Assembly (NCBI GenBank): GCA_002104945.1
Contig: MCFH01000008.1
Location: forward strand, 806,001 to 870,000
Direction: 5' to 3'
Length of the DNA: 64,000 nt
Origin: Piromyces finnis finn
Lineage: Eukaryota > Fungi > Neocallimastigomycota
Notes under the pieces: generated by a model
Database searches by the model: none
What the model was told of the DNA's origin: nothing
What the model saw: the letters and a program-made list of their open reading frames with translations, nothing else
Shown: positions 1 to 64,000 of the stretch, in pieces
How the letters are laid out: the number at the start of each line of letters is the position of its first letter
Position numbering within the stretch: the stretch's first letter is position 1
Translations under genes and position numbers: made by a program

Positions 1-2552
1 TTCTTTTTCTATATCTTTCATATCATCTAAAGCATAATGACATCTAGTGATAAGTTCTTCCTGTTCATTAATTGTCTTCTTTAGTCTATTGATTTTATTA
101 TCTTTTAGTTTAATAGTATTATATATTTTATTATAAACTACTTTATCGGCAGATTCCAACTTAAAAGATAAAGAAGAGATGTTGGATTCATCATCTTCAT
201 TCTTTTCATTTTCATTTTCTTGATTCTTTAAAATATTTTTTAAATCATTTACTTGCTGATAAATAACTTCATTTTGCATTGTGAATTTATGAATATTCAT
301 ATTCATAGCTGTGAAGTCCTCTTTAATATTTGATGGTATGTATGTTGATTTACTATTAATTTCTATTTGTATTTAGTATAACGTAAGTATATGAAATAAT
401 TATATATATAGTATACAAAAAATAGTTAAATATTTACAAAAGTTTAAAAGATTATTGGTTTTACACATAAATTTATATTTAAATATTTATACAATAATTG
501 ATATTAATATTTATTTTTTATATTACCTTCAAATTTTTCTAATGTTTTTTTAAAGAAAGGTTCTAATACTTCTATATATTTATCCATTTGTTCAATGTAT
601 TGAATAATAATTTGTTGGATTTTATCATTTTCAGCTTGTTCAGCTTGGAAAGAATGGTCATCATATGCAATCCATTGTTTTATTTTTTCAATATCATTTT
701 TAAGGCGTTGTTGATCCATTATAATCTTATTTTGGGATTTTTGAAGATTATTACTTTTTTCGATAATCTTTTCTGAAGCCAGTGGCTCACACTCAAGTTT
801 AATATTATTTTCTGAAATAATAGAATTACTTTTATTTATTTTACACATTTCCTGCCAGTCAATAATTACTTGATTTGACTCTTGGAAAATTTCAGAAACT
901 TCATTATATAAATTCATTAATAATTTTTGAACCATTTTTGAGGATTTTCTAGTTGGTTGTAATTCTTCGATGGAAGAACTTGAAGTTTTAATATCAGATA
1001 ATGATGGATTTTGACCTTGCTCATTATTTATATTATCATTTTGTTTTATATTATCATTTTTTGGATTTTCATTACTTTTATTGGTGGTATAAATAATATT
1101 CTTATTATCGCTAGTACAGTTAGTGTTATTTAATAATTCATTTTCTTTTTGTTTCTGAAGCATTTCATAATACAAACTTTCTATTGATTTTAATTCCTTA
1201 ATTCTATTACCTAGATCTTCGGTTGATTTTACTTGCAAATCTTCCATGATTTTTCTAATATTAACTAAATTGCTTTCTTTTTCCTTTAAATTTTTATAAA
1301 GTTCATTATAATTTTTTTGAAAATAATCTATTCTCTTTTTAATAGTATCAAATATTTCATAAGATTGTTTTATATTTGAAGATGTCATAACATCAGTAAG
1401 TGGAATAAAAGAATTTAAAAATGGTGATAAAATATTACTATCATCATCTAAATTAGGTGATTCTGGCAGTGGTCTATAAGGATATGAATTATTTGCTAAA
1501 GATACGCTAACATTTGTATTTGAAAATTTTAATAAAAATTCATCTAATTTATGTAAATTATCGAGATATATTGAGCATGTTTTTTTCAATTCATCGTTTT
1601 CTTTTACCATGTCCATATAATTTTTTTGCAATAAAAATATTCCATAACTATTATTTCCACTATTATCCTCATTTGCTGGATTGTTTTCATTAGTTTTTAA
1701 TTCATTTAAATAGTTATCCCTATCTTTTTGAACAGCTTCTTTAATACATTTATTAATGGATGCTTTAGTATTTTCTAATTCTTCTTGAAGCATCCATTTT
1801 TCTTTCGAAAGAGTATCAATGTTTTGACGCTGAACATTAAGTTGTTGATTTTTTGTTGTCAACTCTTCTTTAATATCATCAATTGCTTTTTTCATTGAAG
1901 TACTTTGTTCTGATAATTTGGACTTTTCTTTTTCCATTTCCTGGAGATTTAATATTAATTCTTTGTATTTTTCCATTATTTCAGCTTTTTGTTCAGTTAA
2001 AACTTCCAATGATTCTGTTAATACTTCTTGGTCATTTACAATCTTTTCATTTAATTCACGATTTCTTTTATTTGTATCATGTATTTCTCTTAATAATTCT
2101 GAATTTTCCTCCTCTAACTGATTAATTTTATTTTCATACTGTTTTATCTTTAATTCTAATTCTTCATTATTGGATTGCTTTATTTGTTTTTCTTCATTAT
2201 TATATTGACTATTTGAAGTATTAAAATTAAAATCATCCATAATTTGATGAGTTATGTTTACTATTTTAATTTCAGCATTATTGCCATTATTATTTCGAAA
2301 ATTACTATTATTGTTGGTATTATTATTACAATTCTCAATATTTTCAGCTTTCAATGATTCGAAATTATTTGAATTATTATCTGTTTGACCACTTGAACTT
2401 CTGCTCATTGATGATTGATTTGTGGATCCATTTAAAAAACTATCTTTTTTCTCTTTTTTAAAACGATTTAATGTTGCTTTAGCTTTTGCTAATTTTTGCT
2501 CTCTACTAAGAGAATCAAAAATTGGACTATCGGAATTTGTATTATTACTCAT
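1..2552 (-). CDS. Long coiled-coil protein, possibly golgin-like (GM130/Bug1-type basic N-terminal motif); 3' end outside window
   Basis: ORF 2552..504 with heptad E/K/Q/N-rich segments. Donor GAA G|GTAATA (exon ends 527) and acceptor ATAG|AA (exon starts 362) join in phase to an open frame EINSKSTYIPSNIKEDF...DDMKDIEKE running to base 1. N-terminal REQKLAKAKATLNRFKKEK resembles the GM130/Bug1 motif. Confidence 0.75.
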
Positions 2553-3674
2553 TTTTGTTTATTGTTTAGGATATCTATATATAATTATAACATATACTAA
2601 TATATTAGAATAATATATCATATTTTTTATTATCAATTTAAATTATTGTATACCTTTTTATTGGTATTTCATAATATAACAATTTATTTAAATAAAAATT
2701 TTGTTTTTATTCTATATTATTATTTTCATTTGTTTGAATTATCCTATTTTTTTTTTTAATATTAATTATATATTTTTAATGTTTTAATTTCATAATTTTA
2801 ACATTAAAAGATATTTTATTGAATACAGTGAATAGTAATGATATTTTTAGAGAAAGATTTCCTTTTGATATTGAAAAATATAATACTTATTAATGTCTAA
2901 ATAAAAACTGAAAAAATATAAAAAAATTATTTATTTATTTTTTGGATAAATAAAAATGTAAAATCATTAACAAAATTAAATATATATATATATTTTAATT
3001 ATAAATAAAGTTAAATATATATAGATATAAAATCAACAAATAATATTTTATTAATATTTGTTTGGAATAAAAATTTAGTATGTATTATACCTGTATTTAA
3101 ATAGTTTTTCCTTTTTTTTTTTTATACAAAATATATTATACATATATACATATAAATTTAAAAAATAGTATATGAGCATATATAGTAAAAATAAAAAAAG
3201 AGAGAAATAGATAAGGGAAATATATTAAGTGACTATATAAAAAAAAAGGTTTATTAAATTAGTATTAACTGGCATTATTAATCGTAATTATACTGTTTTG
3301 TTTTAATTGGAAAAAAATCTTTAATATTTTTTTTTTATGTAACACAAACTTCATTAAAATATTAAAATATCAATATTATTATAAACATCAAAAATTTAAT
3401 AGTAGATTTAAAGTACAAACTTATTAATAAAGTATTACATAATGTATAAAGAATAACCCAGGTTTTTTTTTATATATTAGTCAAATTATAATTAATATAT
3501 CTTTGGAAAAATTTATATTTATTAAAATTATTCCAAAAAAAATTTCCCCTATATTTTTTAGCCTTTAAGTATTACAATTTTTTTTTTTTATTTTGGGATA
3601 AATTTGACAATTAAATAATACCTCTGAAAGTAAAATTATAATAACAAATATAAAATATTGATTTCTTATTTTTC

Positions 3675-3712
3675 TTTTTTATAAAGATTATAATTATAAT
3701 CTTTATAAAAAA
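3675..3712. repeat. Perfect 38-bp palindrome (19-bp arms, no spacer) upstream of PEX19
   Basis: ttttttataaagattataa followed directly by ttataatctttataaaaaa, its exact reverse complement. Confidence 0.9.
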
Positions 3713-3784
3713 CGCTATTTGAAATATCATATTCTTACAATCATTTATTTATTATATTATATAATATAACAAGAATAATATTCG

Positions 3785-5583
3785 ATGTCTGCCCAAAATA
3801 ATAAAATAAACTTTGAGGTCACCGATGATGATCTTGATTCATTTTTAGATGGTATATAAAATTCAAATTTAAAATAGGTTTTTTTTTATTTTTATAGCTA
3901 TTATTATATATTTATAATCTATCAAATATTCAATAAATGAAGAATAATAATAAAAACATAAAAAAAAAAAGAAAATTGCAAAATAATAAATAATAAATAA
4001 ATTTACATCTAAATAGGATTTAAATAATATTTATTAGCTCTTTTTTAAATCAAATTAATTAATTAATTATCCATTATACCAAATATGAAAAAATATATAT
4101 TCTATTCAATAATAAAAAAAAATAGGTGTTTTGGATAATTTTGATAATCAATCAATTCCAACTATTCAACCTGTAAAACCAAAAATCGAAAATAAAGAGG
4201 AATTGAAGGAAGAAAAAAAAGATGATAAACCAGCAGCAGCAGCAGATCCATTTGATTTAGATTTAGAAGGCATTGATGATGAAATGGCAAAACAACTTAC
4301 TCAAGGTATGTTACAGCTCTTACAAGGAATGGATCCAAAAGATGCAGCTGACTTTGAAAGTAATATTGAAAAAATTGCTGGTGATTTAGAAAAAAATTTA
4401 AATGTTAGTGATAAAGAAGCAAAATCAACAAATAAGGGCAAAAAAACCACAACCTCTTTCCAAGATACTATTTCTGAAACTATAAATAATTTAAAAAGTA
4501 GTTCTGATAAAGTCGAGGTATTTTTTATTATTATTATTAATTTTTAAAAAATTATAAGTATAAAATCTATTATAATGATATATTTATAGATTATTTAAAA
4601 AAAATTAATAATATAAATTATTTTAAATAATCATTTGTTAATCTTTTTAACATTAAAATCTATTAATTTATAATTCATATTTTGCAAACAATTGATTTGA
4701 ATAAATAGGCTGAAGTTTCTGAAACAAATAATGATGTTATGGAAAAATTATTGAAGCAAATGGAAGGATTAGTTGATGAAGATTTTTGTGATGTTTTATC
4801 AGGTGTTATTGATCAATTAATGTCAAAGGAATTATTGTATGATTCAATGAAAGATTTATCTGATAGAGTAAGTATTATTAATAATAAAATAGAAAAGAGA
4901 ATTCTAAAAAAAAAAAAAATAAAAAAAAAAAAAAAAATAAAATAAAAAATAAAAAAGCAAAAAAGCAATAATAACAGCTATAAATAATTAAAAATAAAAG
5001 TGGAAAAAAAATTTTTTTAAAACCTTGAAAATCGAATATTAAATAATATAACACTTTATACATTAATACTTAAAAGTACCCATCATGGTTAGAAGAAAAC
5101 AAGGATAAACTTTCAAAGAAGGAAATAGAGAATTATGAAAACCAATATGATTGTTGTAAAAAAATTGTTGATATCTTCGAAAAATACGAAGGAAATGAAA
5201 TTTCTAAGGAAGATAATAAAAATGTTTCCGAATTAATGCAAAAGGTAATATTTTTATTATTAAAATACATAAATTATCAATATCATTGTTTATAATATAA
5301 ATTTGATATTTAATTTGAGTTTATATTTATATTCTTTTTTTTTTTTTTTTTAATAATAGATGCAAGGTTATGGTAATCCGTAAGTATTTTAAAAATTATC
5401 AAAAAATGCATTATTAACTAAATATGATTATTAATTTATATTAAAAAATTATAATATGTATTTCTTTAAATAAATAGACCATCCGAAATATTGAAAGAAT
5501 TAGCACCTGATATGATTGTTGGACCAGATAATATACCAAAACTCCCAGATAATATACCCGAAGGTGATTGCGCTCAAATGTAA
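3785..5583 (+). CDS. PEX19: Peroxin 19, farnesylated peroxisomal membrane protein import receptor
   Basis: Six exons (3785-3851, 4126-4517, 4709-4867, 5077-5244, 5360-5379, 5478-5583) join in frame. N-terminal DDDLDSFLD motif, C-domain LMSKELLYDSMKDLSDRYPSWLEENK...MQKMQGYGNPPSEIL, and terminal CaaX box CAQM*. Confidence 0.93.
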
Positions 5584-6071
5584 ATTACAGCACATTCAAA
5601 TTCTAAAGGATTAATAAATTGATTGTAATTTTAAAAAAGGAAACAAAAACAAAAACATAAAAATAAACCAAATATATATAATTAATTAATTATATATATA
5701 ATATAAATAAGTTTTATTAAAATTATTTTTAAAAGATTTTTAGCTTTCTTTCTTTCTTCTTTTCCTAATAAATAAATTAATAAAAAATAACTATCAAATT
5801 AATATTAAAACTCTTTCAAAAAAATAAAAATAAAAATAAAAATAAAAAAATTCCTGCAAAGTTTTTTTTTTAATAATTTTTTTTTTTTTTTGTTATTGTA
5901 TTTTGTTTTTTTAACTATACATCCTATAGTTACATAATTCTATTAATATAATATATTAATAAATTTAGAAATTATTATATTAGAAAATATTAAATATTTT
6001 GAGAAATAAATAAAGTGAAGAAAAAAGAAAAAAGAAAAAAAAAAGAAATACTTATTGTTATTATTATTATT

Positions 6072-7268
6072 TTAACCAACTCTTTTTGATAAATCTGTTG
6101 GCTTATATTTATCTTGTGCCCAAGTCATGATACGTTTAATTGATTGAATCCATTTTCTTTGAGATTCATCATTTAATACATGTGCAACCTGGGAAGCAAA
6201 AATCTTTTCACGAGCTATTTTATATTAAAAGTATTAAATATAAAAATTAAATTAACATTTAAAAGATTGAATTATTAATTTAAAAAATTAACTTTATTAT
6301 TACTATTATTATTTACCTGAACGTTCGTGGATACCAACCATAGTTACACCAATTGGCCATGGAGCATTACCAATAGATAATTGAAGATAGGATTCATTAG
6401 CTTTCATATATTCTCTTTCTTGCATGAACTGTGCAATTTCAGATACTCTAGCAAGTACATCAGCTTCAATTGTTTTTCGTTTTAATCCTTTAAAAAAAGG
6501 TTTTAAATATTCTCGTGTTTGACGTTGAATAGCAGTTTCACGCTTACCTTTATAACTTCTTTTAACTTCTTCACTTCTTTCATTTAATTCATCTTCCCAT
6601 GCATCTAATAAGCGTTTAAAGTATACTGAAATAAGGAAACAAGCTTTATCCATATCTTTTTGAATCAATTCAAGTCCAATAATTGTTGTATCAACATCTT
6701 TATAATCTTTTTTCTTTTTATTTTTTTCATCATCATCTTTTATACCTGCTTGTTTCTTTAATGCTTCTAAATCTAAATTACGGTCAGTATCTTCCATAGC
6801 ATGCATAAATTCATTTTGTTGACCTTCTGTTTTTTCTTCTGCAGCTTCTAAATGTCGTAGACGAATAATTCTTTCTTGATCAGTTTCACCAAAGTAACGA
6901 ATAGGTTCCCCATGACTTCTTAAACGTTTAATAACTTCATCTTGACTGATATTTTCAAATATTTTTGATAAATTATCATTATCATCGTCATCATTGTTAT
7001 CACTATTTGATTTATTTTCACCTTTGTCAGATTTATTATTTGAATTATTGTTTAATGAAATGGCCTTAGTTATTTCATTTTCTTTTTTCTTTTTTAATTT
7101 CTCTTCTTTTTCTTTTTCTAAATTTTCAAAATACTTTTTTTTCTCTAGATTTTCAATTTCACCTCTCTTTATATATTTCTTTTTACTTGATTTATCAGAT
7201 TTTGCTTCATCTATTAGCTTTCTTTTTTTTGAAATTTCTTCATCAATAATTGACTTTAAAAAATCCAT
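6072..7268 (-). CDS. PRP18: Pre-mRNA splicing factor Prp18
   Basis: Exons 7268-6317 and 6214-6072. PRP4-like motif [14 protein letters not shown] and invariant [25 protein letters not shown]...[18 protein letters not shown]. Confidence 0.95.
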
Positions 7269-10140
7269 TATATTATTTTAAAATTTAAAAAATTTAAATA
7301 TAATATTTACTTGATATTTTCTTTTTTTTTTTCAATAATATTTAATGTGATAAAAATAGAATATTAGTAATAATAACCTTTATAATATATTAAAATTAAA
7401 TTTCTAGATTAATCTACTTCTGAAGTTGTGCAGTAATTTTTATTTAAATCTTGACTATTTTATTCAACTATTATATAAATATATAAATTTATTAAATATA
7501 AAATTTTAAAGGATTTTTATAAAAAAAAAAAAAATTAAAAAAATGGTGGTAAAGATTTAGTAATTAAATTTTCAATATACATAAATCAAAGAGAATATTA
7601 AATTAAAAAATGAAATAAGTGAGAAGTTAATAAATAACTACTAAATAAATATTTAACAAATAATATGAAATAATTCATTTATTTCATTTCAAACCAACAA
7701 ATTAGGTGAATAATTTTTTATATACAAATTTTTTTATTATAATAATATATATTTTTATAAAAATCAACTCTACCGGCCAGGTTATACATATACAAATGTA
7801 TATATATATTTTATTTACTATTATTTACTAAAAAATTGTAAATAATTATTCTATAATATTTCAATTTGTAAGTTATAATTATATATTCCTCCATATTTCA
7901 CTGAAGATAAATATCCTTTCTTTTTAATAATTTGTGTCAATTTATTTATTTCTTAGTAATAATTGTAATAATTAATTTATATTTTATCTTTGTAAATAAT
8001 AATCTTCGACTATCAAGGTAAAGATATATCTTAATGAAAATATATAATATATATTTAAAATTCTGTAGGTTTAAATAAAGTAATTTTTTAAAATAATGTG
8101 TTTTTCATTTTAATATTATAATTATAATGATATTTTTTAAAAAAAAAAAAAAAGAAATGAAATGAAAAAGAAAAGAAAGAAAGAAGGGAAAGAAGAAGAA
8201 GAAGAAATTTATGTTATCTTATTTTTATTTAAATTCAATTTGTCCCTTTTAAAGTTTTTAGTTACAGAATGAAAAAATTAAAATATTAACACTCTTGATG
8301 ATTTAAAATTTATTTCCATATTCTTTGTATGGTAAAAATAACTTTAAATATTTAAATTGGTTTTTTAGGTTTTATAATATATTCATAATACATTTTAATT
8401 AATATTATTATTGGAATAAATATATATGATTTATTATTTATTATTATTATTATTATTATTAAATATATAATAGAATAAAATAATTAATTTATTCACTTTA
8501 ATGGTATTAAACAATATGATTATAATGAAAGCGTAGTAAAATATTAGAATTGAAATGTGTATTAATTAATTTGAATTTAGATTTTCAAAAATATTTATTT
8601 ATTCATACAATTGAGTCCAATATCTGAAGTTTTGAAATATAGGTACTAAAAAAACTGTTTTAGCAATTATTGTATCCCCCAAATTTATAAAGATAGGTTT
8701 TATTTATTTAAAGAATTGACTAAACTTTGTTGTGGCTCTACATTCTTTGGTATAAATATAACATTATTAAGTATGTTCTAAAGTTATATTTTAATATTTA
8801 TTATTAAGTATATTTTAAGCTATCTAATTTATTGTGTATTAACAAAGTTATTTATTATTTTTCATTCTTTTATTAACTTTTTAAATCAATATCAGTTGAT
8901 TTTTTTAAAGAGAACATATTTCTTGTAATAAAATAATTATTACATCAAAATAATTAATTATCTATAATTTAAATATATATATTTTCTTTTGAATATTTAT
9001 GAACTTAATCATTAACTTTTTGTTAATGTATAAACTAGAATTTAATTTAAAATATAAATGTTCTATTTCTCCAATAATATAATATAGTATAATGTAATAT
9101 ATATAAAGTTTAGATTTTTTTGCTATCAATAATAAAGAAGTTTTTCCAAGCAAAAGTAAAATGTTTTAATATCAATTATTTAAATATTTAAATACTATCA
9201 ATTTATATTAAACATTTATTCAGTAGGATGAGATAATTAAAATATTAAATAAATAATATATTAATATAATTGAATACAATAAATAGCCAATATATAACTA
9301 TCAAAAAATATTAATATTTAAGATATTAATTATTAATCTTAAATTTTATTAATTTTTTTTTATTATAAATAAATAATTAAAGAATATTTTAATATATAAA
9401 AATAGCATTATACTGTTTATTATTTTAGTTTAACCTTATCTTATTCTTTAATTTGAAAAATCAATATTATATAATTTCCAATTTTAATTCAATTCATTGT
9501 TAATTAATAATATACCACTATATATTAAAATAATAAATCTTTTTTTTTTTATTTCTCTTTTTTAAGTTAAAGGATTTAACTTAAATTTTTTTAAAAAAGT
9601 AAAATTTACATTATTTTGCTATTAATTAAACATACTCAATAAATATTCATTGAACAAAGGTATTAAATAAATAATATTAATAATAAATATGCTAAAAAGA
9701 TATTTTTTAAATATTAATATTTTTTTTATAGCATTATTCTGATATTTAACAATATGGACATTGTTTTAAGGAATTAATACATGCTTATAATAACAACAAT
9801 AATATCTAAAATGCTTTTATTAAATAATTTAATATATTATCAAAAATCAAAAATCTAATTATTTAATTTCATTATAAATATTATAAATATAAATATAAAT
9901 ATAAATCATTTGAAATTTTATTTTCAATTTATTTCAATTATTATTTTTTTAAACACTGAAGTTGTATTTATAAGAATAATAATAGCCAGTATTTCACAAA
10001 ATATCAAAGTATAAGTATAATTTTGTAATAAATTTAAAATATTAAAATTCAATTCAATTTTTGTAATAATTAAAATAATTATAAAATAATAAAAAGGACA
10101 ACATTAATTATAATAAAAACAAAAAAAAAAAAAAAAGTAA

Positions 10141-10142
10141 AT

Positions 10143-10180
<38 letters not shown>

Positions 10181-10191
10181 TAATAATAATA
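10141..10191. repeat. (TAA)n microsatellite
   Basis: Near-perfect TAA run with one CAA interruption. Confidence 0.85.
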
Positions 10192-10406
10192 GTAAATTTA
10201 AAGTTTTATAATTCAATTTAAATAAAAACAAAAACAAATATAAAAATAAAAATCCGTTATGGTTTTTAAATTTATTTTTAAAAAAAAATTTTTAGAAAAC
10301 ATTGGAAAATTAAACAGGATTTAAGCAATTACAAAAGATCAAATAAAAAATTAAGGAGTCAATTAAAACTAAACTATACTATTAAGTTTAAATATATAAT
10401 TCTAAA

Positions 10407-13400
10407 ATGTCGAATTCATTTCAAAATTCATTAAATGCAACAACTGTATCAAACAATTTTGTTATAAAAGATAAACAGTTAGATAATCAAAAGAAAACAT
10501 ATAAGAAGGAAGATTTAAAAATATTACAACAAAAATATTCAAATTCAATGAGTATTCCAAATCCAACACAAAAACAACTATTATATTTACAACAACAACT
10601 TCAACAACAAAGAATACAGCAACAGCAACAGCAATTACAACAACAATTAAAGCAGCAACAACAGCAAATGATATACAATAAAATACAAAATAAAAGGAAA
10701 ATTGACAGAGAAAAAATGTATATCGTTTATTCATTTAAATAAATAATTATAATAATAGATTATAATAAAAAATATTTTATTTTTAATCACATAAAATTAT
10801 TTTATTATCATTCATTATATTTAAAATAGGTTAGATACATATATATATGATTATTGCTTAAAACGTAATTATAAACAAACAGCAGAACTGCTTAAGCAAG
10901 AAGCAAAGGTTTCAGTAGAGGATATTCAACAAATTAATTCAGAAGGATTTTTATATGAGTGGTGGACAGTATTTTGGGAAATATATTCAGCAAAAGAAAA
11001 TAATGAAGAAGATACTACTTCAGATGCACTAACGTATATAGGTGCCCAAAATTTAAAAGCAAAACAAAACGAGATTTTATTACGTCAAATTAATTCAATT
11101 AATACACCGAAAGGTGTAAATTCTAGTTCTTTAACTAATCAAATAATGAACCCCCAATTAAAGCAACTTCAACAATTACAACTTCAACAGTTACATTCAA
11201 AACAAAATGCCCAATCTAGTAACATTACACAAGCATCAATATCAACCACACAGCCAAGTACAACACAATCATCGATTCAACAACAGTTACAACAACTACA
11301 AGCTCAAATAAAATCAAGTCAAACACAAAATCAATCACATTCAAATAGTTCTTCGTCTATATTAGCAAATAATCAAAATCATACAACTACTTTAAATAAT
11401 AGTAATAGCATACTACCACTAACTGTAACGTCTAATTCAACATCTGGTGCTGCCAAAAATCTTCAACTTTCAACAAGTGATAGCCCACAATTTAATATTA
11501 GTAATGCATTAACTGGTCTTACTTATACTCCACAAAGTTTACCAAATTCAAGTAGAGCATCTTTAATTCAATCTAATAATATAGCACAGTCTCAGCAACC
11601 AACACAATCACCACACTTATCTACTAATCCCTCACCCCAATTATCTCAAGGTATACTAAGAAATGGTACTAATACATCATCATTATCAAATGCAAGTAAT
11701 TTACAAAATATTGGACGGAGTAGTGCTGCCACAGCCACATTAAATTTATATGCAGCAATGAGAAACCAAAGTAACCTTTCACTTCAAGATAAAAATCAAC
11801 TACTTTCCCAATCACATATAATGAAAATGGTTCAAAATAAAGTGTTGAAGTATAAATCCATATAATTAAATAATTAAAACATATATATTGTTAAATTTAA
11901 GTATTTTTATAACTGATTAACATTATAAAATACTTTTTTTTGTTTTGTATATTTATGGTTTTCTATAGTCAAATAAAACAACAAAAAAACGGATCGAATC
12001 AGACAATAAGCACATCAACTGTAAATACCCCAACAAGTATTACAACACAGGTAAGTGAAAATATTTTATTAAAATGTTTTAATTTGGATATACATATTAA
12101 ATTATAATAATACATTGATATTAATATTACTTTTAGACAAGTGGAATTAAAAATGCCTCTACATTGAAAAAGAATGCATTATCACCTACCGATTCAGTTC
12201 AGGAAATGTCACCACCCCCATCAAAACGTATACGTGCTAATAGCGTTCAATATAGTCCCGTTTTAAATAGTAATACTATCCAAAGTCCAGTATTAACTAC
12301 TCAACAACGTATGTCATATATATAATTAATATATTATATACTATCAAATAATTTTAAAAAAAAAACACAAAAATTTGTTTATATAAAATAATAATACATA
12401 AATAAAAATAAAATAATCATAATATTTTTATAAATAATTTAAATGAATAATTATATATATAAAAAACTATTCTCTTTTATAATCAATAAAATATAATACA
12501 AAAACACACATACATTCACAAACACACATACACAAAAAAAAAAAAAAAAAAAAAAAAAGAATCTTTGAATATAAATACTAGTCCAATTATAAGCAATAAT
12601 GGATTGTTAAGTGATTTATCAACAAGTAAGTAATTTATTTATATATATATATAAATAAATAAAATTATATATGAAATGTGTAAAGGAATTATAGTATTAT
12701 TTAATCATATATACCTCTTAATATATATGTATATATATATATATTAAATAATAAAACCTTAGATTATTATTATAATTGATAAAACATTAATCAAATACCA
12801 GAAAGAAAAAAAATAATATTTATTTATATTTTATAATTATAGTAATAATTTAATATCTTATTATTGTTAAATTAAATTTATTTATATAAGATGTTAATTG
12901 TATTAATATTTTTTTTTAAATATTTATAATATATAGCTCAATTAATGGGGAAAAATTGGAATACATCAAACAAACAATTAATTAATCAACAATTACAAAA
13001 TCCACAAAATCAATTGTTATTAAAGAGAAAGCAACAACTAGGTAAATTTTCGTTTTCATTTTTGTTTTTATTAAAATGTGTCATTTATTTGAGGTTAATT
13101 AATAAATTAATTATTTATATATTTATAATATATTATGTAGGATTACAAAATACAGAAGCTCAAGAATTATTATTACAACAAAAAGCCTTACAAGCTCAAG
13201 CTCAAGGTTTAAAAACAGCTAATGCTCAAATTCAATATAATTTAAAACTAAAAGCACAACAATCTGTGAGTTATAAATATTCTTTTAAGTTATATAACAA
13301 TTATATTTTTAATTGTTATTTTAAAATTTAATTCTAATTTTAGTTTTTTTAAAATATAAATTTATCTTTATATAATAATTAATCAATGATAAAATATAGC

Positions 13401-14797
13401 AAAATCAAATATTGTCAACAAATCCGGTTAACATAGCTGTAACATCTTCATCTACAGTAAATTTTAAATCACTAAAGGCAGGAAAATCTAATATAACTCA
13501 AAAAAATAAAATAACACCTATAGTAACAACATTACCAACAGCCATAAATAAATTGGATTCGAACTCAATAATAGTAAAATCATCACCATCCTCAATATCT
13601 TCAGACATAAAACATAAAACCTCTGTATCACCAAATCAAGATAGTTCTGTAGCTGCTATAGCAACTGCAAAAGCAACTACAGTAAATAATGAAAGTTATA
13701 TATCAGAGGATAATGAACCTAATACACAAAAAACTAAAAATGTCATTGGAACAACTTCACAGTCTTTAACTCAAATAAAATCAAATATCGATAAAAAAGA
13801 CCCAAATAATCTTAATCAATTATCATTATCGTTACTTCAAAATCCATCTACTGATACATTAGACCAAATATTACAAAATTCATCAATTAATTATTCATTG
13901 AATGATGCTGATATGTTTAATAAAAGTATGGAGATTTTATTAAATTTCCATAATTTAGCACCATTTGATGGTGATCCTACAAAGAATGAAATAGAAAAAG
14001 CAAATAGTAATGCAATATTTGATTCGGTTGCATCATTTGCAAACGATAAAACGGCAAATGTAGATGAAGACCCTGAGAAAATGTTTTCAATTCCAGTAGA
14101 ATCGGTATTTTATGGTACGGGATCAAGCGAAGTAAAATTCCCAACTGAAAAGAAAAATAATTCAACCAAAAAAAAATTAAATTTGAATTATATAGGAAAT
14201 AAAAATTTAGATGTTAATAAAGTAAAATTCTTAACACCTATTACTTCATTACAAGAACATAAACAAACAGTATCGGCATGCTGTTTTGATAATTTGGGAG
14301 TAGTATTAGCTAGTGGTTCAAATGACAACAAGACTATTATTTGGGATGTAAGTAATACAAATAATAGACCTAAGCCTGTATGGACTTTAGGTGGCCATAA
14401 AAAATCTGTTAATATTGTTCGCTTTTTTAATTTAACAGGTTTAGTTGGTAATGCTGTTACTTCAAATAATGTAGAGCAAATTATTAATACAGTTCCAACC
14501 CTTTTAGTTACAGGAAGTATTGATAAAACTGTAAGAATATGGAAATTAAATGGTATAAAAAATGGTATAATAAATGAGAAGGAATCTTATGAGATATTTT
14601 CAGTATTTGAAAAACATAATTGGAATATTACAGCAGCAGATTTTTGTCCAGTTGCTGTATGTTCAAGTCAAAATGTAGATGGCTTTGGTGAACCTGGAAA
14701 GAAAGTAACAATTTACTGTGGTAGTTTAGATGCTGAGGGAGAGCTGAAAATATGGAATATTATCAATAAAAAAATATTAAAATCTATTAAACTGGTA

Positions 14798-14828
<31 letters not shown>

Positions 14829-15571
14829 TAACATTTAATTAATTTATTTATATATAAATTAAATAATTAAAGAATAAATCATCAAAATTTGATTATCTAT
14901 CAAATCCCTTAAGATTTAGACCAATAAATAATGGATCTTTCTTTATATCAGATTCATCAATAGTTACAATAGTAGCTGCATATGCTACTTCTTTAATTGT
15001 TATCGATTTTATTCTACCTATTCAAAATAACGCAAATGATGATGGCACCGATGATTATACCATACGTACTAAGCAAACAGATCATAAAAAGTATATTTCA
15101 ACTATAGAATGGTCAAGTGATGGTAATAATCTTATAACTGCAAGTGAAGATATGATATATGTATGGAATATTGATTCAAATAATGAATTTCAAGTTATTT
15201 ATTCTATTCCATCAGATAATGAAAAAATAACATCATGTATATTTTTACCAAATCCATTCTTATCGTCTGTAGATCAATTAAATACTAAGAGTATATCCAT
15301 TGCTTACAGTGTTTATAATAATATATATGTATGGGAATCTGAAAAGAATAGTAGTACTTTATATAGTCAATATTCACCTTCAGTTGGAAAAATTAGTTCA
15401 TATAATAAAGCACATACAGGAACTATATGTTCATTAAGTAGTTGTATAAGATTAAAACCTACTGTTAAAGCGATTAATGAAAACACAACTAGTAATGATA
15501 TTGAGTATATATTAGCATCATCTAGTAATACCAAGGAAAATAATTTAAAAATTTGGAATATTAATATATAG
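10407..15571 (+). CDS. LUFS/LisH + Gln-rich + WD40 transcriptional regulator (LEUNIG-like architecture; Flo8/SSDP-type N-domain)
   Basis: About 9 exons (10407-10717, 10830-11849, 11969-12050, 12137-~12308, 12560-12625, 12937-~13041, 13141-~13266, 13400-14794, 14873-15571). Spliced KMLDTYIYDYCLKRNYKQTAELLKQEAK...GFLYEWWTVFWEIYSA matches LUFS; poly-Q tracts follow; WD repeats such as HKQTVSACCF...LASGSNDNKTIIWD and LVTGSIDKTVRIWK. Confidence 0.88.
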
Positions 15572-15796
15572 ATTATTTTTTCCTTGGTACATTTATTCAT
15601 TTCTTTATAATATTTTTAAAAAGGTTATTTTTATAAGTCTTATTATTTTATAAATTTTTGTATCAAAAAATTATATATCTTAAAAATATTTATTTAAATA
15701 TAAATATTTTTTATATCACATTTAATATTAATTTGTAAATATATATATTTATATATCTACTAGCATTATAGTATGATTTTTTATTTTTTCACTTTG

Positions 15797-15846
<50 letters not shown>

Positions 15847-16741
15847 TTTATTAATGTTTTATTAGAGTAGCATCTTGTAGTTACATAAATAATATAAAGA
15901 GTAACAATTTTAATGTTAATATAAAAAAAGTAAATATATTCATGTATATATATAAACATACAAATATATTTTTTTTAAAAAAAATGTTGTTGGACGATGT
16001 AATAACATATTAAAACATATACTATTTGAAAATATAAATAATAATAATAATAATATAAAAAAAAGTTTTAACTTTATTATTTAAAATAACATATTTGTTT
16101 TAAAATAATAGAATACAATAATTATATACTGTTAAAAAGATATCTTTATTTGATATCTTTGAAATAAAATACAATTATTATACTTTAGCATCATAATTAC
16201 AATTCATTACCCTAATAAAATAAAATAGAATAAAGTATTATATATATTATATAAGTATTCTTATTGTATTGATTTAAATTGCTGGAGGTTCAAAATTATT
16301 AAAATATTTAATCTTAAACAGATTAGAATTTATTAAATAGTATTTAATATTTATAGTTATATAGTTAAAAAAAATAATTGTAAATATTTTAAAAATGGTA
16401 AATTTAATTTACATTTTATTTTTTCTTTTTTTTTCTTTTTTTTTTTTTTTTTTTAGAATAAGAATAAGATATAATTATATATTTAAGCCTTTAATATATT
16501 AATACATATAAATATATTTAGTATTTTTAGAATAAAAATAATATTATTTATTATCTCAAACATTAGAATTATATATATTTTAGTTTGAAATTGATTTTAT
16601 AAAATATTTTTCATATGATTTAATTAACTTTATTTATTGGGTTAAGCAATTTTTAATTGATATATAAAAGTTACTTTTTTTTCTTTTTTAAAATTAAAAC
16701 ATTAATAAAGTAAAAGAGAAAGATTTCGTGATAAAAAAAAA

Positions 16742-19097
16742 ATGAAAAATATTATATATAATATCTTTACACTATATGGTATATCAAATGCCTTAGCATA
16801 CAGTAATACTTCATTAAATCTATCCGATATGGTAGAAAGAAGTTTTACTTTAAATGGCAAAACTGGTACTGGTTTATGCGAAGTTAATTTATTGAAATAT
16901 GTTGATTGCTTTTCCAGTCTAAACAAAGCCGCCTTAGGAAAGGATCTCACTTCATTGGATAGTAGTAAAATTTGTCCGGTTTATGAAGAAAAATGTAAAG
17001 ACTTTATAAATGATACTTTCAATTACATTGATTGTGATAGAAAACTGGGTGAAATGACTAAGTATTCAGTAACTTTTAATAGACTATACTACCTCACAAA
17101 TTGTATTAAAGATTCTAATGGTAATGCTTGTCCTATTACTAAAGTTGTTAACGGCGAAGAAAAGTTAACTATTAAAAATTCCGGAAAAGTTTTGGAAGAT
17201 TCATGTAAAGATGAAAATTGTAATAAAAGCTTTGTTGCTATGGCTGATATCATCGATAAAAATATTGATAACAAATTATTATATGATCAATTTATTAACT
17301 TTACTAATGATATTAGTTATAAATCTCTTGCTTTAAGTTTTCGTAATAAAAAATGTGATTCTATTAATGTTATTACATCTAATAAAGAAGTATTTAATAA
17401 TGCTGTAAGTGTATAATACTAATTAAAGAAAAAATTGAATAGTAATTAAAAAAAAACTAATTTATAAAACATTATATATAATTTCTAATTACAAAATAAA
17501 TATATATATATATATATATATTTAAAATATATCATGTTATAGGAAGAATTATATAATAATATTATTAACTTATTCTATCGTTTAAGTATGGGTAAAATTC
17601 CTGATTATTCTATAGTATTAGATTTGGTTAACAAATCCAAGAACTTTTTAGAGGGTGATGTTAGTGAAAATTGTTTAAATCAATTTAAAAACTATTCAAA
17701 ATGTTTTGATTCATTTAAATATTATAATGAAGAAAATATTGAAAATTCAAATGATGTAAGCAAAATGTGCAAAAAATTTGAAGGAAACGACTGTGATAAA
17801 CTCATAAATGACTTAAAATCTAATGATATTCAATGTAATAATACAAATATTAATGATGTAATCTATAAAGCTATTTTTATTTCTCTTAGATTTACCTATT
17901 TATCAGCATGTTCAAAAACTGAGAATGATAAGGATTTATGTCCAATTTCAAATTACCTCCAAACTGAGCATAAATTTGAAGAAGCAACCAAAGATTTCCT
18001 TACTGCTATAACTGAAAACTGTGAAAATAATTATTGTAACGATAAATTTTATATTATTAAAGATTTAATTAAAGATTCTAACATTTATGATCAAGTAATT
18101 AGAAGTGATATTAACTTTGATGATTTCTTCAAAAATTTAAAAAATCACACTTGTAAGTCTTTCAAAATTGGATTAGGTATTTTTGAAATAATTGAGGATG
18201 TCATTGACTTAATTGTTAGTATATGGATCTCTATTTTATTATAATTAAAAATAAAATTAATATAATTATTACTTAATTTACTAATAAATATATTTTAATA
18301 TATAATAATAGAGGGAAATTATGACTTCAGCTTTGGATTCAGCCTTAAAACTTTTAAACGGTGTATTACCTGATTATAGTACTATCAGAAATTCAATAAT
18401 TAACTTAAATAAAAAGTTCAATATATTCGGTGTTAATAAAGAATGTCTTTCTCAAGTATGGAGTTACAGTTCTTGTGTTAATCTTTTTATTTCAGATGAA
18501 TCATATAATAATATTCATAATATTACATCATCTGAAGTTTGTGCTATATTCGAAGATAAAAATTGTAATTCGTTTATTACTGATTTAATGAATACTGATT
18601 TTAAATGTATAAATATAAATAATTCCAATGAAGAGATTTATAAAAAGATTTATGATTCACTTAAATTTACTTATTTATCTACTTGTTCAAAAACAGAAAA
18701 TGAAGATGATTATTGTCCAATGGTAGAATACATGAATTCCAATATGAATATTACTGAAGATAATTTAAGAGATTATGAAAATGCTTTAAAAAGTACTTGT
18801 GAAGATAAATCCTGTAATAAAAGTTATTCTGAGGTTTATAAAATTCTTCATGAAGGAAAAGAAGAAAATAAGGAATATAGTACTTCAACCGCTCAAAAAA
18901 GAGAAATGGTTATTTCAGAAGGTGAAATTGAATTAGATCAAGCTATTAAGTTTTTAGATAATAATCAATGTATAAAATTTTCTAAAGCAATGACAAACCA
19001 AAATGTAGATGTTGAAGATAATGGCTTTTTATTAACGAAAGTCAATATATTTACTATTTTATTTATTACTACTTTAACTATGATTACATTATTTTAA
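16742..19097 (+). CDS. Putative secreted, possibly GPI-anchored, ~706-aa protein with three tandem 10-Cys domains, one per exon
   Basis: Three ORFs share Cys spacing. They are joined by phase-0 introns 17405-17542 (GCT|GTAAGT...TAG|GAA) and 18215-18311 (ATT|GTTAGT...TAG|AGG). Signal-peptide-like N-terminus only on ORF1, hydrophobic C-terminal tail on ORF3. Confidence 0.72.
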
Positions 19098-19601
19098 ATG
19101 TAAATATTATCTTAATTGATAACAAAAGATGTAAATAATAGTACCATTAAAACAAATATTGAAAAGAAATGATAATATAGTACATTTATAATATCTTTTA
19201 TTATAGTAAAAGCAAAATATTATACTTAATAAATTAAATAATCATTAAAATCTAATTTATTTTTTTTTAAAAAAATGTATACATTTATTATTATAATTTT
19301 TTTTTTTTTTAATTATTATTATATTATAATATAACAAATAATTACATAGCTAACAATTAATAATAATAATAATAATAAAAAAAAAACTATTTAAAACATC
19401 TATTATTAATGATAAAGCAAATACTTTTAAATACAATTCTTTATTATATATTAATTGAATTTTTATTATTATTTTAGATCTGAATGTATGTATGTATGTA
19501 TGTAAAATTTATATTTCCTTTTTATTAATTTAATTTATATAATTTTATTTATTGTTTATTATTTTTTAATTTTTCTTTATAAATATATCTTTTAAAATTA
19601 T

Positions 19602-22328
19602 TTAATCAAAACATTCCTTTGAAATTTCTCCAATTCCAATTACTGACCAAAATGATACAAATTTTTGAACACCGTGTGATAATTCAGCATAATTTGGAGA
19701 AATCGGGGTTTCATTATTTACTTCTTTTTCGTTATTTACAAATGAATATGTAACAAGAATTGGAAACTATCAAATTTATAAATTTATAAAAATTAATTAA
19801 AATTAAATTTTAAAAATATTTTATATTTTATATTTAATTGTAAACTTATATTAATAAATAAATAAATAAAACTATATTTTACCTCGACCCTATCACCTAT
19901 ATCCCCTGTTGGTCTAACTTCTACAATAATACTAACTGAATTCTTTTTTTTTTCAAATATTCCAACTTGATTTTGTTCATTGGATTCTGTATCATTTTCG
20001 AATTCCTTTGTTGGATCATATGCTGGAATTTTAAAGCTTTTTGCTAATACAGTTACCTATATTTTACATATTTTGCAAAAATTACATAATTATTATTTAT
20101 TCCATTACAATGATATTATATTAAATACAATAAAATTAATAATAATGAAAATTACATTGCAAGTTGCTACCCCAGCGTTTTCTTTATATGGGTTTTTTAT
20201 TTTTGTTGTTGTAGTAGGATTAATTGGAATAATTGGTGCTGTTGAAATTTTTAAGGATGGTTTCTTTCTTTTTTTCGGGGAAAGAATTGGAGAAAGAATA
20301 GGAGATAAATTTAATGAACTTTTTCTACTACTAAATTTTGGTGTAATTATCGGTGAATTTTTTTTACTATCCATATCAATATCCATTTTATCTTCATTTT
20401 GTTTATTAGGGAGTGTAGAAATTGATACTGAGATCTCCTGAGATAATGGATTCACAAATTTCAACAATACTTGAACAGGAATATCTTTATGAAGTTTATT
20501 ATTTGGAATAATTTTTTGTATAAATATATTGGGAATATAGTCGCTATTAATATTAAAACATATTAAAATAGATAATTAAAGAGCTATTAATATTTTAAAT
20601 ATATCAATGAAAATAATTTTAAACAGCTTCTAAAGGTTTTATTATTTTTATTCTATTAGATTTATATTTTATATTATAAAATCAATTTATTATCAAAGCA
20701 TTATAATTTTTATACTACAAAATAAAATAAAAAAAAAAAAAAAATCTAATGTTACCGAGCAAAAGATTTTATTGAAAACCTAATATTACTTGGCTTTTTC
20801 ATTTTTTGGACTTCTTGTTTAACTAAAATCTTTTCACATTTATCACATTTTGTTTGTAACTTTACTCTTAATGGTATTCTATGAATTCTTAATTGCCTTT
20901 TTTATTCATTTATTTTTATTTTTTTTTAAATAATATAAATATTAAATATTATGTTAAAAAATTTTATAAAATAAATCATGACTTATTATTATATAATAAA
21001 TATTATAAATACTTCAAATATCTTGGTTGATCCTCTGGTTGATTTAACTTTTGTTTTAGTGAAGTTACTGGAATATTTAGTTGATATTTGATATTATTTA
21101 TAATTAAGTATTTAATTAAACAATAAAAAAATATAATAATAATGTAATATTAAAGTTTTTTTTTTTACATAACTTAATATAAATTATACTTACATTCATC
21201 CATATTTTCAAGATTTTTTAAATTAATCATTTCTAATTCATCTTCCATAACCTGTGTATCCTTATTTTCTGACGAATTATTATATTCATCACTTATTTGA
21301 TTATTATCTCGTTTAGCTTGTATTAATTTTGTTTTTAAATCTGGTATATGAGAAATAATTGATGGTGAATATAGAAATGAAGAAGTATTTCCAAACAATG
21401 CGCTTAAACGTTTTGTGTTTATATTATTCATGTTATTATTGGATCTTAAACATTTATCATAATGGTTTCTAAGATTTTGGAATTCAACCTCATGTGGTAA
21501 TATGCTTTCTTTTTTTTGAAGTTGAACTTTTCATTTATAATTTAAATTTTATACAATATATAACAATATATAGGTTTTTTTGTAAATTTGATATTATAAA
21601 CTATAATCTTCTAATTTTCAATAATAATAAAAAAAGATATTTACGGTATAATCCAGTTGATTTATCAAAAGATAAATTAATTTCTAAAGATTTCCATTGA
21701 CAAACATTACAGGCTAAAAAATATACAGTTTGTTCATCGTCTGTTGCTGTTGTGTTAATGGTATCTTGTTGTGAAATAACAGTTAATACATTAAAACATA
21801 TTGGACATTCAAAACAATTTCTTATACATCTATAATTTAAAAATAATTAATTTTTATTTTTAAATAATTAAAAATATTTATTTAGCAATATATATATATT
21901 TATTTATTTGTTCCTTCATCTAAATATATCAATTAATTTAAAAATACTAATTAATAATTTATTTATTATTACCTATTTTGTTCTGAAACTACACTAGCTT
22001 GTGGTACATCAAATAAACAATTTGGACAATAAAAACACAAAAAATCATTTTTTACGCAATCTGGACAATGAAGTTCACAACAACTTGGACAGAAAAATAA
22101 ATCATATATTGATTTCAGTCTATGATGATTAAAATGTGTTGGAGGAAAATGTGATATTGTTGTTGAATTTATTTCACTTTCAACAGGTTCTTTTAAAGGA
22201 AATTGAAATGTCGAGAAATATATATCTTTTCTAATTTTTGATACCACTTGACATGTACATTGATAATATACATATGGAAAAGGTATATTATTGTTTTTGT
22301 TTTTGTTTTTGTTTTTAATTTCATCCAT
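19602..22328 (-). CDS. DCTN4: Dynactin subunit 4 (p62)
   Basis: Multi-exon. LFFCPSCCELHCPDCV...FYCPNCLFDVPQASVVSEQNRCIRNCFECPICFNVL, LACNVCQWKS and PLRVKLQTKCDKCEKILVK are dynactin p62 zinc-binding motifs; ends FWSVIGIGEISKECFD*. Confidence 0.92.
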
Positions 22329-22885
22329 TGTTTATGTTTTTAGCTATAATTATAATTATTATTCACCATTACAAAAGAAAATAAAAAATCTTTATTAAAG
22401 AATTTAATATTTTTTATACACAATTTATTTTATATTATAAATTTTATAATAACAATAAAAAAGAAAATTCATAAAATTTATATAAATTTAAAATAATTTA
22501 TAAATATATTAAATACTATATTTTATTTTTAAAATTATAAAATTATAGATAATAAAAATTGCATATACATTTACACCTTCTATTGATAAATAAACTCAAC
22601 AAATACCCATTAAAAAAAATTAATAATTAAATATTAAATCCAATCCAATCAATTTATATTTAAATTTCAAAATATTAAAGAAAAACAGGAAAATTTTAAT
22701 TTTTATATTGTAATGGTACAAAGTTATAGAAATTATTTTTATTTTTCTGCTAAAATAAATAAATGAGCAATGTACTTAATTTAATCATTAATCATTAAAG
22801 AATTAAACTAATAAAAAGTATATTTTTTTATTTTTTATTTTTTATTACTTAGATAGACTTTTATAATTACAAAAATTGTATATTT

Positions 22886-26752
<3,867 letters not shown>

Positions 26753-27228
26753 TTTAATTATCTTTATAACGAATATTAATATTTAATTATTAATAAAAAC
26801 AATAAACTATTGCCTTTAATAACAAATTTTATATTAAATTATAAATAAAAAAGTAGGATGAAAAAAAAAAAAAGAAAATTATTAAAGTTTTATTTTTCAT
26901 TTTATAATATATATTATCTAATGTTATACCACACTAATTAATAAACATTACAATTAAAACCATAAAAATTTAAATAACTTTGTTACTGCGAACTAGAAAA
27001 TCGAAAAAAAAAAAAAGAAGAGAAAAAAAATTATTATAAAGTGTTATAATTAGAGTTTTATAATTTTATATATTATTTTATTTATTGTATTAATATTACA
27101 TTGATTTTAGCATATCCTAATTTTTATATACAAAAAAAAAAAAAAAAAAAAAAAAAAACTATTCCAATATTTTAAATTCTAAATCTAATTATAATTTGAT
27201 TAATTCGATTAATAATAATATTGTAATA

Positions 27229-28248
27229 TTAAACTTTTGTATCAATGATTATTGTAACTGGTCCTTCATTAACAAGGAAAACATTCATCATAGCACCAAA
27301 TTTACCATCTAAATAGTTATAGTATTAACATTAGTTGAAAAAAAAAAAGTATATGGTATATAAAACCATAATAATATATACCTTTAATCTTTTCGGGTTT
27401 GTATGCTTGTCTTAATTTATCCAAAAATTTATTATAAAATTTGTTTGCATCTTCTGTTTTCATGGCTAAATGAAAATCTGGCTTTGTTCCTATTGATAAA
27501 ATACATTTTTATATTATAAAAAAAAAAAAAAGTTATTTATGAAATGTAAAAAATAATAATAATAATAATATAAATTAAAATATAAATAAAAATGAATTAC
27601 CCTTCTTTGTTACAGCATATAAAGTAAATTGACTTACTATATTTTAAATATTTTTAAAAAATAATAAAATACTATAATATTAAATATCACATAAATCATC
27701 ATATAAAAATAATAAATTATTTACATACCACATAAAATATCATAATCTAAATCTTTAACACTTTTCTTCCAAAATCTTTCTTGTTCATCTTGAAATAATT
27801 TTAAATTTATTATCTAAATAAAAAATAAATAAATAATATTGATAATTATATATATATATTTAATTAAAATACCTTTTTTACTCTAAAAAAAATAATATAA
27901 TTAAAAAATTAGATAATAAATTATTAATATTATATTTTTTATTTCATTTATTTATTAAAAATGTTTAGTAAATAATTTTATTAAATTATTCATATTATAT
28001 TGTATAATATTACAATTTATCTATGTCTTCTTCAGTATCATCTATACATATTCCTATTAAGGCCATGATTCCCTTATCAATTACAGAAATCTTTTCTCCA
28101 TCCACTAAAATTACAAATTAATTTATTAATTGTATTAGCTTAAATATATTTTAATAACTTAAATAGAAAACAAGTAATTCAATATTTATATCATAAAATA
28201 TTAACCTTCTACACTAGAATTTTTAACTCTTTGAATAACAGCTTTCAT
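27229..28248 (-). CDS. DTD1: D-aminoacyl-tRNA deacylase
   Basis: Small exons give MKAVIQRV..., SQFTLY (catalytic motif), GTKPDFHLAM and DGKFGAMMNVFLVNEGPVTIIIDTKV*. Confidence 0.93.
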
Positions 28249-28768
28249 TTTATATAATTTAATTTATATTTTTTTAACTGTGGTGCAAAAAAATATTTTC
28301 AAAGTATATTAATTCTACATATTAAATATATTATCATATATTAAATGTATAAATGATTTGAACCAGTTTTCATTAATATTAAAAATTTTGTTCGTTTTTT
28401 TTTTAGTTAAAATTTATTTAAATATAAATAAGTAATTACCAAAACATATTATATTTAATATTAGAATAATTATTTTTTTTTTTAATATTTTTTAAATTTT
28501 GATTTTTTTTTTTAGTATATTTTTCACATTAAATATTATTATTATAAAACCAATTAGTTTAACAAATTTTTAAAAATTATTAAAGTTTTAATTCTTTTTC
28601 TCTTTTTTTTTTTTTTTTTAAAAAAAAAAGTAGTTTTTAATATTATTAATTATGACATTACTATTTAAATAAATATTTAAAATTATGACAATAATGCTTA
28701 TTTAAATAAAAAGAAAAAAAATTAAATTATTAATATAGTAAAACTATATATTAGACTATTATTGGAAT

Positions 28769-30520
28769 TTATGAGAATTGTGCCATTTTAGCAACCATTT
28801 CCTGTGGTGTTTTTAAAGTTAAAGGTATAAAGTTATCTAAATTTACTGGAAGTTGTGATAAGGCATAGTCTGGAATGAGTTTTCTATTTAATGATGGGTT
28901 TATACTTAATTCATGTTCAGTAAAGTTAAATAATGGTGGAAGTGGTTTTCCTGTTAATAATACTGTATTTTGTTGTCTTAATTCATTAAAGAATGGGTGT
29001 GTCATTGCTTCAATAGCTGTTAATCTCTTAGTTGGTGTGTATTCTAATAATGATGATAATAATTCTAAAGCTTCAGGGGTAGTTACTCTTCCTCTAAAGA
29101 CCTATTTAATTTTTATACACATAAAATATTCATTTAAATATATATTCATCTTTACTTATGAACATTTCCAATATTTCTTAATGCTTATTTTTCATAATTT
29201 TACCTTTGACCATGAGCATGATTTGATTTGTGGGAACTTATATTCACTGTAATGTTCATTCATACTCAATATTTGTTCCTTAGTTGGAGTACCTAAAATC
29301 TTAATAATTTCTACTAATTGATCAACACAAGATTCTCCCAAGAATAATGGTTGTCCTAACATAAGTTCTGCCATAACACAGCCAGCAGACCAGATATCTA
29401 TAATATATTATGTTATAAAAATTAATAATATTACTATAATTTATATATATATTTGAAACTATTTTAAACACTTACCAATTAAAACTGAATAATTAATACT
29501 ACCAAAGATTAATTCTGGAGCACGATAATATCTAGAACATATATAACTAACATTTGGTTCACCAGCAACTAAAATTTTGGCACTACCAAAATCACATAAT
29601 TTTAATACACCAGTTGTTGGATCTAAAAGAAGATTTTGTGGTTTAATATCTCTATGGCAAATACCTAAGGAATGAATGTAAGCCAGAGAACGGAAAAGTT
29701 GATACATATATAACTGTAATAAAAATTATTTTATAAATAATAATAAATAAAATTTTTAATATCTAACAATTTTTAATTAAAAACAAATTAAATACAAGAA
29801 TTTGTATTATAATTACTTTAACAGAAAGAATTGGCATGTTTTGCCTTATTTTAACGTAATGTCTACTAGCTCGGTAAATAGTTTCTGGTATATATTCTAA
29901 TAATAAGTTCAAAAAGACCTCATCTTTCTTTTCTCCATTTGAATAGAAGTAGTATTTTAAAGTTACAACATTTGGATGTGATACTAAATTCATAATTTGA
30001 AGTTCACGATTCTAAAGTTAATTATATATATTTAATAATATAATAAAACACAATTTTCTTTATAATTTATATAATATTTATGACTATATGTTAAAAACTT
30101 TTATAATTAAATAATTACTTTAAAGCGTTTATCTTGTAAAACTTTTTTTATAGCAACAATTTCACCTGTTTTAATTAATTTTGCTTTAAATACAACACCG
30201 AAAGAACCACTACCAGCGACTTTATTATTAACAAAAGAAATTTCTGTTAATTCACCAGTATTACCACGGTTAGCCATAACAACAGTTGGATGAGCTGCAT
30301 CTATTTCATCTTAAAAATTAAAAAAAAAAGTAAATAAATACTTGTACTTCTTTTTTATATTCATTTTTTATAACTATTTTGGAAATTTACTATTTGTTTT
30401 TATTCCATTTATAATATTATCATTAGCACTAGAGTTATTACTATTTTCTTTCCAATCTTTTGAATTATTATCCATTAATGCTTGAACTGGTTGAAAAATA
30501 TTTTTTTTCATATTTGACAT
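28769..30520 (-). CDS. GSK3: Glycogen synthase kinase 3 family Ser/Thr kinase
   Basis: [58 protein letters not shown]. Start codon uncertain: an in-frame acceptor near 30551 could indicate a further upstream exon. Confidence 0.96.
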
Positions 30521-30599
30521 AATTATTTGACTTTTTAAATTGAATTTTTCCTGTTTTATATTACTTTAAAATATATTATTTATTAATATGATATAAATA

Positions 30600-33300
30600 T
30601 TAATACTATAATATAGATTTTGTTCGTTTTTTCCTTCTATAATGTAAAAATTAAATATTATTTTATAAAAAATTATAGTAATAATATTATATAGTTACAT
30701 TAAATAATTATGACTTTGAATATTTAATTTTCTTTATAATTTCTTTCTTTCTATTGATTGATATTATTAAACAAACAGATTTATTATTAAAAATTATTTA
30801 TTTAATAGAATTTATAAAAAGTATAAATTCATTAGTTAATTTTTGATATATTATTAGATAATTAAAATTTTATGTTTTTTTATTAAAATTGAGACTATTG
30901 TGGTGAGGAAATTTTAGATATATATTAAATTATGTTTGTAGTATTTCCTTAATAATGTTAGGAAATCTAGATTTTATAATAATTTTTGAAAATATTTTAA
31001 GTTTTCTATTTATAATTTAATTATGAACTGATATTATGCCTTTGTTAATTGTATTATATTGATTATAAATATGTGTATACCTTCAAAATTGATATAATAA
31101 ATTTTACTTTATTGAAATACTTGCAATTTTTAATAAATAATTTATATGCTTTTATTTATATTTTAAAAAAAAATATTCCTGTATTTTTTATTACTGTTTT
31201 AGTTTAGTTTATAATAAATAATCTGTGGTATTTCTCTAAGAATTTCCAATAAATGTTCCAAAATTTTGAAAATCTTCTGTTAAATATTATAATATATTTT
31301 TATATTCTTTTTATAATTATAAATTGAATATTTTTTTTAAAAAAAAATAAAAAAAAAGGAGAGAGTGTGTAAGATCTTTATTTCATTAATTATTCATTTA
31401 TTAAATTTTAATTTAATTTTAATGCCTTTTAACAAATTTTTTTTTTTTTTTTTGCTAATATATTTTTAACAATTATATTTTGATATAAATATAGATATTT
31501 TAAATAACTTTAATTGATTTTGGAAATATATAAATTGCTTAATATTATATAATTATTATTATTATTAACAAAAATATTCCTTGATATTTATATCTTTTAG
31601 TAGCGGTTCTTTTAATTATTTAGTTTACTTTCTCCTTTTATTTTGTATACATATAAATGAAAGTTTTATTATATATATTTTTAATTGAAATATTTTTTGG
31701 TAAAAAGAATTGAAGTGAATAAATAATAATTTGTTTTTCAATTAATATTTTCTTTAAATTATTAATATTTGAACTTGTTTAACTGTTTGTTTTTAATTTT
31801 AATATTAACCTTTAATGATTTGTTATTTATAAATAAAAAATATTATTAGTAATTATATTAATTTAATAATAAAGTAATAAAGTATTAATTATATTATTAA
31901 TTTTAAGTTCTTTTAAATGTTTTTTTTAAAAATAATAAATATAATACTATATAAAATTTCTTACTTTAATATAAAATATTTTTAATAATAAAAGTAAAAT
32001 AATTTTCCCTTTTTTTTGTAATAATGATAATTATAAAATTATAAATGAGTTAAAATTAATGTAATCTTTTTCATTCATTTAACTTTTTTTTTTTTTTTAC
32101 TTTTTATTATTAAATAAAAAAAGGAGTTATAAAAACTACTTTTAATATAAATAATGTAATTTTCAAAAAAATATTAACAAAATTTAATTTATAATTAATT
32201 AAAAATATAATATTTCATATTTCATATAAATATTTTATTAATCAATTTATTAATATATTTTGATATAAAAAATTTTAAATATAAATTTTTTTTTTTCATA
32301 TTTTAATAAAATTTTAGTTTTTACACTATAATAATTAAAAAATTAACTTCAATATACTTATTTTTATTCTATTTATTACTTTAAAAATAATATTTAAAAG
32401 AATTATTATCTTTTTATTATAAAAAAAAAAGCTTTATACCTTTTTAAAAAATTCCACCATTATTTACCCACAATAATAAATATTATTTGCTATTTAATAT
32501 CATTACATTTATTTGTTTCTATTCCTTTACTTAACATATATATAAATTCCTCACCATAATAAACAGTATGACTAACTATAATTATTTAAAATAATATATA
32601 ATCACTTATATTTTTAAATTTTGCTTTATATAAATTACCAAGAGTAATATTTGAAGTTAAGTTTTTTTGATATCTTTTTTTTATATCTGTATACTTATTC
32701 TTTGTATTATATTATCTAAAATTATATTAATAATACATTTTAGTAATTATTATATTGACATCTATTATTAAAATAAATAATAAGTATTCTATTTTGCTTC
32801 CATATTATTATTTATGCTGTCTTATTTATGTTTGCAAGATATATTTTTTATATTTATATATATTAATTGTATAATTAACATTATATAGATTTTCAAAATT
32901 CTAACATTAATATATCCTTTATTATTATAAATTACAAAGGACTATTGAAATATTTATTGCTTATTCATTTTTGTTGAACATAATCTGTTTTTTTATTCAT
33001 TTTTATGTCTGTCTAGTGTTTACAATAGTCTTATTAATTTTTTAATATTCCTTAATTTGGATAAAATTTAAATTAAATATCACAATCAACTACCATATAT
33101 GGTAATGATAATTAATTTGAAATGTTTATCAACGATGTTTATTCATTTTTTTTTTATTATTATTTTTAATATTTTAATAATTGTAATAACTAATATATTA
33201 TTAATGTCATTATTAGTTCCAAATATGTTGATATTTAAACAATTTATAACTTTTGTATATCTTTTACATATTTTATTATAATAATTATTTATTAATATAT
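30600..33300 (-). pseudogene. Possible highly decayed coding relics (LRR-like and ankyrin-like fragments)
   Basis: Short broken minus-strand readings such as LREIPQIIY (~31210-31240), LSNNISK (~30840-30860) and MLSKGIETNKCND (~32500-32540), interrupted by stops and frameshifts. Confidence 0.2.
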
Positions 33301-33423
33301 ATTTTCTTACATTTTACAAATAAAAATAAGTTTTAAAAGTAAAAAAAAATATATAAAATAAAAAAAATTAAATAATATAAATATTAAAGAAAGAAAAAAT
33401 CATGATATAATAAAAATAAATAA

Positions 33424-33434
<11 letters not shown>

Positions 33435-33511
<77 letters not shown>
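33435..33511. repeat. (ATT)n microsatellite
   Basis: About 25 ATT units with one substitution. Confidence 0.9.
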
Positions 33512-33512
<1 letters not shown>

Positions 33513-34289
33513 GTTAATTTAAATTACAATTTATAGTTTCATAATAAATATATATATTTAATAAAGTTATTTTTTTTTGTTGTTGTTGTAATGCACTATT
33601 ATTATTATTATTGTTATTATTGTTATTATTTATATCATTGAATTAAATATTGATATAATTATTATGAATTACAACAACTTTAAATAAAAAAAAACACTAA
33701 AAAGCTTAAAAATATTTATATAAAATAAATTATGTTATATTTACATAATCATGATATTAAAAATCATAATGCATAAATAAATATATATATAATTGTTTAA
33801 TCTATAACTTTAATTAAAACTTTTTTAGCAATATAATAAAAAATCTTTACCATACTTTTAATAAAAATAAAATTAATACAACAATGAAAATACATATATA
33901 TAATATAAATCTTTCTTATTTTTTATTAGAAATTCTCATTTTATAATACACTTGCATTCATGCACGCAAAGAATATTTTTAAATATATTTATAAAATTAT
34001 AATATATAAAAAGGAGAAATCTAAAAATAAAAATAAGCATATATTATTATTAGCAAATTGTTAAAAACATAATTGATATTTTTAATGAATAAAAAAAAGG
34101 AATTAAATATATTTTTAAAAATTTTAGTTCCTATAAAGTTAAATAATCTTATAATTTTATATAATAATAAATTATATATAAATTATATAATTAATATTAA
34201 TTATTAATTAAAGTTTTATTTTCATTTATATCATTTGATATTAAAATGATTATAAAGATGCATACAATAAAGAAACATCAACATTCTTT

Positions 34290-34320
<31 letters not shown>

Positions 34321-35552
34321 TTTTTTTTTTTTTTTAATGGTATATAAATTCAAAAATTCAAAAATTTATTAAATAATAAATAATAAATTTAAAAAAAAAA
34401 ACCTTATAACTTCTTTTATAAAAATTTGACTTTTCTCTATTTATTTGGATTTAGAATTATTAAATAATAATGTCTAATAATAAAATAATTCTTATAATTA
34501 TCATAATAATAAAAAAGAACAGTATTAAATATAATAAATATATTTTTTATACATAATAAAAATGATAATTATTCACTTTTATTCAATTCTTCATATTTTA
34601 TTAAAATTTTTTATTAAAATTTTTTATTTCATGAAAATTTTTGTACAACCTAACAATGTTTATATAATAATAAATAAATCATATAATATTAATTTAAAAA
34701 GTTTTTTTTAATCCTGTCCTGTATTTTTGAATAAAAGAAAAAAAAGAATACCTAGCTTTATTTTTTTTTCCTTTTATTTTTTAATGTAAAATATTAAAAT
34801 ATTTATTAAAATTTTAATATGAAGTTTGGGTGTGTAATTATATAATTAAAATATCAAAGGCATGTTATTTTTCATATAATGAACTTAGTATTAAATAATA
34901 AAAATAATTACAATAGCAGCAGTAGTAGCAACAATAACAACAACAATAATAATAACAATTGAATAATGTATATAAATTATTATAGTAATTATTGATAAAA
35001 TAATAGATTATTATTTAGAATTAAAATCTTTTTTTTGTATTAATAATTAAAATTCATTTCAATTTTTAATCTTGTGTGACGCATTAATTATTAATAAAGA
35101 ATGTTCATCTAATAATCTAATCATTCAATTAATTGATTATTAATTATTAATAAAAATATATTAAATATATTAATAATTATTCTTTTTTTTTTTTTTCTAA
35201 AAATAAAAAAGTTCAATTAGATAATAATTTAATAGTTTATATAATTGAATTTAAAAAAAAAAAAAAAAAAATTTGATATACAAGATTCTTTATAACCAAT
35301 TATATATACAATATACCAATAAAAAAATAATAAATTGAAAATAAATTTAAATTCATTTATTTATAATAAAACTAAATTTAATGTTTTCAATTCAAAATTT
35401 ATTGAAGATATTTACTTGAATTAAATAATTTTATTTCAATAATAATAAAAAATATAATATATAATATTATAAAATTTAATTAATTATTAATAAAAGAAAA
35501 TATAGGAGCCTTTATAGTACATATTCAATAATAATAATAAGAATAAGAATAA

Positions 35553-37853
35553 ATGAGTAACTCAAATTCTGACAGATTTCTTTTTGGTCAACTCAATTCT
35601 AATTATCTAAATCCATATGATTGGATTGAACTTGAAAATGTTAAATCTTCATATCAAGATACTAATATAGGTGCTAATAATTTCCCTTTCAGAACAGGCG
35701 GAATAGTTTTAACAGAAGAAGAAAAAGAAGAAAAAGATAATAATCTTGAAATTATTGATTCAGTTTATTCAACAATAAATCAATATTTAAAAATATTTGA
35801 TAAAAAAGTTTTGAAAAGTGATGAAAAGAATTTTTCTAATATGGACCACAAAACTTTAAGTGGAATGATGGAAAATTTTAGAACTAATATTGATCAATTA
35901 TTAAGGCTTTTGAAAGGAAATCGTTATCCTTTATTAGCTTTAATAGGTAGAAGAGGTTGTGGTAAAAGTTCTTGCATTAATGCTATAGTTGGTAAATACA
36001 TCTATTTAATATATTTACAATTTTTATTAATTATATATTAAATAAGAATTAACCTAATTGAAAAGATATAATATATTCTGTTCCTGTTTTCATTATCAAT
36101 GAATAATAGGTCAACTTATTGCTGAACCTGGTCATATTAGAGCTCAAACAGGTCATGCAAAAATTCTCCTTTATCGTGGCAATGATAATAGTGGCATCGA
36201 TGTTTTAGATACTCGTGGTATTAATGAAGGAGAAAGACCTGAAGAGGATGATATTGCTGAAACCGCTGTTGGTAAATATCAATATTTATTAGATTTACTT
36301 TAAATTAATATTTATTATATTTCAACAATTAACTTATTTAAATTATATAAAACATAAATATATGTATTCTTATGAATAAAAGATTCTATTGTTAGTGCAT
36401 TATCTCAAGTTCCAGTAGATTGTATTTTATATTTACATAAAGCTAAAGAGTTAGATTCTGGTATTGAATCTGATTTACAAATTCTCAATCAAATTATTGT
36501 TAAAACTAATTTAAAATCAATAAGTAATTCTTATTTTTTTTTTTTTTATTATTATAACTATTATTATGGTTATTATAAATAATAATAATAAAAAAATAAA
36601 AAAAAAAAAAAAAACTAATTTTTTTTTCTATAAAAAGAAATACCAATTATTGGTGTAATTACCCATTGCGATGAACTTGAACCATCTGATATAAAAAAAC
36701 CATCTGAATGTATAAATATTTAAAATTTTTAACATAAAACTAATATTTATAAAAAATATTAATATTAACAATCAATATAATAATATTCACATAAAACATT
36801 AACATTACAGATGATGAAGAAAAGTTAGAAAATATAGAATTAGCAAAGAATTTCTTTAAAAATCAATTGGATAAATATGCACCAGATTTAAAAGATTGTA
36901 TTGTCGGTGTTGAAGCTATTTCTTCTTCTGTTATTTGGAATAAAATTCCTGATGAAAATGGTGCTATTTTACCAAAACGTGATTATCGCTATAATATAGA
37001 TAAAATTATGGATTTATTGATGAATAATATAAATATGCAAGCTATGTTTAAAACTGCACAAGTTTGTAGAGTTCAATTAATAAAAACTAATTTTGCTAAT
37101 ATGTTAATAAAGGTAATTATTTATTATTAAATAACCAATTATAAATCTATTGATATATTTTTGAATTTTATTTAAAATTTAATTTATGAAATAAGTAATT
37201 ATATTAATTTTCTATATTTATTATTTTTAAATATTAGTTATTTGCTTCTGTTACTGCAGTAGTTAGTACATTACCAGTTCCAACAGCAGACTCAGTTCCA
37301 TTAAGGTAATATATATAAAAATATTAAAAATATATATGAATGTTATAAATAAAATTTAAAATGTTGAAATATTAATAATTAAAATATATAATTTAATTTA
37401 TCAATGATATTTTATATATACATTTATTATTGCATTCCAAATAAAAGTGCACTTGAAATTTGGATGGTTTATACGATAGCAAAATTAGGAAATAATAAAT
37501 TGTCATGGGATTCTACAAAAAAATTCTTAGGTATGCTAGGAGTATCAGGTATAGCACGTTATTGTGCTCGTAAAGTTATAAGTTCTTTTTCTAAACTCTT
37601 TCCAATTGTGGGATATGGTACATCAGCAGCTATTACCTATTCTATTACACTTGGTCTTGGTAAATCAGCAATTGCTTTCTTTTTAGAGAATAAAAGTGAT
37701 GAGGAAGTAAAAGAAATTTTTAATGCAGCAAAATTAGCCATTGATGAATATAACTATCTATCTACGGAAGAAAGAGTTGAATTTGATAAACAATTCGTTG
37801 AGGGAATGAAAGAAGTTTCAAGAAGAGATGATAACACTAGTAGTAAAAAATAA
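35553..37853 (+). CDS. TRAFAC GTPase (YfjP/YeeP/Era-like) with C-terminal DUF697-like hydrophobic domain, copy 1
   Basis: Seven exons. G1 GRRGCGKS, G2 AQT, G3 DTRG, G4 THCD; then YRYNIDKIMDLL and C-terminal PVPTADSVPLSALEIWMVYTIAKL...KLFPIVGYGTSAAITYSITLGLGKSAIAFF, typical of bacterial GTPase-DUF697 proteins. Confidence 0.82.
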
Positions 37854-39643
37854 CTTTAATAGATTTATTTATATTATATCTTACCCATTTTTACACTGGA
37901 CAAAAAAAAAGGCCTCGTCGGATTAATTACATCATGCATCAATATAAAGAAAATTAATTTTTATTTTTGATTACATAAATCAATAATGATTATTAATTTA
38001 AAAATAAATTATAATATTAATAAGCACATTTTATTTTTTTTATTTAATTATACTTTATTACAACGCAACTATCAAAAATAGAATAAACAATAAATGTAAC
38101 AATAATAATAATAACAGCAATAATAATAACAACAACAACAATAATAATAATAATAATAATAATAATATAATTATTATTACATCTGTTATATATTAATAAT
38201 AATTTTTTTGATGTTATTCTTATTTCAAAAAAAAAAAAAAAAATTATGAAAAAATCATGATGGATAATAATACAATAATTTATATATAATAAATTATATA
38301 TTTTGATGATCTCTTAAAATATAATCTTTATTTTTAGTCTTATTGAAATTAAGCACAATTATTATTCTCTAGTAATATATAATTATAATTTCTTTTTTTT
38401 TTTTTTTTTTTTTTTTAATAAAACTAACAAAAATATATAGAACCCTTTTTTTTTTTAATTTGTGTTTATTTAAATTTACTTTTTTATTTATTTTATAACA
38501 AAGGTTTCAAAACAATATCAATATCAATAACAATAATGTTATATTAAATTTCATATATATATGAAAATTTCTTATATATATATTTTTAAATATTACAATT
38601 TCCATCATAGAATCATATATATTATTTAGACATTAAATATTCATTTTCTTTTCAGGAATATTACAATGTAATAATCATATTATTAAAAAAATTTTTGTAA
38701 ATTATTTTAAACATGGTATTTGATAATTTAATAATATATTTATGTATCAATTCAAACTATATTTCCATATTCACACCTTTCAACAACTTTTGAAGATTTC
38801 AATTATTTATCATTATTGAAATCCTCTAACTCATCACGGAATAACTTTTTTTTTTATATTTGTTAATTTTAATTTTAAAGTACAAGAATATTTTATATTT
38901 AATTTCACTAATTCCAAAAAAAGAAAAAAAATTAATTAAAATAAATTTTTTTAAAATTTTTAATTTTAAATAATTGGTTCCATCAAAGTAGGTTATAACA
39001 AAATAAATTTCAAATGAAACCATTACAAAATAATAAATAATAAAAAAAAACAATTAAAATAGTATTAATTTTGGTTAATTTCTTTATTATATTACATATG
39101 TTATTTGTTTTATAATAACTTATAAATTTATATTATTCAAGAATATTAGTATAATGTAATGTACTTTTTATAATTTTTAAAAATATTTTTCAACGATAAA
39201 TTGTTTATTTTCAAATAGCCATTATAAATTTTATAGCCACAAGCAATTCAACTCAATTTATGGGAAGAGTTAATTAGTTGGAAAAAAAAAAGATATTAAA
39301 TATTAAAATAAATATAAATTATTACAACTTTTTTTTTTGCTGTCTTTTGTACCTTTAATATTATAAATATAAATTAAAAAAAAAAAAAATAAGTTGTAAA
39401 ATTATACTTTTATATCTGGTTATGATTACTTTTCTTTTAAATTAAAGGATTATACTTTATATTTTAATAAATAACTTGATACATTTTAAATTCGAATTCT
39501 TACACCAATATTAATTTTTATTAAATGATAAGTAATAAAAAGACTATTAATAACAATTAAAAATTTATTTATAAATTCCTCATTTATTAAAATAATTAAA
39601 TTTTGATTTTTTCGACATTTCAATTTAATAATAAAAGATTTCA

Positions 39644-42321
39644 ATGACCAATAATAAAAAAATTATAAATAAAAATAAAACAAAAGTATTCAACTCATTT
39701 GATAAATATAAAAATAAATTTTTTAATTTAAATGAAAACCTAAAGAAAAATTTAAATTCAATTCACATACATAAAAATAAAGAAAGAGAGCCAGATAATA
39801 AAAGTAGAAGCCCTTCACCGGAATTAAGTAAAAAAGGAAAGCAAGTAAAGGATAAAAGTGAAGAATCATCTTCAAATAATTTATCTTCTTCAGAAAATCT
39901 TGAAACAGACACAATTTCAATAATTTCAACAAATAACATGTGTAATTCATCAACTAAAATGGATGTTGACGATATAATTGTAGAAAATTTAATTAATATC
40001 AATGAAAATTCTGAAAGTAAAAAAAAAAATAATGATAATAATAAGCAATTAAAAGGCAGTAGTAGTACCTCTAGTTTTGAAGAAAACATGCCAGACATAC
40101 GAAAAGGAAATATTGAAGATGTGAATATTGATTTTAATAATCTTATCCATAAAGGTGATTCATTCCAATCCGATACATCTTCCACACTTTATGGTAATTC
40201 TAAATTTAATAAAAATAGACAAGATAATGTTGAAGTATTAAATAGTCAGGAAAAGAATAAGAAAATGATGGAGACTATTAATGTAATTAATAATTTAGTT
40301 AATGACTATATTGAACTAATAAATAAAAAAAACAAGGAAAATGATACAAAGCAACCCGAATTAATTAATTTAGAAAATTTCCATAATAGTACCAATTATT
40401 TAATTTCTCTTTTAAATGAAGATAGATATCCATTAATTGCCCTTATTGGCAGAAGAGGTAGTGGAAAAAGTTCATTTGTTAATGCAATTATAGGTAAAAA
40501 AGTTGCGGAATTAGGTAATATTTGTTCTCAAACTGGTAAAGCCAATTTTTTAAGTTATCGTGGCAATAATAACAGTGGAATAGATATTCTGGATACTCGT
40601 GGTATTAATGAAGGCCAAAAACCACAAGAAGAAGATCAGTATGAAACTCCAGTTGGTAAGTATTAATAATTAATATATATAAATATATATTATAATAAAT
40701 GCTTAACCCATTCTTTTTATAATAATAATATCATTAAGAATCAATTGTTGCTGCGCTTACTAAATACCCAGTTGATTGTATTTTATATTTACATAAAGCC
40801 AAAGAATTAGATTCAGGTATTGAATCAGATATCCAACAATTAAACGAAATAATCGTAAAAGCCAATATTCAAAATCTAAGTAAGTATTATTTTTTTCAAA
40901 ACAACAATAACAACAACAACAACAGCAGCAGCAGCAACATATATTTATTAAATAATAGTAAAATAACTCTATTTTTTTATTATTATTATTTTTTAATTTT
41001 TAAAAAATTCTTAATACCTCTTTGTAATATTTAGAAATTCCAATTATTGGTATTGTTACTCATTGTGATGAATTAGAACCTTCAGATTTGAAAAAGGCTA
41101 TAGATTGTAGGTTTAAAAAAAAAAAAACATATAAACTCATCAATTTTATTTTAATATTGGTTAAAATATAATAATTTATATACTTAACTATTTTTCAATA
41201 CTCAAACATTATTATAATTATTTATTTCTTTAAATAATAGATGATGAAGAAAAATTAGAAAATATTTTAAAAGCACAAGCATTACTAAAACAACAACTAC
41301 TTAAATATGCACCAGATATAAAAGATTGTTTAGTTGGTGTTGAAGTAGTATCATCAGCAATTATATGGAAAAAAGAACCAGATGAAAATGGTGACATTCT
41401 TCCAAAACGTGACTATCGTTATAACATTGATAAAATTATTGATTTATTAATAAATAATATAAAATTAAAAGCTATGTTTAAGGTATGTTTTTTTCTTTTT
41501 TTAAAAAGAAAAAAAAAATTAGAAAAAAAATTAATTTTCCTTGTTTTCAAATAATTTTAGATTGCTCAAATATGTAATATTCAAGAAGTTAAAGTGAAAT
41601 TAGCAAATGAGCTTTCAGAGGTAAAAATAATAATAATAATAATGATTTAGTATTATAAAGTATTTACATAAAAAATAATGTAAATATAGTATTATTTAAT
41701 TATCATTATTATTAATAAAATCTATTTTTTAATATTAAATAATAATAGTTAATAAGTAGTTTTGTTACTGTAATCAGTTCTGTGCCAAATCCTTATTCCC
41801 AAAATCTTCCATTAAAGTAAGTTTAAAAAATTAAAAGAAAACAAAAGAAAAAATCAAATAAATAAAAATTAATAATAAATAGACAAATAAACAATAAAAT
41901 TAAATTCTTTTTTTTTTTTATTTAATTAAATTTTATATAAATCATAAATCATAGTGATTTAAGAGTATGGATGATCTATACAATCGCTCGTTTAAATAAT
42001 TCAACGGTGACGTATGAAACTGTTTATGAATTTTTAAATATGTTTGGTTTTCTACGACTTTCAGGCTATGCTATTTATAATGTAGTTGGAGCTATTACAA
42101 AAGTTATTCCAGGTTTTGGTAATAAAGTTAACCTTCGATCAAAAAAAGCGCTTTCCTTAGCGTTAGGAAAAGCTGCAATTGCTTACTTTTTGGAAAATAA
42201 AAGTCAAGACAATGCTATAGAAATCTTTAACGCCACACGTAATGAACTAGAAAAGACAATCACTGAAGAAAGTCTTCAAGCACACCAAGACATGATTAAT
42301 AGTTTAAATCATATGGAATAA
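39644..42321 (+). CDS. GTPase + DUF697-like protein, copy 2 (tandem paralog with long low-complexity N-terminus)
   Basis: Seven exons. RYPLIALIGRRGSGKSSFVNAIIG, LDTRGINEG, PVDCILYLHKAKELDSGIESD, THCDELEPSD and PKRDYRYNIDKI are near-identical to copy 1. Confidence 0.82.
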
Positions 42322-42328
42322 ATATCAA

Positions 42329-42364
<36 letters not shown>

Positions 42365-42436
42365 CATATAATACCACATTTTTGAAAACAATAAAGTATT
42401 ATTATTCATTATTTATTAATTATTTTTATTTTAAAT

Positions 42437-42471
<35 letters not shown>

Positions 42472-42843
42472 GAGAGAATTTAGATATATAATATATTATA
42501 TTTATTTCCTATTAATTAATTACTTAAATTTAATATTCTAATCTTTAAAAATATTTTAAAATACAACAGGATTTGGTTACATACTATATACATATAATAA
42601 ATTAAACATCTTTTATTTATTATTTTATTTTTATAATTACTCTTAGAATAGTATATATGAAATATATTGTAATAAAAATTTATATAAATATATATAAATT
42701 GTAATAGATATGGTTGTAAATGATAATTTCTTATATTTAAATATTCTTGTAAATTCATATGTCGTTTATTTCCCTTGATTATTTTCATATATTTTTATAT
42801 TTGTACTGTATTTAACAATTATATAATTTTTAATATCTAAAAT

Positions 42844-44656
<1,813 letters not shown>

Positions 44657-46071
44657 CTTTGTTTTTAATTATTATTTTTTGAAAAAAAAAGTTATATATC
44701 GATATTATTAATTATTGTATATATTTTTTTTTGAAAAATAATAATTGATAATCGGTCAGATGATAAAAAATTCTAATATTGTCGTTGTTGTTTATTTGCT
44801 TTAGTTTTTATTTTTTAAAAATTCTTAATTAAGAAATTTTATAATGAATCTTTATATTGAGAAAACAATATATTTCATTAAGTGTTATTGTTGTTGTTGT
44901 TGTTTTTCTATTTTATTTATTGAAAAAAAAAAGGCCAATAAAATGGAAATTAAATTCTTTTAATACTCCTTTTATTTAGAAATCTTATATTCTTAAAGTT
45001 TTTATAAAAAGATTGATGTAAAATAGCTTTTTTTCTATATTTCTCTCGAAGAATTCAGTTTTATTTATTGAAATTTATTGTTTATATGAAATATAAATAT
45101 TAAAAGAGCTAAATAATAGAAAATAAATAAATTAATATTATATAAATTTACAATTACAATAATAAATATATTAAATTTACAAAATTTTTTTTTTCCTTTT
45201 ATTACCATATATTGCAGAAATTGAACTATGATTCAAATATTATTATTTCTCTGTGTAATAAAACTTTTAGAGTAGAAAAAGATAATTTGAATTTACAAAG
45301 GATGAATAAAAATAATAAAATATAATTTTAATAAATAACTTTTTATAAATAGTTTTATAATTTTTAATAAATTTTAAAATAATTTTTAATCTTTAGAATT
45401 TTTTACAAAAAAGTTTTAATTTAATTATTTTCTTTTTGTGAATATTGATTTCTATATTACTAAAAATGATTTATAAATCTACAATATATATTTGTTTTTT
45501 AAGATAATAATATAAGTATTTTAACTGGTATTATAGTGTTGATTTTTATACAATAAATCTATACAAGATATAATTTGTTGAATTAATTTTTCTAATGGTT
45601 TTTATTTTTATTTTAATTATTGATTTTGTATATTATTTATATTCAATCGATTTATATAGTCTTTATTTTTTAAGTAAATTTATTATATAAATTATAATTT
45701 ATATACTTTATATTCTTTAAATTTGAAATCATAATGACAATAAACAAAATTTTATTATTACTTGTTTCTTATTTATCGAAAAAGAAAAACACTTCTTAAT
45801 ATAACAAAAATCCTTTTAATTATAATTGCTATTATGTTCATAAGTTTTTGTTATAAATGTTGTTTTCTTTTTCACTTTTTTAAATAAAAAGTAATTAAAA
45901 TAATATTGTAAATACAATTAATCTATTGATTGATTTTTCATTATTTATTATTTATATATTTTTATTTTTTATATAAATCAAATTATATAAACAATTATAT
46001 AATTAAACAATTATTTAATATAATATGTTTATGTTAATTAAAATATAAGACTATGTTTATTTAATTATAAG

Positions 46072-46078
<7 letters not shown>

Positions 46079-46141
<63 letters not shown>
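46079..46141. repeat. (ATT)n microsatellite
   Basis: About 21 perfect ATT units. Confidence 0.9.
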
Positions 46142-46142
<1 letters not shown>

Positions 46143-48077
46143 AGAAAGAAAATTGTTTTCTTTTACATGTATATAATCAATTATAGAATATAAAAATAAT
46201 AAAGAGATTTTGACAGTCTTACTCTAGAAAATATAACTTTAAATATGCTTGAATTAATAGTTATAATTATTATAATTAATTATATATAATAATTAATTTT
46301 ATTTATTTTATTTATTTATTATACACATTATATTCATAATTAATTATTTATTATATATATAAATGGTTAATCATTATAATTAGAATAGGATATTATTAAA
46401 ATTATATATATTAAATATATTAACAGTATATTGTAATTATATTAAAGAATGTTGATATATCCATTATTAGTATTATTAATAAGTTTAATAACAAAATTTA
46501 ATTAATAATATATATTAATTTAATTATAATTCCATATATTATATTACTATAATATTTATTTTAAGTATATTATATCATATATTATATATAAATAATATTA
46601 TATATTTGTATATATTAGATCAAGATTTATATATATAAAGATAGAACTAACCGCAAGAAATATGTATAAAATGAGGATTATACATTATAAAGATATTTTA
46701 ATATTTTTCATTCTGCATTTCTTCAACGTTTCCCTCATAATTAAAAAAAAAAGATAATAATTAATGATATTATTAAAATACATGAAATGGAATGTTTAGT
46801 AATATTAGAATATAGTGATAAATAATAAGAAGAAATTAAATTAAAAGTTTATGTATATACATTTCATATTAGAGATATTAATATAATATTATGTATCATT
46901 ATATCTAAAATTTTGAATCGATTTTTTTTTATTACTTTCAGACATTTAAATATTTAATACAAAATAAATATAGATAATATCATTTTAACATCTTTAAAAA
47001 AATAATCTATAATTATCATAAATTAAAAATAGTTATTTTTAAATAATTATATATATTTAATTAAAAATGTTTATATAGATAAATGAATATTACAGTTTTA
47101 ATTGATTATCTTAATTCATTATAGTCACTCCATTTTATATGATTTTTAATGGTTTATAAAGTTATATCTTTTTGAATTTGATTATTGTTCTTACTGCCGT
47201 TTTTCCTTTATTCGAATATTTCTATTTTTATTTAACATCCAACTTTATTTACAATTGCCACATGTAAATTTCATGTTTCATAAAATTAGAAAAAAAAAAT
47301 AATTCTTTTAATTTATTTTTTTTAATTAATTTCGTGTAACATTAAAATGTTCTAAAAATGGAATATTAACCTTTAAAAAACATTTAAATAATTGCCAAAA
47401 AATATATAAATGTTATTATAACCATACACTTATAATAATGGAAGGTCTCCACATAGAAAAATTTAAAGAAACAATAAATTCATCGTTCCAAAAAATAAAA
47501 GTTTTTTTTTTTTTTTTTTTCAAAAAATAATATTAGAACTTTTTTATTGTTAACAAAATATAATAAGATAATAATAAAAGGTTTAATGTTTATAATAATA
47601 TTATTAAATATTCTTTCTAATATAATTTAAGAATTTTTTATTATAATATATATAAAGATATGGAAATTCATTTAAAGTTTTTATATATATAATAGGGTTA
47701 GTTAACTAACCCTTTATATATTAATCAATTATAAAAAAAATATAGTTTTACTTTTTAAATTTTTTTCTAATAAATATTTTATATAGAAAAATTAGATGTT
47801 GAGCATTAAATATATAAAATATAACTTTATTATTGAAAATGAAAAAACATTTATATGCAATGATTAATAGTATTCATAAAAATATTTAATAATTTAAATA
47901 ATAATACTATTATATTGTAAATAGTCATATATATATCAATATTCATCTTTTTGTTTGATATATCTTAAAAATTTAAATATAAATGTTATACAATATTATC
48001 TTGTATGAAAATCATTTTATTTATTCTTTTTTTTTTTTTTTTTTTCTAATAGGTTTTTGTTAAATATATTAATAATT

Positions 48078-50748
48078 CTAATATTTTGGTTCTTTACATT
48101 CTGTACATTTATAAGTATTATCTGGATTAAGCCAATCTTCCAATGGTATATTTACTTTTGATTTTTTAATTTTTCTTCCTTTTAATCCCTTTAAAATTGG
48201 TCTTCCCATATCGTTTAGTTGTTCTATTGAGCTAAGAATAATATCTATTATATTATTAGAAAATAAAAATAATAAATAAAATGTGATTATTAAAAATCAC
48301 CATTTATTATAAAATTTCGTTTTAAATTATACATACGATCTAATAATAAACGACTAGTTCTTATTTTATCAACATAATTATTTGATTTATGAGTGAGCCA
48401 TGGCAAGAAATAATTTTCAATTTCTGTTTCTCTAGGATCATAAAAGAATCCATTATCATTAAGAGTTTCAAATACGGATGGTATTAAATTAGATAAATAT
48501 GAATTTGTGAATGATCTAGCTGCTATTTTTTCAACAACTTCTTTCTTTTCTTCCATTAATTTTAACTTTTCTGTAATGCGACGATTCTTTAATAATAATA
48601 TTATAAAAAATTATATTTTATTTTTTAAAAAGTTATTAATTATCTTTTATGGTCAAATCAAATTAAATCAACTTTATCATATCATAAAAATAATAAATAT
48701 AAATATTAGTATGTGTACCTTTTCTTCAGTTCTACGTCTTTCTGCATCTTCTAGTCTTTGAACTTCTGCTAATTCTGCGTTTCTTTTTTCTTCAAAATCA
48801 ATCTTTTTTTTTTTTTAAATGATTATAATAATTAAATATTAATATAAATATTAATATTATTTATAAGATAAAAATTTATATATATTCATTAATATCAATA
48901 TATATGTAATTTATATACTATATATAATGATAGAACATTGTATTTTTATATATACTTGATGCTTTCTTAGCATTTCTAATTCCTCTTCTTCCATAACCTC
49001 AATTAATGCTTGTTCAAGAGTTTTTCCAACAAGAACTTCAAGAATTGGCTCAACCTGTAAAAAGTAATATATATAAATAAAAATTAATATTAAAATTTAT
49101 AATCGATTATTTATTAAAAAGTATACAAAATATAGAAATCAGTTTTTTTCTGATATATTTTTCATTTAATTAATTTTTACCTCAAAGTTAAAGTCAAACA
49201 ATTCTCCATCATAAATTTGTGTGGCTGCATCAATACCAGACTTTTGTGGAATATATAAAGGTGATGGTGCTCTATCTAAGAAAAGATCAGTTTGAGTGGC
49301 GGCAATTGCTTCTGGTACTTTATCATAAAGTTCTTCTAAATAAAGATCTGTTTGAATTTCTACATGATGACGACCTTCTACTGGTTCAGGAGTTTTTATT
49401 CTTCTTTTCTCTGCAGCTCTTTTTCGTGCTTTTGCTCTTCTCTTCATTTCCTCTTGTTTATGAAGTTCTAATGGATCTGGTTCTGATTGCTATTATTTAT
49501 TTATTTTTTATATTTAATTAATTAAATATTTCCAAATATTATTTATATTGAGTAGAGCATAAATTAATTTATATATAGATCATATAAGAAAATAAAATAG
49601 AGATAATAAATTTATAGTTAAAAGATTGTTTATATTTTTTTAATACTTTTAAATACTCTATATTAATAAAAGGAATGTTTTATTATTTATATATATTAAT
49701 CATCAATTTACTAATGGTAATATTTTTGCTGCATAAGTATTTCCACGAACAACTCTTGGATCATACATAATATTGCATGCACTATAATATTAAAAAATAA
49801 ATAAGCATTTTAATAATGATGGGGAAAAGATATTATTAATAGTCATTATTAATAAATTAATAATATTTTTATACTTTTTTATACTAATAAAATTATAAAA
49901 ATTTTTTTTTATAATAAATATATTTACATTCTTTGTTTTTCTTGATTAAATTCATTTTTCTGAATAGAAAGCATTTTTTCTAATTCATATGGATCTCTAT
50001 ATTTTCTTCTTTGAGAAGGTGCTGGAATAGCTCTTGGTTCACTAGAAAATTTATAATTTTCAACACCAACAGGCTTCATAATAGAAGTTTTTGCATTTTG
50101 GTTTTTGTTATTTACAGCTGAATAGTAATTATTTTGTATATTATTGACTTGTTCTTCAAACATTTCTGTATTCTGACTTTCTTCTTCTGGCATATTAGTA
50201 ATTTCAGTAATAGGTGATTCCTCTGTTACATTTTGATCCATTATGACATTATCTATTTTTGATAATTCATCATTATTAATTGGAGGTGTCATGACTACTT
50301 CCTCAACTATTAAAGATTCTTTATTTTGATTATCAATTGTAGAATTTTCAATTTTATTTGTTTCATCATTTTTTTCAGTAGATGGTACGACTATTTCTGA
50401 TTCAATTATTGTTTCATTTGGTTCTGGAATAGATTCAGTTGGAGTTTCTGTATTGGTATTTATAACTTCTTCTTTTGTTTCCTCGTTTACATCTGATACA
50501 TTTGCTCCTTGAATTTCAATATTTACAGTTTCCAATGCTGGTTCTTGAATATTTGAATCATCTGGAAGATTTTGAACTTCTTGTAATTCTTTTGATTTCT
50601 CATTTATTATTTCATTTGTTGTTTTTTCTTCTGATGTTTCTTCAATGACTTCCTCTACTGATTGTACTTGCTCAAATTCATTCATGTCTGGTGCATTTTC
50701 TGTAACAACATTTGATCCTTCATTTGTATTTGTATTTTCCGTTTCCAT
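48078..50748 (-). CDS. RSPH3: Radial spoke head protein 3 (RSP3, axonemal AKAP-type scaffold) with acidic N-terminal extension
   Basis: YKFSSEPRA..RRKYRDP, NIMYDPRVVRGNTYAAKILP, TPEPVEGRHHVEIQTDLYLEEL, ATQTDLFLDRAPSPLYIPQKSGIDAATQIYDGELFDF, PILEVLVGKTLEQALIEVMEEEEL. Confidence 0.93.
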
Positions 50749-51221
50749 ATTATTTAGATTACTCTTTTTGTTTTTTATATTAAGAAAAAATTTCCAGAAA
50801 ACTATTTAACTATTTGTATTATTTATATTCTTTGACTTTTTTTTTATATAATTTATTCAATGTACGCAATTGAATATAATGAAATATTCAAAATGGTATG
50901 ATTTAATAGTTATTCTACTTTATATATAAGTAGGAAATCACGCGGAATAAGACTAAATATAAATATTAGTGTATGGTTAATAGTTTTATACGATAAAATG
51001 AATAAATTAATAATTTAGTATAAAATAAATTTATATATTTAGAAAAAATTTTTAAACAAATATAAAAGTTTGTTTTTTTGAAAGAATAAATATTATAAAT
51101 ACAATTATTAATTAAAATAATTATAATAATATTACAAAATAATAATATTCAATATAACTTTATTTTATATTAAAATAATTTTGTAAATTTATTAAGTCTT
51201 ATAAATGATTTTATATAAAAA

Positions 51222-51295
51222 TTCAAAAACTCAAAAACTCAAAAACTCAAAACTCAAAACTCAAAACTCAAAATCCAAAATTCAAAATTCAAAAA
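51222..51295. repeat. Degenerating 7-8 bp minisatellite (TCAAAAAC / TCAAAAC / TCAAAAT)
   Basis: About 10 tandem units followed by a poly-A run. Confidence 0.8.
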
Positions 51296-51624
51296 AAAAA
51301 AAAAAAAAAAATAAAAATAAAAATAAAAAATATTAATTAAAATTAATTAAAATTATAAAAACTCGATTATTTTCAGATTTATATTATTGATGTATATTGA
51401 GCATAGTGTGATTATTTTTATTTGTTGAATTTATTATTATTTTTCTAGTTTAACATTATACAGCATAAATTTATTTTATTTTTATTAATTATATATATAT
51501 ATAATCATTATTACTTAAAAAAGTATTGTGTTAATGAAATATTGTATATATGATTTCGATTAAATAATTAAATATATAAGTCCCCATTTTTTTTATATAT
51601 ATTTTTATTAATATATTATTCAAA

Positions 51625-52828
51625 CTATACTGAAAATTTAAAGAATACTATCTTAAAAATTAAAACAAGAATAATTAATGAAGTAAAGATAGTTGCAAAA
51701 ATGACAATTGAAGCGAAATTATTATCGCATTGTTTAGTATATGGATATATATTATAATATAAATAATAACCTTGAAATGATAAATATAATAAATGAAAAA
51801 TATATATATATATAATATATTATTATTATTATTATTATTATAATTTTTATTAAAGTGGAAATGTAATTATAATTTACTTTAAATAAATAATAAAAGTGAT
51901 TGCTAATTTACCTGATATTATACCAGGAAGTAAAACAAATATAGTATGTAATAAAGAATTTGGTAATATAGCAAAAACCTATTAAATTAGATAATAAATT
52001 AATATTAAAAGAATAATTAATTGATAATAAAGTTTTCTTGATAATAATAGTTTAGATATATTTATATTTACAGCAGCAGGTATCCATAAACTTAATCCGT
52101 AACCATAGAGGCAGTATAAATCAATTAATCCAAGAGCAATTGAAAAATATTTACATAAAAACCAAATAACTAATGGAATTAAACCAATATAAGTATAAAC
52201 TGTAACAGTGGCAAAGGATAATAATGAAAAATCATAATTATACTTGGCATTTCCTTTTTTATCATTTAAATAAGTAACTAATGAGTTAGCAATACATGAA
52301 GTAACAAATAAAACCATAATAACAGTAGTTGAAATCCAAAAAGGACCTATTTTATTGTAATAATCATTTAATTAGCAATTTATTTATTATACGTATTAAT
52401 AATAAAAAATATTTATGATAATTATTATTTTAAATGTTAAATAATAAAATACATTTAAAAAAAAAATTATTGATATTTACCATATAAATCTGGATTTGCA
52501 TCAACCTTATTAAAGAAACTTTCTTTTGGAATTATTGTACAAACAATTCTTTCTATAACCTATTAATATATTAATTTTATTATTTTGAAAGCATAATTTT
52601 TTTTTTTTTATTTTATTTTTAATGTTTTAATATAAAAGTAACTTACATCCTTGGTGTCGACATTAAAATATTTTGAGTAATATTCAATATTCCAAAAGGA
52701 ATAATTATTTGAAGAATTTGAATCTTCCATATTAGTAAAGGTTGCTAATAATAAAAATTATTACATAATATACATATATAAATATCCATAAATATTATGT
52801 TTTTCTTATTAATTAATTAAAATATTAC

Positions 52829-52893
<65 letters not shown>

Positions 52894-53365
52894 TTTGATT
52901 AATTTAATTGTTATATACCACTTCCAATATTTGTATTAGCTTTATTTGTTGTCATTTTTCCAATATTTTCGTCATTGGACATAACAAAATCTTTTTAAAT
53001 TATTATATAGTACATTAATTGAAAATATTAATAATAATGAATTTAAATGAAATAAGATTTTTAAAATATTTTCTTACTTTGGAATTCAAGATCATTTTTG
53101 TCTTTATTTTCGGGATTCTATTTATTTTTTTTTTTTAAGTTTATTTTTATTTATTTATTTGGATATTTGAGAAATAAATAATTAAATAATAATAATAAAA
53201 AAAAAACATATTATATATAGAATGTAAATTATTATTTGTTTTATTACTCTCTTATTTATTTTTGTTATTTAATTTGAATTAAATTAAAATCTAAACTTAT
53301 ATGATAAATTTTAAATTTACTTGTTCCAAATCTAAATCAAAGATGGTTGAGTAATTTGATTCCAT
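51625..53365 (-). CDS. YIPF1: Yip1-domain Golgi membrane protein (YIPF1/YIPF2, Yip5-like)
   Basis: FWNIEYYSKYFNVDTKDV, PDLYGPFWISTTVI and LYCLYGYGLSLWIPA; two further TM-encoding exons end at TAG 51625. Confidence 0.88.
52832..52892. repeat. (ATT)n microsatellite inside a YIPF intron
   Basis: About 20 perfect units. Confidence 0.85.
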
Positions 53366-54175
53366 ATTTTATTATTATTCTTATTATTAATATTATTTTT
53401 TACACCTTTTATTTTTTATTTTTTTTTCTTTTTTAAATATTATTAGTAATATTTTTATATATATAATAACAAATATTTATTTTTATTTTCCTTTTTTTAT
53501 ATATCAATCTTTATTAGTCTTTTATTATTGATTAAAAATTCATTTTAAGTTTAATTTTTATTTCACAAAAAATTTCTTTTTTTTGTGACAAGGAAAAATT
53601 TTTGATATATATTAAATTCAAATAAACTATTTAATTTATTTGTTATATTAATATATAGGTACATTATCATTTCTAAAACTTTTAGTCTCATAAAGCTTTA
53701 AAAACCATTTCATATATTCATTATATAATTTAATATTATGACATTTCTTTGTTTGGAACATAGAAGAGCTTAGATCATTCAAAATATAAATATATTTATG
53801 AAAATTTGTAAATATATAGTATTTATATACTAATAATTAAAATATAAAAAATAATTCAGTATTTTCTTTTTTTTTTTTATTTATAAAAAAGTGTCGAAAA
53901 AAAAAAAAAGTTGTATAAATTATTAATTTTAAAGCTTTTGATAAATATTATTATTATTGTTATAATATATATGAATATGATGCTTTTATTAATTAATTGC
54001 TGAAACACATTTTTCATATATAAATATTTTTATGTTGTAAACATTCTATTTATTGACTTATTAAATAAAGTAAATAAAAATAAAGTAAATAAAATAAAAT
54101 AAAAATAAAGAGTAATAAAATTAAAATTTATAAAAAATTGAAAAAAATAATATATATTCAAGTAAATAAAAAAGT

Positions 54176-56442
54176 ATGGAAGACTCATATCAAACTGCAA
54201 TTAAGATTTGGGAACAAATTAATCTAGTTGAATTACAAAAAACACTTGATGAACAAGGAATAAAAATTATTAATAATCAAAAAGAATCTTTAGCTTCACG
54301 GAAACAATTAGCAGAACAAACTAGAGATTTTAAAAGATTATCAAATGATGAAAAATTAATAAAATTCAAAACATTATTGAAGGCGTATCAAAATGAAATT
54401 GATAATATTACTAAAAGAAGCAAAGTTTCAGAAACAGCCTTCCTAAATGTATATAAATTATTATTGGAAGCACCTGACCCTAGTGCATTAATTTCTTCTT
54501 TTTTGGTAATAAAATATTACATCTATATTTATTTTTACTAAAAAAATATTTTATTCAACATATATATTTTAATTTATATTATTACTAAAATATAAATTAT
54601 ATATAATATATAAATATATATTTTCTTATTTTTCTTATTATATATATTATATATTTTAATTATTGTATTATAATTAAAATATAATAAAAACAGGAACAAA
54701 ATAGTAAAAAAGAAGATTATGAAGTTATAAAAAAAGAGAATGAAAATTTAAAAAATGAACTTAAAAATGTAAACAATGAATTTAGTGATTATAAAATTAA
54801 AAATTCAAATGTTTCAGTCTTAAAACAACAAGTTATGTTGTATGAAACTAAAATAGATGAATTAGTAAATGAGAAAGTAATAGAAAAAGAAAGTGAAATG
54901 AAAAATATAATTGATGAAAAAATTATGTTGTTTAAAGAAAGAGAACATTTCCTTCAACGTCAAGTAAATCAATTAAAAGATCAGTTAATGGCTTTGCAAG
55001 ATAACCATGATAATACGCAAGCAAAAATTATAGACCATAGTCAAAAGTATGAAGAAGAGGTTGCGGGTAAATTAGCAGAATTGGAAATAATAACAAATGA
55101 TTTGGAAAATGCAAATATGAATGTAGCAAAACTTCAACAAGAAAATGAAAACTTAAGACAACAATTAAATAAAATTTTAAATGAAATATCTGATGATACT
55201 AGTTTTAAAAGTAAAGAAAAAGCAATTAATGATAATTTTTCATTTGCGAATGCAGGAAATTCTGAGGAAGAATTAATAAATTTAAGAAAGAAATGTCAAA
55301 CACAAGATGAAGAAATTAATCAACTTATCAAATCTGTAGAAAGACAAAAAAATATAACAAGTAAGAATGAATTAATTTTTAATTCAAAAATAAGTGATTT
55401 AGATGCTCGACTTTCAGAAGCAAATGAAACTATCTCAAAATATAAAGCAAAACTCGAAACTTATTCAGATTATAAAAAAATTAAAGAAGAATTAGAAGTT
55501 TTGAAATCTATTGAATTTTCAACAACGGTTGAATCTAACAATACCCAAGAAGAAAATCTAGAAAAGTTAATTATGGCAAAAAATAAAAAATTACAGGCTG
55601 AATTAACAGAAAAGAAAATAGAGGTCGAACAATTAAACACATCATTGACTCAAACAACCAAAAACCTCGAGAATTCCAATATAAAAATTAAAGAACAAGA
55701 AAACTTAATATCAAAATTAGAGGAAGATCTTCTTAAAGTTAATACACTACAACCTTCAAAGTATAAGAACCAAACTATTCAAGAAAAAAATAATAGTATT
55801 GTAAATAATGATGAAATAGGTGCAGCATTAATAAATCAAACAACAGAAGGTCCAAATGATGAAAATAATTCCGATTCTATTATTGCTATTTTAACAAGTC
55901 AACGTAATAGATATAGACAACGCAATCAGGAATTAGAACAGCAAATTCGTAGTATTAATGATAAAGGAAAAGATGTTGAGTTAGAAGTCCAATCATTAAA
56001 AAATGATAATATTAAATTATATGAAAAAATAAGATATTTGCAATCCTTTAATAAAACTTCTTCATATAATATCGCTGATAGAGGCTATAATCGTAATAAA
56101 AAGGATCAATCATATTCTGTAGATATGCAATCTCACTCATACAATGATAACGATATATCTGAAAAATATAAGATGATGTATGAAGATTCTATTAATCCAT
56201 TTAATGAATTTAGAGGCAGAGAAGAAAATAGAAAGTATCGTTCTCTCAATACAGTAGAAAAGGTTACATTAAATATTACAAAAATATTTATGGCAAATAA
56301 ATATTCAAGAATTTTTTTCTTAGCCTATATATTGGGACTTCATTTACTTGTATTCATAGTTATATTTAGAAGTATTGATTTATCTGAAATAGAAACACAG
56401 TCATCATCACCATTTGATGTTAAATCAAATAAGTTATATTAG
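54176..56442 (+). CDS. COY1: Golgin CASP / Coy1 (CUX1-CASP family) with C-terminal transmembrane anchor
   Basis: Exons 54176-54505 and 54694-56442. N-terminal LQKTLDEQG...SRKQLAEQTRDFKR...LKAYQNEIDNITKRSK..FLNVYKLLLEAPDP; CASP_C ILTSQRNRYRQRN...DNIKLYEKIRYLQS...YEDSINPFNEFR; TM FFLAYILGLHLLVF. Confidence 0.93.
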
Positions 56443-56796
56443 TTTTTCATATTTTTTATTCTCTTCTAGTAAAAAAAAAAAAAAGGTAATTAAAAAAATT
56501 TTTTTAAAAAAGAATAAAAAAATAAAACCTAGTAAAAATAAAATAAAAAGTAAATAATTAAATAAAACAATTAAGTATATCTCTTATAAAACATATTTTT
56601 TTATTGAAAAAAAAAGATCTATATATATTAATAATTATATTCATTATCTTTATAAAAAAAAAAAGGTTACAATAAAAAAGTTCTCAAATTAACAAGAAAT
56701 TTAAATTTTAATCGTAAATTTTATTTATATAATAATAAAAATACAAATATCATGAATCTATAATTACATAATTATATATATATATATCAATTATTT

Positions 56797-56800
<4 letters not shown>

Positions 56801-56885
<85 letters not shown>

Positions 56886-56911
56886 TTTTTTTTTTTTTTT
56901 TTTTTTTTTTG
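56801..56911. repeat. Poly-T tract (T41-G-T42-G-T25-G)
   Basis: Direct read, between convergent COY1 and ADCY10-like genes. Confidence 0.9.
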
Positions 56912-57479
56912 TATTTAGAATTTTATGTTGAATTTATTTTTAAATTTTAAAATTTTTTTTCTATAATCATTTATCTTTTCTTTTATATTTTATACTTAAT
57001 TATTGAATTTTGATAATACTATTAATATAGTAAAAAAGATTATATTATCAACAACTTTTTTTCAATATTAATAATAGAAAAGTTGAGTTTTATAACTATT
57101 TATATATTAATAAATTTAATAAATATATTATTTTTAAAAAATAGTTTGTGTATGTAAAGTTTAAAAAATTAATAAATTTTTTTTTAATATAATAACCTAT
57201 TAAATACAAAAATAAAATAAAAATATTTTAAATAAAATAATATTAAAAAAAATAATTATCTGTAATATTTTTGAAATATAAATAATTTTAAATAACGTCC
57301 ATATTCATTTATTTTCGTTCGTAGTAGCTTATATATTTGGATAATGTTGGGTTATTATAATTTACTTATTTACTAAATAAATAGTCATCATTATTGAAAA
57401 TATTTTTATTCAAACTGTTATTCTAATAATCTAATATTTTATATATATATATATTATTTTTTTTTTTTTTGATAACTGA

Positions 57480-57510
<31 letters not shown>

Positions 57511-57694
57511 TGATAATTTTTTTTCTTTTTTTCTTTGGAAATAAATGTAATTGAAAAATTTTAACTTGTATAATAAATATTAATATATTTGGTGAATTAT
57601 TTTGGTTATTTTATTTAATAATTATATCTATATTTCTTTTATTTTTTTTTTCGAGCATATGTTACATTTTAAATAATCGTTATTCTTATTATTA

Positions 57695-60600
57695 TTACTG
57701 AATCGTTACTCTCGTACCATTTGGTTTTGAACGAATTCTTGATGCTGGCGCATTTGGTTCTAAACCATTTCTTCCTGGCATACCTGAATGAATATTTTCT
57801 GTACGAATTGAACTCTTAATATCCATTGATTGAAGGACTTGACTTTGTATAGATTGGTTAGATGGTCTACCATTACGGCTTTTCTTTGGTTTATTTTCTT
57901 TTCTTTTAAGTAATCTTTGGTACACTCTATTACGTAAATCTTGATCTATAATTAATGGTTTTTTGTAGTCTTCTGGTTTTATTCTATCTGCTGGGAATAA
58001 ATCATATTGGTATATTGTTTTAGTAACATTTTCAATATTATTAATCATATTTTCACGCTCTGCATCATCTGGGGTATATTGAGCAATTTTGGTATAAAGG
58101 ATAGCATTATAATAAGGAGTTCTCAATTTTGGTGATGATTTTTCATCAATTAGACCTGTACGCCATTCAGCTAATGCATTATTAACATTACCATTAATAA
58201 GCTGATAAAGACCTCTACATAAAGCTAACATTGGCAATGCAATTATGTATGAATTAAAGAATCTTTCTAAATCATGGGTAAGGGTAAATAATATACCTAA
58301 ACAAATGATACAATGTTCAGTTTCTTCTTCAAAAATACCTTGATCGTATGCTAAGTATAAAATATTAATGAAGTGTGGTAAACTAACTAATGTACCCCAA
58401 CTTGCGTGACTTAATCTATCAAGAAGACGTACAACACGGGCAAGTGAATTCCAGGTATCTTCTAAAATTTCTATATTAAATCTAAAGAAAACTTCGCATA
58501 TTAAACCATAGAAAATAAGTTGTACACTGAAGTTACCGGTATTAGGGCTTTGACCTAATGAGCATATCTTCTTGATCAAAGATAAGATAACTGTAATTTC
58601 TTCTTCTTCATTTGAGGAAGTGTAATTGAATAATATAAGAGAGAGTGCTAAACATTGGGTTTTCCAAAGTTTTCTTTTATTAAACATTTCAACAGCTGTC
58701 TTCATACTTCTTTCAATATATCCTCCATGAAATTCAGTAAAGGATTTAAGAACCCAAGCTTTATCACCAAGATACATTTCTCCTAAATCACCTGACATTT
58801 TAATAAGTGTTTCCCAGTGATAGAATGCACGTTGCCAATCACCAAGAGCAAAGTATGCCTGAGCTAAACAATCATAAGCATACAAGTGATAAGAGGTAAT
58901 TGGGTTATAATGTTCAGCTAAAATTTCTTCTGCTTTTTGTAAAGCTTTCATACTTACTTGAGTCTCATTAACATTATTAATATTTGTAACAATATCTAAA
59001 CCATACATAGACAAGATTTGAGCATAATTTGGATCAGGTTCTAAGTAAGAAGACCATTTAATAGCCATTTTAATAGCCATTCTAAATTGTGTGAGTTTAT
59101 GTAAGGTGTTATATGTTTCACAAAGAACAAGAAGATATCTTCTATTAATCATTGCATGGCGTTTTGTTTTCTCGGATTTACTTTCTGTTGTACTAAAGTT
59201 TCTTTTACATATTAAGTAATGATTAAAGTTAATTTTCTTTTCTGCCCACCATGTCTGAAGTTTCTTTTCTGGTAAACGAATGTTAATTAACAAAAGAGCA
59301 ACAACAATATGATTTTCAGCTTCATGGTATTTTAATAATGAAAGATAAGCTTCTGCTATTTGACAATGCCATTCACTAATTCTCCAATTACTAATAGTAA
59401 ATGGGAATGTATACTGATCAGTTTCATACATTCTAAGTAACATTCTGTAATATTTTAATGTTTCAGTCATTGACTTAATCTTATAGAAGTATTGACATAC
59501 CATTTCAAGATACTTTTTAGTATTGACTTTATCATTTGTATGAGAATAATGCTCGTAAATAGTAGATAACAATTCTTGATTTTTTTGTGTATCCGCCTCA
59601 TAAATACCTTCATAATATTTAGCATAATACATATGAATTTCTTCTCTTACTTGGTTAGTCATCATTTTGTAAATTGCTTGTTGAACCATATCACTAACAA
59701 AAGAAAATACAGATTCTTGGTAATTATCCTTTTCCTCCACCACAAGTCTTAAGAAGTTATATTTATCATATTCAGCAAAGAATTCTTCCATATTAGAGAT
59801 TTCTTCATCATCCTTTATATTTAAATATGGGAATTTTTCTTCGGAATAATAATCTTGAGTAACAAGATATCTTTTAACATCGGATAATTTGAATTGAGCT
59901 AAGACCGTAGCAACTCTTAAGAAGTTTTGGAAATTTGTATCTAATTTATCAAATTCATTAACAACTACAGTTTCAATACCACCAAATGGAATAACATTTT
60001 CAAGTTCTTGTGGATCTTCAGAATCTTGATGGTATCTTAAAGAACCATCAGTAGCAAGATAAAAGCTTGGCAACTCCAGAAGGAAAGAAATCATTCTTTT
60101 AATGTATGTTGGAGCACCTATTATAAATAAAATTTTATATGTTAAAATGTTAAAATTTATATTTGATATTTAAAACAATGTAATCATAATATACTATATA
60201 TGCTATAAAATATTTTAATGAATAATTATTTACCCTGAGTTCTTTCATAAATAATTTCTAAAATTGATTGAGAAACACCAGTACATTTTTGGGCAAATTT
60301 AACGGTACATGCATCTTTAATCATTTCACATGCTGCATCTTCAGAAATTCCATTAAGTGTAATAATAACTGCTCTTGGCATTTTTAAAATTCCTTGGAAA
60401 ATTTCTAATGATTTTTCATTAGAAGGATAACTTGATTCTGGATAGGTTACAAGAGTAATTAAAATCTTCGCATTACACTTTAAAATACATTCTGTTAATC
60501 TCCAAGAGAAGAAATCCATGAATTGGATTTGGTCTATACACAGAAGAAGTGGAATTTTATATGAAAGCTTTACTAAAATTCTAATAATTAAACTATTTAA

Positions 60601-63600
60601 TTCGTTTGCCTGAATTTGTGGATCAATCTTTTCATCTTTATATTTTTCAAGTTCGGAGTATATTATTGAAAATAACGAAATGTATTCACGACTTTCACCC
60701 ATAAAGTTTAATAATATGGTTAAATCATTTTCTATGGATGACTTTTCTTCGGTTAATAGATCAACGGAGTTTCTTTTCTTTTTATCATCTTCAATACCAT
60801 TTTTTTTATTAATATTTGAAGCTCTACCCTTTGTAAGCTTTTTAGCTAAAACAATAATATCTTGAAGGATTGATTTGTATGTTGAATATGATACTGTCTT
60901 TTTTGCCTTACGAGGTGCACTATATCTGTTTTCAACAATATTTATTTAATCATATATTTTAATATATTATATCAAAAAATCAAATTAACTATATATATTA
61001 ATATTAAGAGTTTATTCTTACAAAAGATTAATTCTATTGGAGTATGCTTCATTCATCATATGCTTTGCTAATAAAGAGGTACCATGACCTTCAACACCCT
61101 CAATTATAATTAATTGTCCATTATTTATTTCATTATAGTTTTTAATAATATTGTGAAGCTTTTCAATTTCTTTTTGTCTACCAATTAATTCAATATCAAG
61201 AGATTCATGATTCTTTTTGTCTTTTACGTCAAGTTTATTATATGAGCTTCCAACTGGCGAGAAAAGTTTTATAGGTAAATCAGAAGTTTTTATTGTGATG
61301 GAACCTCTTTCTTCATATGTTACATTTTCTTTGGTTAATTTACATGTTTCTTCATCACAAATAATAGTACCATTTCTAGCTTTCATAACAATACCATCTA
61401 TAGTAAAATAATTATTAGCATTAATTTTTTACAGATTTTTTAAAAAATTAAATTTAATATATCAAATTTAAAATTACTTACTTGTAATTTTGTTCAAATT
61501 ACCATACTATTTAAGTTATAATAAATAAATATTGTAAATATTATATTTATATATATAAATTATTTAAGTATTATATACTTACAACTACATATTCCATATT
61601 TTTTTCGGAACCCTGTTTTTCATTTACAAAAAAAAAAAATAAATAAATAAATATACTAACATTATTTTAATATTTAAAGAAATTACCATTGTTCCAATCC
61701 ATCCATCTCCTGTAGAAATTGCAATTCTAATATTTTCTGTTATTCTCTTAGTATTATTAATTATTTCGAAAGCTACATCAATACCAATTTGGGCATCATT
61801 GTCATGTGAATATGGTGGTAAACCAAAATCAATAACAATGATAATACCATTTTCATCAAAATCAATGTGTCGTATAATACCTTCTTGATTAATTAAACTA
61901 CGATATATAGCATTAATAATTTCTTGAGCCATTGAAAAATCTGAAGGAGATGATATAACAACATTAGAAACTTTAACTAATAAAGTCGTTATTCTTCTCC
62001 ATTCACTAAATTGATCTATTTTTAGGTCATGATTAATTTTATATATTACATTTTCATGAACAAAATGTTTCCATTTATCGAAAACATTTCTGCTGACTTT
62101 AGCTAAGTCAATAGAAGGATTACTTTCATCATTTTCCACAGTTACATCTATACACAAATCGTCTTCGGAAATATATTTATCATAAAGTCTTACAATATTA
62201 ACTTCATTATTTTCAAGAATAACAGTACCTTTAATATGGTCTACGATATTTAATTGAGTAACATGAACAAAACGTGAGAGTGTTTTCATAGCGTTATAAG
62301 TAATAGCCAATTGACCTTTATTTTTTTAAATATATTTACAATTATAAATTTATTAATAATTGATATTAATTCTTAAAAAAAAAAAAATTATATTTTACCT
62401 GGCTTGGCCAAATCAAAAATTTTTTCTAACTTTGAAAGTGAATTTCCTTTTTAAATATTAAAAGAAAATCAAATAATTAGTAATTATTACAATAAACTAA
62501 ATTTATTTATTTCTAGTATTTTACCTGTAATGGAATAATTCCACTTATCTGGCGGACCTCCCAAAAATAAATGATATAAAGTGCCAGAACCGATAGCAAA
62601 TTTTAATAAAAAGGTTTCTTCAATAGGTTTATCATAGTCGGGAATTTTTATAGGATAATTATTTAATTCTCTTAGCATATCCAATGCACATTGGCATGCT
62701 CTTAGTATACTATATGCTTTTACATTTTCAAAATCTTCTGGTGTATCGCATTCAAGTTCTTGTTGACTATCAATTGACCATATAATAATAATTTTATCTA
62801 CTTTTGTAATAAATATAATATAATATTACATTGTCATTATTATTGTTAAGTTATTTTTTTATTATTTTAATATTTTTATTTACCTGAAAAACGAACTGTT
62901 TTGTATTATAAATTTTTAGTTTATATTAGAAATATATTATTATATTAGTATTTTTATTTTGAAAGTAACTAGTAATCAAACAATATTAAACTACACTATT
63001 ATTTAATTAGAAATTATTTTATCGGAAATTTTTTAACAGCTAAGTTTTCTAGTTTAAACTATTCTAGACTATTTATATTACATTTAATTTATTTTTATAT
63101 ATATTTATTTGTAATTTTCTTATCATTTATTTAAACTTTTATTTAAATACTAATATTAATTTTGAAAAATTTTATATTCATTACAAATAAATATAAGAAT
63201 TGCTACTTTTCTTATTTAATTGCATATATTATTAATGAAATTTTTATTATAAAATATTTAAATTACCTATATCTCCATTGTACTTCTTTATTGTTTTACA
63301 TAACTCACTATAATAAGAATTTAGTGTTTTTGAAAATATTTCCCAATTATCTTTTTCGATGCTTTCTATTTCATTTTTGATATTATCATACCCTTTATTT
63401 TAGATTGATAAAAAAATAAAATGAAAAAATAGATATATTAGTTTATTATAATTTCCATTAATTATTTAATTTAAATTTAACGTAAAATTGTTGTTCATTT
63501 TTTAATAATTTATTTATATTTATCAATGGAAATATAATTAATATATTTTATTTAATTATTTTGTTTATAAATTATTAAAGGAATATATATTAACCTGAAA

Positions 63601-63745
63601 CCTGAACTGACATAACTACTCCATAACATTCTATAAAATTTGGAACAAGTGATTCTTCTTTAGCATAGTAAAGAAACTCACGTAAATTAACAGGCAGAAA
63701 TGGTAATACCGTATTAAGTTCTTCCCTCTGAACATAATCTCCCAT
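57695..63745 (-). CDS. Soluble adenylyl cyclase (ADCY10)-like protein: two class III cyclase domains + STAND/AAA NTPase + helical repeats; catalytic residues degenerate
   Basis: Many exons. C1: GVVMSVQVS, YNGDIVRFS, LKFAIGSG. C2: SEWRRITTLL, FGLPPYSHDNDA, IAISTGDGWIG, GTIICDEET. NTPase: LIGRQKEI, EGVEGHGTS, LLLCIDQIQFMDFFSW, IYERTQG, FVSDMVQQAIY. Confidence 0.85.
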
Positions 63746-64000
63746 TTTTTATTATTATTATTATTATTATACAATATTATAAAATAAATAAAAAAATATC
63801 TATATTATAAAAATAATTACAACTTATAATGTCTATTAAACAATGCTTTTTTTATGTAATATATAAATATAATTATATTTTAATCTTCAATTTATATATC
63901 ACAAGAATTCAAAAAAAAAAAAAAAAAAAAAGATAAATTTATGTAATAATATGTATATAAAGAAGAATATAATAAATAATAAATTATAATAAGAATAAAA

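Follow-up and report, generated by a model that had tools for sequence, protein, structure and literature searches.

The bacterial GTPase-DUF697 proteins closest to the genes analyzed here appear in databases under the labels 'GTPase family protein' or 'predicted GTPase/DUF697', and we know of no functional study of this family. Its proteins, for example DL240_02955 of Lujinxingia litoralis and those of Larkinella, Archangium and Peribacillus, are about 405-450 aa long. Regarding named systems, YfjP of E. coli, a cryptic-prophage GTPase like YeeP and YkfA, is a protein of 287 aa that is encoded in a prophage island, has a G4 motif of the SQSD type and lacks a DUF697 tail. In YcjF, the E. coli prototype of DUF697, the domain is paired with the P-loop NTPase YcjX on two polypeptides, YcjX being a DUF463 protein and not an MMR_HSR1 GTPase; the two genes lie side by side in almost every species examined, in some cases with a link to the psp membrane-stress operon (PMC3041696). 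The IRG (p47) GTPases have N-terminal helices, a G domain and a C-terminal helical domain in the same layout as the proteins described below.

In the window, the whole stretch of 64,000 nt of Piromyces finnis DNA that was analyzed (contig MCFH01000008.1), two neighboring genes encode proteins in which an N-terminal helix is followed by a YfjP-like G domain of the Era superclass and by an eight-helix, moderately hydrophobic domain of predicted DUF697 fold. As had been proposed for this locus, the G module and its flanking helices are homologous to those of YfjP (hhalign of alignment A1 with E. coli YfjP: probability 97.5%, E 6.5e-12, 211 columns), but the alignment stops before the tail, and the tail-less YfjP/YeeP-like architecture of ~290 aa is not that of the fungal proteins. 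We consider it probable, though with some reserve, that this bacterial-type combination reached the fungus through a single ancient transfer and that the two proteins are a membrane GTPase pair.

The tandem gene pair and its conservation

The tandem pair of intron-containing GTPase paralogs, noticed earlier in this DNA with a spacing of about 1.8 kb, is real and consists of nuclear genes (Table 1). The joined exon translations are identical to the database proteins P0037 (gene 1) and P0001 (gene 2), the two genes are separated by 1,790 nt, and their products share ~50% identity. All 12 introns, six in each gene, are of the GT-AG type and 78-155 nt long; five of the six have identical position and phase in both genes and are older than the duplication that separated paralogs A and B. 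The annotated product of gene 2 begins at Met107 (39962) and has 548 aa, and translation from the first ATG (39644) would give 653 aa; in the cDNA-like relative of gene 2, L087, no in-frame ATG precedes the codon equivalent to Met107.

Table 1. Positions of the two genes and their features in the window
Feature	Position	Strand	Description
Gene 1 (paralog A, conservative copy)	35553-37853	+	7 exons, 529 aa; P0037 / BCR36DRAFT_320835
Gene 1 exons	35553-35991, 36110-36271, 36383-36523, 36638-36709, 36811-37112, 37238-37305, 37448-37853	+	
Gene 1 P-loop (G1) GRRGCGKS	35946-35969	+	Direct reading; P-loop columns invariant in alignments A1 and A2
Gene 1 private intron	35992-36109	+	Phase 1; 7 codons past the P-loop; gene 2 uninterrupted there
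Gene 1 G3 DTRG	36208-36219	+	Followed by Ile; columns invariant in A1
Gene 1 G4 THCD	36661-36672	+	T[HQ]xD at the same place in bacteria and aphelids
Gene 1 tail, predicted DUF697 fold	36984-37751	+	Residues 330-496, exons 5-7, eight helices; AlphaFold model
Gene 2 (paralog B, divergent copy)	39644-42321	+	7 exons; P0001 / BCR36DRAFT_281237
Gene 2 exons	39644-40655, 40739-40879, 41035-41106, 41241-41482, 41561-41620, 41749-41816, 41955-42321	+	
Gene 2 possible N-terminal extension or 5' leader	39644-39961	+	In-frame, low-complexity
Gene 2 P-loop GRRGSGKS	40448-40471	+	Sequence reading and A1 alignment
Gene 2 G3 DTRG	40592-40603	+	Sequence reading and A1 alignment
Gene 2 G4 THCD	41058-41069	+	Sequence reading and A1 alignment
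Gene 2 degraded DUF697-like tail	41417-42261	+	P0001 residues 362-528
Gene 2 private intron	41483-41560	+	Phase 0; within the stretch equivalent to gene 1 exon 5

Two intron-free, cDNA-like contigs from related fungi match the pair exon by exon, L086 corresponding to gene 1 and L087 to gene 2, with alignment blocks that stop exactly at the exon borders of the window. Both genes are under strong purifying selection, with dN/dS values of 0.10 (gene 1 against its L086 ortholog) and 0.12 (gene 2). There is indirect evidence that the pair is expressed, which for P. finnis itself consists of the word content of four sequencing runs; these contain about half of the sampled words, in line with the exon share of the stretch. 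In Neocallimastix californiae the tandem order, the intron positions and the downstream kinase gene are all conserved, and the A/B duplication is older than the split of Piromyces and Neocallimastix.

G domain and DUF697-type tail

All of the motifs quoted in the original prediction were found (GRRGCGKS or GRRGSGKS, QTG, DTRG, THCD, PVPTADSVPL, KLFPIVG and LGKSAIAFF). The nucleotide-binding motifs are intact in both G domains, which are of the MMR_HSR1 type, with G1, G2, G3 and G4 in columns that are invariant in A1 and A2. PF01926 (MMR_HSR1) is the best Pfam match (41.2 bits for P0001, against a cut-off of 21.9), and a Pfam scan of single exons gave P-loop and MMR_HSR1 matches alone. AIG1 (PF04548) also matches P0001, at 35.2 bits against a threshold of 27, overlapping the better MMR_HSR1 match. 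The residue after DTRG in gene 1, at the position of the catalytic Gln of Ras, is hydrophobic. The G4 motif has the form T[HQ]xD followed by xxP (THCDELEP in both genes), with the variants TQCD, THCD, TQVD, THAD, THTD and THVD among relatives; the non-canonical THCD, which had been proposed as possibly altering nucleotide specificity, is no fungal peculiarity: T[HQ]xD occurs throughout the family and the Asp specifying guanine is kept.

None of the NCBIfam family models fits either protein, and none of the PADLOC defence-system models does so, the matches to LeoA/LeoBC and mad8 being weak P-loop similarity. The Pfam name '50S ribosome-binding GTPase' would point to a ribosome-assembly GTPase of the Era/Der/YihA type, in agreement with MMR_HSR1 as the best Pfam match and with Der/EngA, Toc34 (a moderate match, E 1.6e-9) and Era as the top sequence matches among solved structures. 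Such a role is nevertheless very improbable: the proteins score 36.9 against 237 with the NCBIfam model for Era and 26.6 against 306.7 with that for Der, YihA and the rest are far under their cut-offs, no KH or other RNA-binding domain was found, and the tail that defines the family is predicted to fold like a membrane-protein domain.

Regarding this tail, that of gene 1 is predicted to carry the DUF697 fold, the AlphaFold model computed on the 140-sequence alignment A3 (pLDDT 85.2) having as its best match in the ESM Atlas a DUF697 cluster (TM 0.73/0.81, 139 residues, rmsd 2.6). The DUF697 layout suggested earlier is consistent with this predicted fold and with full-length bacterial homologs, which match PF05128 (DUF697) at 21-28 bits, around the cut-off of 27.7, but the same Pfam model finds no match in the fungal or aphelid-type proteins. 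Comparison of the A3 tail profile with E. coli YcjF by hhalign gave no significant match (probability 0.6%, E 0.089). The tail of gene 2, the less hydrophobic of the two, lacks several residues that are near-invariant in the family; relative to the bacterial consensus it shows D390Q, R436Y, S454N, A458K and T462S. The highest Kyte-Doolittle hydropathy over 19 residues is 1.29 in gene 2 and 1.63 in gene 1, against 2.0-2.4 in aphelid and bacterial members; the fungal tails are weakly hydrophobic, which leaves their insertion into a membrane putative.

Bacterial relatives, eukaryotic orthologs and the origin of the pair

Sequence comparisons support the earlier assignment of both proteins to a large and almost purely bacterial GTPase + DUF697 family. 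Identity to bacterial relatives over collinear full-length alignments is 29-39% overall, and 29-34% in the end-to-end alignment A1. Fungal and bacterial members have in common the N-terminal helix, the G domain (GRRGxGKS, QTG, DTRG, T[HQ]xD), a post-G 'RDxRW/Y' helix and a tail running from PxPxxD to GxAAIAYF. The fungal genes differ in having introns and N-terminal extensions, in a tandem duplicate whose tail is degraded, and in a much lower tail hydrophobicity, and they fall within a separate, long-stemmed eukaryotic clade.

A profile built from fungal sequences only finds bacterial members with E values of 1e-76 or lower, and tblastn identified 130 bacterial genome loci encoding relatives (E down to 9e-76). 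A word-index profile search retrieved 606 proteins at E<=1e-5, and the named ones among the matches listed are bacterial, with the exception of gut-fungal entries. In an exhaustive search of 1.84 billion representatives, which gave 965 hits, only three full-length or near-full-length proteins of eukaryote type (P0037, P0129 and P0130) and short gut-fungal fragments ranked above the first bacterial hit. No relatives were found in viral contigs. The bacterial genes have no operon partner common across phyla, neighbors being kept solely within Larkinella or within Polyangiaceae. Since the family is otherwise bacterial, a bacterial origin of the gene, as originally proposed, is the parsimonious reading; introns were gained after its entry into eukaryotes.

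Orthologs are also present in aphelids, algal parasites related to fungi. The Amoeboaphelidium protococcarum ortholog (P0292) has 15 in-frame TAA/TAG codons read as Gln, a usage that rules out contamination as the source of the aphelid genes, and P0293 belongs to a 90%-identity cluster containing the A. occidentale protein KAI3658219.1. Contig L083 is likewise eukaryotic, with a 48-nt GT-AG intron and eukaryotic-type RPS11, UNC-50 and Yju2 as neighbors, and shares microsynteny with A. protococcarum. In trees, the gut fungi, both Amoeboaphelidium species and environmental eukaryotes form one clade (100/100) in which the gut fungi are grouped with 100/99-100 support, groups A and B being nested inside. 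The eukaryotic members share a long stem (0.84-0.9) and the derived motifs RDYRYN and YFLExKS, which are absent from bacteria. Their clade attaches at an unresolved basal polytomy, inside no gut taxon, and AU tests rejected neither a cyanobacteria-type sister (p 0.25) nor a Myxococcota/Bacteroidota-type sister (p 0.28). In a 69-row tree the eukaryotes grouped weakly with an Erysipelotrichia-type subfamily (70/18), and this grouping was lost with denser sampling.

Many bacterial genes in gut fungi are reported in the literature, and, the family being bacterial, one might expect that anaerobic gut fungi alone acquired the gene, recently and horizontally, from gut or rumen bacteria. This is hardly credible given that the aphelids have orthologs in the same 100/100 clade, that the five shared introns are older than the A/B duplication, that both genera have kept the pair, and that in the denser tree a 100/100 branch parts the Erysipelotrichia-type subfamily from the eukaryotes. 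By identity, Bradymonadales, Larkinella, Archangium, Polyangiaceae, cyanobacteria and Peribacillus come nearest, and the nearest bacteria are soil and water members of the Myxococcota, Bacteroidota, Cyanobacteria and Bacillota. The eukaryotic clade was not nested within gut bacteria, a position that the original prediction had suggested testing by phylogeny. A gut-specific transfer is not supported, and the presence of the same gene in aphelids suggests an old acquisition instead of a recent one from gut bacteria. Regarding copy number, the pair occurs in both P. finnis and N. californiae, but the gene is not confined to gut fungi.

Separate arrival in gut fungi and aphelids, from related bacterial donors or by transfer between eukaryotes in place of common holomycotan descent, is possible, if unlikely. 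It would fit the very patchy distribution, in which the searches made returned no ortholog from a named chytrid, blastoclad, mucoromycote or dikaryan, and the aphelid genes, whose introns are few or absent, whereas the six fungal introns lie at other positions. Two bacterial donors are disfavored by the single long-stemmed clade with its shared derived motifs, an argument that leaves transfer between eukaryotes untouched. Under the preferred reading, there would have been one ancient transfer from a bacterium to a holomycotan, after which either most fungi lost the gene or one eukaryote later passed it to another, the patchy distribution requiring either many losses or a second transfer.

Possible function and significance

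According to the mechanism that we propose, the proteins would sit at the cytosolic face of a membrane by means of the predicted DUF697 bundle and would cycle by GTP-dependent dimerization of their G domains. Such dimerization is suggested by the hydrophobic residue found in place of the catalytic Gln, a substitution also seen in other GTPases that depend on a partner or cofactor. The membrane-binding tail would come from paralog A, and paralog B, with its degraded tail and low-complexity N-terminus, may be the regulatory partner of A. More speculatively, the pair could be what fungi retain of an ancient holomycotan membrane GTPase system with bacterial roots, in which the membrane-bound subunit of an obligate A/B heterodimer recruits the tail-degraded regulatory one. 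The system would act on endomembranes in membrane stress, remodelling or cell-autonomous defence, as an independently evolved functional analogue of IRG/GIMAP systems that only some lineages, among them aphelids and anaerobic gut fungi, have kept; we regard this extended scenario as doubtful.

Equally doubtful is a cell-autonomous defence GTPase pair acting like the animal IRG/GIMAP proteins. The best whole-chain Foldseek matches are Irga6, Irgb6, Irgb10 and GM4951 (E ~1e-7, ~300 residues aligned), two bacterial relatives have an N-terminal TIR domain, and homology links the G module to YfjP of the CP4-57 prophage, which is flanked by anti-phage genes. However, the TM scores to IRG proteins are 0.36-0.46, their Z of ~15 does not exceed that of hits to the G domain alone, and there is no match to the Pfam model IIGP (PF05049). 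In a structure search of the PDB, the tail alone retrieved helical matches at noise level (best Z 7.1) and no IRG domain, the fungal tail being unlike the helical domain of IRG proteins. The two genes are also single-copy orthologs under strong purifying selection, unlike immune families, which are fast-evolving and expanding. Of the analogy with IRG, GIMAP and dynamin-like systems put forward in the original prediction, the resemblance to IRG proteins is confined to the overall architecture.

A full-text literature search for DUF697 together with GTPases gave two incidental mentions, and these genes are absent from the surveys consulted on horizontal transfer into gut or early fungi, one of which names another P. 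finnis MMR_HSR1 protein, ORX42614.1. The pair provides a eukaryotic foothold for the large bacterial GTPase-DUF697 family, and it illustrates that a gene of bacterial appearance in a gut fungus is not necessarily a gut acquisition. Because the gene is common to aphelids and Neocallimastigomycota and our searches detected it in no further named fungus, it is a useful marker of early holomycotan gene gain and loss or of transfer between eukaryotes. The conserved A/B pair, in which one tail is degraded, also offers a simple system for probing the role of DUF697.

Gene models and conservation of the tandem pair

The very AT-rich window (G+C around 20%) contains two genes that each consist of seven exons and six GT-AG introns, as read from the sequence, with the exons joined by script. 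Both encoded proteins correspond to database proteins (see the table). The tandem, intron-bearing GTPase pair of the original prediction is confirmed; 100% identity of a window-encoded protein to BCR36DRAFT_281237 was also found. The spliced models were searched exon by exon; P0001 and P0037, the database proteins retrieved in this way, served as queries thereafter. Regarding the start of gene 2, the first ATG would add 106 in-frame low-complexity residues ahead of the annotated Met107; the counterpart of this stretch in L087, a cDNA-like contig of a related fungus, is open and similar, with about half of its residues conserved, and holds no ATG, making the annotated start more likely on sequence grounds. 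The upstream stretch may be either a conserved 5' leader or a species-specific N-terminal extension.

Coordinates of the gene pair, its neighbours and related loci in other eukaryotes
Feature	Sequence	Position	Strand	Description
Gene 1 (paralog A)	window	35553-37853	+	529 aa, identical to P0037 (BCR36DRAFT_320835)
Gene 2 (paralog B)	window	start Met107 at 39962; ends 42321	+	548 aa, identical to P0001
Stretch upstream of gene 2	window	39644-39961		begins with the first ATG (39644)
Protein kinase-like exon	window	43877-44230	-	AGC/PKA-type, reads ...YRDLKPE...
ORF	window	49166-49447	-	repeated TQTDL(Y/F)L motifs
Neocallimastix californiae kinase gene	L085	20428-22483		downstream of the gene 2 ortholog
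Amoeboaphelidium protococcarum ortholog	L084	8001-9557		intronless
Environmental eukaryote ortholog	L083	10001-11686		48-nt GT-AG intron

Expression is indicated indirectly. Of the words sampled from positions 35500-42400, a fraction of 0.47-0.53 was present in four runs from three studies; the exon share of this stretch is 0.51. Alignment blocks between the window and the intron-free contigs L086 and L087 of related fungi stop exactly at the exon borders. Compared with the orthologs on these contigs, gene 1 has a dN/dS of 0.10 and gene 2 one of 0.12.

The introns shared by the two genes were gained before the duplication that produced paralogs A and B, because five of six lie at the same residue and in the same phase in both, with an offset that stays at 31 residues throughout; one further intron is private to each gene. 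In N. californiae, both orthologs are present in tandem and in the same orientation, and the intron positions equal those of the window as far as tblastn resolves them, that is, for all except the private intron of gene 1 and one intron of gene 2. A kinase gene is located downstream of gene 2 on the opposite strand in both species, and the neighbourhood is thus syntenic. The ORF further downstream in the window, with its repeated motifs, may resemble radial spoke protein 3 of flagella.

G domain and C-terminal tail

Both proteins passed the Pfam model MMR_HSR1 and can be aligned over their whole length with bacterial proteins 405-450 aa long, which carry the names "predicted GTPase/uncharacterized protein (DUF697 family)" at JGI and "GTPase family protein" at NCBI. 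The P-loop GRRGxGKS, the threonine of QTG, the DTRG motif and the G4 motif are invariant in fungi and bacteria. Between the family profile and E. coli YfjP there is a match that spans 211 columns at a probability of 97.5%, so that the earlier label "YfjP-like" holds for the G module. The G4 motif THCD had been singled out as non-canonical; T[HQ]xD, however, is found family-wide, as TQCD, THCD and TQVD, and as THAD, THTD and THVD in aphelid-type proteins, with the guanine-reading Asp kept, and is therefore no fungal oddity. The position after DTRG is occupied by Ile or Leu, in contrast to the catalytic Gln in Ras. By analogy with other GTPases of this kind, the replacement suggests that catalysis would need a partner or dimer.

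The Pfam DUF697 model had no match in the fungal proteins, searched exon-wise and whole, nor did a profile of the C-terminal tail match E. coli YcjF, while PF05128 was matched by bacterial homologs at around its threshold. Modelled with AlphaFold from 140 sequences (pLDDT 85.2), the tail of gene 1 has eight helices. Its nearest neighbour in the ESM Atlas is a cluster whose members are stand-alone DUF697 proteins (TM 0.73/0.81 over 139 residues, rmsd 2.6). A structure search returned no solved structure resembling the tail (best Z 7.1).

Bacterial relatives, eukaryotic orthologs and origin

The family is overwhelmingly bacterial. A profile search run exhaustively over 1.84 billion representatives gave 965 matches, and the 130 loci revealed by a genome scan belong to Myxococcota, Bacteroidota (Larkinella), Rhodothermota, Cyanobacteria, Bacillota, Actinomycetota and Hydrogenedentota. 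Among the large Atlas clusters, the nearest are bacterial without exception. No viral copy was found, nor any gene neighbour conserved across bacterial phyla.

The exhaustive profile search also yielded two intermediate-scoring proteins, P0129 and P0130, and P0129 as query led to MP228_001615 (P0292) of the aphelid A. protococcarum and several further relatives. This gene has 15 in-frame TAA/TAG codons that are Gln in the deposited protein, one of them in the switch-I QTG motif, in agreement with published reports of a variant nuclear genetic code in this species; it is a resident nuclear gene and no contamination. Another protein, P0293, shares its 90%-identity cluster with a protein of A. 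occidentale. Genes of eukaryotic type are present on the environmental contig L083, namely UNC-50, Yju2 and an RPS11 whose N-terminal domain is the eukaryotic one, and the contig shares three genes, RPS11 among them, with the locus of A. protococcarum; the intron of its ortholog lies inside the P-loop Gly codon and was read through by the gene caller as 16 spurious residues.

Maximum-likelihood trees were built under LG+C20 from 69 and from 97 rows. The 15 eukaryotic rows all fall into a single long-stemmed clade (100/100), within which the gut fungi (100/99-100) are split into groups A and B, the orthologs of the two paralogs, beside an aphelid-type clade (100/99). The 97-row tree sets an Erysipelotrichia-type subfamily off from everything else by a 100/100 branch and places the eukaryotic clade in a basal polytomy of the remaining bacteria. 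AU tests rejected neither a cyanobacteria-type (p 0.25) nor a Myxococcota/Bacteroidota-type (p 0.28) sister. A bacterial origin of the fungal pair is therefore the parsimonious reading, and the transfer is old. The original interpretation is supported in part: the family and the bacterial ancestry hold, but neither a transfer specific to the gut nor an unusual G4 motif does. The eukaryotic clade also holds aphelid-type proteins, T[HQ]xD occurs throughout the family, and nothing ties the transfer to the gut. Among the xenologs in a published survey of gene transfer is another MMR_HSR1 protein of P. finnis, ORX42614.1, with a "Klebsiella pneumoniae" neighbour and K06946 (supplement of PMC11291939).

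Divergence of paralog B and possible function

Group B has a longer branch than group A (0.51 vs 0.16), has lost the conserved N-terminal motif and has a low-complexity N-terminus. Its tail departs from the bacterial consensus at five positions, all of which are kept by gene 1, and none of its 19-residue Kyte-Doolittle means exceeds 1.3; gene 1 reaches 1.63, and the aphelid and bacterial members reach 2.0-2.4. Protein P0016 (514 aa, from a 1545-nt JGI contig) reads as paralog A in its first half, with the N-terminal motif and a GCGK P-loop, and as paralog B in its second; either two transcripts were assembled into a chimera through the conserved middle, or a different gut fungus has a genuine recombinant gene.

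There are some hints at function. The annotation of E. coli YcjF is that of an inner membrane protein with a DUF697 domain, and in almost every species examined ycjF adjoins the gene for the P-loop protein YcjX, the pair sometimes lying beside the psp membrane-stress operon (PMC3041696). YfjP is located in a prophage island beside anti-phage genes. In the set of bacterial relatives P0149, P0233 and P0258, two have a TIR_2 domain fused N-terminally to the GTPase-DUF697 body and one has a second DUF697 domain at the N-terminus. IRG proteins were the top whole-chain Foldseek matches of the fungal protein, but with scores no better than those of G-domain-only matches, and the tail does not match IRG. 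The two proteins are proposed to act as a GTPase switch that dimerises and associates with a membrane, in which A would anchor and B would regulate; this mechanistic part is judged less likely than not. The statement as a whole, comprising identity, evolution and mechanism, is judged moderately probable, mainly on the strength of what was found on identity and evolution. The eukaryotic proteins add a new member clade to a bacterial family that is known but uncharacterised.

Follow-up and report, generated by a model that had tools for sequence, protein, structure and literature searches.

Cyclases of the sAC type have been studied as sensors of CO2/bicarbonate, pH and ATP. In class III cyclases, single mutations at the metal or transition-state positions lower the activity by orders of magnitude. 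Human sAC (ADCY10; PDB 4CLF, 8CO7 and others) is a single chain in which tandem C1 and C2 domains of class III fold precede a P-loop-type module and a TPR-like tail. A class III adenylyl cyclase-like protein of Pseudomonas aeruginosa (PDB 6YII), a tandem of cyclase-homology domains, is described by its title as ATP-binding and not as a cyclase, and thus sets a precedent for class III tandems without catalysis. Beyond the anaerobic fungi, the nearest relatives of the protein described here are the sAC-like proteins of chytrids and blastoclads, namely those of Batrachochytrium dendrobatidis, Blyttiomyces (annotated as 'Adenylate cyclase type 10'), Rhizophlyctis, Chytridium and Sorochytrium (E 1e-105 to 1e-75). 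The literature on sAC in chytrids and Neocallimastigomycota and on cyclase pseudoenzymes yielded nothing about this protein.

Here, we describe an sAC-like gene on the minus strand of the window, the whole 64,000-nucleotide stretch of Piromyces finnis DNA that was analysed. The window protein, as we call its product, appears to share the domain order of human sAC, and cyclase activity is not expected from the comparison of the two sequences. We consider it probable that the gene is the non-catalytic clade C member of a three-paralog sAC-like family of anaerobic gut fungi (Neocallimastigomycota).

Gene Model and Transcription

The positions 63745-57695 correspond exactly to the start and stop codons of an intact 4788-nt CDS, which is composed of 11 exons with GT..AG introns throughout and encodes 1595 aa (Table 1). 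Spliced transcript contigs from four runs in three studies agreed with all modelled junctions, including those of the 12-nt and 25-nt microexons. Runs X1-X3 gave contigs of 4.9-5.1 kb and run X4 gave three contigs. All of them were spliced and showed 0-1 mismatches, and they covered the microexon 62895-62884 (12 nt) as well as two further small exons, 61612-61583 and 61506-61482; the exon 3 letters GAAAAACGAA stood between the joints in 4/4 runs, as did 29 letters of exon 7 between the joints 61506/61686. Some public gene models lack exon 3 or have it wrong. In addition, the intron-free metatranscriptome contigs L003 and L004 represent an ortholog of the window protein and encode the same motifs. 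When all minus-strand frames of 60000-64000 were scanned, no exon alternatives with the canonical D.SG, N..AR or GK[ST] motifs were found.

Table 1. Exons and key residues of the sAC-like gene (positions in the window).
Feature	Position	Strand	Description
Exon 1 (aa 1-50)	63595..63745	-	Start codon 63745; C1 first metal-site motif MSVQVSG; spliced contigs, alignment
Q48 (exon 1)	63604-63602	-	At human sAC Asp47 position
Exon 2 (aa 51-92)	63267..63392	-	C1 helix region to ...KKYNGDI; junctions 63391/63594 and 63267 in transcripts
Exon 3	62884..62895	-	12-nt microexon, (V)RFS; R94, human Lys95 equivalent
Exon 4 (aa 97-188)	62525..62800	-	Remaining C1; K163, human Lys144 equivalent
D98 (exon 4)	62798-62796	-	Second metal Asp, kept
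Exon 5 (aa 189-204)	62399..62446	-	...NSLSKLEKIFDLAKP; E196 at human Arg176 (bicarbonate switch) position
Exon 6 (aa 205-414)	61687..62315	-	C1 end, linker, most of C2
H354 (exon 6)	61869-61867	-	At human Lys334 position
Exon 7 (aa 415-424)	61583..61612	-	30 nt, GSEKNMEYVV; V423 at human Thr405 position
Exon 8 (aa 425-432)	61482..61506	-	25 nt, YGNLNKIT
K430 (exon 8)	61491-61489	-	At human Asn412 position
Exon 9 (aa 433-557)	61022..61397	-	C2 end and degenerate Walker A GVEGHGTS
G434 (exon 9)	61395-61393	-	At human Arg416 position
T539 (exon 9)	61080-61078	-	At Walker A Lys position
Exon 10 (aa 558-788)	60234..60925	-	STAND/AAA_16-like NTPase module; ends ...ERTQG
Motifs of exon 10			Walker B LLLCIDQ (D689, Q690); TYP for TRP
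Exon 11 (aa 789-1595)	57695..60117	-	GAP (for GNP), helical/TPR-like tail, low-complexity C-terminus; weak TPR_2
Stop codon (exon 11)	57697-57695	-	

Fold and Family Membership

The spliced window protein was used for the alignment, the tree and the dN/dS analysis, and single exons or the ortholog P0007 were used for searches and folding; the named orthologs were taken from a 90% cluster listing. The AlphaFold model of P0007 residues 1-480 (92.7% identical to the window protein), which was built from a 9-sequence alignment and stands in for the spliced protein of the window, had a pLDDT of 81.7 and a pTM of 0.83. In this model, the two cyclase-homology domains C1 and C2 form a predicted pseudo-heterodimer within a single chain. 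The top 24 matches of a Foldseek search of the model against the PDB were all human sAC (E 6e-29 to 1e-24, TM 0.72-0.79), showing that the sAC fold is kept in the predicted structure. PDB 6YII was also matched at the fold level (E 2.5e-13); this bacterial protein, at 9% identity and a much weaker TM of 0.51, lies outside the sAC clade.

A phmmer search with P0007:1-1200 matched residues 34-588 of the query to chytrid sAC-like proteins with E values of 3e-105 to 2e-96, and the tree placed the window protein in a starred clade, demonstrating sequence homology to the sAC family over C1-C2. Neither the window exons nor P0007 gave a match to PF00211 or a PDB sequence match; the Pfam cyclase model, which scores the paralogs at 39-66 bits, detected no domain in P0007. 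Exon-wise Pfam searches of the window returned only AAA_16 (E 0.015) and TPR_2 (E 2e-4), and a word search with P0007 returned P0007 itself and one weak diatom match. Taken together, the window protein appears to keep the sAC layout, in which the C1-C2 pseudo-heterodimer is followed by a STAND-like NTPase module and a helical/TPR tail. One of the chytrid proteins matched by phmmer bears the name 'Adenylate cyclase type 10'.

Cyclase Residues Lost and Kept

The roles of the human sAC residues, including those of the bicarbonate site, were taken from PMC12867704 (Table 1) and PMC12250328. The window protein, which is ~15-16% identical to human sAC, shares with it the second metal Asp (D99, retained as D98) and Lys144 (K163), but carries Q48, K430, G434 and H354 as the equivalents of D47, N412, R416 and K334, respectively. 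It further differs in T405 (V), K95 (R), R176 (E) and the Walker A Lys (T). These residues lie in the motifs MSVQVSG (Q48), IVRFSVDKII (R94 and the kept D98), SKLEKI (E196), IIRHID (H354), YGNLNKITNGIVM (K430, G434) and GVEGHGTS (T539). Consequently, one of the two metal Asp of C1 is missing, as it is in all orthologs, and both the transition-state Asn and Arg of C2 are replaced, K430 being R in orthologs. The equivalents of D47, N412 and R416 are near-invariant among 31 relatives and are altered only in the ortholog group of the window protein. In total, 21 of the 58 family-conserved columns of these relatives are changed in the window protein, including those of D47, K95, N412 and R416, and a G97V change falls within the AGD loop.

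The initial annotation had described a protein of sAC architecture with replaced cyclase catalytic residues, and had left its exons to be confirmed from RNA. All of the motifs it quoted are present, the alignment with the 31 relatives supports its description, and the transcript contigs confirm both the expression of the gene and its modelled splicing. The annotation had also listed the loss of the bicarbonate-site Arg and the substrate Lys. Both losses are real (E196, H354), but they are not specific to the window protein: the base-recognising Lys (human K334) is Gln in intact fungal relatives, and the Arg176 equivalent is missing in all aligned fungal relatives and most other relatives. The site formed by Lys95 and Arg176 is a feature of mammalian sAC, and the window protein has R94 and E196 there. 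Since the intact fungal relatives also lack the R176 and K334 equivalents, these positions tell nothing specific about the window protein.

A swapped active site, with the Asp in C2 and the Asn/Arg in C1, was rejected on our reading of the alignments, as the C2 equivalent of the first Asp is K and the C1 equivalents of Asn/Arg are S/K and E. We infer from the sequence that the window protein makes cAMP or cGMP, if at all, too slowly to be of use. Gln can be a weak metal ligand; with D98 and the Lys144 equivalent kept, residual or altered chemistry is possible.

NTPase-like Module and Tail

AAA_16 was matched for exon 9 of the window gene and for P0007, at up to 31.0 bits (E 4e-07), below the cut-off of 32.6, and TPR_2 scored 19-22 bits, under its cut-off. 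The NTPase module of the window protein aligns with its relatives motif for motif. In place of the P-loop STAND NTPase signature (Walker A GxxxxGK[ST], Walker B hhhhD[DE], the sensor Arg of TRP, and GxP), it carries GVEGHGTS, LLLCIDQ, TYP and GAP. We found that no Neocallimastigomycota paralog, not even a cyclase-intact one, has kept the canonical Walker A Lys, second acid of Walker B, TRP Arg or GNP, and that the Walker Lys is Leu in the chytrid homologs (GGQGLST). The label of double pseudoenzyme, read as two losses in the window protein itself, was therefore not supported in that form, and the cyclase loss is the sole loss specific to this paralog. The NTPase module was probably non-hydrolytic already in the ancestor shared with the chytrid homologs, and would then be a structural module across the whole clade.

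Orthologs, Paralogs and Selection

Orthologs with the same substitutions, 92-95% identical to the window protein, were found in Anaeromyces robustus, Neocallimastix californiae, N. lanati and N. 'constans'. The dN/dS of the window gene was 0.053 overall against an ortholog (C1 0.038, C2 0.086) and 0.09 against a more distant ortholog, as estimated by the Nei-Gojobori method with dS of ~0.8-1.1, values that are imprecise given the AT-rich genome. The tree had the topology (A,(B,C)), with the window gene in clade C and every node among these starred; the stem branch of clade C measured 0.78 and its tips 0.016-0.046. These data show at the sequence level that clade C arose by duplication inside the Neocallimastigomycota, as the sister group of a residue-intact paralog (clade B) and with a long stem branch.

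Paralogs A and B (for example P. finnis ORX42041.1, A. robustus ORX79562.1 and N. californiae ORY82757.1) share with the window protein the architecture, the degenerate NTPase motifs, the microexon structure and ~36-42% identity. In contrast to the window protein, they keep ADISG/VDVSG, KFAGDA and GDSVNMAARLM and score on PF00211. The chytrid and blastoclad proteins (27-30% identity) likewise differ from the window protein in having complete cyclase catalytic residues, and share with it the lack of the Walker Lys and of the Arg176 and Lys334 equivalents. The genomes of N. californiae and N. lanati contain A, B and C, and that of A. robustus contains B and C; the D, D, N and R residues are intact in the paralogs that coexist with clade C in these related genera. 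Cross-genus identity was 94.7% for C, as compared with 75.1% for B and 80.5% for A, corresponding to an approximately 4-fold faster evolution of A/B when the same genera were compared. Judged from these sequences, clade C has been under strong purifying selection since the duplication, stronger than that on the intact paralogs. Among the checks that the initial annotation had proposed, those for shared substitutions in orthologs, purifying selection and a separate active-type paralog gave a positive result: the changes recur in other genera, dN/dS is about 0.05, and residue-intact paralogs are present in the A. robustus and Neocallimastix genomes.

Discussion

The window protein is an enzyme homolog that lacks catalytic residues, is expressed and is under purifying selection, and therefore fits the operational definition of a pseudoenzyme. 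Because its key motifs lie in or beside tiny exons (12, 30 and 25 nt) that public annotation often misses, the losses could stem from errors in the exon model or the alignment, with the canonical residues supplied by other exons or isoforms. The contigs may indeed hide rare isoforms, so that a minor isoform is strictly possible. However, the modelled junctions and microexons are exact in the transcript contigs of four runs, the ortholog cDNA encodes the same motifs, and the introns hold no canonical motif in any frame; we rejected this reading, which we regard as very improbable. The missing catalytic residues and the long stem of clade C might also suggest a duplicate that is dispensable or on its way to becoming a pseudogene, its substitutions reflecting relaxed selection. 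This is scarcely credible and was likewise rejected, since the 1595-aa frame is unbroken over 11 exons, at least four other species have the identical frame and substitutions, dN/dS is 0.05-0.09, transcripts occur in cultures and metatranscriptomes, and conservation exceeds that of the intact paralogs. More weight is due to the possibility that the protein still works as a nucleotide cyclase, or as some other nucleotidyl-transfer enzyme, through a non-canonical site in which Q48 and D98 hold the metal and K430 replaces Asn/Arg. D98, R94 and K163 are retained, the fold is predicted to be intact from the P0007 model, and C1 and C2 are so strongly constrained that both domains must have some specific task. 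Nevertheless, one metal Asp and both transition-state residues are replaced together at near-invariant positions where established enzymology finds activity cut by orders of magnitude even by single mutations, more than a third of the family-conserved columns are altered, including the AGD loop, and the Pfam cyclase model gives no score. Such an activity is therefore doubtful.

The loss of catalytic residues combined with a conservation tighter than that of the intact sister genes makes regulation or scaffolding more likely than catalysis. The window protein thus most likely regulates or scaffolds, and appears to be a new pseudoenzyme variant of the known sAC family. The conserved pocket (D98, R94, K163) may bind a nucleotide or small ligand without turnover, or may just hold a conformation. 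Through its NTPase-like/TPR scaffold, the protein could regulate the cAMP pathway, or serve as an assembly partner within it, beside the intact paralogs A and B. STAND-type proteins usually self-associate through such a scaffold, which is common to all paralogs, and intact paralogs share related genomes with clade C; on these grounds the window protein can be envisaged to pair with paralog A or B and silence it as a dominant-negative inhibitor, possibly in zoospore flagella. In the predicted structure (pTM 0.83), however, C1 and C2 pair within their single chain, which would make cross-pairing of catalytic domains unnecessary. We regard this inhibitory role as unlikely; it is a special case of regulation or scaffolding and does not contradict it. 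A tentative extension of the regulatory or scaffolding reading is that one copy dropped catalysis after duplication and came to be constrained more than any other family member, as a dedicated ligand-sensing or assembly subunit that controls the paralogs or signals alone. Candidate ligands would be ATP, cAMP and CO2/bicarbonate-related signals, in keeping with the CO2-rich gut habitat, and signalling of its own would pass through the dead-NTPase/TPR scaffold. If true, it would be the first pseudoenzyme described in the sAC lineage that has its own function.

The family offers a natural experiment in which parts of sAC are separated, bearing on the role of the long C-terminal P-loop/TPR region. 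The whole fungal clade retains this region with all NTPase motifs dead, and clade C, which also lacks the cyclase residues, is nevertheless the best conserved. At the level of sequence, this argues that the sAC scaffold may have a function independent of both cyclase catalysis and NTP hydrolysis, and the window protein provides a tractable route to that function. Several public gene models lack the 12-nt microexon with the KFAG/RFSV motif, and automated residue surveys of the sAC-like family that miss it will misjudge activity.

Fold and Catalytic Residues of the sAC-Like Protein

Searches with single exons of the gene against Pfam and PDB returned almost nothing. The last exon does find relatives, and the family was identified through one of them, P0003, whose contig L001 is an intron-free metatranscriptome contig; the best match of its protein is human ADCY10, the soluble adenylyl cyclase (sAC), with E-values of 3e-15 for C2 and 1.6e-6 for C1, the two class III cyclase domains. 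An ortholog of 1595 aa, P0007, comes from intron-free metatranscriptome contigs and shares 92.7% identity with the window protein. In an exhaustive HMMER search, P0007:1-1200 matched chytrid sAC-like proteins over query residues 34-588 (E 3e-105 to 2e-96), including those of Batrachochytrium dendrobatidis, Rhizophlyctis rosea and Chytridium lagenaria, and a Blyttiomyces protein named 'Adenylate cyclase type 10'. The Pfam cyclase model did not detect the domain in P0007, whereas the paralogs reach 39-66 bits. The fold was predicted on P0007:1-480 in place of the spliced window protein. The AlphaFold model (pLDDT 81.7, pTM 0.83) had human sAC structures as its top 24 structural matches (E 6e-29 to 1e-24, TM 0.72-0.79, identity 15-16%). 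Downstream of the cyclase domains lie an AAA_16/STAND-like module (31 bits, where the cut-off is slightly higher) and a helical tail that matches TPR weakly, comparable to the P-loop and putative TPR layout of human sAC (PMC3475452). Judging from the predicted model, the sAC fold and layout are present in the window protein.

We aligned the protein with 31 relatives, among which the equivalents of D47, D99, N412 and R416 are near-invariant. Columns that are conserved in 85% or more of the relatives number 58; the window protein keeps 37 of them, mostly structural Gly and similar, and the 21 changed columns include catalytic ones. It lacks a complete catalytic set. The alignment and the exon translation bear out the initial annotation in every motif that it had read.

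Residues and features of the sAC-like gene and its neighbour (roles of the human cyclase residues from PMC12867704, Table 1, and PMC12250328)
Feature	Human sAC	Window	Strand	Remark
Metal	D47	Q48
Metal	D99	D98		kept
Bicarbonate	K95	R94
PPi	K144	K163		kept
Bicarbonate switch	R176	E196
Base	K334	H354
Adenine	T405	V423
Product release	N412	K430
Alpha-phosphate	R416	G434
NTPase	Walker A Lys	T539
sAC-like gene		63745-57695	minus	11 exons
Tiny exon, 12 nt		62895-62884	minus	gene model
Tiny exon, 30 nt		61612-61583	minus	gene model
Tiny exon, 25 nt		61506-61482	minus	gene model
Downstream neighbour		54835-56442	plus	535-aa single ORF

Gene Model, Transcription and Selection

The gene has GT..AG at all introns, and its 4788-nt coding frame gives a 1595-aa protein, the sole stop being terminal. 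The sequence is extremely AT-rich: G+C amounts to 22-31% across the gene, falling to 15-16% at its 5' end, where introns are dense, and is 9-11% in the intergenic DNA immediately downstream. Transcript contigs from four public runs (X1-X4, three studies), which may miss rare isoforms, were compared over 59900-63800. The spliced form was found on one 4.9-5.1 kb contig per run in X1-X3 and on three contigs in X4, with 0-1 mismatches. None of the predicted joints was missing, and both microexons could be read between their flanking joints, so that the gene is transcribed and the 11-exon model is correct. A splice artefact is refuted, since the contigs match every modelled joint and no canonical D.SG, N..AR or GK[ST] motif occurs in any frame of the gene's introns. 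One X4 contig carried a non-canonical joint, 62396/62854 (AC..TA on the plus strand, 457 nt skipped), whose shorter side has just 21 letters and which matches no model exon; the probable explanation is an artefact of assembly or unrelated sequence.

Conservation of the 12-nt microexon, which encodes the xKFA/VRFS motif directly ahead of the second metal Asp, extends across the paralogs. Several public gene models drop or mis-join it (P0192 lacks VRFS, P0186 is one residue short), and the GD..KF..D pattern is absent from the models P0198, P0201 and P0224. Residue surveys built on models without this microexon would misjudge the active site. The convergent downstream neighbour matches the CASP C-terminal domain strongly (PF08172, E 3e-63), CASP being a Golgi tether family, and has no obvious connection with the cyclase-like gene.

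The proposed test of whether orthologs share the substitutions under purifying selection came out positive. The 90% cluster of P0007 contains full-length proteins of Neocallimastix californiae/lanati, N. 'constans' and Anaeromyces robustus. The corresponding positions read Q, K/R, G, H and T in all of them, and their identity to the window protein is 92.4-94.7%; as no sequence matches it fully, the window derives from a further anaerobic gut fungus. Against the ortholog cDNA contig L003, dN/dS was 0.053 overall (dS ~0.79), with 0.038 for C1, 0.086 for C2 and 0.049 for both the NTPase-like module and the tail; a comparison with L002, a more distant ortholog with 84% identity over the last exon, gave 0.09. 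The gene is under strong purifying selection. Decay of a pseudogene is refuted by the intact, transcribed frame, the low dN/dS and the orthologs with the same substitutions.

Separate Losses and Intact Paralogs

The maximum-likelihood tree groups all Neocallimastigomycota proteins in a single starred clade, whose sister is the chytrid/blastoclad clade. Its internal topology is (A,(B,C)), each of these nodes being starred. Paralogs A and B have intact cyclase residues; in clade C, to which the window protein belongs, the stem measures 0.78 and the tips 0.016-0.046. The Walker A Lys, the Walker B second acid, the TRP-motif Arg and GNP are degenerate in all Neocallimastigomycota paralogs, cyclase-intact ones included. 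In the chytrid clade the Walker Lys is already Leu (GGQGLST), and the chytrid/blastoclad sAC-like proteins P0027-P0034, with intact cyclase residues, have GGQGLST or GGQGTTT without Lys. These motifs suggest that loss of NTPase chemistry in the C-terminal module of sAC is ancestral to zoosporic fungi. Equivalents of Arg176 and Lys334 are likewise absent from cyclase-intact fungal relatives. By this comparison, what sets the window-type paralog apart is the loss of the cyclase residues alone (D47, N412, R416 and positions next to them). The initial annotation of a 'double pseudoenzyme' is thus right for the cyclase residues, but the NTPase loss is not this paralog's own; the two inactivations are separate events, one ancient and clade-wide, the other recent and paralog-specific.

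The search for separate paralogs with intact residues was successful: A, B and C all occur in N. californiae and N. lanati, and B and C in A. robustus, indicating that intact and dead paralogs coexist in the genomes of related genera. Between the same genera, identity is 94.7% for C and 75.1% for B; comparing Piromyces with Neocallimastix gives 80.5% for A. Of the three paralogs, the dead one is under the tightest constraint. In the paralog A contig L001, an in-frame TAA (1127-1129; EDL*IAQEAL) lies between C1 and C2, at a position where Piromyces finnis P0005 has Gln. It cuts the called gene into products of 339 aa and 1400 aa, and may reflect faulty sequencing, an allele or a nonsense variant.

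Possible Function

The window protein would make no cyclic nucleotide. Residual non-canonical catalysis is unlikely. The pocket, which keeps D98, R94 and K163, may bind a ligand without turnover or may only maintain a conformation. A precedent is the bacterial 6YII, by its PDB title a tandem class III cyclase-like, ATP-binding protein. We prefer the hypothesis that the NTPase-like/TPR scaffold lets the protein regulate cAMP signalling or serve there as an assembly partner; dominant-negative action or a role in flagella is possible. Its orthologs are named in databases only as 'hypothetical protein' or, automatically, 'class 3 adenylate cyclase', and our literature search turned up no account of a fungal sAC paralog that is dead. 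We rate the window protein as a pseudoenzyme within the known sAC family, the pseudoenzyme form itself being new.
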